Below are positions 1 to 64,000 of a stretch of DNA of 64,000 nt, piece by piece. Location: the NCBI GenBank assembly GCA_044229975.1, contig JBGARZ010000002.1:192001-256000 (forward strand), given 5' to 3'. The stretch's first letter is position 1; the number at the start of each line of letters is the position of its first letter. A model generated the notes under the pieces. It saw nothing but the letters and a program-made list of their open reading frames with translations, was not told the DNA's origin and made no database searches. This DNA is from Polyangiales bacterium. Lineage in GTDB: Bacteria; Myxococcota_A; Polyangia; Polyangiales; Ga0077539. Made by a program: the position numbers and the translations under genes.

Positions 1-17
1 ACCCGATCACGACCTTC

Positions 18-362
18 GTGCGGGTCATCGAGGTGGCCGACGCGCCCACCGAGCTCGCGGCGCAACCAGTGTTGGAGCCACCGCTGACACGCTCCGAGCT
101 CTCCTCCCGCGGCGCCCGCCTCGACGCGCGCGGCGGAACCCTCTCCATGATCTCCGCCTCGGGTCCGTTTCGGCCCATCGAGGCGCGCACGCTCGGGCTC
201 ACCTCCATCGCCAACGGCGTCATGAGCCCGTGGAACGACGGGTGGTTCATCGCGGTCTTCGGCATCCGCGCGCCCGACCTCGGCGCTTCGGCCATCATCG
301 AGACCGGCAAGATTCGACTGCGCGGTCGCGCTGCCTACAACCCCTGCCCCGCCGGAACGTGA
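18..362 (+). CDS. Hypothetical protein, probably the C-terminal part of a gene starting upstream of the window
   Basis: GC3-rich open frame ending TGA at 362; no recognisable motif. Confidence 0.5.
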   Translation: MRVIEVADAPTELAAQPVLEPPLTRSELSSRGARLDARGGTLSMISASGPFRPIEARTLGLTSIANGVMSPWNDGWFIAVFGIRAPDLGASAIIETGKIRLRGRAAYNPCPAGT

Positions 363-410
363 CGCGTCGACTGTAAGCCCCTCCGATCACCGGGCGTTCG
401 TTGCCCAGAG

Positions 411-1337
411 GTGATCGACATGACGCGCTACTCCGCCCTGTTTCCGATGATGGTCGTGACGGCCCTGGGTTGCAGCTCCCAAGGGGCGATGTCAGCTCCC
501 ACGGCCTACCGCTCCGGCTACGGCACCACCGCCACCGCGCAGAGCGGCGCGCGCGAGGTCACCGTCGCGAGCGTCTCGACGACGACCGCCGTGGGCGAGG
601 ACATCTCGCCCAACGGCACCTGGGTCGACGGCTCGCGCGCCGAACCGCAGCCGTCGTCTCCTCCTGCGACGCAGGTGCCGTCGTCGCTCCGTCCCGGCCT
701 CGCGACGCACTGGGGCGAGGACCGCTACTCCTCCGTCCGCACGACCCCCTTCGAGCGCGCCTCGGGGCGGCCCTTCGACGTCGCGACGCTCCACTACAAC
801 GACGCCCGCCTCGCGGCGATGCAGGCGCGGCGCGAGGGCTTCCGCTGGCTCTCGATGCACCGCGACGGCATCCGCATCTCGCTGCGTGGCGAAGGGGGCG
901 AGGTGCTCCCGGGCTTCCTCACGGGCGGCGACGCGTTCGTCATCGGGCAGCCCGGCCAGCGCTACGCCATCGTGCTGGAGAACCTCACCAACGCCCGCGT
1001 CGAGGCGGTGCTCACCGTCGACGGCCTCGACGTCATCAACGGTCAGCCGGGCAGCACCGAGAACCGCGGCTACCTCGTTCGCCCGCACGGGACCATCGTG
1101 GTCGACGGCTTCCGGCGAAGCACCACGACGGTGGCGGCGTTCAGGTTTGGTGGAGTGGAGGGGTCGTACGCCGAAGACCGGGGCTCGGCGCGCAACGTCG
1201 GGGTCATCGGTGTGGCGCTCTTCGCGGAGCGCGGCGCCGAGCTCGACCTCGAGAGCAACGAGGTCGAGCTGCGACGTCAGGCCGACCCGTTTCCGGGTGG
1301 GTTCGCGCCGCCGCCGTCGCAGCGCATCGCCGACTGA
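411..1337 (+). CDS. Hypothetical lipoprotein
   Basis: Lipobox-like TALGC after a hydrophobic stretch; beta-rich C-terminal domain (VLTVDGLDVI...VGVIGVALFAE); strong codon bias. Confidence 0.8.
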   Translation: MIDMTRYSALFPMMVVTALGCSSQGAMSAPTAYRSGYGTTATAQSGAREVTVASVSTTTAVGEDISPNGTWVDGSRAEPQPSSPPATQVPSSLRPGLATHWGEDRYSSVRTTPFERASGRPFDVATLHYNDARLAAMQARREGFRWLSMHRDGIRISLRGEGGEVLPGFLTGGDAFVIGQPGQRYAIVLENLTNARVEAVLTVDGLDVINGQPGSTENRGYLVRPHGTIVVDGFRRSTTTVAAFRFGGVEGSYAEDRGSARNVGVIGVALFAERGAELDLESNEVELRRQADPFPGGFAPPPSQRIAD

Positions 1338-1340
1338 GCG

Positions 1341-1814
1341 TCAGCTCTCGCTGATCTGCTGGGCGAGGTAGTTGGCCTCGCCGATCTGCGCGATGAGACC
1401 GAGCTGCGTCTCCAGCCAGTCGGCGTGCTCTTCCTCGCTCACGAGGATGTCCCGCAGCAGCGCCTCGGAGCCGTGGTCGTTGTGGTCGCGGCAGAGCTTG
1501 AGGCCGTCGTTGAGCCGGGCGAGCGCCTCGGTCTCCAGCGCGAGGTCGAGGCGAAACTGCTCGCCCACCGACTCGCCCACGTTGACCTTGTTGAGCCGCT
1601 GAAGGTTCGGCACGCCTTCGAGGTACAGGATCCGCTCGATGATCCGGTCGGCGTGCTTCATCTCGTCGATGGACTCCTTCTTCACGTAGTCCGCCAGCCG
1701 GAGATAACCCCAGTTGCGGCACATCTTCGCGTGGATGAAGTACTCGTTGATGGCAGTGAGCTCGGCCGTCAAGACGGCGTTGAGCAGGTCGAGAATCGCA
1801 GCGTGACCCTTCAT
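1341..1814 (-). CDS. bfr: Bacterioferritin
   Basis: MKG start; [14 protein letters not shown] and EEEHADWLE ferroxidase motifs; 157 aa. Confidence 0.97.
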
Positions 1815-1893
1815 GGCAACCTCCGACGAGACGCCTACCAGAGCACCGCGCGCCCGGCTCGGAAATAGCTCTTTCTGTCGGTGATTCGCGTTC

Positions 1894-2103
1894 TCAGCCG
1901 GTCATCAACATCGGCAGCCGCACACCCCCGCGTGCAGTCACTGGCGACTCCTCTTCGATCATCTCCTCGATCATGTCGCGACACGAACCGCAGTCAGTGC
2001 CCGCGCCGCACGCGCGCCCCACGGCCTCGACGGTCTCGGCCCCGTCGGCGATCACCGATCGAATCCTGCTGCATCGCACGCCATGACAGACACACACGAT
2101 CAT
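1894..2103 (-). CDS. bfd: Bacterioferritin-associated [2Fe-2S] ferredoxin
   Basis: MIVCVC...GAGTDCGSC signature; directly upstream of bfr; start re-picked at ATG 2103. Confidence 0.93.
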
Positions 2104-2134
2104 CGGGAGCGCATCTCCGGTTGAGGTGCTCCGA

Positions 2135-2163
2135 GATATACTGAGACCAGTTCTCGTTTTCAA
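2135..2163 (-). promoter_or_regulatory. Sigma70-type promoter of bfd with an overlapping Fur-box-like site
   Basis: Minus strand TTGAAA-17 nt-TATATC; TGAAAACGAGAACTGGTCTCA (2162-2142) resembles the 21-bp Fur consensus. Confidence 0.55.
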
Positions 2164-2266
2164 GCCCGGTGTGGGCGATGGTCATTCGCTCCCGTGCTGG
2201 AGTAGGCTGCGTCGGTGATTCGGGCGGAACCAACCATCGACCCCAACCGGGATCGGTAGCGCTCTC

Positions 2267-3664
2267 ATGGCCGCGTCGGAGCGAAACAACCGGATCGTGC
2301 GCGACGGCCCGGACCCCCTCATCGGGGTCGAGGTCAACGGGAAGTTTCGGGTCATCGAGGAGGTCGCCGCCGGGGGGATGGGCAAGATCTACCGGGCCGA
2401 GCAGCTCCCGCTGGGGCGCGTCGTCGCGGTGAAGGTCCTGCACTCGCGCTTCACCGAGTCGCCGGACGACCCGGCCTTCCGCAAGCGCTTCTTCCTGGAG
2501 GCGAGCATCCTCTCGAAGCTCCAGCACCCCAACATCGTGACGGTGTTTGACTACGGTCGCATCGAGACCGTCGCCGACGAGGCGTACTTCATGGCGATGG
2601 AGTACCTCCCCGGCGAGACGCTCCATAGGCGCCTGAAGCGCGAGGGCGCGTTGCCTACCGAGACCACCATCTCGGTGATTCGTCAGATCGCCAAGGGCCT
2701 GCGGGAGGCCCACCGACACGACGTCGTGCATCGCGACCTCAAGCCCGCCAACGTGATGCTCTCGCCCGACGAGGCCGGCGACGAGTCGGTGAAGATCCTC
2801 GACTTCGGCCTCGTGAAGGTGCTCCGCGACGACTCCGAGGAGCTCACCAAGGAGGGGTCGTTTCTGGGGTCGCCCCGGTACATGTCACCCGAGCAGATCG
2901 CTCACGGGCGCGTCGATCTTCGCGCCGACATCTACTCGCTCGGCGTGATCCTCTACCAGTGCCTCTGCGGCAAGGCGCCGTTCGAGGCCGAGCACTCGGT
3001 GCACATCCTCATGGCGCACCTCCACGCGCCGGTTCCGCCCTTCGCCGAGCGCAGCCCCGGTGTGGTGGTCCCCGAGCCGCTCGGGGCGCTGGCGATGCGG
3101 TGCCTCGCCAAACAACCCGACGGCAGACCCGCGAGCATGGATGAGTTTCTCCACGTGCTGCGGGAGTGCGAGGTCGCGCTCGGCATCGAGACGCGACCGT
3201 CGGCGCTCACCGATCGCTCGCTCGCGGCGGCGCGTACGCCATCACTCGCCGCGCCGCGCATGCCGTCGCCCGCCCCAGCGGTCGTCGCGCCCGCCCTCCC
3301 CACGGCCACGAATCCCGACGGCCAACCCGTTGCTCCGAAGCGCCGCTCCGCGGCCATCGTCCTTGGCCTCGTCGCGCTGTGCCTGCTCGGCGTCGCGCTT
3401 GGTCTGCTGCTTCGTTCACGCCTGACCGATGTGCCCGTCGCGTCCGCACCGATCGCCCCTCCGACGCAGCCCCCGACGTCGCGGCCGGCGATCGATCCCG
3501 CTCCGCCGATGGCGCCCGCGGCACCGGAGCTCGTGCCCGCCCCGGTCGCCGAACCGACGCCCGTCATCGCGCGACCCGCTCCGATCGACCCGCCGCGCCG
3601 TCGCCCTCCGCGACCTCCGCGCTCGACCAACCCGGTGGACCAAGACATCAGACTGCATCGGTGA
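2267..3664 (+). CDS. Membrane-anchored Hanks-type Ser/Thr protein kinase
   Basis: GGMGKIY, VAVK, HRDLKPAN, DFG and YMSPEQ motifs; one TM helix; Pro-rich tail. Confidence 0.95.
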   Translation: MAASERNNRIVRDGPDPLIGVEVNGKFRVIEEVAAGGMGKIYRAEQLPLGRVVAVKVLHSRFTESPDDPAFRKRFFLEASILSKLQHPNIVTVFDYGRIETVADEAYFMAMEYLPGETLHRRLKREGALPTETTISVIRQIAKGLREAHRHDVVHRDLKPANVMLSPDEAGDESVKILDFGLVKVLRDDSEELTKEGSFLGSPRYMSPEQIAHGRVDLRADIYSLGVILYQCLCGKAPFEAEHSVHILMAHLHAPVPPFAERSPGVVVPEPLGALAMRCLAKQPDGRPASMDEFLHVLRECEVALGIETRPSALTDRSLAAARTPSLAAPRMPSPAPAVVAPALPTATNPDGQPVAPKRRSAAIVLGLVALCLLGVALGLLLRSRLTDVPVASAPIAPPTQPPTSRPAIDPAPPMAPAAPELVPAPVAEPTPVIARPAPIDPPRRRPPRPPRSTNPVDQDIRLHR

Positions 3665-3673
3665 AGCAACCCC

Positions 3674-6604
3674 ATGACCCGCTCTCCCCTCCGTCGCTCA
3701 CTCCGCTGGGCGCTCGCGCTCGTCCTCGCTGCCTCCGTTCCCGCCGCCGCGGATGACCTCGCCGACGAGGCCGACCTCCAGTTCGAGCTCGGCGCCGACC
3801 GCTACCGTCGCGGCGATTTTCGCGAGGCGCTGGAGCACTTCCTCGCGTCCAACCGCCTCGTCCCCAACCGCAACGTTCTCTACAACATCGCGCGCAGCTA
3901 CGAGCAGCTCAACCGCTACCCCGACGCGCACCGCTACTACCTCCAGGCGCTCGACGGCGAGACCGACGCGGCCGCCCGCGCCAACATCGAAGGCGCCCTG
4001 CGCCGCGTGGGCCCCTACGTCGCCGCACTGCGCATCGTCACCGAGCCGCCCGGCGCGACCATCTACATCGACCGCCGCGACCTCGGTCCGCGTGGGGTGA
4101 GCCCGAGGGTTCTGGCGTTTCAGCCTGGGCGCGTGCGCGTCATCGCCGAGCTCGATGGCTACGAGCCTGCCACCGTCGACAACGTCTCCATCCAGCTCGG
4201 AACCGAGTCGCCCGTCATCATCCCGCTACGGCGCATCCTCGGTCGCCTGCACGTCGAGGGCAGCGTGCGCGGCGCCTCCGTGCGCGTCGACGATGAGCAC
4301 GGCCCGGTGGCGTGCACCGTCCCCTGCGACGTCGACCTGCCGCCCGGGCGACGCACGCTGCACGTCTCAGCGGACGGCTATCGCACCCGCGCCGAGTCGG
4401 TCGACGTCGTGGCGCGCGAGACACGATCGACGACGGTGGCGCTCACTCCGGTGACTGGCGGACTCGTGGTGAGCGCCGACGAACGCGACGCGCTGGTCGA
4501 GGTCGACGGGCGCCCGGTCGGCTTCACGCCAGCGGTGGTCGACGTGCAGGTGGGACCGCGTCGTGTCCGGGTGTCGCGCCCGGGCTTCCGCGCCATCGAG
4601 CAGACGGTGCGCGTGACGGAGGGCGCGCAGTCGCGGCTCGACCTCTCGCTGCGGCAGGTGGAGGAGGTGACGGCGGCGTCGCGCGCGGCAGAGAACGTCG
4701 AGGACGCGCCGAGCTCCGTGAGCATCATCACCCGGCAGGAACTCCAGGCCATGGCCTACCCCACCGTTGCCGAGGCGCTGCGTGGGACGCGCGGGGTGTT
4801 TCTCTCCGACGACCGCAACTACCCCACGGTGGGCTTCCGCGGGTACGGGCGGCCCGGTGACTACGGCAACCGCGTGCTCGTGCTGCTCGACGGCACGCCG
4901 CTCAACGACAACTGGGTCAACTCGTCGTACCTCGGGTACGACCTCCGCACCGACCTCGAAGACCTGTCCCGCATCGAGGTGGTGCGCGGCCCAGGGTCGG
5001 TGCTCTACGGGACGGGCGCGTTTTCGGGCGTGGTCAACCTCGTGAGCCGCGGCCGCGACGAGCCCAGCGGCGTCGAGGGGAGTGTGTCCACCAACCAGGA
5101 GGGCGTGGCCCGCGCGCGGGTGATGGGCCGCTACCGACCCAACGCCCACACCGGACTGTGGTTGTCGGTCGCCGGTGCACACAGCCCGGGCCGCGACATT
5201 GCCCTCCCAGAGCTCACGGGTGCTGGCTTCGATGGCACCGCGCGGGGCGTCGACGGCTTCGACGCGGGCACCGTGCTCGGACGAGCGTGGTACCGCGCGC
5301 TCTCGGTCCAGTGGTCGCTGCACTCGCGGCGCAAGGATCTCCCGGGCGGCGCCTATGACGTCGTTCCGGGTCTTGAGGGCAGCTACCTCGCGGACACGCG
5401 CGGGCTCTTCGAGCTGCGCTTCGAGCCTCGGCTCTCCGAGAGCGCCCAGCTCTTCGCGCGGACGGCGCTGCACCACTACGAGTATCGCAGCCAGCTCCGA
5501 CAGTCCGACGACCCTGCCAACCCGACGCGCGAGACCTTCAACGGAACCTGGCTCGACGGCGAGCTCCGCGGCGCCTTCGACGTCGCGCGGGGATTGCGCC
5601 TCAACGTCGGCGCCCAGGGTCAGTACCACCTCGACGCCACGCAGACCTCCGCGCTCGTGCGGCCCGACCGCGCACGGTTGCCCACCGACTTCCGCGATGC
5701 GCGCGCCTTCGGCATCGCAGCGGGCTACCTCACGGCCGAGTGGGGGCCGAGCGAGGTCGTGCGGGTCTCCGGCGCCATCCGCGGCGAGTACTTCAGCACC
5801 ATCGGGCGAGCGCTCCCTGCGCCTCGCGTCGCGCTCATCGTGCGCCCGTACGCGCGCGGCAACCTCAAGCTCATGGGCGGTCGGGCGTTCCGCGTCCCGA
5901 GCATCTACGAGCTCTATTACAACGACGGCGGGGTCACCCAGCAGGCCGCGCCCGGCCTCTCGCCCGAGACCGTGTGGACCGCCGAGGTCGAGTTCTCCCA
6001 CCGCATCGGCACCACCTGGACGGCGCTCGTCAGCTCCTACGTGAACTACCTCGAGAACCTCATCGCGCTGCGGGAGTCACCCGGCAGTCCTGGAGTCGTT
6101 CGCTACGAGAACACCCTCGCGCCCGTCTTCACCATCGGCGCCGAGGCCGAGCTCCGACGCGAGTGGCGGCAGGGCTGGATGGTGAGCGCGAGCTACTCGT
6201 TTCAACGATCGCGCTACGTCACCGACACCAACGCCCGCGCGCAGGATGCGCTGCGCCAGGTCCCCAACGCCCCCGAGCACCTCTTCTCGGTGCGCGCGGC
6301 GGTGCCGGTCGTCCCCGAGCTCGTCACGCTGATGTCCCGCCTCACCGTCGAGGGCCCGCGCTGGGATCGCTTCGATCGCGGCACCGACACCGTCCAGCAG
6401 CAGCGCACCGACCCGAGCGTCATGTGGGACGTCGTGCTCTCCGGGCGCGCCGAGCGCTGGGGCGTTCGGTACGCCGTCGGCGTCTACAACCTCTTCGACT
6501 GGCGCTACGCCACGCCCGTGAGCGGTGAGTTCGACGACCGGCTGCGCTCGATGCCGCAGCTCGGTCGGAGCTTCCTCTTCAGCGCCACCGTCGCGACGCG
6601 CTGA
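3674..6604 (+). CDS. TonB-dependent receptor with N-terminal TPR and PEGA domains
   Basis: Signal peptide; TPR (FELGADRYRRGDFREALEHF); about 3 PEGA repeats; plug motif RIEVVRGPGSVLYGTGAFSGVVNLV; barrel end YNLFD...GRSFLFS. Confidence 0.92.
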   Translation: MTRSPLRRSLRWALALVLAASVPAAADDLADEADLQFELGADRYRRGDFREALEHFLASNRLVPNRNVLYNIARSYEQLNRYPDAHRYYLQALDGETDAAARANIEGALRRVGPYVAALRIVTEPPGATIYIDRRDLGPRGVSPRVLAFQPGRVRVIAELDGYEPATVDNVSIQLGTESPVIIPLRRILGRLHVEGSVRGASVRVDDEHGPVACTVPCDVDLPPGRRTLHVSADGYRTRAESVDVVARETRSTTVALTPVTGGLVVSADERDALVEVDGRPVGFTPAVVDVQVGPRRVRVSRPGFRAIEQTVRVTEGAQSRLDLSLRQVEEVTAASRAAENVEDAPSSVSIITRQELQAMAYPTVAEALRGTRGVFLSDDRNYPTVGFRGYGRPGDYGNRVLVLLDGTPLNDNWVNSSYLGYDLRTDLEDLSRIEVVRGPGSVLYGTGAFSGVVNLVSRGRDEPSGVEGSVSTNQEGVARARVMGRYRPNAHTGLWLSVAGAHSPGRDIALPELTGAGFDGTARGVDGFDAGTVLGRAWYRALSVQWSLHSRRKDLPGGAYDVVPGLEGSYLADTRGLFELRFEPRLSESAQLFARTALHHYEYRSQLRQSDDPANPTRETFNGTWLDGELRGAFDVARGLRLNVGAQGQYHLDATQTSALVRPDRARLPTDFRDARAFGIAAGYLTAEWGPSEVVRVSGAIRGEYFSTIGRALPAPRVALIVRPYARGNLKLMGGRAFRVPSIYELYYNDGGVTQQAAPGLSPETVWTAEVEFSHRIGTTWTALVSSYVNYLENLIALRESPGSPGVVRYENTLAPVFTIGAEAELRREWRQGWMVSASYSFQRSRYVTDTNARAQDALRQVPNAPEHLFSVRAAVPVVPELVTLMSRLTVEGPRWDRFDRGTDTVQQQRTDPSVMWDVVLSGRAERWGVRYAVGVYNLFDWRYATPVSGEFDDRLRSMPQLGRSFLFSATVATR

Positions 6605-6610
6605 CCCGCC

Positions 6611-9451
6611 TCACGGCCGGGTGATGGCCACCGAGAACGACCCCGTGTTCGACAAGAAGCCATCCACCGTGAAGACGTGGATGCCGGCGCCGGCGGGGAT
6701 GCTGCTGCTGATGGTCGACTGCAACCCGCACGCGTCGTCGTTGCAAGCGTCGCCCCCACCCGCCGGGTTGCGCAGGTAGATGAGCGTGTCCCAGGACGCG
6801 CGGGAGCACGTCGTCGCCGTAAAGCCGCCGCCGCCGAAGTCCGGGCAGGAGCGCCACCACCACGTCGCCTCGCCCGCGCCGCCGCCGCACGTGCTGCCCA
6901 TCAGACCGGAGCCCGACGTCGCGCCCGACTGGGTGGTGCTCCCCTGGGGGAGCAGGTTGACGGCGCCGCTGCCGACCGCCATGTGCTGCACCCGCAAGTT
7001 GAAGTTGCCGGTCTGCCCGTAATAGCCGGCCACCATCAGGTACCAGGTGCCGGGGCTGAGCAGCGCCACGACCTGCGACTGGACCCCTCCTCCGCCGCAC
7101 CCGGCGCCGCCCATGTCGTCGTTGCAGAGAACCTCTCCCGCGACGCTCGTGGTCGTCAGGGCGGTGCCGCAGTCGCGCGCGAAGTAGAGCACCGTGTCGA
7201 AGGCGCTGCCCTGCGAGTCGGCGTAGACCAGCTCGCGGGAAGGCCCGGGGACGTCGATGCGGTAGTACACGTCGGCGCCGACGTTGAACCCACAGCCCGC
7301 CGGGGCGGCGACCGAGAGCCCGGCGCCCACGTTGGTGCCGGTGAGGTTGATGTTGGCCGACGCGAAGGAGATCGCCTGCGCGCCGCCGCAGGTGTCGTTG
7401 GGCGGGCCCGCCGCGACGCACGACCCCGAGGTGCACACCTGGCTGCTCGCGCACGAGTTGCCGCACCCGCCGCAGTTGCGCGCGTCGTTGGAGAGGTTGA
7501 CGCAGCTCCCGCCGCAGAAGGTCGTGCCCGGGGCGCAGACGCTCGCACAGCTCCCACCGGAGCACGCCGTGCCCGGACCGCAGCTCCGGCCGCACGTCCC
7601 GCAGTTGCCGTTGTTGTTGGCAAGGTTCGTCTCGCACCCGCTCGCCGCCGATCCGTCGCAGTCGCCGAAGCCCGCGACGCACGCTGCGATGGCGCACCCG
7701 CCCGACGCGCACATCGCCGTCGCGAAGGGCAGCGCGCACGACTGGCCGCAGGCCCCGCAGTGCGCGGTGCTCGCCTGGAGGTTGGTCTCGCAGCCGTCGG
7801 CCTCGCTGCCGTTGCAGTTGCCGAAACCGCCGTTGCATCCCGCGAGCGCGCAGCCGCCGCCCGCGCACGCCGCCGTCGCGTTGGGCCGCGAGCACACCAT
7901 CCCGCAGGCGCCGCAGTGCATCACGCTCTCGCGCAGGTTGGTCTCGCACCCGTCGGCCGCGCTCCCGTTGCAGTCGCCGAAGCCCACGCCGCACGTGAGC
8001 CCGCACGCGCCGCCCGCGCACGCCGGCGTGGCGTTGGAGGCGCCGTCGCAACGCCGTCCGCACGCGCCGCAATGCTCCACGTCGGACTCCAGCCGCGCGC
8101 AGCGGTCGGCGCAAAACGTCGTCCCGGTCATGCACACGCTGGTGCAGGTTCCGCCCGCGCAGGCCGTGCCCGCCTCGCACCGGTGCTCGCACGCGCCGCA
8201 GTGAGCGCTCTCGTTGGTGAGGTCGACCTCGCAGCCGTTGGCCGCGTTGCCGTCGCAGTCGGCCCACCCCCGCTCGCAGGTGGCGATCACGCAGCGCGAC
8301 GCCGCGCACGCCACGCTCGCGTGCGAGATCGCGCAGGTCACGCCGCAGCCGCCGCAGTGGGCCGCGCTCGTCGCCACGAAGACCTCGCAGCCGTTGGCCG
8401 CGTTGCCGTCGCAGTCGCTGAAGCCCGCCTCACAGGTGATGCCGCACATGGCCATGGTGCAGGTCGCCGTGGCGTTGAGGCCCGCGGGGCAGCGGGTCGC
8501 GCACGCGCCGCAGTGCTCGGGGCTCCCGGCGAGGGCGGTCTCGCAGCCGTTGGTCGCGTCGCCGTCGCAGTCGCCGAAGCCCGCCTCGCACTCGACCACG
8601 CAGGCGCCCGCCATGCACCGCGTCGCCGCGTTGACGCCCCGCGGGCACGCGCGCCCACAGCCGCCGCAGTTGGCCGGGTCGGTCGCCAGCTCGGACTCGC
8701 AGCCGTTGGCCGCGGCCCGGTCGCAGTCGCCGAAGCCCGCGTTGCAGGCGCCCACTGCGCAGGCCGCCGCCGCGCAGGTCGCCGTGCCGTTGGTGGCGTT
8801 GCACGCCGCGCCGCAGCGGCCGCAGTTCATCGGGTCGCTGTCGGGCGTCGCGCAGCGGCCGAGGCAGCACGCGCCGCCGGTGCCACACGCGTTGCCGCAG
8901 GCGCCGCAGTGGGCCTCGCTGGCGTTGACGTCGACGCACTGGTCGCCGCAGCAGGTGTTGCCCACGCCGCACGGGTGGGCCTCGTTGCAACCGGGCACGC
9001 ACACCGTGTCGACGCAGAGCGTCCCGGGCACGCAGTCGTTGTCGACGGCGCAGCCCGTGCAGCGGTGCGACGCGAGGTCGCAGCGGGTGACGCCGCCGCC
9101 GCAGTCGTCGTCGTCGTCGCAGCCCACCTGACACGCCCGCGCCGTAGGGTCGCAGTAGCTCCCGAGCAGGCAGGTGTTGCCGCCGACGACACAGCCCACG
9201 CAGCGCCCGCGCGCGGTGTCACAGATCGCGCCGCCCGGGGCCGACCGGCAGTCGTCATTGCTGGCGCAGGAGGTGCCGCCGTCGTCCGGGGCCTTGGGCC
9301 CATCGTCGGTCGCGTCGGCGACCACGGAACCGTCCGCGGCGGGGAGGCGCGGGTCGACCATGCCGCCCCGGGCGCACCCGGCTGCGACGATCGAACAGAG
9401 CGCCGCGATGAGCATCGACAGGCGCAGGACAGGACTCGACGGACAGGGCAT
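6611..9451 (-). CDS. Large Cys-rich repeat lipoprotein (myxobacterial type) with C-terminal beta-sandwich domains
   Basis: Lipobox VAAGC; many CDGxAxNGCE...HCGACG repeats; PPNDTC motif followed by PPC-like domains; start uncertain. Confidence 0.85.
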   Translation of the reverse strand: MPCPSSPVLRLSMLIAALCSIVAAGCARGGMVDPRLPAADGSVVADATDDGPKAPDDGGTSCASNDDCRSAPGGAICDTARGRCVGCVVGGNTCLLGSYCDPTARACQVGCDDDDDCGGGVTRCDLASHRCTGCAVDNDCVPGTLCVDTVCVPGCNEAHPCGVGNTCCGDQCVDVNASEAHCGACGNACGTGGACCLGRCATPDSDPMNCGRCGAACNATNGTATCAAAACAVGACNAGFGDCDRAAANGCESELATDPANCGGCGRACPRGVNAATRCMAGACVVECEAGFGDCDGDATNGCETALAGSPEHCGACATRCPAGLNATATCTMAMCGITCEAGFSDCDGNAANGCEVFVATSAAHCGGCGVTCAISHASVACAASRCVIATCERGWADCDGNAANGCEVDLTNESAHCGACEHRCEAGTACAGGTCTSVCMTGTTFCADRCARLESDVEHCGACGRRCDGASNATPACAGGACGLTCGVGFGDCNGSAADGCETNLRESVMHCGACGMVCSRPNATAACAGGGCALAGCNGGFGNCNGSEADGCETNLQASTAHCGACGQSCALPFATAMCASGGCAIAACVAGFGDCDGSAASGCETNLANNNGNCGTCGRSCGPGTACSGGSCASVCAPGTTFCGGSCVNLSNDARNCGGCGNSCASSQVCTSGSCVAAGPPNDTCGGAQAISFASANINLTGTNVGAGLSVAAPAGCGFNVGADVYYRIDVPGPSRELVYADSQGSAFDTVLYFARDCGTALTTTSVAGEVLCNDDMGGAGCGGGGVQSQVVALLSPGTWYLMVAGYYGQTGNFNLRVQHMAVGSGAVNLLPQGSTTQSGATSGSGLMGSTCGGGAGEATWWWRSCPDFGGGGFTATTCSRASWDTLIYLRNPAGGGDACNDDACGLQSTISSSIPAGAGIHVFTVDGFLSNTGSFSVAITRP

Positions 9452-9588
9452 GGGACAGCTCCACTGGAGGCCTTTCGGTTCGCGCGGGGCGAAGGGCCGC
9501 GCCCAGCATATCAGAGCCCCCTGTGCGCTCGCCCCCTGCGTCAATCTGTCCACTAGCGCCGCGATCGCGGGGCCGTACCATCGCGCCC

Positions 9589-10242
9589 ATGAGCGATGAG
9601 CGCGCGCCGGGTGGTCGGGTCTTCGGGTGCTTCATCGTCGCCGCGGCGATCACCGTCAGCGGCTGCACCCACGACGACGGGGTGGTGTCGGCCGCGTGCG
9701 GCGATCCGCTCCAATTGAGCCTGCCCGACTGCACCAGCGGCGCCGATCGCTTCTCCGACGAGGCGTGCACCGTGCTCGACGACGCCATCACCACCCGCGT
9801 GTCGACGGTGGACGCGCGCGCCGCCACCATCACGGCTCCGGCCGAGGGTGAGCGTGTCCCTTCTGCAACGCCATACGCCTTCACGTGGACGGCGCCCGTC
9901 GCGTGGCGCCCGCGGCCCCGCGCGCCGCGCGCGTTCACCTTCGCGGACGATCTGCGGCGCTGGACGACGCTCATCCCAGAGGCCGAGGCCCACTGCGAGC
10001 CCTTCACGGGTCGCGCCTACGAGCTGCGCTTCACCGCGGGCGGCACCACGGTCTTCCGCCGCCAGACCTCGGCGCTCTCGTGGACGCCCTCCGCGCGCGA
10101 CTGGGGACTCATCACAGGCGGCGCTGGCAGTAGCCGCGCCATCGAGCTCACCATCTATACGGCGCTGTTCAACGGTGGGACCGTCGGCACGGGCTCGGGG
10201 CCGTTTCGACCGACGGCGGTGCGTCGCTTCACGGTGCAGTGA
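9589..10242 (+). CDS. Hypothetical lipoprotein
   Basis: Hydrophobic leader ending VSGC; GC3 bias. Confidence 0.7.
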   Translation: MSDERAPGGRVFGCFIVAAAITVSGCTHDDGVVSAACGDPLQLSLPDCTSGADRFSDEACTVLDDAITTRVSTVDARAATITAPAEGERVPSATPYAFTWTAPVAWRPRPRAPRAFTFADDLRRWTTLIPEAEAHCEPFTGRAYELRFTAGGTTVFRRQTSALSWTPSARDWGLITGGAGSSRAIELTIYTALFNGGTVGTGSGPFRPTAVRRFTVQ

Positions 10243-11101
10243 CGCGCGTGTCCTCCAGCCATCGCACGAGGTGCGCGTTGACGATCTCGGGCTGCTCCTG
10301 TTGGAGGAAGTGACCGCAGCGCGGCACGCGCTGGATGCGTAGATCACGGGCGAAGCGCGAGTGCGGCGCGAGCAGGTCGATGCCGAGCACCCGGTCTTCC
10401 TCCGCCCAGAGCAGGAGCCCGGGCTGCTCGATGACGGGGTACGGCGCGACGTCGAGCGCGCCGCGAAGCACCGCGCGGTAGTAGGCCAGCATCGGGGCCA
10501 CGGCCTCCGGGGTGGAGGCGCTCTCGCGAAACGGCGCGACGGCCTCCGGGGTGAAACGCGAGGGGTCGACGGCCATCCCGCGAAAGGTGCGCTCGACCGC
10601 CACGCCGTGGTCGCGCGACAGCAGACGCTCGGGCAGCCACGGCAGGTTGAACATGAACATGTACCAGCTCCGACGGAGCTGCCCCGGCGAGCGCAGGAGG
10701 GCGTTGCGCAGGACGGCGGGGTGCGGGCAGTTGAGCGCCGCGTAGCGCGACACCTTCGCGGGGTGACGGCTCACCACCTCCCAGGTGAGCGCCGCGCCCC
10801 AGTCGTGTCCGATGACGGTCGCGGTGTCCTCGCCGAGCGCGCCGATGAGCTCCGCGAGGTCGCGCCCGAGGTTGGCGATCTCGTAGCCGTCGGTGGGCTT
10901 GTCGCTCAGGCCATAGCCGCGCAGGTCTGGGGCGACCACGCGGTAGCCCGCGGCGGCGATGGCCGGAATCTGCGCGCGCCACGAAAACCACCGCTCGGGA
11001 AACCCGTGCACCAGCAGCACCAGCGGACCGTTGCCCTGGGTCGCGTAGTGAAACCGCACTCCGTTGGCCACCACGCTCGACTCGATCAGCGCACCACTCA
11101 T
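10229..11101 (-). CDS. Alpha/beta hydrolase, epoxide-hydrolase family
   Basis: HGFPE, PDLRGYG, GHDWG (Asp nucleophile) and CGHFLQQE motifs. Confidence 0.92.
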   Translation of the reverse strand: MSGALIESSVVANGVRFHYATQGNGPLVLLVHGFPERWFSWRAQIPAIAAAGYRVVAPDLRGYGLSDKPTDGYEIANLGRDLAELIGALGEDTATVIGHDWGAALTWEVVSRHPAKVSRYAALNCPHPAVLRNALLRSPGQLRRSWYMFMFNLPWLPERLLSRDHGVAVERTFRGMAVDPSRFTPEAVAPFRESASTPEAVAPMLAYYRAVLRGALDVAPYPVIEQPGLLLWAEEDRVLGIDLLAPHSRFARDLRIQRVPRCGHFLQQEQPEIVNAHLVRWLEDTRVTAP

Positions 11102-11179
11102 TCGTCGCTTCCCTGCTCCTTCGCGCGCACGGTACAACGGCGCCGCAAACGTCGACGCGCCAAGAGGAGTTCCCACGCC

Positions 11180-11938
<759 letters not shown>

Positions 11939-11951
11939 AACCGCGACCCTC

Positions 11952-12713
11952 ATGGACCCCAACCGGCTGCGCGAGCTGCTCGAACAGGTAGGCACCGGGG
12001 CGCTCTCCGTCGACGCAGCGATGACGGGGCTGCGCGACCTGCCCTTCGTCGACCTCGGATACGCCACCGTCGACCATCACCGGGCGTTGCGGCAGGGCAT
12101 CCCCGAGGTGATCCTCGGTGAGGGCAAGACAGCCGCGCAGATCGTCGGCATCACCGAAGAACTCTCGCGCCGCTCGGCCAACGTCCTCATCACCCGCATC
12201 GACCCCGAGAAGGCCGCGGCGGTGCGCGCCCATCTCCCCGCGGTGCAACATCACGCGGTCGCCCGCATCGCGACGCTGGAGACGCATGCGATCCCTCCGC
12301 TCGGCGCCAACCCCGTGGCGGTGATCTGCGCGGGCACCTCCGACGCGCCCGTCGCCGAAGAGGCGTGCGAGACGCTGCGGATGTTCGGCGTCTCGGTCGA
12401 GCGCGTGTACGACGTGGGCGTCGCGGGCATCCATCGCCTGCTCGCGCGCCGCGCGGTGTTCGACCGCTGCTCGGTGGCCATCGTGGTCGCGGGCATGGAG
12501 GGCGCGCTCCCGAGCGCGGTCGGCGGGATGGTATCCATCCCGGTGATCGCCGTGCCGACCTCGGTGGGCTACGGCGCGGCGCTCGGTGGCCTCGCGGCGC
12601 TCGCGTCGATGCTCACGAGCTGCGCGTCGGGCGTGACCGTCTGCAACATCGACAACGGCTTCGGTGCGGCCTTCGCGGCCGCTCGCATCCTCCAGAGCGC
12701 CGCGCGCTACTGA
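11952..12713 (+). CDS. larB: Nickel-pincer cofactor biosynthesis protein LarB (PurE-like)
   Basis: DHHRALRQGIPEVI, AGTSD, DVGVAGIHRL, AGMEGALPS, PTSVGYG and NIDNGFGAA motifs. Confidence 0.9.
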   Translation: MDPNRLRELLEQVGTGALSVDAAMTGLRDLPFVDLGYATVDHHRALRQGIPEVILGEGKTAAQIVGITEELSRRSANVLITRIDPEKAAAVRAHLPAVQHHAVARIATLETHAIPPLGANPVAVICAGTSDAPVAEEACETLRMFGVSVERVYDVGVAGIHRLLARRAVFDRCSVAIVVAGMEGALPSAVGGMVSIPVIAVPTSVGYGAALGGLAALASMLTSCASGVTVCNIDNGFGAAFAAARILQSAARY

Positions 12714-12754
12714 GCGCCGGCGAGCGCGCGAAGGGCGCCGTCTACCGACGCTGA

Positions 12755-12796
12755 AATGAAGACAGCCGGTGTGACCTTGAGGGGTCCACCGGCTGT
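12755..12796 (-). terminator. Stem-loop downstream of tRNA-Val and convergent larB
   Basis: ACAGCCGGTG (12762-12771) pairs with CACCGGCTGT (12787-12796); followed by CTTCATTT on the minus strand. Confidence 0.6.
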
Positions 12797-12804
12797 GGTT
12801 CTTG

Positions 12805-12876
12805 TACGGGCAGTAGGATTTGAACCTACGACTTCGACCGTGTGAAGGTCGCACTCTACCGCTGAGTTATGCCCGC
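12805..12876 (-). tRNA. tRNA-Val (anticodon CAC)
   Basis: Acceptor GCGGGCA/TGCCCGT, anticodon arm CGACC-TTCACAC-GGTCG, T-loop GTTCAAATC; CCA not encoded (CAA); TTGACA upstream at 12918-12913. Confidence 0.95.
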
Positions 12877-12944
12877 GGAGGGACCGGATGGATACTCCCG
12901 GCCCCGTTGATCTGTCAACGAAGAATCATCGCGCCGAAGCGCGC

Positions 12945-13385
12945 TCAGTCTTCGGGACGGTTGTGCACGAGCACGCGACTCGCGCCGTCGAAGTGCACCT
13001 CGATCTTGTCGTCGGCGAGCACGGTGGTGACCACGCCGGTGCCGAAGACCTTGTGGGAGACCCACTGGTCCTTGGCGAACTTCTCCGTCATCCGGTAGCT
13101 GTGGATGCGGGCGCCCGGCGGCGGAGCGATGGTGATGTGCTCCTCCGGGTCGCTCTTCTTCGGCTTCGCCGGCCGCGGAACATTCACTGCCCCCGTCGCC
13201 TTCGCCGTCTTGTCGGCGGGCACCGCGCTCGACTTGGGCGCGCGGTAGTTGTGGGTGCCGTAGCAGGTACGGCACTCCACCTTGACGGGCTTGTTGCCCA
13301 CCACCGCTATGATGCGGTGCGTGAGGTCCATACGGCAGCGCGTGCAGTACGCGTCGATCTCGATCCCAGCCTTCAGCAGGGCCAT
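12945..13385 (-). CDS. Hypothetical protein: Zn-finger plus C-terminal Tudor/SH3-like domain
   Basis: CTRC...CRTC...H motif; C-terminal WVSHKVFGTGVV...IEVHF; start re-picked at 13385. Confidence 0.8.
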   Translation of the reverse strand: MALLKAGIEIDAYCTRCRMDLTHRIIAVVGNKPVKVECRTCYGTHNYRAPKSSAVPADKTAKATGAVNVPRPAKPKKSDPEEHITIAPPPGARIHSYRMTEKFAKDQWVSHKVFGTGVVTTVLADDKIEVHFDGASRVLVHNRPED

Positions 13386-13459
13386 TTCGGTGTCGCTCCA
13401 ACGGGGGCACCGCGCGCTGCTGGTGCGCCCTCGCGCCGTCGTGCTAGCAGCCTCGGGGC

Positions 13460-14320
13460 ATGACCGTAAAGCCCTCATCGACATCGCCCGTCGCGCGCCT
13501 CGTGTCGGTGATGCAGCGCCTGCTCGCATCCGACGGCTGTCCGTGGGATCGCGAGCAGACCCTGAGCTCCCTCAAGCGCTACTCCGTCGAGGAGGCTTTC
13601 GAGGTCTGCGACGCCATCGACGGCCTCGGCGACGACGCGAAGCGGGCGATTACACAGTCGGGTGAAATCACCCACGGCGCCGACGACCCCGCCGTCGCGC
13701 ACCACCGCGAAGAGCTCGGCGACCTCCTGCTCCAGGTGGTGTTTCAGAGCGAGCTCGCGCGCGCCTTCGGGTGGTTCACGCTGGAGCACGTGGTGCACGA
13801 CATCTGCGAGAAGATGGAGCGGCGGCACCCGCACGTGTTCGGCGACGAGAAGGTCGACGGCTCGGCCGAGGTGCTCTCGAACTGGGAGAAGCTGAAGCTC
13901 GCCGAGAAGAAGGGTCGCGGGCTGTTGGAGGGCATTCCCCGTGGAATGCCAGCGCTGCTCTTCGCGCTGCGCATGGGCGACAAGGCGTCGCGGGTGGGCT
14001 TCGACTGGCCCGACGCCACGGGGCCGCGCGCGCGCATCGACGAGGAGCTCGCCGAGTTCGACGCGGCGGTGGCGTCGGGCGACCGCGAGGCGATGACCGA
14101 CGAGCTCGGCGACGTGCTCTTCTCGGTGGTCAACACGGCGCGCAAGCAGGGCATCGACCCGGAGGACGCCCTCACCCGCTGCAACCGTCGCTTCGCGTCG
14201 CGCTTCGCCCGCGTCGAGGCGCTCGCGAAGGCCGACGGTCGCGCCATCGACGCGCACAGCGAGGCGGAGCTCGAAGCGTACTGGCAGCAGGCCAAGGCCG
14301 ACGAGCGCGCGGGCCGCTGA
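13460..14320 (+). CDS. mazG: Nucleoside triphosphate pyrophosphohydrolase MazG
   Basis: GCPWDREQT, EELGDLLLQVVF, RRHPHVFG, GFDW and ELGDVLFS motifs; tandem MazG domains. Confidence 0.95.
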   Translation: MTVKPSSTSPVARLVSVMQRLLASDGCPWDREQTLSSLKRYSVEEAFEVCDAIDGLGDDAKRAITQSGEITHGADDPAVAHHREELGDLLLQVVFQSELARAFGWFTLEHVVHDICEKMERRHPHVFGDEKVDGSAEVLSNWEKLKLAEKKGRGLLEGIPRGMPALLFALRMGDKASRVGFDWPDATGPRARIDEELAEFDAAVASGDREAMTDELGDVLFSVVNTARKQGIDPEDALTRCNRRFASRFARVEALAKADGRAIDAHSEAELEAYWQQAKADERAGR

Positions 14321-15273
14321 TGCGCGCGCGGTGGGGTCTCGTCGCGGCGCTGGGGCTTGCGCTCGGGTGTGACCTCGACGAGCTGCTCGGGCCCTTCATC
14401 GAGCGTCGACCGGGCCTGCCGACGGCCGCTCCGACGGTCGGACCTGCACCCGCGCCCGGAGTGATGCCGGGGCCCGCGGTGCCGGCGGGGTCGAGCGTTC
14501 ATCTGTTGTTGGGTGCGCCGACGGACGCGTCGCCGCAGGACGAGATCGTGCTGGTGAAGCCGCAGTACGTCGTCTCGTACAACCGCTTCCGCAACGACCC
14601 CAACTGGGTCGCGTGGCACCTGACGGCGGGCGACATCGGCAACGTCGGTCGAACGCGGCGCACCTTCTCGCCCGACCCGCAGCTACCCGCCGGCGTCTAT
14701 CAGGTGCACCACGGCGACTACTCGGGGAGCGGCTACGACCACGGTCACCTGTGTCCCTCGCACGAGCGCACGGCGACGGTGGAGGACAACGCCGCGACCT
14801 TCCTCACGACCAACATCGTCCCGCAGCGGCACGCCATCAACGCGGGCGCGTGGGAGGCGCTGGAGCGCTGGTCGGTCGACAAGGTGCGCGAGGGCTGGGA
14901 CCTCTTCATCGTGGCGGGCGGCGTATGGGACGCGGCGTGCGCGACGGACCGGACGCCGACAGGCAACGTCCCGACGGAGGGTTGCCCGTCGGTCGGGCGG
15001 AGCTTCGACGTGGCGCGGCGGGTCGCGATCCCGACGGCGACGTGGAAGGTGATCGTGGTGGTTCCGCAGGGGCAGGGGTTGGCGGCGGTGACGGCGGCGA
15101 CCCAGGTGGTGGCGGTGGAGATGCCCAACGAGGGAGAGGGCGGCGGCCGCGACTGGCAGCGCTACGTGACCACCGTCGACGCGCTGGAGGCGCGCACGGG
15201 ATACGACCTCCTCACGAGCGTGTTGCCGCAGGTGCAGCAGGCCATCGAAGCACGCGCGTACACGGGACCGTGA
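14320..15273 (+). CDS. DNA/RNA non-specific endonuclease (NucA-like), lipoprotein
   Basis: Lipobox LALGC; PNWVAW, YDHGHLCPS and TFLTTNIVPQ...N..W..LE motifs; ATG overlaps mazG stop (TGATG). Confidence 0.92.
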   Translation: MRARWGLVAALGLALGCDLDELLGPFIERRPGLPTAAPTVGPAPAPGVMPGPAVPAGSSVHLLLGAPTDASPQDEIVLVKPQYVVSYNRFRNDPNWVAWHLTAGDIGNVGRTRRTFSPDPQLPAGVYQVHHGDYSGSGYDHGHLCPSHERTATVEDNAATFLTTNIVPQRHAINAGAWEALERWSVDKVREGWDLFIVAGGVWDAACATDRTPTGNVPTEGCPSVGRSFDVARRVAIPTATWKVIVVVPQGQGLAAVTAATQVVAVEMPNEGEGGGRDWQRYVTTVDALEARTGYDLLTSVLPQVQQAIEARAYTGP

Positions 15274-15376
15274 GGCAGCGCCTTCGACGACGGAGTCGGC
15301 GGAAGTCGTTGACGGTTTTCGGCGGTTGCAGAGAGCATCGCGCGTCGCAAACGGTGCGACGGAGGGATGGAGATCC

Positions 15377-15766
15377 ATGAGCAACTGGGCCGGGCTTCAA
15401 GAGTGGGCGCGCGAGAACTACACCCTCGAAAACGACGAGGACGACTGGTTCGCGCTCACGGTCGAGTACGAGGACGGGCGATCGCAGAAGGTCGTGGTCT
15501 CGCACTTCTCGTACCTCGACAGCGACTGGGCGGAGATCCGCTCGGCCATCTGCGAGGAGAGCGAGATGAGCCCCAAGCTCGCCCTCAAGAAGAACGCCGA
15601 GTTCGCCATCGGCGGCATCGGCCTGAAGGACGGTCGGTACTACCTGTTCTACAGCGTGCCGCTCGACGACCTGAGCGAGGACGAGTTCACGGTGCCGCTC
15701 AACGCCATCGCGGCGTCGGCCGACCGGCTGGAGTCATCTCACTCGGGCGGCGACGACGACTTCTGA
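15377..15766 (+). CDS. Small acidic hypothetical protein (YbjN/T3SS-chaperone-like fold suspected)
   Basis: 129 aa, very acidic; GRSQKVVV...ALKKN...IGGI...ADRLE pattern. Confidence 0.7.
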   Translation: MSNWAGLQEWARENYTLENDEDDWFALTVEYEDGRSQKVVVSHFSYLDSDWAEIRSAICEESEMSPKLALKKNAEFAIGGIGLKDGRYYLFYSVPLDDLSEDEFTVPLNAIAASADRLESSHSGGDDDF

Positions 15767-15767
15767 T

Positions 15768-15818
15768 CTCTTCCGCTGCACCGGCACCCCCAGGAAAGGT
15801 GCCGATGCAGCGTGGAGA
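15768..15818. terminator. Long hairpin between convergent CDS and tRNA-Glu
   Basis: GCTGCA-C-CGGCACC ... GGTGCCG-A-TGCAGC inverted repeat. Confidence 0.55.
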
Positions 15819-15822
15819 TGGT

Positions 15823-15898
15823 TGGTGTCCCCAAGGGGAGTCGAACCCCTGTTCGCGACGTGAAAAGCCGCTGTCCTGGGCCTCTAGACGATGGGGAC
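15823..15898 (-). tRNA. tRNA-Glu (anticodon TTC)
   Basis: GTCCCCA...TGGGGAC-A-CCA; anticodon arm GCGGC-TTTTCAC-GTCGC; GTTCGAC T-loop; upstream TTGCAA-16-TAGCTT. Confidence 0.96.
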
Positions 15899-16020
15899 AG
15901 AGCGCGGCGCAAGCTACCCGAACGCCGTTCGATTGCAACCACTTCCTACGCACTCGCGACGTTCTTCCATTCCCCTCCCGCCTTGACGGTGATGCGCCCG
16001 GCGTGATGCACCGTCGGGCG

Positions 16021-16785
16021 ATGCCACAGCCGCCGCACCGCCCTCCCCCGCAGCGCCAACGCTTCGAGCGACCGCCCGTCAAGGTGCACACCACCACGCT
16101 CTGGGACTACCCCTCGCAGCAGCACGGCGACGGCGACCAAGGGGACAAGAACTACGTCGGCGCCACGCCCTCGCACGTCATCTGGAACGTCCTCCGCCGC
16201 TACTCCCAGGAGGGCGACGTCGTCATCGATCCCTTCTGCGGGAGCGGCACCACCCTCGACGTCGCGACCGAGCTCAAGCGCCAGGGCCTCGGCTTCGACC
16301 TCAACCCCACGCGCCCCGAGATCACCCGCGCCGACGCGCGCAAGCTGCCCGTCGAGTCCGAGTCCGCTCAGGTGGTCTTCATGGACCCGCCGTACGGCGA
16401 TCACATCGACTACTCCGACGACCCGCGCTGCATCGGTAAGCTGTCGGCTTACGATCCCAGGTATTTCCAGGCCATGGGCGCGGCCTTCGACGAAGCCTTT
16501 CGCGTGCTCAAGCCGGGCGGCGTGCTCGCGGTCTACGTGTGCGACTACTTCGAGACCAAGAAGGGCCTCGCCCCGGTCGGCTTCGGCCTCTTCTCGCTCT
16601 TCACGATGCGCTTCGTGCCCATCGACATCGTGTCCGTCGTGCGGCGCAACAAGAGCCTGCTCAAGGGCAACTTCCACCAGGCCGCCGAGCGGGACAACTT
16701 CTTCCTCCGCGGGTTCAACTACCTCTTCCTCGCGCGCAAGCCCGACGAGGCGCCGCGCCGCCGCGATCGACGCTCAGCGCGATAG
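16021..16785 (+). CDS. Orphan amino-methyltransferase (N6-A/N4-C DNA or RNA MTase family)
   Basis: Motif I DPFCGSGTT followed by motif IV DPPY. Confidence 0.85.
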   Translation: MPQPPHRPPPQRQRFERPPVKVHTTTLWDYPSQQHGDGDQGDKNYVGATPSHVIWNVLRRYSQEGDVVIDPFCGSGTTLDVATELKRQGLGFDLNPTRPEITRADARKLPVESESAQVVFMDPPYGDHIDYSDDPRCIGKLSAYDPRYFQAMGAAFDEAFRVLKPGGVLAVYVCDYFETKKGLAPVGFGLFSLFTMRFVPIDIVSVVRRNKSLLKGNFHQAAERDNFFLRGFNYLFLARKPDEAPRRRDRRSAR

Positions 16786-17643
16786 CCGCGGCAGCGGTTC
16801 GATGCCCAGCACGTCGGCCCGCTCGCGCAGCATCACCGCCACCACCCGCGCCATCGCCAGCGGGAAGAACACCAGCACGGCATCCGCCACCATCTGCAGG
16901 GTCTTGCCCGCCGCCCACAGCACGGACGTGAGCGCGCCGCTGACCCGCACCGCGAACCACCACGACGCAAACCAGGTGAAGGTCAGGAGCGCCAGCACGC
17001 CCACCGTGGTCGCGTACTCGCGCGGGATGCGCGTCACCAGCGCCACCATCGGCATCGGGTTGACCGCCCGCACGAAGGACCCCTCGAAGGCCACCGAGGC
17101 GATCGCCGCGGGCGCCAGCGCGACCGCCCACAGGGCGCTCAACAGGAGCGCGAAGAGCTGCACCGCGCCGCTCAGGTAGACGACGGAGAGCACCATCGGC
17201 AGCAGCGGGATGAACAGCGCGGCGGCGCTCTGGAGCAGCGGGATCACCAGCGACCACCAGTTGACGAAGTCGGCCATGGCGGGCGCGTCCTCCTCGCCCC
17301 GCGAGCCGCGCTGGATCACCACGAACAGGTAGCTCCACAGGGCGCCCGACGACAGCAGGCCGCCCACCACGGGCACCTTGCTGAAGAGCGTCACGCCGAC
17401 GCCGAGCGCCGCCCAGGTGATCCAGTTGTCGCCCATCGCGGGCCACTTCACCGCCTCGGTGAGCTGGTCGGTGAGAGAGCGTTCGACCTTCGTGACGACC
17501 TCGCGCGTCACCATCCCGCAGGCGGGGCACACGAGCAGCGTTCCGGAGCCCGCGGTGACGGAGCGGCACTCGCTCGACGGGCGCTCCGCCTCGCAGCGGC
17601 GGCAGTAGCGAAGGGGCACATCGATGACGGCTGGGCTGTTCAT
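16774..17643 (-). CDS. Membrane protein with N-terminal Zn-ribbon
   Basis: CRRC...CPAC motif, then about 6 hydrophobic helices. Confidence 0.75.
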   Translation of the reverse strand: MNSPAVIDVPLRYCRRCEAERPSSECRSVTAGSGTLLVCPACGMVTREVVTKVERSLTDQLTEAVKWPAMGDNWITWAALGVGVTLFSKVPVVGGLLSSGALWSYLFVVIQRGSRGEEDAPAMADFVNWWSLVIPLLQSAAALFIPLLPMVLSVVYLSGAVQLFALLLSALWAVALAPAAIASVAFEGSFVRAVNPMPMVALVTRIPREYATTVGVLALLTFTWFASWWFAVRVSGALTSVLWAAGKTLQMVADAVLVFFPLAMARVVAVMLRERADVLGIEPLPRLSR

Positions 17644-17685
17644 GGCTTCGGGCTCCAGAGCCTCCTACGGATCGCCGCGCCGCGC

Positions 17686-17730
17686 TTGACGCCTTCACCA
17701 TCGACGAGTAGTTCATCCGTTCATCTGGAT
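17686..17730 (+). promoter_or_regulatory. Promoter of sahR-metH with a SahR-like operator
   Basis: TTGACG-17-TAGTTC, followed immediately by imperfect palindrome ATCCGTTCATCTGGAT (ATC-N10-GAT, 17715-17730). Confidence 0.6.
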
Positions 17731-17740
17731 AGGCGAATAG

Positions 17741-18700
17741 ATGTCTCTCCCCCGCTATGTTGGCGCGCTCAACCTGCTCGGAGACGAGAGCCGCATCCGG
17801 CTGTGCGCGCTCTTGCGCGAGCGGGAGCTCAGCGTGACCGACCTCGTGCGCGTGACGGGCATCTCGCAGTCGCGGGTCTCGACGCACCTCGCTCGGCTCC
17901 GCGAGGGCGGCTTCGTGCGCGACCGGCGCGAGGGGCAGCACGCGTTCTATGCGCTGGCCGTGGACGCGCTGCCGACGACGGTGCGGGCGGTGCTCGACGA
18001 GGCCATCGGCGCGGGCGATCCGACGCTCGAAGGCGACCAGAAGAGACTGCACACGCTCGACTCCGAGCGGCGCGGCGGACTGCCCGAGTCCTTCGCGGGC
18101 GAGATGGAGCGGCACTACTCACCGGGTCGCACGTGGCAATCGCTGGCGGTGGGCTTCGCGGCGCTCTCGCGCCTCGGCGACGTGCTCGACGTGGGCTCCG
18201 GCGACGGCGCTGCGGCCAGTTCGCTCGCGCCCCACTGCCGCACGCTCACCTGCGTCGATACGAGCCCGCGCATGATCGACGCCGCCCGCGAGCGCCTCAC
18301 CCGCTGCGCCCACGTCCGCGCGGTGGTGGCCGACGCGCAGGCGCTCCCCTTCGCGGCGGAGTCCTTCGACGCCGCGCTGCTCTTCCACACGCTGACCTAC
18401 GCCGAGCGCCCCGAGGCCGTGCTCGCCGAGTGCGCGCGTGTGCTGCGCCCCGGCGGCCGCGTGGTGGTGCTCTGCCTCGACGCGCACCGGCAGCGGGAGG
18501 TCACGGCGCCCTTCGGCGAGCGTCACCCGGGCTTCTCTCCCGAGGCGGTGCGCGCGCTGCTCTCGGGCGCGGGGCTCGCGGTGGTGTCGTCCGAGGTGAC
18601 GTGCCGCGAGTCCAAGAAGCCTCACTTCCAGGTGGTGCTCGCCATCGCCGACAAGCCCGTTCCGTCTCCCACGAAACCCCATCGCACCCGCGCAGGTTGA
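17741..18700 (+). CDS. sahR: ArsR-family regulator fused to SAM-methyltransferase domain (SahR-type)
   Basis: ArsR HTH (SQSRVSTHLARLRE); YSPGRTW; VLDVGSGDG; 3 nt upstream of metH. Confidence 0.85.
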   Translation: MSLPRYVGALNLLGDESRIRLCALLRERELSVTDLVRVTGISQSRVSTHLARLREGGFVRDRREGQHAFYALAVDALPTTVRAVLDEAIGAGDPTLEGDQKRLHTLDSERRGGLPESFAGEMERHYSPGRTWQSLAVGFAALSRLGDVLDVGSGDGAAASSLAPHCRTLTCVDTSPRMIDAARERLTRCAHVRAVVADAQALPFAAESFDAALLFHTLTYAERPEAVLAECARVLRPGGRVVVLCLDAHRQREVTAPFGERHPGFSPEAVRALLSGAGLAVVSSEVTCRESKKPHFQVVLAIADKPVPSPTKPHRTRAG

Positions 18701-18703
18701 TCC

Positions 18704-22522
<3,819 letters not shown>

Positions 22523-22657
22523 CGCTGCGAAGGGGGCGACGCAGCCGTTGCGACCGATGTGCAGCGGCCTTCGCACGGTGACAGCCCTTCGGGCCGTCGG
22601 TATGGTCCGCGCCCTTCCGACGACCCTTCACCCGTTCTTCATAGGACACGACACCCG

Positions 22658-24508
22658 ATGAGCGCACCCAACCTCGCCGCCACGGTCGCCGACGCGATTC
22701 GCGGGGCCGCCGCCGCGCGCGGTGATCGCGGAGGCTTCACCTTCGCCGACCCCCGCACCGCCGACAAGCACTACACCTGGAACGAACTCCTCGAAGCCGC
22801 CCGCGCGCGCGCCGCGGCCTTCTATGCCGAGGGTCTCCGCAAGGGTGATCGCCTCGCGATGGTGCTCCCGGGCCCCGAGGACTTCATCCTCAACTTCCTG
22901 GGCGCAACCCTCGGCGGCATCATCGCCGTCCCGATGTATCCGCCCGTCGCGCTGGGCAAGGTCGAGAGCTACGTCAAGAACGTCGAGCACATCGTCCACT
23001 CGTCGGGCGCCAAGGCGCTGCTCATCAGCAAGCAGGTGCGCCCCATCCTCGGGTCGGTGCTCGACACCGGCGCGGTGAAGAAGCTCATCCTCACCGAGTC
23101 GCTCAACCTCGACGCGCCCCGCGGCGACACCGAGCCCAACGTCTCGCCCGAGGACGTCTGCTTCCTCCAGTACACCTCCGGGAGCACCGCCTCGCCCAAG
23201 GGCGTCATCGTCACGCACGCCAACCTCGCCGCCAACTGCGGCGTCATCGCGGCCAACGGCCTCGGCTCCAACCCCGACACCGACCACGGCGTCTCCTGGC
23301 TGCCGCTCTATCACGACATGGGCCTCATCGGCTTCGTGATGGTGCCGCTCTTCGGATACCTGAACATCACGTTCCTCCCGACGATGGAGTTCGTGAAGCG
23401 GCCGGCCTACTGGCTGGAGATGATCGACAAGTATCGCGCGACCATCACCTTCGCGCCCAACTTCGCCTACGCCCTCGCCACGCGCCGCGTGAAGGACGCC
23501 GACCTCGCGAAGTGGGACCTCTCCACCATGAAGCACCTCGGCTGCGGCGCCGAGCCGATCCAGCCCGCGACGCTGCGCGAGTTCGTCGACCGCTTCTCCA
23601 AGGCAGGCCTGTCGGGCACTTCGCTCCTCCCCTGCTACGGCATGGCCGAGAGCACGCTCGCCATCTCCTTCGCGCGCCACAAGACCGACTCGCTGCGCGT
23701 CGACACCGTGGACGTCGAGGCCTTCCGCAACGGCGAGGCGAAGCCCGTCGACCCCACCACGGCAGCGCCGGGATCATTCGTCGAGGTGGTGTGCTGCGGC
23801 GAGCCCTTCCCCAACCACGAGGTCTCCGTGCGCGACCCGGAGGGCAACGTGCTGCCCGAGCGCACCATCGGCGAGCTCTGCATGAAGGGCCCGAGCGTGT
23901 GCTCTGGCTATTACGACAACCCTGAAGCCACGGCCGCCGCCTTCAAGGACGGATGGCTCTACTCAGGCGACAAGGGATACGTCGCCGACGGCGCGGTCTA
24001 CGTGTGCGGTCGCATCAAGGACATGATCATCGTCCACGGTCGCAACTACTACCCGACGGACATCGAGTGGGTGGTCAACGACGTGGAGGGCATCCGCCGC
24101 GGCAGCGCGGTGGCCTTCGCGTGCCTCCCGGCGTCGGCGTCGAGCGAGCAGCTCGCGGTCGTCGCCGAGTGGGCCGGCAAGGAGCGCCCCTCCGACGAAG
24201 CCCTCGACGCGACGAAGCGGAAGGTCACCGAGGTGGTGCAGGGTGCCCTCGGGCTCAACGCGTGGCAGGTGGTGCTCATCCCGCCGGGGACTGTTCCGAA
24301 GACCTCGTCGGGCAAGCTCCAGCGCCGCCGCACCAAGCAGCAGTTCGAGGACGGCACGCTTGGTCAGGAAGGCCCGACCACGGAGAAGCTCGACGCCAAG
24401 GTGGCCGTCGCGAAGCAGATGGCGCGCTCGTACGTCAACCTCGCCCGCAACGAGGTAGTCTCGCGGCTGCCCGACCCGGTGCGCGCGTTTTTCGGGAAGA
24501 AGAAGTAG
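22658..24508 (+). CDS. Fatty acyl-AMP ligase (FAAL)
   Basis: FLQYTSGSTASPKGV, SWLPLYHDMGLIG, PCYGMAE and PKTSSGKLQR motifs. Confidence 0.9.
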   Translation: MSAPNLAATVADAIRGAAAARGDRGGFTFADPRTADKHYTWNELLEAARARAAAFYAEGLRKGDRLAMVLPGPEDFILNFLGATLGGIIAVPMYPPVALGKVESYVKNVEHIVHSSGAKALLISKQVRPILGSVLDTGAVKKLILTESLNLDAPRGDTEPNVSPEDVCFLQYTSGSTASPKGVIVTHANLAANCGVIAANGLGSNPDTDHGVSWLPLYHDMGLIGFVMVPLFGYLNITFLPTMEFVKRPAYWLEMIDKYRATITFAPNFAYALATRRVKDADLAKWDLSTMKHLGCGAEPIQPATLREFVDRFSKAGLSGTSLLPCYGMAESTLAISFARHKTDSLRVDTVDVEAFRNGEAKPVDPTTAAPGSFVEVVCCGEPFPNHEVSVRDPEGNVLPERTIGELCMKGPSVCSGYYDNPEATAAAFKDGWLYSGDKGYVADGAVYVCGRIKDMIIVHGRNYYPTDIEWVVNDVEGIRRGSAVAFACLPASASSEQLAVVAEWAGKERPSDEALDATKRKVTEVVQGALGLNAWQVVLIPPGTVPKTSSGKLQRRRTKQQFEDGTLGQEGPTTEKLDAKVAVAKQMARSYVNLARNEVVSRLPDPVRAFFGKKK

Positions 24509-24510
24509 CG

Positions 24511-25248
24511 CTACCGACCGATGGCGAACTCACCCGATGCCCGGCCCTCTTCAGGGTCGGGCTCGGTGAGACCGCGGATGGCGTCGCGCACCGCGTCCAC
24601 CGCGTGCGGGTCGTAGAGGACGCCGTGGTGCCCGACGCCTGGGACGCGGACCACCCGCGAGCCAGGGAGCGCGGCGCTCTCGGGGTCGACGAGGAGATCC
24701 TGCTCCGCCACCACGGAGGTGATCGAAGTGCGCTGAAGGCGGTGGGCCGTCGCGCCGAGGGAGGTGATGGCCACGCTGCCGGGCGAGAGCTCTTGCGCGA
24801 GGCGCCACGGCCACGGGCGCGCGAGGGAGGTACCCAGGTGGGGCGTGCCCATGGTGACGAGGGCGTCGACGCGCAGGCCGAGGTGCTGCACCGCGTGGCG
24901 CGCGATGAGCCCGCCGAGCGAGTGGGCCACGACCACCACCGGGCCCGGAACCCGCGCGTCACCGATGACCGTCGCGAGCCGTCGCGCGTGCTTCTCGATG
25001 CTGCCGACGGGGGTGTAGTCGAAGTGCACCTGCCGGGGCGCGAGGCCCTCCTTGGCGAGCGCAAAGGCCATCGGGCGAAACACCCCCGACGAGGCGAAGA
25101 TGCCGTGCACGAACACCACGAGGTGCCGCGCGTCGCCGTGCTGCTTCAGGGTTCGCGAGGGTTGTGGGATGAGCCAGCCCTGACGGGCGACGGCGGCCAT
25201 CTCCTTGAGCACCTCGACCTCTCGTTGCCAGCGGGCGCGGCGTTTCAT
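24511..25248 (-). CDS. Alpha/beta hydrolase (lipase/esterase-like)
   Basis: VFVHG, AHSLGG, GTPHLG and GVGH motifs; start uncertain. Confidence 0.8.
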   Translation of the reverse strand: MKRRARWQREVEVLKEMAAVARQGWLIPQPSRTLKQHGDARHLVVFVHGIFASSGVFRPMAFALAKEGLAPRQVHFDYTPVGSIEKHARRLATVIGDARVPGPVVVVAHSLGGLIARHAVQHLGLRVDALVTMGTPHLGTSLARPWPWRLAQELSPGSVAITSLGATAHRLQRTSITSVVAEQDLLVDPESAALPGSRVVRVPGVGHHGVLYDPHAVDAVRDAIRGLTEPDPEEGRASGEFAIGR

Positions 25249-25344
25249 CGCAGTCACCCGAGTAGCACGCAGCGTCACGAGAGCGAAATAGCGGGTGCAT
25301 GTCCGATGAGAGTGCGACCCGCTTCCCGCACCCCGCGCAGCACC

Positions 25345-26373
25345 CTACGCGCCTTCGGGGTCTTCGACGTTGGACGCGATGACCCATCGATCGAGGGTCT
25401 GTCGCGCGCGCCCCGAGTCGATGGCAGCCGCCGCGATGGTGGCCGCCTCGCGGAGGTCGGAGGTCACCTCGGCGACGACGAGCCCCGCGGCGGCGTTGAG
25501 CACCGCGGCGGTGCGACGCGGGCCCGGCTCACCGTCGAGGATGCTGCGCGCGATGCGGGCGTTGGTGGTCGGGTCGCCGCCCGCGAGCGCTTCGCACGGC
25601 ACCGGGTCGAGCCCGAAGTCGTTGGGGGTGACGGTGCTCTCGATGAGGACGCCCTGGCGCACGCTCACCACCTGGGTCGGGCCCGACGGGCTGACCTCGT
25701 CCATGCCTCCGGCGCCGTGGAGCACCCACGCGCGGCGGGTGCCGAGGCGAGAGAGCACCTCGGCCATCTTGCGGAGGTAGCCCGGCGAATGGACCCCGAG
25801 GAGCTGGTGCGTCGCGCCCGCGGGGTTGGCCAGCGGACCGATGAGGTCGAAGATGGTGCGGAAGCCGAGCTCTTGCCGGACGACGCCGGCGTTGGCGAGC
25901 GCGACGTGGAAGCTCGGCGCGTACAGGAAGGTGATGCCCACCTCGCGCAGGGCCTGGCGCACCACCGAGCGCGTGGCGTCGATGCGCACCCCGAGCGCTT
26001 CGACCACGTCGGCGCTGCCCGTGCGCGAAGTGACCGCGCGGAGCCCGTGCTTGGCAACGGCGACCCCGCACGAGGCCACGATGATGGCCGCGACGGTGCT
26101 CACGTTGAAGGTCGACGCGGGCCCGCCGCCCGTCCCGCAGGTGTCGAGCAGGATGCCGGGGAAGCCCTCGATGGGCTCGCACCGTCGGCGCAGCGCGCGC
26201 GCGGCGGACTTGATCTCGGTGACGGTCTCGCCCTTCATGCGCAGGGCGGTGGCGAGGGCCGCGATCTGCGCCGCGGACGCCTCGCCCGAGAGCACCTCTT
26301 CGATCGCCGCCGTGGCCTCGTCCTCGTCGAGGTCGCGGCCTCCGATGAGCGCTCGCAGCGCGCTGTGGATCAT
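25345..26373 (-). CDS. trpD: Anthranilate phosphoribosyltransferase-like protein with divergent active-site motifs
   Basis: DTCGTGG, TFNVST, KHG, GSAD, GPLANP and GMDEVS motifs. Confidence 0.85.
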   Translation of the reverse strand: MIHSALRALIGGRDLDEDEATAAIEEVLSGEASAAQIAALATALRMKGETVTEIKSAARALRRRCEPIEGFPGILLDTCGTGGGPASTFNVSTVAAIIVASCGVAVAKHGLRAVTSRTGSADVVEALGVRIDATRSVVRQALREVGITFLYAPSFHVALANAGVVRQELGFRTIFDLIGPLANPAGATHQLLGVHSPGYLRKMAEVLSRLGTRRAWVLHGAGGMDEVSPSGPTQVVSVRQGVLIESTVTPNDFGLDPVPCEALAGGDPTTNARIARSILDGEPGPRRTAAVLNAAAGLVVAEVTSDLREAATIAAAAIDSGRARQTLDRWVIASNVEDPEGA

Positions 26374-26520
26374 CCGCGCACCGTATCACCGAACGTGCTC
26401 CCGATGCGGCGCCGAGGGCGCGCCGTGAAGTCGTCTTGACAGTGCGAGAAGCGCGACGATAGCGTCCGCCCGCGATAGCGGCGTAGAGGTCGTGACGACG
26501 CGAAGGAGCAGTGATCCCCG

Positions 26521-27810
26521 ATGGCCGACGAGAAGAAGAAGCCCGATTTGAAGGCGCGCCTCAACCGCACCGTGGTGGGCCCCGCCCCCGGTGTGGGCGC
26601 GGGCCCGGACGCCGGCGCGCCCGGCGGGGGAACCCCCTCGGCGGGCGTCGATCCGGTGGGCGACTTCGGCATCGCGAGCGCGAGCTCGGACATCGCGGTC
26701 CCCGAGTTCATCAAGCAGCAGCAGGCCGAGAAGGCGGCGGCCGAGGCGCGGGCCGCGGAAGAAGCTCGCGTCGCCGGTGAGCGCGCGGCGCGAGCCGCCG
26801 CCGAGCGCGCAGCGCAGGAGCGGGCGCAAGAGCGGGCACGCGCGATGGCGGCCGATCCCTTCGCGGCGTCGTCGGCCTCCGAGGCCCCGCAGGAGATTCG
26901 CCTCGTCATCGACGACAAGGCCGTGAGCGACGCCGAGGTCGGCCGCAAGAACACCGGCGCCGTGCTCGGCTTCGTCATCGTGGGCGCCGTCGCCCTCGCG
27001 GCGGGCTTCGGCATCGGCGGTCTCATGGAGACGCGCAAGCAGGGCGCGCGCACCGTCGAGGCCATCGCGGAGATCCGCACGAGCGTCGACGCCGCGGGCG
27101 CGATCATCGCGACCATGAAGAACAAGGTCGACCACGCGGCCACCGCCGCGGGCATTCCCGCGCAGGGCGAAGAGGCCCCCGGGCAGCCCGCCGCCGCGCC
27201 GGCGACCGCGACCATCGACGAGGAGCTCGGCACCTGGTTTGGCGCGCAGGCGGCCGACCCGCCGCTCATGCCCAACGTCTACGCGGGTCGCGTGGGTCGA
27301 CTCCGCGGCGACCTCGTCGAGAAGCTGATGAAGGTGCAGTTCGAGCTCGCCCAGGCGTGGGGCGATCTGCGTCGCCACCAGAGCGGCACGCAGGGCAACA
27401 ACCTCCGCCTGCTCCAGACCTCGCTGCAAGACCTCCAGCGGGTGCGCGGTGAGTACCAGCGCCTCGGCGTGGTCTTCGCGGCCGGCCCCCAGGACGGCCC
27501 GCGCGTCATCGGCACCCTGGTCTCGCTCGGCGCCCCCGACCCGGCCGGCGCGCTCCCCATTCCGCTGCTCGGCGCCAACCAGACGCGGCAGTTCTACACC
27601 GGCGGTGACCTCTCGGCTCCGGCGACCGTGGGCACCGTGACCATCCCCGTCTCGGTGAGCGGCGGACTCGGCGCCGTCGCCATGGGTGGCCTCACCCGTC
27701 CGTGGTCGGAGTACGTCGGTCGCGTCCGGAGCCTCCGCACGCTGGTCGACGCCCTCGCGCGCGACCACCGCCAGCTCGCCGACGCGCTCAGCCGCAACCC
27801 CTCTCCCTGA
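26521..27810 (+). CDS. Hypothetical single-pass membrane protein
   Basis: GGAG RBS; upstream TTGACA-18-TAGCGT; Ala/Glu coiled coil; one TM helix. Confidence 0.8.
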   Translation: MADEKKKPDLKARLNRTVVGPAPGVGAGPDAGAPGGGTPSAGVDPVGDFGIASASSDIAVPEFIKQQQAEKAAAEARAAEEARVAGERAARAAAERAAQERAQERARAMAADPFAASSASEAPQEIRLVIDDKAVSDAEVGRKNTGAVLGFVIVGAVALAAGFGIGGLMETRKQGARTVEAIAEIRTSVDAAGAIIATMKNKVDHAATAAGIPAQGEEAPGQPAAAPATATIDEELGTWFGAQAADPPLMPNVYAGRVGRLRGDLVEKLMKVQFELAQAWGDLRRHQSGTQGNNLRLLQTSLQDLQRVRGEYQRLGVVFAAGPQDGPRVIGTLVSLGAPDPAGALPIPLLGANQTRQFYTGGDLSAPATVGTVTIPVSVSGGLGAVAMGGLTRPWSEYVGRVRSLRTLVDALARDHRQLADALSRNPSP

Positions 27811-27819
27811 GTCGCGTTA

Positions 27820-28743
27820 CTACCGGACGGCCGGGTCTTCGGTGGTCGGTGCCACCGGAGACCGGGACGCCGCGCTCTCGGCGAGCATCTCCAGCGCCGC
27901 GAGCTGCGGAGCATCGTCTTCGGACACGGGCGCCGAGTCGCCGCTCCACACCGCAAGCAATCGATTGAGCGCCTCGACGAAGCCCGCGAGGTCGCTCACC
28001 CCTTCGAGGGCCGTCACCGTCGCTGCCGACGGGATCTTCTTCGCGCGCCGGTAGGCGTCGAGCACCCACGACACCCACTGCGGGTCGCGCTTGAGCAGCG
28101 CGAGCTTGAGCGCGTACTCCGTGATGCGCGCGAGGTACGCGGGGTCGATCTCCCCCGCCGCGATGCGCTCTTCGGCCTCTTCGGCCGCGCGGCGCAGGAT
28201 GCGGTCGGCCTCGGCGTACTTCCCCTGCGGGAGCGCGCGATCCATGAAGTCGCCGAACATCTGCGCGATCCACGCGCGACGCACCGGCATGCTGATGCCC
28301 GGAACGGTCTCCTCTTCGCGCACCGCCGTCACCGCGTGGCCGCAGTGCGGGCACACGAGCGGCCCCTCCGGAAACGGCGTCTTGCACCGCGCGCAGAGCC
28401 GCATCGCGCCCGTCGACCGCGGCGCAAACTGGGACGTCTCCATCCGGAAGAACACCAGCTCCTGCGCGCCGAGGCGCAGCCGGTCTTGATCGACGAGCAC
28501 CTGCGACCCGGTCATGGGGCGGCCGTTGATGCGCGAGCCGTTGCGGCTGCCGAGGTCGTGGAAGGTCACCACGCCCTGCTCGACGACGATGCGCGCGTGC
28601 TGCCGCGAGATGAGCGGGTCTTCGATGGTGATGTGACAGTCTGGGCTACGACCCAGCACCGTCTCACCCGGCGGGAGGTCGTGCTCCTGAAGCAGGAACC
28701 TGAGACGGAATCTCACCACGATGGCGATCCTATTCGGGTCCAA
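27820..28743 (-). CDS. FHA domain protein with Zn-ribbon
   Basis: LGRSPDC, ISRQHA and DLGSRNG motifs; CARC...CPHC. Confidence 0.9.
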   Translation of the reverse strand: MDPNRIAIVVRFRLRFLLQEHDLPPGETVLGRSPDCHITIEDPLISRQHARIVVEQGVVTFHDLGSRNGSRINGRPMTGSQVLVDQDRLRLGAQELVFFRMETSQFAPRSTGAMRLCARCKTPFPEGPLVCPHCGHAVTAVREEETVPGISMPVRRAWIAQMFGDFMDRALPQGKYAEADRILRRAAEEAEERIAAGEIDPAYLARITEYALKLALLKRDPQWVSWVLDAYRRAKKIPSAATVTALEGVSDLAGFVEALNRLLAVWSGDSAPVSEDDAPQLAALEMLAESAASRSPVAPTTEDPAVR

Positions 28744-28789
28744 CTGACGGGGTCAACGCGAGAATGCTCATGGTAGGTTGCGCTCCGGA

Positions 28790-29056
28790 ATGACCGTCGT
28801 AGCTGCCAGCGGTGGGGTGCGTGCGCTGCACGCCGTGATGGACTCAGTGCTCGCGCCGATGGTGGCGCGTGACGGCGGAGAGCTGCGGTGGGTTCAGCGC
28901 GTGGGTGACGTGGTGGAGGTCTCCCTTACCGGCGCCTGCATCGGTTGCCCGGGGCAGCGCGACACCGTCGAGGGTGTGTTGCTCCCGACGCTTCGCAGCG
29001 TCGACCCGACGGTGTCCTCCGTGCGGGTCGTCGCTCCGTTGCTCCGCCGCGCCTGA
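28790..29056 (+). CDS. NifU/Nfu-like C-terminal domain protein
   Basis: P...DGG...LTGACIGCP motif. Confidence 0.8.
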   Translation: MTVVAASGGVRALHAVMDSVLAPMVARDGGELRWVQRVGDVVEVSLTGACIGCPGQRDTVEGVLLPTLRSVDPTVSSVRVVAPLLRRA

Positions 29057-29065
29057 CCGTGCAGG

Positions 29066-30040
29066 TCAGAAGCCGAGGCCGCCCAAGGGGTCCTCGTCGG
29101 GCGGCGGTCGGCCCGGTCCGGCGTCGTTGCCGGGGCGAACGCCCGTGCCCGAGGGGGCCGGGATGTTGGCGCTCGCGGCGGCGCCTGCGTCGGACGTCTG
29201 TACGCGACGGATCTTGCCCGTGATGCGATCGACGATGTCGGCGTTGGCGTCGCCCGTGGTGTTGCCCGTCTCGGGGAGCGCGTTGTTGGAAACGGTGGCC
29301 GTGCGGGTGGTGCGTACGGGCACGTTGCGGCGCAGCGTCGTGAGCTGTGCCACCGTCGCCGACTCCTCGTAGACGAGACAGAACGCGTTGTAGAAGGTCG
29401 TCGCGTCGACGATGTGGAGGCGGGAGGTGTCGTCGCGCCACTCGATCGTGCGCAGGCGCGGGCCGTCGTTGACCCGCCGGCCTGAGCCGAAGATGGTCTC
29501 GAGCTGCGTCGCGAAATCGTCGAAGTTGATGCGCGCGCCCGCGGTGTTGCGCGCCTGCACGCGCTTCCACAGCCGGTCGTTGATGAAGAAGAAGAACTCG
29601 CGGTTGCCGCGCGTGTCCTCGTAGACCAGCATCGACTCGTTGTTGTTGTGCGTGTACTCCTCGCCGATAAACGACGTGTCCCACCGTCGGTGCGGCGTCG
29701 TCCCGTCGAACTCCACGTAGGTGCGCTCGATCGCCCTGATCTCGGCGTCGCGCTGTTCGACCATGCGGTACTGCTCGACGGTGCCGAGGTTGCGCATGCG
29801 CGGCGCGTAGCTCGCCCGGATGCTCTGGCGGAACGACTCCAGCACCTGCTCGTGGTTGATGCCCCAGCGCAGCGCACCGAGCTCCTGCGCGATGCGCGGA
29901 GACACGGGTGGCTCGGCCGGCGCCACGACGGCGGGCGGGCGTCGCGGGCCGCGCTGCGGGCGTCGCGGTTGCGACGCTCCGGTGAGGGCGACCGCCGACG
30001 TGAGGAACGACACCAATCCGATGGCGAGCAGCTTTCGCAT
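29066..30040 (-). CDS. Hypothetical secreted protein
   Basis: Signal peptide MRKLLAIGLVSFLTSAVA; GC3 bias. Confidence 0.75.
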   Translation of the reverse strand: MRKLLAIGLVSFLTSAVALTGASQPRRPQRGPRRPPAVVAPAEPPVSPRIAQELGALRWGINHEQVLESFRQSIRASYAPRMRNLGTVEQYRMVEQRDAEIRAIERTYVEFDGTTPHRRWDTSFIGEEYTHNNNESMLVYEDTRGNREFFFFINDRLWKRVQARNTAGARINFDDFATQLETIFGSGRRVNDGPRLRTIEWRDDTSRLHIVDATTFYNAFCLVYEESATVAQLTTLRRNVPVRTTRTATVSNNALPETGNTTGDANADIVDRITGKIRRVQTSDAGAAASANIPAPSGTGVRPGNDAGPGRPPPDEDPLGGLGF

Positions 30041-30231
30041 GAAACCTCTGTTTCCCTTCCGCGGAGCGGACCATACCTCATCGCGCGCCGGGGGATTCAA
30101 CGCCCTTCTGACACCCGACGTCGAAGCGGTTTGGTGGACGCCCCCGTCGGGTGGATGATTCACCCTGCGGCGGTTGCGCCGCCGACCCCGCGCAGCCATT
30201 GATGCCGCCGCTCCCGCGAAAGGTCCTCCGA

Positions 30232-31530
30232 ATGCGCCCCGCCCGACTGCTCTCTGGCCTCCCCGTCGCCCTGCTCGCCGCCGCGCTCGTGGCCGTGCCG
30301 TCGACCGCCCACGCGGCCGACCTCTTCTCCACCGCCCTGCAACGCTATGGGCTCGTCGCCGCCCTCGGCTCGGCCTTCCTCGTGGGCCTCATGACCGCCG
30401 CGACGCCGTGCGTCTATCCGATGATCGCCATCACCGTGTCGGTCTTCGGCGCGCGTCGCGAGACCCGCGGGCGCGCCATGTGGCTCTCCACGGCCTTCGT
30501 GCTCGGGCTCGCGGCGCTGTTCGTCCCGCTCGGTCTCTTCGCGGGGCTCACCGGCACCGTCGCCGGTCGCCTCGCGGGCTCTCCCTGGGTGCAGGGCTTC
30601 GAGGCCTTCCTCATGCTCGGCATGGCCCTCAACATGTTCGGGCTCTTCGAGATCTCGCTCCCATCCTCGCTGCAAGATCGCCTCTCCCTCGTCGGCGGCC
30701 TCGGCGCGCGCGGGGCCTTCCTCGTGGGCTTCGCGACGGGCCCCATCGCCGCGCCCTGCGCCACCGCCGGCCTCGTCGGCATACTCGACTACGTATTCCA
30801 GCAGCGCGACGTCGCGGGCGGCGGCCTCGCCCTCTTCTCATACTCGCTCGGCCTCGGGCTGCCCTTCTGGCTCGTCGGCTCCCTCTCCCTCGGGCTCCCC
30901 AAGCCGGGCCTCTGGATGGACCGCGTGAAGAGCGTCTTCGGCGTCGTCCTGGTCGTGCTCGGGCTCTACTACCTGCGCCACATCGTCCCGGTCATCGCGG
31001 TGCCCCCGCGCGGCCTGCCCACGAGCCGGTGGTTCTTCCTCGCCCTCCTCGCCGCGGGCCTCGCCGTCGGCGCCGTGCACCTCTCCCTCAAGGAGGGCAC
31101 CGCCGCGCAGCGCGCCCGCAAGGTCGTCGGCGTCGCCCTCGCGGCCATCGGCGGCCTCTGGCTCGTCGCGTACGAGCCGCCCGCACCCACCATCGCCTGG
31201 GTCGCCCCCTCCGCCGACCTCGCCGCAGTGGCGCGGCAGCGGCACCAGCCCGTTCTCGTGGACTTCGGCGCGACCTGGTGCGCCGCCTGCGAAGAGCTGC
31301 TTCGTCACACCTTCTCCGACGAGGCCGTGCGCCGCGAAGCCGCTCGCTTCGTCACGGTGCGCGTTGACGCGACGGAGAGCACGCCCGCCATCGACGCGCT
31401 CCAGGCGCGTCACCACGTGCGCGGACTCCCGACGGTGCTGCTCTTCGATTCGTCGGGACGCGAGGTCGCGCGGGTCTCGGAGTTCATCCCGGCGCCGCGC
31501 ATGCTCCAGCTCATGCGAGGCGTGAACTGA
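30232..31530 (+). CDS. dsbD: Thiol:disulfide interchange protein DsbD (TM and thioredoxin domains)
   Basis: TPCVYPMI, APC, PKPGLWM and DFGATWCAAC motifs. Confidence 0.88.
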   Translation: MRPARLLSGLPVALLAAALVAVPSTAHAADLFSTALQRYGLVAALGSAFLVGLMTAATPCVYPMIAITVSVFGARRETRGRAMWLSTAFVLGLAALFVPLGLFAGLTGTVAGRLAGSPWVQGFEAFLMLGMALNMFGLFEISLPSSLQDRLSLVGGLGARGAFLVGFATGPIAAPCATAGLVGILDYVFQQRDVAGGGLALFSYSLGLGLPFWLVGSLSLGLPKPGLWMDRVKSVFGVVLVVLGLYYLRHIVPVIAVPPRGLPTSRWFFLALLAAGLAVGAVHLSLKEGTAAQRARKVVGVALAAIGGLWLVAYEPPAPTIAWVAPSADLAAVARQRHQPVLVDFGATWCAACEELLRHTFSDEAVRREAARFVTVRVDATESTPAIDALQARHHVRGLPTVLLFDSSGREVARVSEFIPAPRMLQLMRGVN

Positions 31531-31533
31531 CCC

Positions 31534-32166
31534 ATGCGATCCGTCGCCGTCCTCGCTGCCGTCGTCCTGCTGTCGTCGTGCGTCGACGAACCGGTCGCGA
31601 TGGACGGCGGGCCGATGGACGCCGGTCAGTGCAACGTCGGCGCTCCGTCGCTGCTGGAGATCGGAACCAGCACCGACAGCTCGCTGCGCACCTACCGCAC
31701 GCTCACGGACAACGACCCGGTGGTGCTCGTCCCGGGTCCGCAGGGCGGCCAGCACATCTGGATCGGCGTGCGCGGTCGCGGCTTCGACCCGGCCCTTCCC
31801 CGCTTCGAGATGCGCGCCTATCGCCCCTCCGACAACGCCCTCGTGGGCAGGCTCCGCATCCGCCTGCCGATGAGCCCGGCGCCCGAAGACCCGACGCTCC
31901 TCGCCCTCCCCTCGCAGACCCTCGTCATCGACGACTCGGCCTACTGCACCCTCCTCGGAGGCGACGTGCGCGTCGAGCTCGACTTCAACGACCTCGCCGG
32001 GCGCTGCGTCACGGTCCGTCGCACGGTGCGACTTACGGAGATCGACCCGGCGACGCCCGCCGCGGTGCGCGCATCGTGGCTGCGGTGCTGCTCCGAGCGC
32101 CTCCCGCGCTGCTACCCCTTCGTCGACGCCTCGGTGCGCGCTCCGCTCGACGCGACCGCAGACTGA
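31534..32166 (+). CDS. Hypothetical lipoprotein
   Basis: Lipobox LSSC; GPQGGQHIW motif. Confidence 0.75.
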   Translation: MRSVAVLAAVVLLSSCVDEPVAMDGGPMDAGQCNVGAPSLLEIGTSTDSSLRTYRTLTDNDPVVLVPGPQGGQHIWIGVRGRGFDPALPRFEMRAYRPSDNALVGRLRIRLPMSPAPEDPTLLALPSQTLVIDDSAYCTLLGGDVRVELDFNDLAGRCVTVRRTVRLTEIDPATPAAVRASWLRCCSERLPRCYPFVDASVRAPLDATAD

Positions 32167-33041
32167 GCGTCGTCCTGCGGTTGCGTCTCGTGGAAGCGGT
32201 CGAAGTGCATCACCCGACGTCCGTCGGGCAGCGCCTCGATGATGTCCACGAAGCGATGACCCCAGAGCACGTCGGTCACCGCGTACGCGTGCCGCGCGTG
32301 CACCGCCTGCCCTGACGTCTCGTCCATCCCGACGAGCGAGACGATGATGAGCGCCTCCCACTCGGCGAGCTTCTCCGGCGTCACGCCAAACATCGGGCTC
32401 TCGCTGATGATCGGGTGCGCCGCCGTCCAGCTCATGACGAAGATGGGGTTGGTCGCGCGGGCGAGGCTCAGGTCGTGGAAGCGGCGCACGGGCTCGCCCT
32501 CCACCGTGCGCTCGGCGCGGAGGAGCGTGACGTGCAGCGCGGCCTCGACGATCTGGTTGCCGCGCGCGTTGGCCATGCGGAAGATCAACGACTGGACGCC
32601 GTCGCGGTTCACGATCAGCGCCTTGTCGGAGAACAGCACCCGCGCCGTGGGCCGCGCGAACTTCGCGAACATCAGCCCCGTCGCCATCGCGGTGCTCACC
32701 AGTCCGCAGAGCGCCTCGATGCTCACCACGATGTTCGCGTACGGCGTGCGCGGGACCATCTTCCCGTACCCGATGGTCGCCATCGTCTGGACGCTGAAGA
32801 AGAACGCGTCGACCACCGAGCCAGGCCGGGCGTTTTCGAGGCAGTCGCCGCCGAGCAGGTAGAGCGCCGCGAAGAACGCGTTGGCCCCGAGGTACACCGC
32901 GAGCACCGACAGCAGCAGCCAGCGCCACTTCGCGGCGAGCAGGCGGTGGTAGAGGTCGTTCCAGAGGCCGCGCGGCGCGCCGACGCGCTCGATGGACGGC
33001 GAGCCCGGCGTGAAGATCTGCGGCGACGGCGGGGCGGCCAT
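32112..33041 (-). CDS. Inward-rectifier potassium channel (KirBac)
   Basis: FFFSVQTMATIGYG selectivity filter; two TM helices; cytoplasmic IRK domain. Confidence 0.95.
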   Translation of the reverse strand: MAAPPSPQIFTPGSPSIERVGAPRGLWNDLYHRLLAAKWRWLLLSVLAVYLGANAFFAALYLLGGDCLENARPGSVVDAFFFSVQTMATIGYGKMVPRTPYANIVVSIEALCGLVSTAMATGLMFAKFARPTARVLFSDKALIVNRDGVQSLIFRMANARGNQIVEAALHVTLLRAERTVEGEPVRRFHDLSLARATNPIFVMSWTAAHPIISESPMFGVTPEKLAEWEALIIVSLVGMDETSGQAVHARHAYAVTDVLWGHRFVDIIEALPDGRRVMHFDRFHETQPQDDAQSAVASSGARTEASTKG

Positions 33042-33047
33042 CGGGCG

Positions 33048-33760
33048 CTATCCGCCCGCGAGCGCGCGGTCGATGGCCTGGGCCGAGAAGCCCGCCATGA
33101 TGTGACCGCGCACGTCGAGGATGGGGATCGACCCCGTCGGCACCCCCGCGCGCTGCGCCTTCGTTCGCATCTCCTGCGCGGCCGCGGCGTCCTGTTCGAT
33201 GTCCTTCTCCACGAAGGCCACGTGGCGCTGCGTGAGGTACGCCGCCGCCTGGTGACACGCGCTGCACCACGACGCGCCGTACACGATCACCTGCGACGGA
33301 CCGTGCGCCGTCGACGCGTCCGCCGACGCCGCGACGGGCGCGCTCGACCCGAGCGGACCCTCCTGGCCGCCCCGCGCGAGCAGCACCGCGCCGAGCGACT
33401 CCGAGCGCACCGCGCGCAGCGGAAACACACCCGCGGGCGATGGGGCGCGGAGGTTGGCGACCCAGACCCAGCCGGGCGTTCGTAGCTCCGGCCGCGACGG
33501 ATCGACCCGCACCAGCTCACGCGACGTCTCGGGCACCTCGGACGCCCTCGTCACCGGGTGCGACGCGCCCTGCTGGTCGTACCAGAAGAAGACCACGTCC
33601 GTAGACTCCGCCCGCACCGTGAACCCCGGCTCGGGCACCGGCGTCGCCGCCACCGCCGCACCGCCGTCCCCCGTCGCGGGCGTCGGTGTGGCGCTCCGTC
33701 GACATCCCGCCGAAGCGAGCAGCGCCACCGCGATCATCCATGGGCCGTGTCGTCGCTGCA

Positions 33761-33761
<1 letters not shown>
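33048..33761 (-). CDS. Lipoprotein with C-terminal glutaredoxin-like domain
   Basis: Lipobox SAGC; VYGASWCSAC...SIPILDV motif; start overlaps ABC-F stop. Confidence 0.8.
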
Positions 33762-35662
<1,901 letters not shown>

Positions 35663-35702
35663 GGCGGTTTCGGCGCTTGAATGGATGAACGCCGCTAGGG
35701 TG

Positions 35703-38219
35703 TCAACGCCCGCGCAGGCCCTGCGCCACGCGCAGCACGTCGGCCAGCACCCCGGCCGCCGTCACCGCGCCGCCCGCGCCCGCGCCCTGCACGATGAGCG
35801 GGCTCTCCGAGTACCGCTCCGTGGTGAACGCCACGAAGGACTCGGCCCCGCGCAGTCGCGTCGACGGGTGAGCCGCGTCGACCACCATCGGCCCGACCCT
35901 CGCCTCGGGCCGGCCGTTGAGCCCCACCGGGTCGATGCGTACCAGGTAGCGCAGCACCTTCCCCTCCGCGCGAATGCCCGCCATGCGCTCGCCGAAGGCC
36001 GCGTCGTTGTCTCGCAGCCGCGCGAAGAAGCCCTCGACCGACGACTCGGCGAGGATGTCCGCCGGGGCGAGCGGCTCGACCTCGATGTCCTCCAGCGCCA
36101 TCGGGACGCCGAGCTCCCGCACCAGGATCAGCGCCTTGCGCGCGACGTCGAGACCCGACAGGTCGTCCCGCGGGTGCGGCTCGGTGAACCCACGCGCCTT
36201 CGCCGTCTCCACCGCGGCCGACAACGGGATGCCCTTCATCACCTCGTTGCAGAGGTAGCCGAGCGTTCCCGAGAGTGAGCCCTCGATGAGCAGCACGCGA
36301 TCGCCGGTGCGAACGAGGTCTTGCAGCGTCTCGATGACCGGAAGGCTCGCGCCCACGGTGGTCTCGTAGCGGTACCCGCGGAAGTGCCGACGCGCCGAGG
36401 CCATCAGCCGCTCGCGCGCCTCCCACGCCACCGTCAGCGGCTTCTTGTTGGCCGACACCACGTGGATGCCCCGCGCCAGCGCACCCGCATACACGGCGTC
36501 CATCCCGTCGAGCGCGGTGCAGTCCACCAGCACGGGCACCGGCAAGCGTTGCAGGCGATCGAGCACCGCGTCCATCGCGAGCGGTTCGCCCTTACCCACT
36601 TCGGTAAACAGCTCGCGCCACGCATCGAGCCGGACGCCCGTGGCGTCGAACACCGTCTGCGTCGACGCCGCGATGCCCACCACCTTCAACCGAACGCCGT
36701 GGGCCTCCCGCAGAAACGCCTGCTGCTGCGCGAGCTGCGCCAGGAGCTGCGCGCCCACGACACCCTTGCCCAGCACCATGAGGTTCACCTCCTGGTGGGC
36801 GAAGTTGAAGGCGGCGTGGACGGTGCGCACCGCCAGCGCCGTGTCGGCCGCGTCGATGGCGCACGAGATCGACCGCGAGCTCGCCCCCTGCGCGATGGCG
36901 CACACGGCGACGCCCACCGCCCCGAGCGCGCCGAAGAAGCGCCCCGGCGCGTTGGTCATGCGCCCCATGTCCTCGGCCACGAGCGAGAGCAGCGTCACGG
37001 GCGCGCGCACCCCCACCGGCTCCAGATCTCCACGCTCGAACTCCAGCGCCAGCTCCTTGGCGAGCGCCTCACGCGCCACGTCCACCGACGCGCCCGGGAT
37101 CACCACCGCGACGCCCTGCCCGTGCGCCGCCTGCGAGGTCATCCACACCGCGACGCCCGTCGCGCGCAGCGCCCGCAGCACCCGCTCGCCGAGCTGCATC
37201 TCGGCCGACAATCGACGGAGGCGGAGGTCGAGCAGCGCGAGGTTCTCCAGCGACGTCACGCAGGTCGGTCGCTCGCCCGGCGCGCGGTCGCCGCCGTCGA
37301 TGCGCGTCCCCGGCGCGGTGGGCGCCATGGTGTTGCGGATGCGCATCGGCACGCCGCTCTCCATCAGCGGAATCATCGTCCGCGGGTGGAACATCCTCGC
37401 CCCGAAGCTCGCCAGCTCCAGCGCCTCCATGTAGCTCATGCGGTCGATGGGGTAGGCGTCCTTCACGAGCCCCGGGTCGGCGGTCATCACCCCGGAGACG
37501 TCCGTCCAGATGTTGACCTCCGAGGCGTCGAGGCCGCGCGCCAGCAGAGTCGCCGTGTAGTCCGATCCGTTGCGCCCGAGCGTGGTGGTGCGCCCGTCGG
37601 TCGTCTGCCCGAGGAAGCCCGTGTGCACGGTGACGGGTGTGCTCCACCGCGAGCTCACCGCGCCGAGCTTCGCGCGCGTCGCGTCCCAGTCGACGAGCGC
37701 GTTGCCGAAGCGGGCGTCGGTCACCAGCCACGTGCGCGCGTCGACGAACTCCGCTGGAATGCCCCGCGCCGTGAGCAGCATCGACACCACCGTCGCGCTC
37801 AAGCGCTCGCCAAACGACATCACCAGGTCGAGCGTCTGCGCGGTGCGTTCGCGCAGCAGCGACACCCCCGTGAGCAGTCGTCGCAGCGGCACCAGCAGCT
37901 CGCGCACGACCGGCGTGATCTGCGGCCGATCGCCTGTCGTCCCGTGCGCCTTCTCGATGCTCTGGAGCACCAGCAGCCCATTGGCGGTGGCCACGTCGGC
38001 GACGTGGTCGATCATCCGCTCGGCGGCATCGTCGGCGCCGCGCGCGGCGTGATCGGCCGCCTCGATGAGGTGGTCGGTGGTGTCGCCCATCGCCGAGACG
38101 ACCACCGCGAGCGGCCCCGTCGCGACCTCCGCCGCGATCAGCGAGAGCACCTGGGAGAGGCGCTCGGGGGAGCCCACCGACGAGCCGCCGAACTTCATCA
38201 CGCGCAGCGAGGTCACCAT
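35703..38219 (-). CDS. thrA: Bifunctional aspartate kinase/homoserine dehydrogenase
   Basis: MKFGGSSV, TTLGRNGSD, ACT domains, SANKK, YETTVGA and GAGAG motifs; could equally be metL. Confidence 0.92.
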   Translation of the reverse strand: MVTSLRVMKFGGSSVGSPERLSQVLSLIAAEVATGPLAVVVSAMGDTTDHLIEAADHAARGADDAAERMIDHVADVATANGLLVLQSIEKAHGTTGDRPQITPVVRELLVPLRRLLTGVSLLRERTAQTLDLVMSFGERLSATVVSMLLTARGIPAEFVDARTWLVTDARFGNALVDWDATRAKLGAVSSRWSTPVTVHTGFLGQTTDGRTTTLGRNGSDYTATLLARGLDASEVNIWTDVSGVMTADPGLVKDAYPIDRMSYMEALELASFGARMFHPRTMIPLMESGVPMRIRNTMAPTAPGTRIDGGDRAPGERPTCVTSLENLALLDLRLRRLSAEMQLGERVLRALRATGVAVWMTSQAAHGQGVAVVIPGASVDVAREALAKELALEFERGDLEPVGVRAPVTLLSLVAEDMGRMTNAPGRFFGALGAVGVAVCAIAQGASSRSISCAIDAADTALAVRTVHAAFNFAHQEVNLMVLGKGVVGAQLLAQLAQQQAFLREAHGVRLKVVGIAASTQTVFDATGVRLDAWRELFTEVGKGEPLAMDAVLDRLQRLPVPVLVDCTALDGMDAVYAGALARGIHVVSANKKPLTVAWEARERLMASARRHFRGYRYETTVGASLPVIETLQDLVRTGDRVLLIEGSLSGTLGYLCNEVMKGIPLSAAVETAKARGFTEPHPRDDLSGLDVARKALILVRELGVPMALEDIEVEPLAPADILAESSVEGFFARLRDNDAAFGERMAGIRAEGKVLRYLVRIDPVGLNGRPEARVGPMVVDAAHPSTRLRGAESFVAFTTERYSESPLIVQGAGAGGAVTAAGVLADVLRVAQGLRGR

Positions 38220-38303
38220 TGGTCGCGGCGAGGTATCCCGCACCCGCCGCCCGGCGCGCAACCGCGTTGACCCGGCGGCCGCGATGGGACATCCCAGTCG
38301 CCG

Positions 38304-38996
38304 ATGAAGACCTTGGAAGTGGGTGGTTTGCGCGTTCGCTCGGTGGGGCCGGTCGCGGGGCCTGCGGTGATCCTCTGCCACGGGTACGGCGCTCCGGGCG
38401 ACGACCTCTGCTCGCTCGCTTCGGCCATCGACGCGGGGCCCGGCGTGCGGTGGTTCTTCCCTGAAGCGCCGCTCGAGCTCGGCGGCGGCGCTCGCGCGTG
38501 GTGGCCCATCGACATGGTCGCCATCCAGATCGCGCTCATGCAGGGACGCCCTCGCGTCTTCGACACCGAGGCCGTGCCCGCCGGGATGACCGACGCGCTC
38601 GCTCGCACGCAGGCGTGCCTTCAGGCGCTCATCCGCGACCACGGCGTCGACCCCGCGAGCACCGTCATCGGTGGCTTTTCACAGGGCTCGATGGTGACCA
38701 CCGACCTCTTCCTCAATGCCTCCGAGAAGTGGGCGGGACTCATGGCCCTCTCGGGCACGCTCCTCGCCGGCACCCGCTGGCGCCCTGCCGCCCAGCAGAA
38801 CGCCCGCGGCCGTCGTGTCTTCCAGAGTCACGGTCGGCAGGACCCCATCCTCCCCTACCCTGTCGCGGAGGAGCTCCACACCTTGCTGGAGTCCAACGGC
38901 GCCACTGTCGACTGGGTCCCCTTCAACGGGCCCCACACCATCACGCCCACCGTGTGTAGCCGCGCGGGCGCGTGGCTCCAGTCGGTGCTGCGTTAG
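38304..38996 (+). CDS. Phospholipase/carboxylesterase
   Basis: CHGYG, GGFSQG, HGRQD and GPH motifs. Confidence 0.88.
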   Translation: MKTLEVGGLRVRSVGPVAGPAVILCHGYGAPGDDLCSLASAIDAGPGVRWFFPEAPLELGGGARAWWPIDMVAIQIALMQGRPRVFDTEAVPAGMTDALARTQACLQALIRDHGVDPASTVIGGFSQGSMVTTDLFLNASEKWAGLMALSGTLLAGTRWRPAAQQNARGRRVFQSHGRQDPILPYPVAEELHTLLESNGATVDWVPFNGPHTITPTVCSRAGAWLQSVLR

Positions 38997-39763
38997 AGCT
39001 TCGCGCGAGCGCGGTGCACGAGCGATTGCACGGCGGCCTCGGCGGCGGCGGTGAGGCGCTTGGAGGTGGTTCCGTTGGAAGGGATGACCTCGCCCTCGAC
39101 CATCGCGACCGTGATCGAGGGCTGCTCCAGGAGTCGTCGTCCGTGTTGCCCGAGCGACTCGTGCCAGTAGATTGCCTCGGGTTCGCGGTACGCGATGCCC
39201 ACCGGCAACACCTCCGCGCCGCTGCGCGCCGCCGCGAGGAAGGCGCCCGCGTGGAAGGGTCGCACCTCGTCGCCCGGGTACGTCGTGCCCTCGGGGAAGA
39301 CCGTGACCGCCCTGCCCGCTCCGAGTCGATCGCCCACGCGACGGATGGACGCCGCGCCGCTCGCGCTGTTGCTGCGATCGACGTACAGCGTGCCCGCGAT
39401 GGCCGCGAGGTAGGCCACCACGGGCCAGCGCTGGAGGTCGTCCTTCGAGAGGATGTTTCCGCCGTAGCGTGAGAGCACCAGCAGGATGTCGATCATCGAG
39501 CGGTGGTTGGATACGATGAGCCGACCCGTCGCCGGAACCGGAGGCAGCGACGTGTTCACCCCGTCGTCGAGGACGCGAACGCCCATCACCGTGAGCAGCC
39601 GTCGGCTCCACCCCCGCACGTAGGCGTCACGCCGCGCTTCGGTCTGCCCGCGCAGCCGCCCCTCCACCCATAGAACACCCACCTCCGCGCCCGTCACCGA
39701 AGCCAGTCCCAGGGCTCTCGCGGCGACGCGAGACGATCGCAGAACGGCCTTCGGGTCGATCAC
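38993..39763 (-). CDS. plsC: 1-acyl-sn-glycerol-3-phosphate acyltransferase family
   Basis: NHRSMID and FPEGT motifs. Confidence 0.85.
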   Translation of the reverse strand: MIDPKAVLRSSRVAARALGLASVTGAEVGVLWVEGRLRGQTEARRDAYVRGWSRRLLTVMGVRVLDDGVNTSLPPVPATGRLIVSNHRSMIDILLVLSRYGGNILSKDDLQRWPVVAYLAAIAGTLYVDRSNSASGAASIRRVGDRLGAGRAVTVFPEGTTYPGDEVRPFHAGAFLAAARSGAEVLPVGIAYREPEAIYWHESLGQHGRRLLEQPSITVAMVEGEVIPSNGTTSKRLTAAAEAAVQSLVHRARAKL

Positions 39764-39798
39764 GAAGGAGCGCTACAACGCCCCGCCGCGCCGCGCAA

Positions 39799-40566
39799 TC
39801 AGCGAAGCGGGACGACCGTCGCGCACACGCCCGCGGGGCCGCTGCGCCGCGTGGGGATGTTGCGGTCGAGGCGCCACGATCCGCTCGCGCACTGGTACCA
39901 CTCGTTGTCGAAGCGGCTCTGGAGGCAGGTGCGGCCGGGCATCTCGCGACCGTAGGTTCCGCTGAAGCAGCTCGCGACCGGAGCGCTCATCTCGGGCGGC
40001 ATGGTCGGGGCCATCGTCGTGCCCGCGCCACAGCCCAGCGGGGTCGACGAGGCCACGAGCTCGGCGCGCACTTCTACCCGGTCGGACCATCCCACGCCGC
40101 TGCGGTTGTAGAGCTCGCGGGTGATCACGGGCGAGGCGTCGATGATGGGCTTCCGCGCCGCCTGCTCGACGCAGATGTTGGGGCCGACGTCGGCCACCTG
40201 CGCGACACACCAGCGGCCCGTGCGGGGGTTGGTGAGGCGCACCTTCGCGCGACAGCCGAAGCGCCACGAGTCGGCGATGTACATCCAGCGACCGTCGGCG
40301 ACGCCGCCGCAGGCCATGGTGCCCACCTCCACACCGCCGCCGAAGGTGGTGATGAAGTACATGTTGTCCGAAGGGATCGTGCGCACCGCGATCTCGCCGC
40401 GCTGGGGGCAGTAGTGACCACCCACCGTGAGCTCGCTCACCACGGACGCGGACACCCCGTCGCCCGAACCCTCCGCGTCGGTGAGCGCGTCGTCGCTGCC
40501 GTAACAGCCCGTGAGCACCACCAGGGACATCAGGCTCAAGCGCGCGATTCGGATGGCGTTGGTCAT
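39799..40566 (-). CDS. Lipoprotein with double-psi beta-barrel (RlpA-like) domain
   Basis: Lipobox LTGC; V.D.GP...IID pattern (VADVGP...IIDAS); Cys-rich C-terminus. Confidence 0.65.
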   Translation of the reverse strand: MTNAIRIARLSLMSLVVLTGCYGSDDALTDAEGSGDGVSASVVSELTVGGHYCPQRGEIAVRTIPSDNMYFITTFGGGVEVGTMACGGVADGRWMYIADSWRFGCRAKVRLTNPRTGRWCVAQVADVGPNICVEQAARKPIIDASPVITRELYNRSGVGWSDRVEVRAELVASSTPLGCGAGTTMAPTMPPEMSAPVASCFSGTYGREMPGRTCLQSRFDNEWYQCASGSWRLDRNIPTRRSGPAGVCATVVPLR

Positions 40567-40721
40567 GACCTCACACCGCGCTGTGCAGTCCACATGCCGC
40601 TCTGAAACGCTTGGATTCAGGCCGGTTGCCGGTGGTCATCGAAGCCCCAGGCCACAACGCACCCAGGCTTTACAGAGAACCCTACCCACGCGCTGCGTCA
40701 TCGGGACTAGCATCGCGGCCC

Positions 40722-41807
40722 GTGCGCCCCTCCAAAGCATGGGTTCTGTGTGTGTTCTCGGCGTTGGGCTGCGGTCTCGGAAACCCCGAGCTGCGCGTCC
40801 TGCCTGACGGCAACGTCGTCGTCGAGGTCGATGCCGGGAAGACCGCGGACCTCGGTGACCCCGTCGACCTCGGTGTCACCAACGACGACGGCACCTCCGC
40901 CGATCGCCCCGTCGACGATGATCGGTCCGTCGTCGATGCGGGCGACGACGTGGTCATCGCTGACGACGTGACCACCGTCGACTCTGGTGACGTCGTCGTC
41001 ACGACGGACGTCTCGGATGCTGGCTCGGACGTGGCAGATGTTCCGGCGACCGATGTCGCGGACGTGGTGGCGGTCGACGTCGCCGACGCGGGCATCGACG
41101 TCCCGGAGGCGTCCGATGTTCCGGCGGCACCCGACCTGCCCGCGGCGCCCGACGTGCCCGTGATGGATGTTCCTGCGATGGCCGATGTGCCCGCGTCGAC
41201 TGATGTTCCGACGGTGCCCGATGTTCCTTCGGCGCCCGATGTTCCGACGGCGCCCGATGTCCCGCCGGCCATCAGCTGGCACCTCGTGACGGGCGACACG
41301 ATGTACACGCCGTGGCGTGGCACGGCCCCGGGCAGCCCCGAGGTTCGCGATTGCCCGGACGGGCAGGTGCTTGTCGGGCTGCGGACCTGGTCTTCGGACT
41401 ACGTCAGCGGCATGGCACCGTGGTGCGCGCCGCTCACCACGATGGGCACCATGGGCACGGCGACCCTCGGCGGCCGCGTGGGCGGAACGAGCAACGACAA
41501 CGGCAGCGACGACGACGACCTCTGCCCCGCGGGTGAGCTCATCGTGCGCTTCACGGGTCGATCGGGCGGCATCATCGATCGCTCGCAGGCGGTCTGCGCG
41601 CCGCTGTCGACGTGGCTCACGACGCGCGCCATCGGCAGGACGTTGCGCCGCTATGGCGACAGCAGCGGCGGCAGCGCCTTCGAAGACACCTGCCCCGCCG
41701 GCTACGTCGGAGCGGGCTTCCAAGGCTCGACGCGCGTCAACTTCGACTACTTCCGCGACCGCCTCGGATCGCTCCGCCTGCGCTGCGTTCGCGTGGCCGA
41801 TCGGTAG
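40722..41807 (+). CDS. Lipoprotein with Asp/Val/Pro repeat stalk and C-terminal Cys-containing beta-prism/lectin-like domain
   Basis: SALGC lipobox; three CP.G...G repeats; start re-picked at GTG 40722. Confidence 0.7.
   Translation: MRPSKAWVLCVFSALGCGLGNPELRVLPDGNVVVEVDAGKTADLGDPVDLGVTNDDGTSADRPVDDDRSVVDAGDDVVIADDVTTVDSGDVVVTTDVSDAGSDVADVPATDVADVVAVDVADAGIDVPEASDVPAAPDLPAAPDVPVMDVPAMADVPASTDVPTVPDVPSAPDVPTAPDVPPAISWHLVTGDTMYTPWRGTAPGSPEVRDCPDGQVLVGLRTWSSDYVSGMAPWCAPLTTMGTMGTATLGGRVGGTSNDNGSDDDDLCPAGELIVRFTGRSGGIIDRSQAVCAPLSTWLTTRAIGRTLRRYGDSSGGSAFEDTCPAGYVGAGFQGSTRVNFDYFRDRLGSLRLRCVRVADR
41097..41270 (+). repeat. Coding tandem repeat of about 18 bp (DVPxxP hexapeptide)
   Basis: gatgttccgacggcgccc-like units, about 9-10 copies. 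Confidence 0.8.
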
Positions 41808-41813
41808 CGCGCG

Positions 41814-43007
41814 CTACTCCCTGAAGGCCACGTCGAGCGCCTGCCCGAGATCGTCGAGCAGGTCGCTCTGGGCCTCGATGCCGACCGCGAGTCGCACGAG
41901 GTTGTCGGGCATCCCTACCGCGAGCCGCTCGTCCGAGCTCAGCTCGTAATAGGACATCAGCGCAGGCTGCTCGATGAGCGTCTCGACCCCGCCGAGCGAC
42001 GGGGCGATGGCCGCCACGCGGCACGCGTCCACGAAGCGCGACGTGCGAGCGCCGTCCCCCTTCACGAGGAAGCTGACCACACCACCGAAGCCCTGCATCT
42101 GCGCCACCGCGACGCGATGATCGGGGTGGCTCTCCAGCCCCGGATAGAACACCCGCTCGATGCGCGGATCGGTCTCCAGCGCGCGAGCGATGGCGAGCGT
42201 CGAGGCGTTTTGCCGGGCCACCCGAAGCGCGAGGGTCTTCATCCCGCGCAGCAGCAGGTACGCCGCGTGCGGGTCGAGCACGCCGCCCATCACCCCGCGG
42301 AAATCGCGGATCGCATCGACGAGCACGGCCGACCCGCTCACGGCGCCTGCCAGCAGATCGTTGTGCCCGCCGAGGTACTTCGTCGCCGAGTGGATCACCA
42401 GGTCGACGCCCAGCTCCAGCGGCCGTTGGTTGACCGGCGTGGAGAAGGTCGCGTCGATGAGAAACTTCACTGACGGGTGCGCGGCCTTCAGCGCTCGCAG
42501 CGCTTCAAGGTCGACCACACGCAGGTACGGGTTGGTCGGCGACTCCGAAAACACCACCCGCGTCCTGCCCGGGACGATCGCCCGCGCGAGCGCCTCAGGA
42601 TCACCCGGCTCGACCACCGTCGACTCCACGCCGTAGCGCGGCAGCACACCCGTCACGAACTGCCGCGTGCGCCGGTAGCAGTCCCTGGTGAGCACCACGT
42701 GGTGACCCGATCGCAGCATCGCGAGCAGCGCCGTCGTGATGGCCGCCATGCCCGACGCGAAGAGCGCCGAGTCCTCCGCGCCGTCGAGGTCGGCGAGCTT
42801 GCGCTCGGCCGCGCGCACTGTCGGGTTGCCGTAGCGACCGTACTCCTCGCGCTCGACCTCGCCGCGGTGGTGCCGCCCGAGCTCGCTCGCGTCCTCGAAG
42901 GTGTACGTCGAGGTCAACGCGAGGGGTGTCGTGAGGGAGTCGTGGGCGTTCTTGCGCGACTCGCCCGCGTGCACCGCGCGCGTGTCCAAAGACCTCTCGT
43001 CGCTCAT
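41814..43007 (-). CDS. metB: Cystathionine gamma-synthase / transsulfuration PLP enzyme
   Basis: YGRYGNPT, FASGMAA, ESPTNP, HSATKYLGGHND and APSLGGVE motifs. Confidence 0.9.
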   Translation of the reverse strand: MSDERSLDTRAVHAGESRKNAHDSLTTPLALTSTYTFEDASELGRHHRGEVEREEYGRYGNPTVRAAERKLADLDGAEDSALFASGMAAITTALLAMLRSGHHVVLTRDCYRRTRQFVTGVLPRYGVESTVVEPGDPEALARAIVPGRTRVVFSESPTNPYLRVVDLEALRALKAAHPSVKFLIDATFSTPVNQRPLELGVDLVIHSATKYLGGHNDLLAGAVSGSAVLVDAIRDFRGVMGGVLDPHAAYLLLRGMKTLALRVARQNASTLAIARALETDPRIERVFYPGLESHPDHRVAVAQMQGFGGVVSFLVKGDGARTSRFVDACRVAAIAPSLGGVETLIEQPALMSYYELSSDERLAVGMPDNLVRLAVGIEAQSDLLDDLGQALDVAFRE

Positions 43008-43022
43008 GTCTTGGATCTCCTG

Positions 43023-43565
43023 TCAGCGTCGGTTGGCGCGCTGGGCGGGCGCGATGTGCAGCCGCGTGGCGGCCGCCTCGTAGAGCGCGATGCAGCGCAG
43101 GTGGGCGTCGTTGGCCTCGCTCACCAGCCGGTTGGCCCGATCGAGCATCGCACCGAGCCGCCGCGCGTCTTCGGGCGACGGATCACCCGAGTCGGGCAGC
43201 AGCGCGCGCATCTGCGTCTGGAGCTCGTGCGCGTCGTGGTTGCCCCGGTAGGTGGTCACGCAGGAGTCGCGCAGGTCGCTCGCGCCCGGCGTCCGCGGGT
43301 GCAGCGCTTCGAGCGCACGAATCGCCTGGTGCTCCTCTTCCCCATGGCCCGCGCGGATGATCCCCGACACGGCCTCGACCGCCCCGCGCAGCTCGGCCTC
43401 GTCCGACAGCTCCAGCGGGTCGCGCGGCCGGTCGTCGTGGTCGGGCCCGTTGCGCGCCGCCAACAGCAGCAGCGGAACGGTCACCGCCACCGCCCCGAGC
43501 GCCACCAGCGCGCCCCTCGGCCGCGGCGCCTTCTTCTTCGCTGGGCTGTCGGGGTCCGCCGCCAC
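43023..43565 (-). CDS. Hypothetical membrane-anchored protein
   Basis: One TM helix, helical C-terminus; GTG start 2 nt after the upstream stop. Confidence 0.65.
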   Translation of the reverse strand: MAADPDSPAKKKAPRPRGALVALGAVAVTVPLLLLAARNGPDHDDRPRDPLELSDEAELRGAVEAVSGIIRAGHGEEEHQAIRALEALHPRTPGASDLRDSCVTTYRGNHDAHELQTQMRALLPDSGDPSPEDARRLGAMLDRANRLVSEANDAHLRCIALYEAAATRLHIAPAQRANRR

Positions 43566-43567
43566 CG

Positions 43568-45097
43568 TCAGACCGGCGGAACCATGTGGTGCTTGCGGGG
43601 CCGCGACTGCCGCTTGCCCGCGAGCCGGGCGAAGCGCCGCGACAGCTCGCCGCGCAGGCCCTCGAAGGGCACCACCGCGTCGATGACGAGGTCGTTCGCG
43701 AGCTTGTAGAGGTCCACGTCCTCCCGGTACTCGGCGCGCAGCTTCTGCACGTACGCCTCCCGCTCCGGGCCCTCCGCGACCTCCTGGATCTTGTTGAAGT
43801 ACACCGCGTTGACCGCCGCGCTCGGGCCCATCACGGCGATGGACGCCGTCGGCAGCGCGAGGCACGCGTCGGGCTCGAAGGCCGGCCCGCACATCGCGTA
43901 GAGCCCAGCCCCGTAGGCCTTTCGCACCACCACCGAGAGCTTCGGCACGCGCGCCTCGCTCACGGCCGCGATCATCTTGGCGCCGGCCCGGATGATGCCG
44001 TCGCGCTCGACCTTGGTGCCGATCATGAAGCCCGGCACGTCGGCCAGGTACAGCAGCGGGATGTTGAACGAGTCGCACAACCAGATGAAGCGCGCGGCCT
44101 TGTCGGCGCTGTCGACGAAGATGACGCCGCCCTTGTACCAGGGCTGGTTGGCCACGATGCCCACGGGCTTGCCGTCGATGCGCGCGAAGGCGGTGATCAT
44201 CTCCTGCGCGAAGAGCTTCTTCACTTCGAGGAGGGAGTCCTTGTCGACGATCTCCCGGATGAAGTGGAACATGTTGAAGGGCTTGTTCTCATCCACCGGG
44301 ACGATCTGCTCCAGCGTCTTGCCCGTGGCGTCGGGCGCCACCGGCTCGACGACCGGCGCGGCTTCGTCGAAGTTCTGCGGCATGTACGCGAGGTAGCGCT
44401 TCGCCCACGCGATGGCCTCGTCCTCGGACTTCACCAGCACGTCGCCGCACCCGGAGACCGAGCAGTGCATCTTTGCGCCGCCCATCTCTTCGAGCGTGAC
44501 CTTCTCGCCGATGACCATTTCGGCCATGCGCGGCGAGCCCAGGTACATGGCCGCGTTGCCCTCGACCATCACCACGACGTCGCAGAACGCCGGGATGTAC
44601 GCCCCGCCCGCGGCGCTCGGCCCGAAGAGCAGGCACACCTGCGGAATCTGCCCCGACATCTGCACCTGGTTGTAGAAGATGCGCCCCGCCCCACGGCGCC
44701 CAGGGAACATCAACACCTGGTCGGTGATGCGCGCCCCGGCCGAGTCGACGAGGTAGAGCAGCGGGCAGCTCAGGTCGCGCGCGATCTCCTGCACACGCAG
44801 GATCTTCTCGACGGTGCGCCACCCCCACGACCCGGCCTTGACCGTGGAGTCGTTGGCCATGATCGCCACGGTGCGGCCGTTGACGGTCGCGGTGCCGGTG
44901 ACGACGCCGTCGGCGGGCAGGTCGGGGTCGGTGTTGTTGGCGAGCGCCGCGTCTTCCTGGAAGGACCCGGCGTCGATGAGGCGGGCGATGCGCTCGCGGG
45001 CGAAGAGCTTACCGTCCTTGGTATTCTTCGCGTGGTACTTCTCCGCCCCGCCGCGCTCGACGCGGGCGACGACCTGCTTCAGGCGTTCGTCTGACAT
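43568..45097 (-). CDS. Acyl-CoA carboxylase carboxyltransferase subunit (3-methylcrotonyl-CoA carboxylase beta/LiuB-like)
   Basis: DSAGAR, AAGGAY, DVPGFMIG and RKAYGAG motifs. Confidence 0.92.
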   Translation of the reverse strand: MSDERLKQVVARVERGGAEKYHAKNTKDGKLFARERIARLIDAGSFQEDAALANNTDPDLPADGVVTGTATVNGRTVAIMANDSTVKAGSWGWRTVEKILRVQEIARDLSCPLLYLVDSAGARITDQVLMFPGRRGAGRIFYNQVQMSGQIPQVCLLFGPSAAGGAYIPAFCDVVVMVEGNAAMYLGSPRMAEMVIGEKVTLEEMGGAKMHCSVSGCGDVLVKSEDEAIAWAKRYLAYMPQNFDEAAPVVEPVAPDATGKTLEQIVPVDENKPFNMFHFIREIVDKDSLLEVKKLFAQEMITAFARIDGKPVGIVANQPWYKGGVIFVDSADKAARFIWLCDSFNIPLLYLADVPGFMIGTKVERDGIIRAGAKMIAAVSEARVPKLSVVVRKAYGAGLYAMCGPAFEPDACLALPTASIAVMGPSAAVNAVYFNKIQEVAEGPEREAYVQKLRAEYREDVDLYKLANDLVIDAVVPFEGLRGELSRRFARLAGKRQSRPRKHHMVPPV

Positions 45098-45163
45098 GGC
45101 GGGTGCCGTACCCCAACCCTCGCGGCGACCGCAAGGGTTGAGGGCGGCCGAGGAGGCAGGCGA

Positions 45164-47638
45164 TCAGAAGAGCTGCACCGAGCGGGCGAACGCGATGCGC
45201 AGGCCGACGGTGGCGTCGTGGCCCAGACCCCAGTCCTGGCCACCGAAGGTGCGACCGTACAGGTCGTACCCGAGCGTGAGCTGGAGCGGGTTGAAGAGGG
45301 GAATGGAGAGCCGCCCCGACGCGCGGATGATCTGGTTGTCGATGCCGCCCGGATCGCTGAGCGTGTACTCGATGGAGAACCCGCCATCGATGTTGCGGCC
45401 GCCGATGGTGAACAGCGTGCCGGGGCGCGCAACGAGCGAGCCGACGATCGCGAACTCGGGCTTGGAGCCGGTGACCTGGGCCGGCGCCAGGGCGTCGATC
45501 CAGTTCATACCGGCCGTGAGGTTGAGGGTCATGCGCTCCAGCAGCTCGAAGCGCGCACCCAACGTCGGGCGCAGCGTGAGGTGGTGGAAGTCGGGGTCGC
45601 GCGGCGTGGGCGGGCCGTCGATCTCGGTCTCGACGTAGCCCACCGCCACCGGCAGCGGGTGGTACCACTTGCGCGTCCCGCGGAACCAGCGCCACGCCAC
45701 CGAGGTGTTGTACGAGATGAGGTCGAGGTTCTCGTCGAAGGAGCCCCGCGTGGGGTTCATCATCGCCGGGGTGCCCATCGCGGGCGCCGGGGTGACCGCC
45801 GCGCGGCCATACTGGAGCCGCAGGCCGTTGTCCCAGGTGAAGTAGGGGTTGTCGGCGTCGGCGCGCACCAGCGAGTCGATGCGGAGGTTCATCGACTGCG
45901 CGCGCGAGAGCTGCGGGTCGGAGTACGTCGTGGGAAACGCGTTGTTGCCCGCGATGGTCGTGGAGCTGAACCCGATGTCCGTGGTCCAACGGAAATTCCA
46001 GCGGGTGTGGTCGGCGGGGTCGCGCGGCGCATGGGTGATGTCCCCCGTCCGCGCCGTGCGCAGCCAACCGAGAAACAGCTCCTGCGCGCTCGTCTCCTGG
46101 TAGCGCTCGAAGACCACGCCGTCGCCCACGCCGCCGTCGCCACCCGTGGCGATGTAGCCCGTGGTGATGATGCGGTACTGCTGGGCCTCGTCGATGAGCC
46201 GGCCGTTGACCTTCACGACCCCTTCGGCGACCGTGATGCCGCGCAGGTAGAAGCCCTCGGCGCGCGCCGCGAGCGCGAGCGTCTTGAGCACGGCGCCGGT
46301 CACCCGCGAGACGTGCAGCGAGTCCTCGAAGGGCAGCGCCGCCGCGATGGACAGCGGCGTCACGCTGCCGCGCAGCGGGAAGAGCCCCGCGGGCGACTTC
46401 ACGGCCCCGCGGTTGATGATCGCGACGTCCGCCTCGGCGGAGTCGCGCAGCACATCGAGGAAGAGCCCGGCGAACGCGTCGCGCGAGAGCTCGGCGTCGA
46501 GGTGACCGCCCGCGAGCGGCTGCGCGTACGTGCTGCACAGCCATTGCCGGGTCGAGTTGACGAAGCTCGTCACCACCTCGGGCGCCGCCCCGCTGCGCGC
46601 CGCGCGGCTCACCCGCGTGGCCGACGGCTCCAGCACCACCGCGTTGCCGCTGCGCGTCGACACGATCGGCACGCCGGAGCGCGCCGTCTGCACCGCCGCC
46701 GTGCCCGCCGGGAGGTCGTGCACCACGATCACGTCGGGGCCCTGCCCCGGCTCGAAGGCCTCGGCCACCTGAAGCCCCTGCTCCAGCTCGTGTCGGGGGC
46801 GCGGATCGATGATCACGACCACGTGCATCGCGCCCGCCGAGCGAGCCGCCGTCACCGCGCGCGGAACCGCCTCGTCGAGCGGGTCGAGCGTGAGACCCTC
46901 CGCGCGGTTGCGCGCCAGCGAGTCCCGCCACGACGGGTCGACCATGGAGATGAGCGCCACGCGGCCGGCCGGGGAGTCGAAGGTCACCGGCGCGTCGTCG
47001 GCGTCCTCCACCACCTCGCAAAGATCGTGGTGCGCCGCATCGCAGTGCAGGTTGGAGAGGACGTGACGCAGGTTGCGCGCTCGCAGCGCGCGAAGCCCCG
47101 CGACGATGGGCGCCCGATCGGCCGAGAGGTCACGGTGACCGAAGGCCATCACGCGGATGCCGCTCGCCTCGACGGCACGCACGAACGCGTCGACGTCGTG
47201 CTGCACCGTGAGCCGCGTGACCGCGGACGGACCGAGCAGGTCACCCGCGTCGAAGGCCAGGGTCTCGGGCTCGGCGGCGAGCTGCGAGGCCACCGAGGCG
47301 AAGGCCGTCACGGGCGGGTCGTCGCCACACACCACGGGGCTGAACTGTCCGTTGATGCCCGCGGTGATCGCGATGCGAAACGGCGGCGGCGCCGGAGGGG
47401 TCAGCGGCGGCGGCGGGGTCGGGGCGACCTGCGCGGCGGGGTCGGGGGTCACCTGCGCGGCCGGGGTCACCTGCGCGGCGGGCCCCGTCGGCGGACGGGC
47501 CGGAGCGACGACCGGGCGCGCGGGCAGCGCTGGACGCGCGGGGGTGGTCGGCGGGCGCGCGGGCTGCGCGAAGGCTACCGACGTCATCGACAGCAGCGAC
47601 AGCACCGCCGCTCCACACGAACCTCTCCATTGTCCCAT
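45164..47638 (-). CDS. Secreted 5'-nucleotidase-like protein fused to a probable outer-membrane beta-barrel
   Basis: Signal peptide; FDAGD; ADVAIINRG...LPFED...TTGYIATGGDG (5'-nucleotidase C domain); amphipathic strands ending in Phe. Confidence 0.75.
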   Translation of the reverse strand: MGQWRGSCGAAVLSLLSMTSVAFAQPARPPTTPARPALPARPVVAPARPPTGPAAQVTPAAQVTPDPAAQVAPTPPPPLTPPAPPPFRIAITAGINGQFSPVVCGDDPPVTAFASVASQLAAEPETLAFDAGDLLGPSAVTRLTVQHDVDAFVRAVEASGIRVMAFGHRDLSADRAPIVAGLRALRARNLRHVLSNLHCDAAHHDLCEVVEDADDAPVTFDSPAGRVALISMVDPSWRDSLARNRAEGLTLDPLDEAVPRAVTAARSAGAMHVVVIIDPRPRHELEQGLQVAEAFEPGQGPDVIVVHDLPAGTAAVQTARSGVPIVSTRSGNAVVLEPSATRVSRAARSGAAPEVVTSFVNSTRQWLCSTYAQPLAGGHLDAELSRDAFAGLFLDVLRDSAEADVAIINRGAVKSPAGLFPLRGSVTPLSIAAALPFEDSLHVSRVTGAVLKTLALAARAEGFYLRGITVAEGVVKVNGRLIDEAQQYRIITTGYIATGGDGGVGDGVVFERYQETSAQELFLGWLRTARTGDITHAPRDPADHTRWNFRWTTDIGFSSTTIAGNNAFPTTYSDPQLSRAQSMNLRIDSLVRADADNPYFTWDNGLRLQYGRAAVTPAPAMGTPAMMNPTRGSFDENLDLISYNTSVAWRWFRGTRKWYHPLPVAVGYVETEIDGPPTPRDPDFHHLTLRPTLGARFELLERMTLNLTAGMNWIDALAPAQVTGSKPEFAIVGSLVARPGTLFTIGGRNIDGGFSIEYTLSDPGGIDNQIIRASGRLSIPLFNPLQLTLGYDLYGRTFGGQDWGLGHDATVGLRIAFARSVQLF

Positions 47639-47737
47639 TGGTTCTCTCATCTCCTCGATTGGTTGATCCGCTGTCCCTTGGCAGGACACCCAGACATTGC
47701 CGCGGAGCCCCCCCAACGGAGGCCCCCCGCCTTCCAT

Positions 47738-48538
47738 TCACTCGCCGCGATACACCGGCTTGCGCCCCTCGCTGAACGCCGCCAGCGCCTCGCGTCGGTC
47801 ACTCGACACCAGCGTCTTCTCGTAGCAGCGCGCCTCCAGCAACAAGCCCTCCGCCAGGTCGAGCTCGGCCCCGCCGTCCACGGCCTCCATCGCCGCCGCC
47901 AGCGCGATGGGCGCCCCCGCCGCGAGCGGCGCCGCCACCCGCTTCGCCGCCGCGAGCGCGCTCTCTCCCGGGTTGGCCAGCGCGGTCACGAGCCCGTGCG
48001 CCAGCGCCTCGTGCGCCGCGTAGCGCCGGGCCAGCAGGATCATCTCCTTCGCGCGCCCGACGCCCACCAGCCGCGGCAGTCGCTGTGTCCCGCCCGCTCC
48101 GGGGATGATCGCCAGCGACGTCTCGGGCAGGCCCACCACGGCGCTCGCTCCCGCGACCCTCAGGTCACACGCCAGCGCCAGCTCGAAGCCGCCACCCAGC
48201 GCCACGCCCTGGATGGCCGCGATCACCGGCTTGGGACACGCGTCCACCGCCCCGAAGCTCTCCCGATACAATCCCAGCAACGCCCGCACGTCGTCTTCCG
48301 ACATGCCCTGGCGTTCCTTCAAATCAGCGCCCGCGCAGAACGCCTTCTCCCCCGACCCGGTGAGAATCACCACCCGCACGGCGGTGTCGGCGCTCAGCGC
48401 GCGAAACACCGCGCCGATTTCCTGGAGAAGTACCCTGGAGAGGGCGTTCATGCGCTCGGGGCGCTGGAGGGTGACGACTGCGATGGAGCCGTCGTGTTCG
48501 AGGGAGAGCGCGGTGTACGGCGGCGTCGCGGCGGTCAT
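47738..48538 (-). CDS. Enoyl-CoA hydratase (methylglutaconyl-CoA hydratase/LiuC-like)
   Basis: FCAGADLKER, GGGFELALACD and PGAGGTQRLPR motifs. Confidence 0.92.
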   Translation of the reverse strand: MTAATPPYTALSLEHDGSIAVVTLQRPERMNALSRVLLQEIGAVFRALSADTAVRVVILTGSGEKAFCAGADLKERQGMSEDDVRALLGLYRESFGAVDACPKPVIAAIQGVALGGGFELALACDLRVAGASAVVGLPETSLAIIPGAGGTQRLPRLVGVGRAKEMILLARRYAAHEALAHGLVTALANPGESALAAAKRVAAPLAAGAPIALAAAMEAVDGGAELDLAEGLLLEARCYEKTLVSSDRREALAAFSEGRKPVYRGE

Positions 48539-48568
48539 GTCCGCCGCGGAGTACCGGAATCGCCCGTT

Positions 48569-49753
48569 TCAATCAAGCCAGGAATCGCCCCGCTTGCCGC
48601 GCAGCTTCTGCGGGATGTACTCCTCCGTGATGAAGCGGATGCCGCGCGAAGACAGAGCCTCCAGTTCGTACTTCTTCTGCGTCTTCTTCATCAGCTGCAG
48701 CTCCTCCTGCCAGCGCTTCGCCGCGAACCAGTCGTAGCGGAGCAGCTGCTCGATGCGCGAGCTGTCCTCGTCCTTCAGCGCCATCGACACGTTGGCCTGC
48801 AGGTTGAACTTCTCCGCGTCCGAGCTCATCAACCCGAGAAAGCGCGCCTGCGGGACGGCCATGCGCATCGACTCGTACGCGAGGTTGATGCTCCCCTGCT
48901 TGATGACCGAATAGATGTAGAAGCCCCACGGGTCGTTGTCCGTGAGCACGTACACCGGGAGCTTCAGCTCGTCGTGCATGCGCCGGAGCAGACGCCGCGT
49001 GCCGCGCGCCGCCATGCCGCTGCCGTGCAGGAGCATGCAGTTGTTCTTCTGCCAGAAGCGGTCTTCGTTGAGGCGCGCCCACACGGCGCCCTTCTCGATG
49101 AAGAGGATGTACTCCGCCTCGCTCTTCATGAACTCGATGCGGTTGTCCTCCACGATGCTCGGGATGCTCCACCCGCCCGACCCCATGCGCCGCAGGTCGA
49201 TGGTGTCGCCCGTGTCGCGGATGGTCATCGGGCCCACCATCGCGCCGCGGTTCTCCGCGCGCAGGTGCAGCTCCTCGCGCAGCGCGTCGATGGTCACCTC
49301 CAGGTCTTCGATGATCGGGTCGCTCTCGGCCTGCTCCTCGAAGGTGTTCTCCTTGGTGCCCGCGACCGAGTGCTTGGCGCCGTAGTAGATGTCGCGAATC
49401 GACGTCGTCGCGCCTGCCTCGATGAGCTTCTTGCAGTGCTCCGCGATCAGGAACGTCTGCATGAACAGCTTCGCCTGCTTCAGGTGGAAGAAGTTGCGCG
49501 ACTGGCGCGACTCCCCCAGGCGAATGAGCCCCGCGTCCTGGTCGAAGCTCACGTTCGACAGCGCGCGCACCGGGATGCTCAGCGCCGGGTTCTTCCCCCG
49601 CCGCACCTCCGCCAGCGCCGTAAACGCCAGGTCGGTGATCTTCTGCAGCGTCACCTTGTCGCGCTCGCCGATCACCACGGCTTCGCCCGACCCGCTCTCC
49701 GTCGCCGCGCGCGCCGCCGTCTCGCCCGCCGGTGCCTTCTTCTTGGTTGCCAT
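48569..49753 (-). CDS. top6A: DNA topoisomerase VI subunit A (Spo11-like)
   Basis: SIRDIYY (catalytic Tyr); TOPRIM motifs FIEK and TDNDPWG; ELEAL. Confidence 0.95.
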   Translation of the reverse strand: MATKKKAPAGETAARAATESGSGEAVVIGERDKVTLQKITDLAFTALAEVRRGKNPALSIPVRALSNVSFDQDAGLIRLGESRQSRNFFHLKQAKLFMQTFLIAEHCKKLIEAGATTSIRDIYYGAKHSVAGTKENTFEEQAESDPIIEDLEVTIDALREELHLRAENRGAMVGPMTIRDTGDTIDLRRMGSGGWSIPSIVEDNRIEFMKSEAEYILFIEKGAVWARLNEDRFWQKNNCMLLHGSGMAARGTRRLLRRMHDELKLPVYVLTDNDPWGFYIYSVIKQGSINLAYESMRMAVPQARFLGLMSSDAEKFNLQANVSMALKDEDSSRIEQLLRYDWFAAKRWQEELQLMKKTQKKYELEALSSRGIRFITEEYIPQKLRGKRGDSWLD

Positions 49754-49758
49754 GGCGA

Positions 49759-51792
49759 CTACTGCTTCCTTCCGGGCTTCGACCGAACCTTCAGCACCAA
49801 CTGCCTGCCGCCTCCGGGCGTCACGTCTTCAAAGGGGTTTCCCTCCCCTTCATCGGACAACTCCGGCGGTGGCGTCGACGGACGCGCCTCCACCTTCGGC
49901 GCCTCGGACTCCACCATGTCACCCGTCGCGCTCTCCGCTCCCTCCGCCGCAGGCGCGGCGCCCTCCACGGTCGGCATCGTGATGCGCACGTGGTTGGGCA
50001 GCGCGTCGGTGAAGTCCTTGAGCACGCTCTCCTCGGACACCTTCGTGATGCTGTGAATCGAGGCCGACAGCTCCACGATGTACTTCTCGAACAAGCTCTT
50101 GCGCTGCGTCTCCCAGCGCTCCGCCTGCTGCGCCTTCACCCACGTCCCGAGCTTGCGCCCGCACTCCATCAGCGCGAGCCGGATCTCCCGCACCACCTCG
50201 TCGTAGTGCGCGACGGCCTCCTTCGCCTCGCTCGTAAACGGCACCCACACGCTCGCCAGGTGCACGAAGATCGCCAGCGGGCCGACCGGCAGCTCGCCCT
50301 TGCGCTGCGACAGCCCGTACGACTTCCAATCGACCTTCAGCACCGCCTCGTGAATCGCGCACGCCCGCGGCTGGTACAGCAGCGGAACCCGATTGGCGAA
50401 GCGCAGCACGTCGGCCGAGTCTTCTTTGGACAACGTTCCGCCAAAGGCCACGCCCGCCTCCACCACGAAGGGATTGCCGCGGTACACCGCCGGCGGCCGT
50501 GTGTGCGACGTGAAGAACTCCCCTTTGAAGCGGCGCTTCAAGCCCTCCATGATGAGCGCCTCGCCCACCGGAACCACGCACGTCGCGGGCGGTGGCAGGA
50601 TCTTCACCTGCGAGCGCGCCATCGTCTCGTAGATCTTCTCGACCATCGTCGGCGTCGACAGCTTCGCCTTCTGCGTCGGCTCCAAGCCCGAGTTGCGCAG
50701 GATCAGATCCGCCAGCGACGCGCTGAACCCCGTCCCCTCTTCCAACAGCTCTTCGCGCAGGTTGGTGTCGGACTTCGCCAGCTTGCTCGCCAGCTTGCGC
50801 GGCGGCGGTAGCGCCGCGTTCGACGCCACCATCGCGGCGTGCAGCGCCTCGATCTTCGCCGCCTCTGCCTTCGGCGCCTGCGAGTCGGGGTTGAGGTCCG
50901 CGCGCTTGCACAGCTCATCGGCGACCGCCGACGTCACCCGCGAAAACTCCTCCATCAGCGTCGCGCGCACCGTGCGCCGCCCCGCCTCGTGCAGGATCTT
51001 GATGAGCATCCCGAGCTCGACCCCGTGCGGGTGCGGCTTGATCTCCTGCGCCTCGGGCGGGAGAAATTCGCTCACCCGCGGGTAGTGCACCGCCGCACCC
51101 TTCGGCGGCTTGTACGTCAGCTCCAGGTGGGGATTGGCCACCACCGTCTGCTCCAGGTACGCGTCCACCGACGTGCGACCGCCACGGTACAAACCCGTGA
51201 GCTCGATCTCGACGGACGTGCCGTGATCCTTCTCCCACGGCGACGTGTCGTTCTTGTCATTGAGCTGCTTGGGCTCGTTGGTGCGCGAGTCGATGCGCAC
51301 CTCCACCCGCCACGCGGGGCGACCCTTGCCGATCTTGCTCACCACCACCACCGGGCGGCCCGTCGTCAGGTGGCCGTACATGCCCGCCGCGCTGATGCCG
51401 ATGCCCTGCTGCCCTCGCGACTGCCGCAGCCGGTGGAACTTCGATCCGTACAGCAGCTTCGCGAAGATCTTGGGGATCTGCTCCTTCACGATGCCGGGGC
51501 CGTTGTCCTCGACGCGCACGCGGTAGCGGCCGTCGGAGACCTCCTCCACGGTGACCTCCAGCGTCGGGAGGATGCCCGCCTCTTCACAAGCATCGAGGGC
51601 GTTGTCGACCGCCTCCTTGATGGTCGTGAGCAGCGCCTTCGCGGGGTTGTCGAAGCCCAACAGGTGGCGGTTCTTCGTGAAGAACTCGCTCACCGAGATG
51701 TCGCGCTGCTTGGCGCCCATCGCCTCGGCGCTCGACCGGCGCCCCGCTGGCTTGGGGGCGTCGGTGTCCTGGACCACTGCTTCCGTCGTCAT
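49759..51792 (-). CDS. top6B: DNA topoisomerase VI subunit B
   Basis: SVSEFFTKN, EAVDNALDA, DNGPG, QSRGQQGIG, RFANRVPLLY and VPFTSEAKEA motifs. Confidence 0.96.
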   Translation of the reverse strand: MTTEAVVQDTDAPKPAGRRSSAEAMGAKQRDISVSEFFTKNRHLLGFDNPAKALLTTIKEAVDNALDACEEAGILPTLEVTVEEVSDGRYRVRVEDNGPGIVKEQIPKIFAKLLYGSKFHRLRQSRGQQGIGISAAGMYGHLTTGRPVVVVSKIGKGRPAWRVEVRIDSRTNEPKQLNDKNDTSPWEKDHGTSVEIELTGLYRGGRTSVDAYLEQTVVANPHLELTYKPPKGAAVHYPRVSEFLPPEAQEIKPHPHGVELGMLIKILHEAGRRTVRATLMEEFSRVTSAVADELCKRADLNPDSQAPKAEAAKIEALHAAMVASNAALPPPRKLASKLAKSDTNLREELLEEGTGFSASLADLILRNSGLEPTQKAKLSTPTMVEKIYETMARSQVKILPPPATCVVPVGEALIMEGLKRRFKGEFFTSHTRPPAVYRGNPFVVEAGVAFGGTLSKEDSADVLRFANRVPLLYQPRACAIHEAVLKVDWKSYGLSQRKGELPVGPLAIFVHLASVWVPFTSEAKEAVAHYDEVVREIRLALMECGRKLGTWVKAQQAERWETQRKSLFEKYIVELSASIHSITKVSEESVLKDFTDALPNHVRITMPTVEGAAPAAEGAESATGDMVESEAPKVEARPSTPPPELSDEGEGNPFEDVTPGGGRQLVLKVRSKPGRKQ

Positions 51793-51862
51793 GGGGGCGT
51801 CTGCTCCGTCGCGGTTTTCTCTGGAGATCAACGGGTCATCCCGGCGTCTTGAACGCCCATTC

Positions 51863-51891
51863 GAGTAGAACTTCACTGAACATGCGTCAAG
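51863..51891 (-). promoter_or_regulatory. top6B promoter with overlapping LexA(SOS)-like box
   Basis: Minus strand CTTGACGCATGTTCAG (51891-51876) contains the -35 TTGACG; resembles the M. xanthus LexA consensus CTRHAMRYBYGTTCAGS. Confidence 0.55.
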
Positions 51892-51993
51892 TTCCCGAGG
51901 GAGCTGCGGCGCACGCGAGGGAGGGGCCGTCTGTCACGCGATCCCCGAGAAATCCAGCCAGTTGCACAGGGACATTCCCTGTCCCCTCGCGAC

Positions 51994-53148
51994 TCAGCGC
52001 TTGAAGCGCAACGGGAGCTGCGAGGTGTCGTCGTCGTCATCGGGGAGAAACTGCTTGCTGAGACGCAGCCGTTGACCCTGGTAGTGCGACCGCAATCCCC
52101 GCCCGTAGAGCTCGTCGGGCGCCGCGTGGTTGCGCAACAGGATCACCCGGAAGAGATGGTTGCCCTCGTCGACGTGGAAGGGCACGTCGCGCCCTCGCAC
52201 TTCGAGCACGACGGCGGCGGCGGCGGCTCCCTTGTCGTCGGCCGCGATGTAGCCGAAGCCCGAGTCGAAGAAGCCCGCGTAGTGGGTCCGCACCTCGCCC
52301 GCGCCCGCGTCAAACGGAACCATCTCCGCGCACACCGACGGCGGCAGCCGCACCAGCTCGTTGGAGCGCAGGATGTAGAACTCGTCGGGCTCCAGCAGCA
52401 GCGGCTCGGAGGGGCGGTGATAGATGCGCTCCCAGAAGTGCGAGATGCGGTGCTTGCCGCGCAGGTCGATGGCGCCGGTGTTGCGCTTGGCGCGGTACCC
52501 GATGGTCCCCTCCGACGAGAGGTCGACGGACATGAACACGCCCTCCTCGACGCGCAGGTTCTGGTCGCCGAGCGGGAGGCGATCGCGCGTGACGAAGACG
52601 GGCTCGCTGGCGAGCAAAGAGCGGGTCTCCTGGTCGTCGAGCATCGGGTTGCCGACCATGAAGCGAAGCTGCGCGAGGCTGTCTCCCTCCCGCACACGAA
52701 CCGGGAACGACCGCGGCACGACTTCGAGGTAGATGCGACCTGCGAAGCCGGGCGGGATGTCGTCGAAGGAGGTTCCGTTTTCGGTGACGAGGCGGCAGAA
52801 GATGTCGAGTCGGCCGGTGCTGCTCTTGGGGTTGGCGCGTGCGCGAACGCCGACCGGGAGCTTGAGCGATTCGAGGAGGGGGAAGAGGTAGACGGCGTTG
52901 CGTTCGAGCACGACGCCGTCGGGGCCCGCGTCGACGGGGTAGATGCCGAAGCGACGCAGGCGACCGTCGACGCCCTCGCGACCGGGGAGGAAGCTGCACT
53001 GCACGCGGGTCCCGGCGCGACCGATGCGGAGGTCGATGCTGTTGGGTTGTACCTGCGTCGACTCGACGGGACGCTCCGCCACGACGGTGCCGTCCGTGAG
53101 CGCCTGCCGGATCCACTGGGAAGGGAGAACACCGCCGCGCTCGCTCAT
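51994..53148 (-). CDS. dcd: dCTP deaminase (long, duplicated-domain type)
   Basis: QPNSIDLR, ANPKSSTGRLDIF and HYAGFFDSGFG motifs. Confidence 0.9.
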   Translation of the reverse strand: MSERGGVLPSQWIRQALTDGTVVAERPVESTQVQPNSIDLRIGRAGTRVQCSFLPGREGVDGRLRRFGIYPVDAGPDGVVLERNAVYLFPLLESLKLPVGVRARANPKSSTGRLDIFCRLVTENGTSFDDIPPGFAGRIYLEVVPRSFPVRVREGDSLAQLRFMVGNPMLDDQETRSLLASEPVFVTRDRLPLGDQNLRVEEGVFMSVDLSSEGTIGYRAKRNTGAIDLRGKHRISHFWERIYHRPSEPLLLEPDEFYILRSNELVRLPPSVCAEMVPFDAGAGEVRTHYAGFFDSGFGYIAADDKGAAAAAVVLEVRGRDVPFHVDEGNHLFRVILLRNHAAPDELYGRGLRSHYQGQRLRLSKQFLPDDDDDTSQLPLRFKR

Positions 53149-53213
53149 CGCGCGGGACCCTCCCATGGGCGCGCGAATCACCTGCAATTTACGGCAAAAC
53201 GGGTGCGTGTGTG

Positions 53214-53408
53214 CGAGGGTCGCGTGTACACATTTTCGAGGGGGCGTGTACGGGTTTCACGAGGGGTGTGTACGGGTTCCCGGCCGGGTGTGTCTGGGCG
53301 TTCGAGTGGGTGTGTACGGGTTTCGGAAGGGGTGTGCGTGCCTTACGAGGGGCCGTGTGTGGTCTACGAAGGCTCGTGCGCGGTTTGCGAAGGCTCGTGC
53401 GCGTCGTA
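53214..53408. repeat. Degenerate non-coding tandem repeat, about 9 units of 21-23 bp
   Basis: Units such as cgagggggcgtgtacgggtttca, cgaggggtgtgtacgggttcc, cgagtgggtgtgtacgggtttc, cgaaggctcgtgcgcggtttg. Confidence 0.75.
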
Positions 53409-53522
53409 CGGAGCGCCCGCATCGCTCATCGGGCGTAGGGATGGCGAGCGCACTCGGGCGGCGGCGCCTCGCGGTGCACCGCGAGCATTCTGTTGCCATG
53501 TCCCACGACTACCATGCGGGCG

Positions 53523-53837
53523 TCACCGCGCCGTGCAGCGGCGTAAGACTGTCTCGGGACCAATCGTCGACTGGATCACGATTGCGAAGGGCTCCCACCC
53601 TGCCGTCTCGGGCCGTGGCTCTCGGGAGACCGTACCGCCGATCTTCACCTCCCACTGCGTGCAAGGCATCTCCTGCGCCCGCGCGTCGCGTCCGCCGAGG
53701 ATGCCCGTGTCGTGCGACCCACCGTCGAGCAGACCACCGAGCATCCCCGTGGTGTTGTTCGCTGAGCACGCCATGAACCCGACGTGCAGCACCACCGCGC
53801 CCACCAACATTCCACCCGCCATCTTCATCCGTTGCAT
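53523..53837 (-). CDS. Small hypothetical lipoprotein
   Basis: GGAGG RBS; hydrophobic leader ending FMAC; GWEPF motif. Confidence 0.65.
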   Translation of the reverse strand: MQRMKMAGGMLVGAVVLHVGFMACSANNTTGMLGGLLDGGSHDTGILGGRDARAQEMPCTQWEVKIGGTVSREPRPETAGWEPFAIVIQSTIGPETVLRRCTAR

Positions 53838-53877
53838 CGCTCGCCTCCGCCGCGGGCGAACTGACGCCCGCGGCGCG

Positions 53878-54180
53878 ATGCTACCGTGCGCCGTGGCCGA
53901 ACAAGCGCCGACGGAGTGCCCACGGTGCGTGGCGGAGCGGCGGGCACGATGGGTGGCGTCTGTCGCAGCCTTCGTGACGTTTCCGGCCCTCCTCGCCGGG
54001 GCCTCCGCTGCCTGTGCGCTGGCGATGGTGGCGTCGTCGCGCGGCCAGCACGTTGATGACCCGGCGTTGGCTGCGACTGGGCTCCACCACCTGCTGATCG
54101 CCGGCGTGGTCGCGCCGGTGGCGGTGGCGCTCTGGTATCTCGCACACCGTCTCTCTCGCCGGGCCGATCACCAGCGGTGA
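53878..54180 (+). CDS. Small 2-TM hypothetical protein with CPRC motif
   Basis: Two hydrophobic helices; start uncertain. Confidence 0.5.
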   Translation: MLPCAVAEQAPTECPRCVAERRARWVASVAAFVTFPALLAGASAACALAMVASSRGQHVDDPALAATGLHHLLIAGVVAPVAVALWYLAHRLSRRADHQR

Positions 54181-54374
54181 CGTGGAGAACAACGCCAGGA
54201 GCGGCACCGGGGCGAGCACCCGAGCTGCGTTTGGCCCACAAGCGCGCTTGCTCGGCGTTCCGCTTCGCCACGCACCGAGGGCGCTCCGTCGCGGTCATCG
54301 TGCACTTCGGCATCGGCGAGGGTCGGTGCAGTCACGGGCAGCGATCTCCGCACTACCTGTCCGCCTACGCCGGC

Positions 54375-54857
54375 TCATTCGCTCCGCGCGGAGCGACGAA
54401 ACCGGACGTTCTCCACCTCGAACCCGAGGCTCTCGAACAGTCGACGTGACGGCTCGTTGAACCCCCACGTCTGCGCCTTGAGCTCTGTCACGCCGACCGC
54501 CTGCGCCTCCTGCGCGAGGGCCGCGACGAGCGCGCGGGCGACACCGCGCCGTCTCGCGGTCGGGTCCACGGCGAGCTGGTCCACCTCGCACCAACTGCGA
54601 GCCCGAAGAAAGGCGCTCGCCTCCCGCACCATGAACATCGCCAGCACGTAGCCCACTGCCCTCCCCTCGATCTCAGCGATCCAGACTCGCGCGTTGGGGT
54701 CTGCGAGGCGCGCGGTGAACCACGCGGCGACCGCCTCGGCGCTGGGCGGACCGAAGGTGTCTGGACGCGCGTCGACGTGCAGTTGCTGAACGATGCCGTT
54801 GAGCCGCACGAGCTGCTCGACGTCTCCCACGTGCGCCCGCCGGATGATCGCTTCCAT
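54375..54857 (-). CDS. GNAT family N-acetyltransferase
   Basis: LAVDPTARRRGVARAL (motif A); N..S..LFESLGF. Confidence 0.88.
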   Translation of the reverse strand: MEAIIRRAHVGDVEQLVRLNGIVQQLHVDARPDTFGPPSAEAVAAWFTARLADPNARVWIAEIEGRAVGYVLAMFMVREASAFLRARSWCEVDQLAVDPTARRRGVARALVAALAQEAQAVGVTELKAQTWGFNEPSRRLFESLGFEVENVRFRRSARSE

Positions 54858-55015
54858 GATGGTCCGCGCAGTGTAGTCGCGACCCGCGAGCGCCACCGAA
54901 GCACCCACGTCGCTCTGGAGAGCGTCGCCCACGCCCGCCCAGCGCGGGCGTGGGCGGGTGCTGCGTGCGAACACCGTGGCCATCCCCTCGCACGCTGCGA
55001 TATCTTCCGCGCCCT

Positions 55016-55828
55016 ATGGCGAAATCCAAGACTCCCGCTCCCCGCAAGGCAGGCGCGTCCAGCGCCACGACCACTACCGTGTCGAGCGCCGCTTCGGCGA
55101 AGTTCGATGCCGCCGCGAGGCTTATCCCCGAGGAGGCCGTTCGCAACATCCCGCAGTACCCGCGCGCCTGGCTCGCGTGGGCGGCGGGTGTCGCCGCGGC
55201 CGCCGCCCGGCAGTCCGCCGCGCTCGTGAAGGTGCCGCTCGAAGACGGCCCGCTCACGGCCGAGGAGATCCTCGAGCTCGCGCCCTTCATCGAGTACGTG
55301 CGCTCCACCAAGGGCCGCCTCGACGCCGACCGCACCACCGAGCACGACGTCGACCCGAGCGAGCTCGCGCTGCTCCTCAGCATCCGCGCCGACCAGCAGA
55401 AGATCATCCGCGCGTTTCGCACGCTGCGCTTCCGCCGCAACAAGGTGGGCCTCGGCCTCATCCGCAGCCTCGTGCGCGGATCAGCGCGCGACCCGCAGGA
55501 CGCCGTGCAGGACAACACCGGGCTGCTGAGCCTCTGCAACAGCGTCGACCACGAGAAGTGGCTCGCGAGCCTCCCCAACGGCGAGGGCGCCGCCGCCGCC
55601 CGCCTCTGGGACCGCCACAACGACCTCGTCACCCTCGCCGCCCGCTGGTCCGCGCCGACGGGCGCCCACGAGGCGCGCACCCACGCCCAGCGCCTCTGGA
55701 CCGCGCTGCGCCTCCGCCTGGAGCGCGTTCTCATCGCGGGCCGCTACCAGAACGCCGGTGACCGCGCCCTGCGCGACGAGTACCGGGGCTTCCGCCGCCC
55801 GACCGCGCGCAAGACGAAGAAGAAGTAG
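55016..55828 (+). CDS. Hypothetical helical protein with basic termini
   Basis: Strong GC3 bias; Lys/Arg-rich N- and C-termini. Confidence 0.75.
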   Translation: MAKSKTPAPRKAGASSATTTTVSSAASAKFDAAARLIPEEAVRNIPQYPRAWLAWAAGVAAAAARQSAALVKVPLEDGPLTAEEILELAPFIEYVRSTKGRLDADRTTEHDVDPSELALLLSIRADQQKIIRAFRTLRFRRNKVGLGLIRSLVRGSARDPQDAVQDNTGLLSLCNSVDHEKWLASLPNGEGAAAARLWDRHNDLVTLAARWSAPTGAHEARTHAQRLWTALRLRLERVLIAGRYQNAGDRALRDEYRGFRRPTARKTKKK

Positions 55829-55832
55829 TCGC

Positions 55833-57098
55833 TCAGTAGTTTCCGATCACCGCCGGTCGCCGTCGGGAGTGTCGTCGCTCCACCGGCGGCGGCTCTGGCG
55901 GCGCCACCCGCAGCGGTTCCGGCGACGCCACCTGAACATCCTCCAACGGACGATCGCTCGTGCCGGCCTCGTGTGACACCACCGTCGTCGGCACCACCGG
56001 GTCGCGCCTCGTCACCCGCGACGCCGTCGGCGAGTCCTCCTGCACCGCCACAAGCCCGACGAACACCACGCCCGCCACGCCCACCACCGCGGCCACGGCG
56101 CGCGTCGTCGGCACCCGCCGCTGCGGCGGCGGTGGCAGCGCGCCGCGTTCGTCCAGCGTGCGCACATAGTTCTGCGACACCGCGGGGCGTCGCCGCACCG
56201 TCGCCGCGGGTGCGGGCTGGCGGAAGTCTCGCGCCCACGTCACCTGCGCCGTCTGCGACGCGAAGGGCAGCAGCGCCCGACCGAACTCCCGCACCGTCGG
56301 CGTGCGCTCCGCGGGGTCGCGCGCCAGCGCCCGCACCAGCGCCGCATCGAACTCGCGCGGAACCCCGTGCACCACCTTCCCCGGCGCCACGAGGGGCGCG
56401 CTGAGGATGCGATCGAAGGTCTCGAACATCGACGATCCCTCGAACGGAACCACCCCCGCCACGCTCGCATACAGCACCGCGGCGAGGGACCACACGTCGC
56501 TGCGCTCGTCGGTGTCGCGCGCCTCGCGCACCTGCTCTGGGGACATGAACGACGGCGTCCCGAGCACCGACGCCGCGTGGGTGAGCCCGGCGCCGGGCGA
56601 CTTCACCTTCACGATGCCGAAGTCGAGGAGCTTCGGGTGATCGCCGTGCGGCCCCTGCGCGATGAAGATGTTGGCGGGCTTCAGATCACGATGAACAACC
56701 CCCGCCTCATGCACCGCCGCCACCGCGGACAACACCGGGAGCATGAGGTCGACGCCGGCCTCGACGGAGAGTCTGCCCTCGCGCTCCAGGCGATCTTCGA
56801 GGGTCTCGCCGACGAGAAGCTCCATCGCCATGAAGGGCACGCCGTCGACGGAGCCGAGGTCTTGCACGTCGACGATGTGCGGGTGCTGGAGCGCCGACGC
56901 GGTCTCGGCCTCGCGGAGAAAGCGCACCACGGCCTCGGGGTTGCGGGCGAGGTCGGCGTTGAGGACCTTCAGCGCGACACGCTTCCGCAGAGGGTGGCGG
57001 AGCGCTTCGTAGACCGTCCCGAAGGTGCCGCTCCCAAGGAGCGAGAGCACTTCATAGGGGCCGAAGCGAAGGCCGGGGCGGAGGGTTCCTGAGCTCAT
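55833..57098 (-). CDS. Hanks-type Ser/Thr protein kinase with TM helix
   Basis: GSGTFG, VALK, HRDLKPAN, DFG and FMSPEQ motifs. Confidence 0.93.
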   Translation of the reverse strand: MSSGTLRPGLRFGPYEVLSLLGSGTFGTVYEALRHPLRKRVALKVLNADLARNPEAVVRFLREAETASALQHPHIVDVQDLGSVDGVPFMAMELLVGETLEDRLEREGRLSVEAGVDLMLPVLSAVAAVHEAGVVHRDLKPANIFIAQGPHGDHPKLLDFGIVKVKSPGAGLTHAASVLGTPSFMSPEQVREARDTDERSDVWSLAAVLYASVAGVVPFEGSSMFETFDRILSAPLVAPGKVVHGVPREFDAALVRALARDPAERTPTVREFGRALLPFASQTAQVTWARDFRQPAPAATVRRRPAVSQNYVRTLDERGALPPPPQRRVPTTRAVAAVVGVAGVVFVGLVAVQEDSPTASRVTRRDPVVPTTVVSHEAGTSDRPLEDVQVASPEPLRVAPPEPPPVERRHSRRRPAVIGNY

Positions 57099-57141
57099 GG
57101 GGCGCGACAAAATCCCTGAAACCACGATCACCCGATCGTAA

Positions 57142-57157
57142 CTGAACATTTGTACGG
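57142..57157. promoter_or_regulatory. LexA(SOS)-like box between divergent genes
   Basis: CTGAACATTTGTACGG, an imperfect CTGAAC-N4-GTTCAG palindrome; AT-rich island in high-GC DNA. Confidence 0.6.
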
Positions 57158-57189
57158 TCGCTGAGGGCCGTGGTAGTCCGTTCGCTGCG

Positions 57190-57708
57190 ATGCGCGCTCG
57201 TCGAACCCCGCCTGCGGCCCGTGACGACTACGACGCCTACGACCTCCCTCCCCCCGAGGTCTTCGACGCGCCGGCCGACATGCCCGTCGATGAGCCGCCG
57301 TCCGAGAGCGCGACCTCCGCGGCGCCGTCCATCGCGTTGCCCGCGCGGGTGTGCCTGGTATGCGGCGACGACCCGTCCTTCGATGGGGGATGTCCCCACG
57401 ACGAGGTCGCGACGCTCAGCGCGCTCGACGCGGCGACCCGCGGCCTGCTCGGCGAGCTGCGTGTGCTGCACGAGTCGCTGCGTGCCCAGCAACGGGGCTT
57501 GCGGCGTGTGGTGAGCGATGCGGTCGCGAGCGGGAGTGCGACGGTGGAGGTGCGTGAGCCGCCGGTGGTTCCGACGCGGGTGGTGCTCATTCCGCCGCCT
57601 TCGGCGGTGAAGCGGCCGCGACGGGCGCTGGCCGATGGTGGAGCGCAGGGGCGCTTCGGCTTCGTGGAGATCGTGGCGCCCATCGCCGACCCCGACGTCA
57701 ATCGTTGA
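57190..57708 (+). CDS. Hypothetical protein with CxxC...CPH motif and coiled coil
   Basis: CLVC-x9-CPH; heptad-like helix; C-terminal QGRFGF. Confidence 0.6.
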   Translation: MRARRTPPAARDDYDAYDLPPPEVFDAPADMPVDEPPSESATSAAPSIALPARVCLVCGDDPSFDGGCPHDEVATLSALDAATRGLLGELRVLHESLRAQQRGLRRVVSDAVASGSATVEVREPPVVPTRVVLIPPPSAVKRPRRALADGGAQGRFGFVEIVAPIADPDVNR

Positions 57709-57771
57709 CGGGGGTCGCGTCGAGCGTTCCCCGCGGCGGGCGTCGGCGCTATAAGCCCTCCCCCTCGCGCG

Positions 57772-60453
57772 ATGCCAGCCTCGTCGCCTGACCAACGACC
57801 GTCTCTCACGCGCGGACTCGGACTCTCCGCAGGCATCGTCGCGTTTGGCGGGGTCGGCATCGCGGACGGCGTCCTCGCGTGGTCGCGCGCCCCGCGTGGA
57901 TCGCTCCCCCCATCGCTCGGGCTGCTGGTGGTGCTCCAGTGCGCGGCCATCCTGGTGAGCTTCGGCATCGGGCTGGGTCTGTTGGAAGAGCTGGTGCTGG
58001 TCTCGGCGCGGCGCGTCCCGTGGTTGCAGCGCGTGGGCTCTTGGTGCCTCGGCGGCCCGCGGCGGTGGTTCGCTCGCGACCCCGACGGCGCGGCCATCGT
58101 CGCGTCGACGGCCATCGGGGTGGGCGTCGCGTTTGGCCCGCTGTACCCGCTCGCGCACTCGGTGTTTCACACCTTCCACTCGCGCTCGCTCGCGGCGCTG
58201 GCGGTGTTTCTCGCGCCCTTCGGCTTCGCCCTCGGCGCGATCGTCCTGCTGCTCCTCCTGTCGGGTCCGCTGCGGTGGTTCTTCCACCGCGTCGGGCGCG
58301 TCGCGTCGGTGGGGACGATGCTGTCGCTGTCGCTCTTCGTGGCGGTGGCGCAGTCGGTGCGGTTCTTCTCGCTCAACTGGGCGTCGTTTCGAAACCTCGA
58401 GTTCGGCGCCGTGGCGCTCGGGACGGCGCTGCTCGTCGCCAACGCGCTCGCGCTGCTGGGCTTCGGTCGTCGCGTGCTGCGCCTCGATCGTCCGCTGCGC
58501 TGGCGCGTGCCCTTCGCGCTGATGGTGATGGCGCTCGGGGCCTTCGTGACGTCGGCGTTTACGCTGGGCGCGCGGCAGACGGTGGCGGCGACGCTCTTCA
58601 ACCGCAGCCTCCTCGCGCAGCGGGTGGCGCGCGGCTTTCAGTTGAGCCTCGACCTCGACGGCGACGGCTACTCCGCGGTGTTCAACGGCGGCGACTGCAA
58701 CGACCGCGACGCGCGCATCTCACCGCGGGCGCACGACATCCCCGGCAACGGCCGCGACGAAAACTGCACCGGCCGCGACGCGCGCGTCGAGCGTGACGAG
58801 AGCGACGGTCACATCGTCCCGCTGCCGCCCGACGCGGCGACGCAGCGACCGAGCTTCGTGCTGCTCTCCATCGACGCGATGCGGCCCGACCACATGGGCT
58901 GCTACGGCTACCGCCGACCGACGACGCCCAACATCGATCGCTTCGCGCGCGGAGCGGCTCGCTTCACCAACGCGTACTGCGCATCGCCGCGCTCGCTGCG
59001 GTCGTTCGGGAGCATCTGGGCGGGGCGGTATGCGTCGATGGTTGCGTGGGGCAACGACGTGCAGTTTCCCCCGTTGGAGGCGTCCAACGTGACGCTCGCC
59101 GAGCAGCTCGGGTCGGCCGGGTACGCGACGGCGGCCTTCAACAACACGAGCTACTTCTCGCACACGGCGGGCTTCTTCCAGGGCTTCACGCAGGTGGCCG
59201 AGGAGTACGGGTTCAAGTCCGAGGTGGCTCCCACCATCGCGCGCATCCAGTCATTTCTGCGCGACCACGAGGGCGACCCGGCGCCGTTCTTCCTGTGGTC
59301 GCACCTGATGGAGCCGCACGACCCCTACCGCGACCGCACCGCGCCGCGCGACTTCGGCCACACGCCGATGGACACCTACGACGAGGAGATCGCCGCCGCC
59401 GACGACGCCCTCGGCGCGGTGCTCACGCAGCTCGACGCGCTCGCCACGCGACGTCCGCTGGTGGTGGTCATCTTTGGCGACCACGGCGAGGCCTTCGGCG
59501 AGCACGGCGTCTACCACCACTCCTTCGACCTCCACGAAGAGGCGCTGCGGGTGCCGATTCTCATCCGTGGTCCGGGCATCGCGCCGGGGCCGCGCAACGC
59601 GCTGACCAACCTGTTCGACCTGCACCCGACGCTGCTCAACTTCGCCAACCGCCGACCCGAGGCGCCCGTGTCGGGGCGCTCGCTCCTGCCGGTGCTCTTC
59701 GACCCGTCGCCGTCGACCATCACGCCGCCCGGTTGGCGCACGTCGATGTACGGCGAGGTCACGCCCGACGGGGTGTTTCCGTCGGAGCAGAAGTCCATCT
59801 ATGCGCCGCCGTTCAAGCTCATCCACGACCTGAGGCGCGGGACCTGGGAGCTGTTCGACATCGCGCACGACCGCGGCGAGATCCACAACCTCTACGACGC
59901 GCGCCCCGAGCTCGCGGCCGACCTGCGTGAGCGACTGGTGACGTGGACCGACCACGCCGCCACGGCGGGCAACAGCTCCAACGAGCTCATTGCGGCGGCG
60001 CGGTTGACGGCGGTTCCCGCGAACATCCAGCACCCGATGAACGTGCGCTTCGGCGACATCGCGGAGCTGCTCGGGTACGACCTCCCGGCCGATCGTGTGC
60101 CCATCGAGGGGACGTACCGCGCGGTGTTCTACTGGCGCGTGCTGCGTCGCACGCGGGTGCCGGTGTTGATGGTGACGTCCTTCGATCCGGTGGACGGACA
60201 GCCCATCTGGCCGCTCTTCGTCGCGCGGCACGTTCCCATCTACGGGCGCTACCCGACGACGGAGTGGCGCGCGGGAGAGATTCTCCGCGACGAGGTGACG
60301 TTGCGGGTCGACCCGGAGATGCGCGCGGCGCGGCTGCGAACCTTCGTCTCGCTGGAGATCGCCGAGACCGCGCAGAGGATTCCGCCGCTCACGGTGACGG
60401 CGCCCGACGCGCGGCTGGAGATCACCGCGGTCGACATCCTGCCGCGCCAATAG
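57772..60453 (+). CDS. Membrane-anchored sulfatase/alkaline-phosphatase-superfamily protein with putative metal-binding repeat
   Basis: About 7 TM helices; DLDGDGY...DCND...GNGRDENC; IDAMRPDH, HLMEPH and GDHGE motifs. Confidence 0.85.
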   Translation: MPASSPDQRPSLTRGLGLSAGIVAFGGVGIADGVLAWSRAPRGSLPPSLGLLVVLQCAAILVSFGIGLGLLEELVLVSARRVPWLQRVGSWCLGGPRRWFARDPDGAAIVASTAIGVGVAFGPLYPLAHSVFHTFHSRSLAALAVFLAPFGFALGAIVLLLLLSGPLRWFFHRVGRVASVGTMLSLSLFVAVAQSVRFFSLNWASFRNLEFGAVALGTALLVANALALLGFGRRVLRLDRPLRWRVPFALMVMALGAFVTSAFTLGARQTVAATLFNRSLLAQRVARGFQLSLDLDGDGYSAVFNGGDCNDRDARISPRAHDIPGNGRDENCTGRDARVERDESDGHIVPLPPDAATQRPSFVLLSIDAMRPDHMGCYGYRRPTTPNIDRFARGAARFTNAYCASPRSLRSFGSIWAGRYASMVAWGNDVQFPPLEASNVTLAEQLGSAGYATAAFNNTSYFSHTAGFFQGFTQVAEEYGFKSEVAPTIARIQSFLRDHEGDPAPFFLWSHLMEPHDPYRDRTAPRDFGHTPMDTYDEEIAAADDALGAVLTQLDALATRRPLVVVIFGDHGEAFGEHGVYHHSFDLHEEALRVPILIRGPGIAPGPRNALTNLFDLHPTLLNFANRRPEAPVSGRSLLPVLFDPSPSTITPPGWRTSMYGEVTPDGVFPSEQKSIYAPPFKLIHDLRRGTWELFDIAHDRGEIHNLYDARPELAADLRERLVTWTDHAATAGNSSNELIAAARLTAVPANIQHPMNVRFGDIAELLGYDLPADRVPIEGTYRAVFYWRVLRRTRVPVLMVTSFDPVDGQPIWPLFVARHVPIYGRYPTTEWRAGEILRDEVTLRVDPEMRAARLRTFVSLEIAETAQRIPPLTVTAPDARLEITAVDILPRQ

Positions 60454-60491
60454 GGCGGTCAGTGAATGTCCGACGCGGGCGAGCGTCGGTC

Positions 60492-60521
60492 TTGCGGGCG
60501 TCGCGCGGGGGGACCTATGGT
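60492..60521 (+). promoter_or_regulatory. Possible sigma70 promoter of the PARP operon
   Basis: TTGCGG-18 nt-TATGGT; GAGG RBS at 60541. Confidence 0.35.
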
Positions 60522-60551
60522 GCGGGCCGCGAAGGGCGACGAGGTGCTGTC

Positions 60552-62000
60552 ATGGCGGGTGTGAAGTCGTGGAAGTTTGGTGACGCGAGCGCTCCGGCAT
60601 TTCCCGATGATTTCGAGATCGCGCGCAAGGCGGTGTTGCAGGTCACGGACATCAAGACCAACCACAACAAGTACTACGCGGTGGAGGTCCACCAGGGGAC
60701 GTTGAAGGGCAAGCCGGTGTTCCGTGTGTTCACGCACTACGGGCGCACCGATGACCTGGAGAACAACCCCGAGGCGGGGCAGAAGGAGTGCCGCTACGCC
60801 AACACGCTGGGCGAGGCGCAGGCCATCTACGACGGCATCTATCGCGAGAAGACCTCGGCGGCGAAGGGCTACAAGGAGCTGAGCCTCGCATCGAGCAAGA
60901 TCGGCTCGCAGAAGGCGCGCGGCACGAGCGCGGGCGAGGTCGACGCCAAGACCATCAAGCGGCTCGCCGAACAGAAGGTGGCGCGCGGCGAGGTCGCGGC
61001 GACGACCATCAAGGTGTCCAACCTGAGCCCGACGGTGCAGTCGTTGGTGAAGTTGATCTACGCCGAGGCGACCAACGCGCTGACGACGGCCGTCAACGTG
61101 AAGATCACGGCCAACGGCATCGAGACGCCGCTGGGCATCCTGACGGTGGGGCAGATCGAGAAGGGAGAGTCCATCCTTCAAGACCTGTACAAGCTCTTTC
61201 AACAGGGCTCGAAAAACCGCAACAAGATGATCGACCTGTCGGGGGACTTCTATACGACCATCCCGCATCGCATCGGTCGCACGCGGGCCGCCATCGATGA
61301 AGCGGTGATCGACACGATGGAGGACTTCGAGGCCAAGCAGGAGACCCTTCAGCTCATGAAGGACATGCTCCAGGTCAACGGCGACGGCGGATCGGTGCTC
61401 TTCGAGAGCAAGGTCGACGAGCAGTACGAAGCGCTCAAGTGCGGCATCACGATGCTGGAGCGGTCGAACCCGACCTACGACGAGATCGAGCAGTTCGTCC
61501 TGAAGAGCCAGATCAAGACGAAGGCCATCAAGGTGAAGAACGTCTACACCCTGCGGCGCGCTGGCGAGCACGAGGTGTTCACCAACCACATCGACAACCA
61601 GCGGCTGCTCTTCCACGGCTCGCGCATCAAGAACTGGGTGGGCATTCTCTCGCGCGGCATCCTGATGCCGAAGATCGTCGTGAGCATGGGCGTCAACCGC
61701 ACCGACGCGGGCTGGCTCGGCAACGGCATCTACTTCGGCGACGCGTCGTGCACGAGCGCGTTCTACACGTCGCCGGCGAAGTCGGGCGCGCGCTTCATGG
61801 CGCTGGCGAAGGTCGCGCTCGGCAAGATGAAGCCGTACACGAAGATCACCTACGGCATCGCCGAGGCGCCCGCGGGCTTCAACTCCTGCCACGGCGTGCG
61901 AAACCAGAAGGGCAACGACTCGCAGTTCTCCGATGACGAGTACGTGATCTACGACTCGCGTCAGCAGCGCCTGGATTACCTGGTCGAATTCACGATGTAG
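60552..62000 (+). CDS. Poly(ADP-ribose) polymerase (WGR, PARP regulatory and PARP catalytic domains)
   Basis: NHNKYY...HYGR (WGR); PLGILT...LSGDFYTTIPH (regulatory); LLFHGS, GNGIYFG and DDEYVIYD (H-Y-E triad); start re-picked at ATG 60552. Confidence 0.93.
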   Translation: MAGVKSWKFGDASAPAFPDDFEIARKAVLQVTDIKTNHNKYYAVEVHQGTLKGKPVFRVFTHYGRTDDLENNPEAGQKECRYANTLGEAQAIYDGIYREKTSAAKGYKELSLASSKIGSQKARGTSAGEVDAKTIKRLAEQKVARGEVAATTIKVSNLSPTVQSLVKLIYAEATNALTTAVNVKITANGIETPLGILTVGQIEKGESILQDLYKLFQQGSKNRNKMIDLSGDFYTTIPHRIGRTRAAIDEAVIDTMEDFEAKQETLQLMKDMLQVNGDGGSVLFESKVDEQYEALKCGITMLERSNPTYDEIEQFVLKSQIKTKAIKVKNVYTLRRAGEHEVFTNHIDNQRLLFHGSRIKNWVGILSRGILMPKIVVSMGVNRTDAGWLGNGIYFGDASCTSAFYTSPAKSGARFMALAKVALGKMKPYTKITYGIAEAPAGFNSCHGVRNQKGNDSQFSDDEYVIYDSRQQRLDYLVEFTM

Positions 62001-62011
62001 GGAGAGTTGCC

Positions 62012-62794
62012 ATGGATGCTCAGGTGATCCTGGTGGATGTGAATCCGAAGATGGTGGCGGCGTGGCGGGAGGTCTTCGTCGACCACCCGGAGGTGCTGAT
62101 CGTCCATGGGTCGATGACCGACCAGGCGACGAGCGCGTGGGTCACGCCGACCAACAGCCGCGCGCAGATGGACGGCGGGCTTGATGGGGTGATCAAGAAG
62201 TTCCTGGGGCCGTCGATCCAGACGAAGGTGCAGTCGGAGGTGGCGAAGCGGTACCAGGGGACGATGCCGCTGGGTCACGCGACCTGTGTGGCGACGGGCG
62301 CGCCGAAGCCGCGGTGGCTCATCTCGACGCCGACCATGGTGGGCCGCTCGGACGACGTGTCCGATACGCTCAACGTGGCGCTCGCGTGCGCGGCGGCATT
62401 CCAGATGGTGCGGATGCAGAACGCGGCGGCGCCGGGGAGCATCGGCTCGGTGGCGCTGCCGGGCTTGGGCGCCAACACGGGCAAGGTGCCGGTGGAGATC
62501 TGCGCCGACCTGATGTGGACGGCCTACAACCTGGTCAGCAACCAGAACTTCACGGGCTTCCACGACATGCGCGTGGCGCTGGAGGCCGAGCTCGGAGCGC
62601 TCGGCAATGACGTGCAGGCCAAGCCGGTGACGAGCGCGCCCATGTACAAGGGCGGCGTCGTGCCGACCAAGGCCGCGGTGATGGCGGCGAAGGGTCCGAT
62701 GATTCCACCGAAGGGCCCGGTGATTCCGCCGAAGGTGGTGGGTGGCGTGGTGCCGAAGCCCAAGCCGCTGGCTGACTTCGACGACACCGAGTGA
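62012..62794 (+). CDS. Macrodomain protein (ADP-ribose binding/hydrolase) with Lys/Pro-rich tail
   Basis: VTPTNS...MDGGLDGVI, STPTM and LPGLGANTG motifs; 11 nt after PARP stop. Confidence 0.88.
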   Translation: MDAQVILVDVNPKMVAAWREVFVDHPEVLIVHGSMTDQATSAWVTPTNSRAQMDGGLDGVIKKFLGPSIQTKVQSEVAKRYQGTMPLGHATCVATGAPKPRWLISTPTMVGRSDDVSDTLNVALACAAAFQMVRMQNAAAPGSIGSVALPGLGANTGKVPVEICADLMWTAYNLVSNQNFTGFHDMRVALEAELGALGNDVQAKPVTSAPMYKGGVVPTKAAVMAAKGPMIPPKGPVIPPKVVGGVVPKPKPLADFDDTE

Positions 62795-62847
62795 CCCGGT
62801 AAGTTGCCCATGAAGCGCCACCCGAAGCAGCGTCCCGGAGCATCTCC

Positions 62848-64000
62848 ATGAGCGTTCGAGGGATCGTGATGCGAATGTTCCGCCCGACCGGGGCGGAGCG
62901 GTTGGTGGCCATCTCGGCGGAGTCGGTCGCGGGGTCACCCGGGCGGCTGACGCTGAAGGTTCAGCGGTTCTTCCGGCGGGGGAAGCTCACGGGAACGGAG
63001 GCGTATGGGCCCTTCCCCGAGGCGGAGCTGGAGCAGCGGCTCGCGGACCTCGCCGACGACCTCGCGTCGGAGGGGTACACGCGCGCCGGGGTGCGGGCGA
63101 TGATCGATCGCCTGCAGAGTCCGAGCGCCCGTCGTCGCGCGATGTCGGCCGCGCGGCTCGGGTGGATCGGCGATCGCGCCGCGGTCGATCCGCTGCTTGA
63201 TCGGGCGACGTTGGAGGGCACGGAGCTCACCAGCGTGGTCGAGGCGCTGGGTCGGCTGGGCGACCTGACGGCGGCGCCGCTGGCGCGTGCAGAGGCCGAG
63301 CGGAAGCTGTTGTCGCGGCGTCGGGCGGGCGCCGAGGCGCTGCGCGCGATGGGCGATGCGGTGGGTTTGGCGGAGGTGGTGCAGCGGGCCGTCGATCGGC
63401 TGCCGCAGGCGATGCGCGACGCGTGGAAGGCGACGGACGCGAGCGCCCACGAAGAGGACGCGCTCGTCGACCTGGAGACGGTGTTCGCCCACCTCGACGT
63501 GAAGGAGCAGTTTCTCGCGTTGGACTCGCTGTATGAGGTGGCGACGCCGCTGGCGCTGGCCTTCGTGCGGCGGGTGTTGTCGACGCACGCGGAGGTGCAC
63601 CGGCCGCATCGCTGGCGATACACCAAGAGCATCCTGCGACGCGCGACGATGCGTGACGATGCGGAGACCTTCGGGGTGATCATGCGGCGGGTGGAGCTGC
63701 TGAGTCGCAAGCCGGCGATGACCATGGCGGTGGTGAAGAGCGGGCTCGACGGTCAGAGTCGGCAGACGCGGGTGTTCAGCAAGCAGACCGAGCGGCACGT
63801 TCGCAAGGCGAGCTGGCGCTACCTCGAACGCCTCGGTCGCTATCGCCCCGCCCGCTACACCGAGGTCGCGGCGGGCTTCCTCGCGGCGCTGCGCCCGGAG
63901 GATCGCGAGCTGCCGAAGGGTGACGGCGACGAGTGGTCGCGGGTGTTTCTCTACAACCGCATCCTGCGGCGCTTCGATGCGCGGGTGAGGTTGAATCCGA
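62848..64000 (+). CDS. WGR-like/HEAT-repeat protein, truncated by window end (not in ORF track)
   Basis: GGAG RBS at 62837 and ATG 62848; open to 64000: MSVRGIVMRMFRP...DDLASEGY...AARLGWIGDRAAVDPLL...VEALGRLGD...AEALRAMGD. Confidence 0.8.
   Translation, partial: MSVRGIVMRMFRPTGAERLVAISAESVAGSPGRLTLKVQRFFRRGKLTGTEAYGPFPEAELEQRLADLADDLASEGYTRAGVRAMIDRLQSPSARRRAMSAARLGWIGDRAAVDPLLDRATLEGTELTSVVEALGRLGDLTAAPLARAEAERKLLSRRRAGAEALRAMGDAVGLAEVVQRAVDRLPQAMRDAWKATDASAHEEDALVDLETVFAHLDVKEQFLALDSLYEVATPLALAFVRRVLSTHAEVHRPHRWRYTKSILRRATMRDDAETFGVIMRRVELLSRKPAMTMAVVKSGLDGQSRQTRVFSKQTERHVRKASWRYLERLGRYRPARYTEVAAGFLAALRPEDRELPKGDGDEWSRVFLYNRILRRFDARVRLNP

Follow-up and report, generated by a model that had tools for sequence, protein, structure and literature searches.

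A PARP4-like ADP-ribosyltransferase gene and a macrodomain gene head a type XIII retron operon in a Polyangiales bacterium

Three co-oriented genes at the end of the window (the whole stretch of 64,000 nucleotides that was analysed) make up the first part of a five-gene type XIII retron operon. The initial annotation had described three closely spaced co-oriented genes separated by 11 and 53 nt. The same gaps were found here between reading frames at 60552-62000 (482 aa) and 62012-62794 (260 aa) and a third that starts at 62848. The genes are real, but they do not form a stand-alone unit: the unit comprises five genes and an RNA, and the retron was missed because it sits beyond the window edge. 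Downstream sequence completes gene 3 and continues into a SWIM gene, an msr-msd region and a reverse transcriptase (RT) gene, all with type XIII retron profiles. The features are:

60492..60521, + strand: candidate sigma-70-like promoter (TTGCGG, 18 nt, TATGGT), with comparable hexamers noticed on visual inspection ahead of the genes of same-family relatives
60552..62000, + strand: PARP4/vault-PARP-like ADP-ribosyltransferase (ART), 482 aa, WGR-HD-CAT, H355-Y394-E463 (Pfam; PDB sequence search; residue conservation in 187 homologs)
62012..62794, + strand: macrodomain protein, 260 aa, Ymx7/YmdB-like, likely eraser (Pfam; alignment of 26; profile and fold searches)
62848..64000, + strand: 5' part of the HEAT/ARM (WGR_XIII) retron partner, 844 aa, whole gene at C38:254848-257382 (PADLOC WGR_XIII, E 3e-104; HEAT repeats by profile)
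C38:257379-259067, beyond the window, same strand (+): SWIM protein, 562 aa (PADLOC SWIM_XIII, E 3e-181)
about C38:259085-259345, beyond the window, same strand (+): msr-msd RNA, predicted branching G at 259126 (RNA fold; covariation)
C38:259376-260761, beyond the window, same strand (+): type XIII reverse transcriptase, 461 aa (PADLOC RT_XIII, E 5e-158; motifs)

The HEAT and SWIM genes overlap by 4 nt. The promoter candidate is graded weak because a consensus scan gave 0 promoter-like sites in its region. Contigs assigned to a relative of ~90% identity, from a single soil RNA run (share 0.06), span all five genes and the RNA, and the 7-kb flank is represented by short pieces only; since contigs cannot show transcription or a single transcript, this is a weak hint of expression at most.

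The RT matched RT_XIII best among 63 PADLOC families and contains the NAxxH, YADD and VTG motifs of clade-10 retron RTs. The linked SWIM protein carries CxCx12CxH and is preceded by the HEAT/ARM (WGR-like) gene, as in other type XIII retrons. That gene had been read as a long HEAT-repeat protein acting as a scaffold or target; the repeats are there, although Pfam matches them weakly, and the protein is the known type XIII partner rather than a generic scaffold. The msr-msd region has terminal inverted repeats, an AGC branch site and an msd hairpin, folds with a z of -9.8 and shows compensatory change in 45/60 pairs; an Rfam search of the region returned no relevant family. Type XIII retrons correspond to RT clade 10 and include Mx162, Mx65, Sa163 and Ne144 (Mestre et al. 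2020, PMC7736814). They share with the present operon an RT with a long N-terminus, the SWIM and HEAT/ARM WGR-like proteins, an msr-msd with TAGC, and myxobacterial or planctomycete hosts (PMC7736814). What differs is that the operon described here is headed by extra ART and macrodomain genes, tied to one SWIM/RT clade. PADLOC gave no match for genes 1 and 2, the main text of Mestre et al. contains no ADP-ribose or macrodomain term, and a literature search that covered this main text found no published account of a PARP-carrying type XIII retron.

Gene 1 has a PARP fold with the H-Y-E triad of the family. Pfam detects only WGR (26-109), PARP_reg (156-272) and PARP (308-481), without BRCT, VIT or vWA, and H355, Y394 and E463 are invariant in 20/20 aligned homologs. 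These domains and residues had been proposed in the initial annotation, and the HMM search it suggested recovered the domains together with Macro in gene 2. Its label "PARP1/2/3-type" fits the WGR-HD-CAT layout, which is that of PARP2/3, but not the catalytic domain. Sequence and fold searches place that domain closest to PARP4/vault PARP, with E 8e-43 versus 2e-26 for PARP1 in the PDB sequence search, E 3e-39 versus 1e-18 for PARP2 and 2e-15 for PARP1 when the ART part is used alone, and PARP4 at the top of the catalytic-only fold matches. Acceptor-site claims rest on alignment, because the AlphaFold model has pLDDT <50 around the active site. The enzyme has three acceptor traits in common with PARP4: Thr (T401) for PARP1 K903, Asp (D461) for Y986 and a short H826 loop, found respectively in 186/187, 186/187 and 182/187 homologs. 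The poly-type site (K903, H826 loop, L985/Y986, M890) is accordingly not intact, with T401, a short loop, S460/D461 and W388 at the M890 position. Nor does the site match PARP4 in full, as two hydrophobic residues, W388 and I432, stand where PARP4 has N471 and K516. PARP4 has H-Y-E and yet is mono-ADP-ribosylating, and loss of K903 alone turns PARP1 into a mono enzyme (PMC10711553). The catalytic Glu, previously taken as a sign of polymer synthesis, is therefore not predictive, and the alignment suggests that this PARP likely adds single ADP-ribose units rather than polymer.

Human PARP4 (clade 5) provides the closest solved catalytic domain, with the same H-Y-E, Thr, Asp and short-loop traits, and a tie to a non-coding RNA system (PMC10711553, PMC4245714). 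It binds RNA but is not stimulated by it (PMC10711553), a point against the gating proposed below. In contrast, the protein described here is bacterial, comprises 482 aa, lacks BRCT/VIT/vWA, has Trp and Ile for PARP4 N471 and K516, and carries a WGR domain that is recognised by Pfam and has a weak match in PARP3 but does not match the one in PARP4. A vault link was considered and rejected: the genome has a major-vault-protein gene, but this gene occurs in 0/8 congeners (6 with the PARP) and in 4/4 genomes of a genus without the PARP. The PARPs of Herpetosiphon aurantiacus and C. difficile CD160 also combine WGR-PARP_reg-PARP with H-Y-E, but group with clade 1 DNA-repair PARPs and make polymer that is reversed by PARG (PMC8120803, PMC5966428); by these descriptions they stand apart from a PARP4-like enzyme accompanied by a small macrodomain and a retron.

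Gene 2 is a macrodomain protein, as annotated and as found by Pfam (Macro), with ~200 folded residues and a low-complexity tail. Its best match in profile and fold searches is yeast Ymx7 (1njr). N48 and D58, invariant in 26/26, align to the Asn and Asp of the YmdB substrate loop, residues which we take to have a catalytic role in macrodomain hydrolases; YmdB's His is replaced by Lys. The protein is likely an eraser of the ADP-ribose mark. DarT is a DNA ART that is not known to carry WGR or HD. PADLOC and NCBIfam gave no DarT/DarG match, and DarG was only a weak profile and fold match for the macrodomain, Ymx7/YmdB being nearer; the initial annotation had likewise set the genes apart from DarTG. 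DarT-DarG likewise pairs a neighbouring ART writer with a macrodomain eraser of mono-ADP-ribose and offers an anti-phage precedent (PMC9967889), but is without a retron.

The PARP and macrodomain are inherited with one clade of type XIII retrons. Our first sample of 301 genomes was searched twice, with "close" SWIMs defined by 51% or more identity and distant ones by 44% or less; the cut was chosen after the data were seen and is confirmed by the tree, in which close SWIMs form one clade (47/92 rows, SH-aLRT 100). The RTs of close-SWIM loci also form one clade (41/82 rows, SH-aLRT 97). The PARP was present in 28 genomes and a close SWIM in 29, with an overlap of 28, and the PARP was absent from all 36 genomes having only distant SWIMs. 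Among genome loci with enough DNA, the macrodomain follows the PARP in 26/28, which supports joint conservation of writer and eraser/reader across Myxococcota and Planctomycetota. Of eight congeners, G425 and G364 have neither PARP nor SWIM and the other six have both, again in favour of the association. By hand tally, the two parts are adjacent in 13 of the 28 PARP genomes, cut by contig ends in 2 and split in 13, and both are kept throughout. In split genomes the macrodomain accompanies the PARP in some and HEAT-SWIM in others (G219, G420), and in G520, G592 and G429 the PARP, macrodomain and HEAT-SWIM occupy three separate loci, all retained; no RT was found in the 3.4 kb behind the G429 SWIM gene. 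Where 6.5 kb or more of downstream sequence is available, all five genes occur in order in 9/19 genome loci and 9/12 metagenome loci (two of the metagenome loci are near-duplicates).

A second sample of 151 genomes had a close SWIM in 11/16 PARP genomes and the PARP in 11/12 close-SWIM genomes, the 12th carrying a PARP fragment at a contig end. Five of the 16 were without a full close SWIM: the sequence breaks at contig ends in G433 and G432, no close SWIM was found beside PARP-macro in G967 and G998, and the PARP has stops in G913. Elsewhere, G430 pairs the PARP with a sister-clade SWIM only, G431 (4.5 Mb) has no SWIM match, and a search of G420 (87% complete), which carries macro-HEAT-SWIM, found no PARP of this kind. 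Broader samples contained the PARP in 5/401 and 1/251 genomes; beyond a small number of families it is therefore rare. Most type XIII retrons are without it, which implies that the retron has a core function independent of the PARP. For all five genes dN/dS is 0.08-0.44, split genomes included. PARP-retron distance correlations of 0.72-0.77 were obtained without a host-marker control; kin are not independent, and the two may simply be co-inherited.

A protein search gave 907 matches at E 1e-20 or better, including PARPs of other kinds, with hosts taken from protein names; 119/120 of the best 120 exceed 60% identity. By protein name, one of the matches, at 66% identity, belongs to Pendulispora rubella, a possible cultured model. 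Jumbo-phage contigs carry the PARP alone, nested inside the bacterial clade in a quick tree, suggesting that it takes part in conflict. RT and the cognate macrodomain were found in 0/5 viral records, one of which is complete, and a search of 50,697 named phage genome records gave 9 matches with identities of 24-38%, none of them close.

From what is shown here, namely the gene order and families, their co-occurrence, a folded msr-msd, RT and ART motifs that are intact, and acceptor residues resembling those of PARP4, we infer with about even confidence that the PARP and macrodomain are the output module of the retron, in a retron-gated, reversible mono-ADP-ribosylation. The RT would produce a hairpin msDNA of ~140 nt, which would reside with the RT, SWIM and HEAT proteins, and the conserved WGR domain would sense this msDNA or its alteration. 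Upon a disturbance, of which phage infection is the likeliest, the PARP would be freed to place single ADP-ribose units on a target, either protein or nucleic acid, and the macrodomain would remove the mark, resetting the switch and keeping basal PARP activity harmless. The switch would probably serve an anti-phage role. A complex prediction for HEAT(1-510) with the PARP scored 0.00, which counts neither way.

The same five-part, msDNA-gated switch could instead have been domesticated for a cellular job such as DNA-damage, starvation or developmental signalling, to which we assign a modest chance. Type XIII retrons follow the 16S of their hosts and are possibly domesticated (PMC7736814), divergence is lower for the PARP than for the RT (mean distances 0.47 and 0.61), the genes persist after scattering, and the PARP model resembles DNA-break-bound PARP1/2 across WGR-HD-CAT. 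The genes evolve slowly, are inherited vertically, survive scattering and have housekeeping-like neighbours, features more in keeping with domestication than with a defence island. Against this, characterised retrons are anti-phage systems (PMC9967889), jumbo phages took up the PARP, and the system is patchy, not being found in 2/8 congeners.

That the PARP and macrodomain are an independent, toxin-antitoxin-like writer-eraser pair, inserted once before the retron and co-inherited as a passenger, appears improbable. Their adjacency is tighter than the five-gene order, nearly half of the PARP genomes (13/28) are split, and the PARP occurs without a close retron in G967, G998, G430 and phages. 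Yet independent loss after splitting should leave many half-only genomes, whereas the first sample has 0/28 PARP genomes without a close SWIM and 1/29 close-SWIM genomes without the PARP, and the macrodomain sometimes sits beside the retron instead of the PARP. Least probable is the initial reading, a complete, DNA-break-activated poly(ADP-ribosyl)ation circuit like that of PARP1 or the Herpetosiphon enzyme: H-Y-E, the WGR domain, an acceptor adenine that could still bind via W388 and I432, and an unlinked PARG-family gene would suit it, but the enzyme has the Thr, Asp and short loop of mono-only PARP4, the linked macrodomain is Ymx7/YmdB-like and not a PARG, and a separate PARP1-like gene in the genome, with Lys at the K903 position, is the better partner for the PARG-family gene.

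Type XIII retrons include Mx162, the first retron found, and we found no described output for them in the literature; the cellular setting of bacterial PARPs is little known. One clade joins the two, giving the retron type a possible output, and as the enzyme activity is easy to assay, both the retron output and the PARP setting become testable. The findings also place a large PARP4-like family in bacteria and phages, whereas the origin of PARP clade 5 had been placed in unikont eukaryotes (PMC4245714). Extending the retron-gated reading, we tentatively suggest, as a doubtful but possible case, a separate subtype of retron whose msDNA would serve a PARP4-like enzyme as allosteric ligand. Such a bacterial immune switch would be gated by nucleic acid and work through reversible mono-ADP-ribosylation; it may represent vault PARP's equivalent in prokaryotes and perhaps its source, and jumbo phages would have captured its enzyme to jam or mimic the signal.

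The initial annotation had described three closely spaced genes at the end of the window, and the ORF calls recovered them at the same coordinates, with intergenic gaps of 11 nt (genes 1 and 2) and 53 nt (genes 2 and 3). A Pfam search agreed with the domains that had been assigned to the first two genes.

60552-62000: gene 1, PARP (ORF call; Pfam WGR, PARP_reg and PARP)
62012-62794: gene 2, macrodomain (ORF call; Pfam Macro)
62848 to beyond the window edge: gene 3, HEAT, 844 aa (Pfam, weak HEAT repeats)

The window occupies C38:192001-256000 of a 10-Mb assembly (G000). Myxococcota MAGs are the nearest named relatives, with identities reaching 89%. The genes are real, but the unit proved longer than the three genes first proposed: a SWIM gene (562 aa) overlaps gene 3 by 4 nt and is followed, after a 308-nt gap containing an msr-msd RNA, by an RT gene (461 aa). 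PADLOC classed gene 3, SWIM and RT as type XIII retron components (WGR_XIII E 3e-104, SWIM_XIII 3e-181, RT_XIII 5e-158); its models do not cover genes 1 and 2. Gene 3 does carry HEAT repeats, as first noted (weak Pfam matches), but it is the WGR_XIII retron partner instead of a generic scaffold. The RT contains the NAxxH, YADD and VTG motifs, and the SWIM protein contains CxCx12CxH. The RNA of the SWIM-RT gap folds with a z of -9.8, and in an alignment of 18 loci compensatory change was found in 45 of 60 consensus pairs, with both the long msd hairpin and the terminal stem covered. TAGC lies at the position expected for the priming G, as described in PMC6868368, and the predicted msDNA is ~140 nt long. 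Genes 1-3 are therefore the front of a retron operon, which is a genuine, broadly conserved variant of the known type XIII retron.

A literature search, with subscription journals outside its coverage, found no report joining a retron to a PARP. The main text of PMC7736814 has no match for ADP-ribos or macro; PMC13712802 has none for PARP in the text and 8 supplement files, and none of the 6 Macro entries in its table, which gives few neighbours per retron, falls in a type XIII row. Related literature comprises PMC8120803, PMC4245714, PMC5966428, PMC9503650, PMC9967889, PMC6868368 and bioRxiv 10.64898/2026.10.17.759577. Type XIII retrons of two or three kinds coexist in many genomes, and three loci (L055, L057, L063) represent another subtype in which a ~2100-aa protein is encoded after HEAT and before SWIM. 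A weak RT match (27%) recurs in five identical copies across G000, on contigs C4, C14, C32 and C34 (two); the probable source is a group II intron, or an element like it, present in several copies. Within the window, an adjacent gene pair at 48569-51876 resembles topoisomerase VI subunits A and B, judging from the translation.

Gene order was counted from 30 genome and 52 metagenome loci found via PARP, with partial and under-50% matches dropped. Where 300 nt or more of downstream sequence is available, the macrodomain gene comes next after PARP in 26/28 genome and 27/33 metagenome loci; where 6.5 kb or more is available, all five genes occur in order in 9/19 and 9/12 loci, respectively. The five-gene loci include Myxococcota and Planctomycetota titles, in agreement with the neighbourhood conservation that had been proposed as a check. 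As a guard against ascertainment bias, one set of 301 genomes was queried with both PARP and SWIM. PARP was found in 28 and SWIM in 65, comprising 29 with close homologs (at least 51% identity) and 36 with distant ones only (at most 44%), a cut chosen after the identity gap was seen. All 28 PARP genomes fall within the 29 close-SWIM genomes; the remaining one, G420 (87% complete), retains macro-HEAT-SWIM. In a tree of 92 SWIM sequences, the 47 close homologs form a single clade (SH-aLRT 100), the other 45 being a subset of the distant matches, and 41 of 82 RTs likewise form one clade (SH-aLRT 97).

Among the 28 PARP genomes the two parts are adjacent in 13, cut at contig ends in 2 and split in 13, both parts being retained. 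The split separates PARP-macro from HEAT-SWIM-RT in one genus and PARP from macro-HEAT-SWIM-RT in G219; in G520, G592 and G429 the parts are spread over three loci, and in G429 no RT was seen immediately behind the SWIM gene. At family level, 19 of 31 genomes have both PARP and the retron side, G407 (76% complete) has PARP only, G420 the retron side only, and two congeners have neither. A second sample of 151 genomes, drawn around a Gemmataceae-titled record, gave 16 with PARP, 12 with close SWIM and 11 with both. Its exceptions are G435, which has close SWIM and, at a contig end, a fragment of PARP; G432 and G433, at contig ends; G913, whose PARP has stops; and G967 and G998, where PARP-macro is present and close SWIM was not found. 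G430 and G431 are additional PARP genomes without close SWIM. Fisher tests of co-occurrence gave very small values, which are overstated because kin are not independent. All five genes have dN/dS of 0.08-0.44 (26 pairwise comparisons, including split genomes), and distance correlations over 39 sets (PARP-SWIM 0.77, PARP-RT 0.72, SWIM-RT 0.77) show co-inheritance, not interaction.

The catalytic domain had been read as PARP1/2/3-type with H, Y and E all present. The triad holds, H355, Y394 and E463 aligning to PARP4 H438, Y477 and E547, but the best PDB match is human PARP4, the vault PARP (8e-43), ahead of PARP2 (7e-28) and PARP1 (2e-26); with the catalytic part only, the alignment to PARP4 contains just one gap (E 3e-39; PARP2 1e-18, PARP1 2e-15). 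PARP4 is mono-ADP-ribosylating despite H-Y-E, which PMC10711553 attributes to T484 (in place of K903), E544/D545 (L985/Y986), N471 (M890) and K516 (an Ala), together with a shortened loop that lacks H826. The operon PARP has T401, S460/D461, W388 and I432 at the equivalent positions, and its loop, as long as that of PARP4, falls three residues short of the PARP2 loop. These features are nearly invariant among 187 homologs (T401 in 186, D461 in 186, short loop in 182, W388 in 185, I432 in 183). Since three acceptor-site features are PARP4-like and two are unlike PARP4, the product is only likely to be mono-ADP-ribose, at odds with the complete poly(ADP-ribosyl)ation circuit envisaged at first. 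The nearly invariant W388 could have a role in binding a particular acceptor. In the WGR domain, HYGR replaces the usual WGR, and the N, K, Y and R positions are invariant. The predicted model resembles DNA-bound PARP1/2 over the whole chain, and PARP4 is the top match among catalytic-only chains, but the model is unreliable at the active site.

The macrodomain model is confident (pLDDT 91). Yeast Ymx7 ranks first by model and by profile, followed by macroH2A and YmdB-like domains; the protein is not a PARG. N48 and D58, invariant in 26/26 macrodomains, align to the catalytic Asn and Asp of YmdB.

Elsewhere in G000 are two more PARP genes, a PARG-family gene and a vault-protein gene.

C11 about 407.5-409.1 kb (L059) and C24:121.1-122.4 kb (L058): additional WGR-HD-PARP genes, unlinked
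C2 about 37.4-38.0 kb (L144): bacterial PARG-family gene, unlinked to any PARP
C36:314.7-317.2 kb (L143:6729-9167): major vault protein homolog (MVP_shoulder, Vault_3)

One of the additional PARPs is PARP1-like (H-Y-E, Lys at the K903 position) and the other divergent; relatives carry similar paralogs. Three PARPs per bacterial genome are unusual. The vault homolog, which adjoins a cytidylyltransferase-like gene, is present in 21/31 genomes of the family, where its occurrence is not tied to PARP.

Gene content, residues and co-inheritance are the established part of the mechanism; msDNA production, gating, product, target and an anti-phage role we infer. In the most likely scheme, the PARP is under the control of the retron complex and, once released, would mono-ADP-ribosylate a target, whereupon the macrodomain would reset the ADP-ribose mark. 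The main rival is a PARP retron domesticated for a stress role, consistent with operon neighbours that resemble housekeeping genes (judged from their translations) and with the vertical inheritance reported for type XIII retrons in PMC7736814.

Seven viral-contig loci carry a PARP, six at 49-65% identity; none has retron genes or a cognate macrodomain nearby, and five viral records searched whole contain neither an RT nor a cognate macrodomain. In a quick tree of 47 of 77 rows, three viral PARPs and one from a phage-like metagenome contig group together inside the bacterial PARPs that are linked to retrons (the 11 rows enclosing them have SH-aLRT 99). This topology, which depends on midpoint rooting, fits capture of the PARP by jumbo phages. 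In a 459-kb viral record, PARP lies beside Ro60-like, nicotinamide phosphoribosyltransferase-like and ADP-ribosylglycohydrolase genes. NAD/ADP-ribose genes are abundant on large phage contigs (L116, L117, L119-L122, L081), which between them carry the operon-type PARP along with another type of PARP, and genes that are Ro60-like or encode an ADP-ribosylglycohydrolase. At L082:9019-11419, where neither macrodomain nor retron is present, an operon-type PARP immediately follows an ADP-ribosylglycohydrolase gene.

Distant PARP homologs also occur on metagenome contigs that look eukaryotic, with interrupted matches (L098, L100, L104, L105, L110, L112), one being a 1866-aa PARP with ankyrin repeats. 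The Thr/Asp signature is kept in both such homologs examined, and this group is relevant to the origin of clade 5 PARPs.
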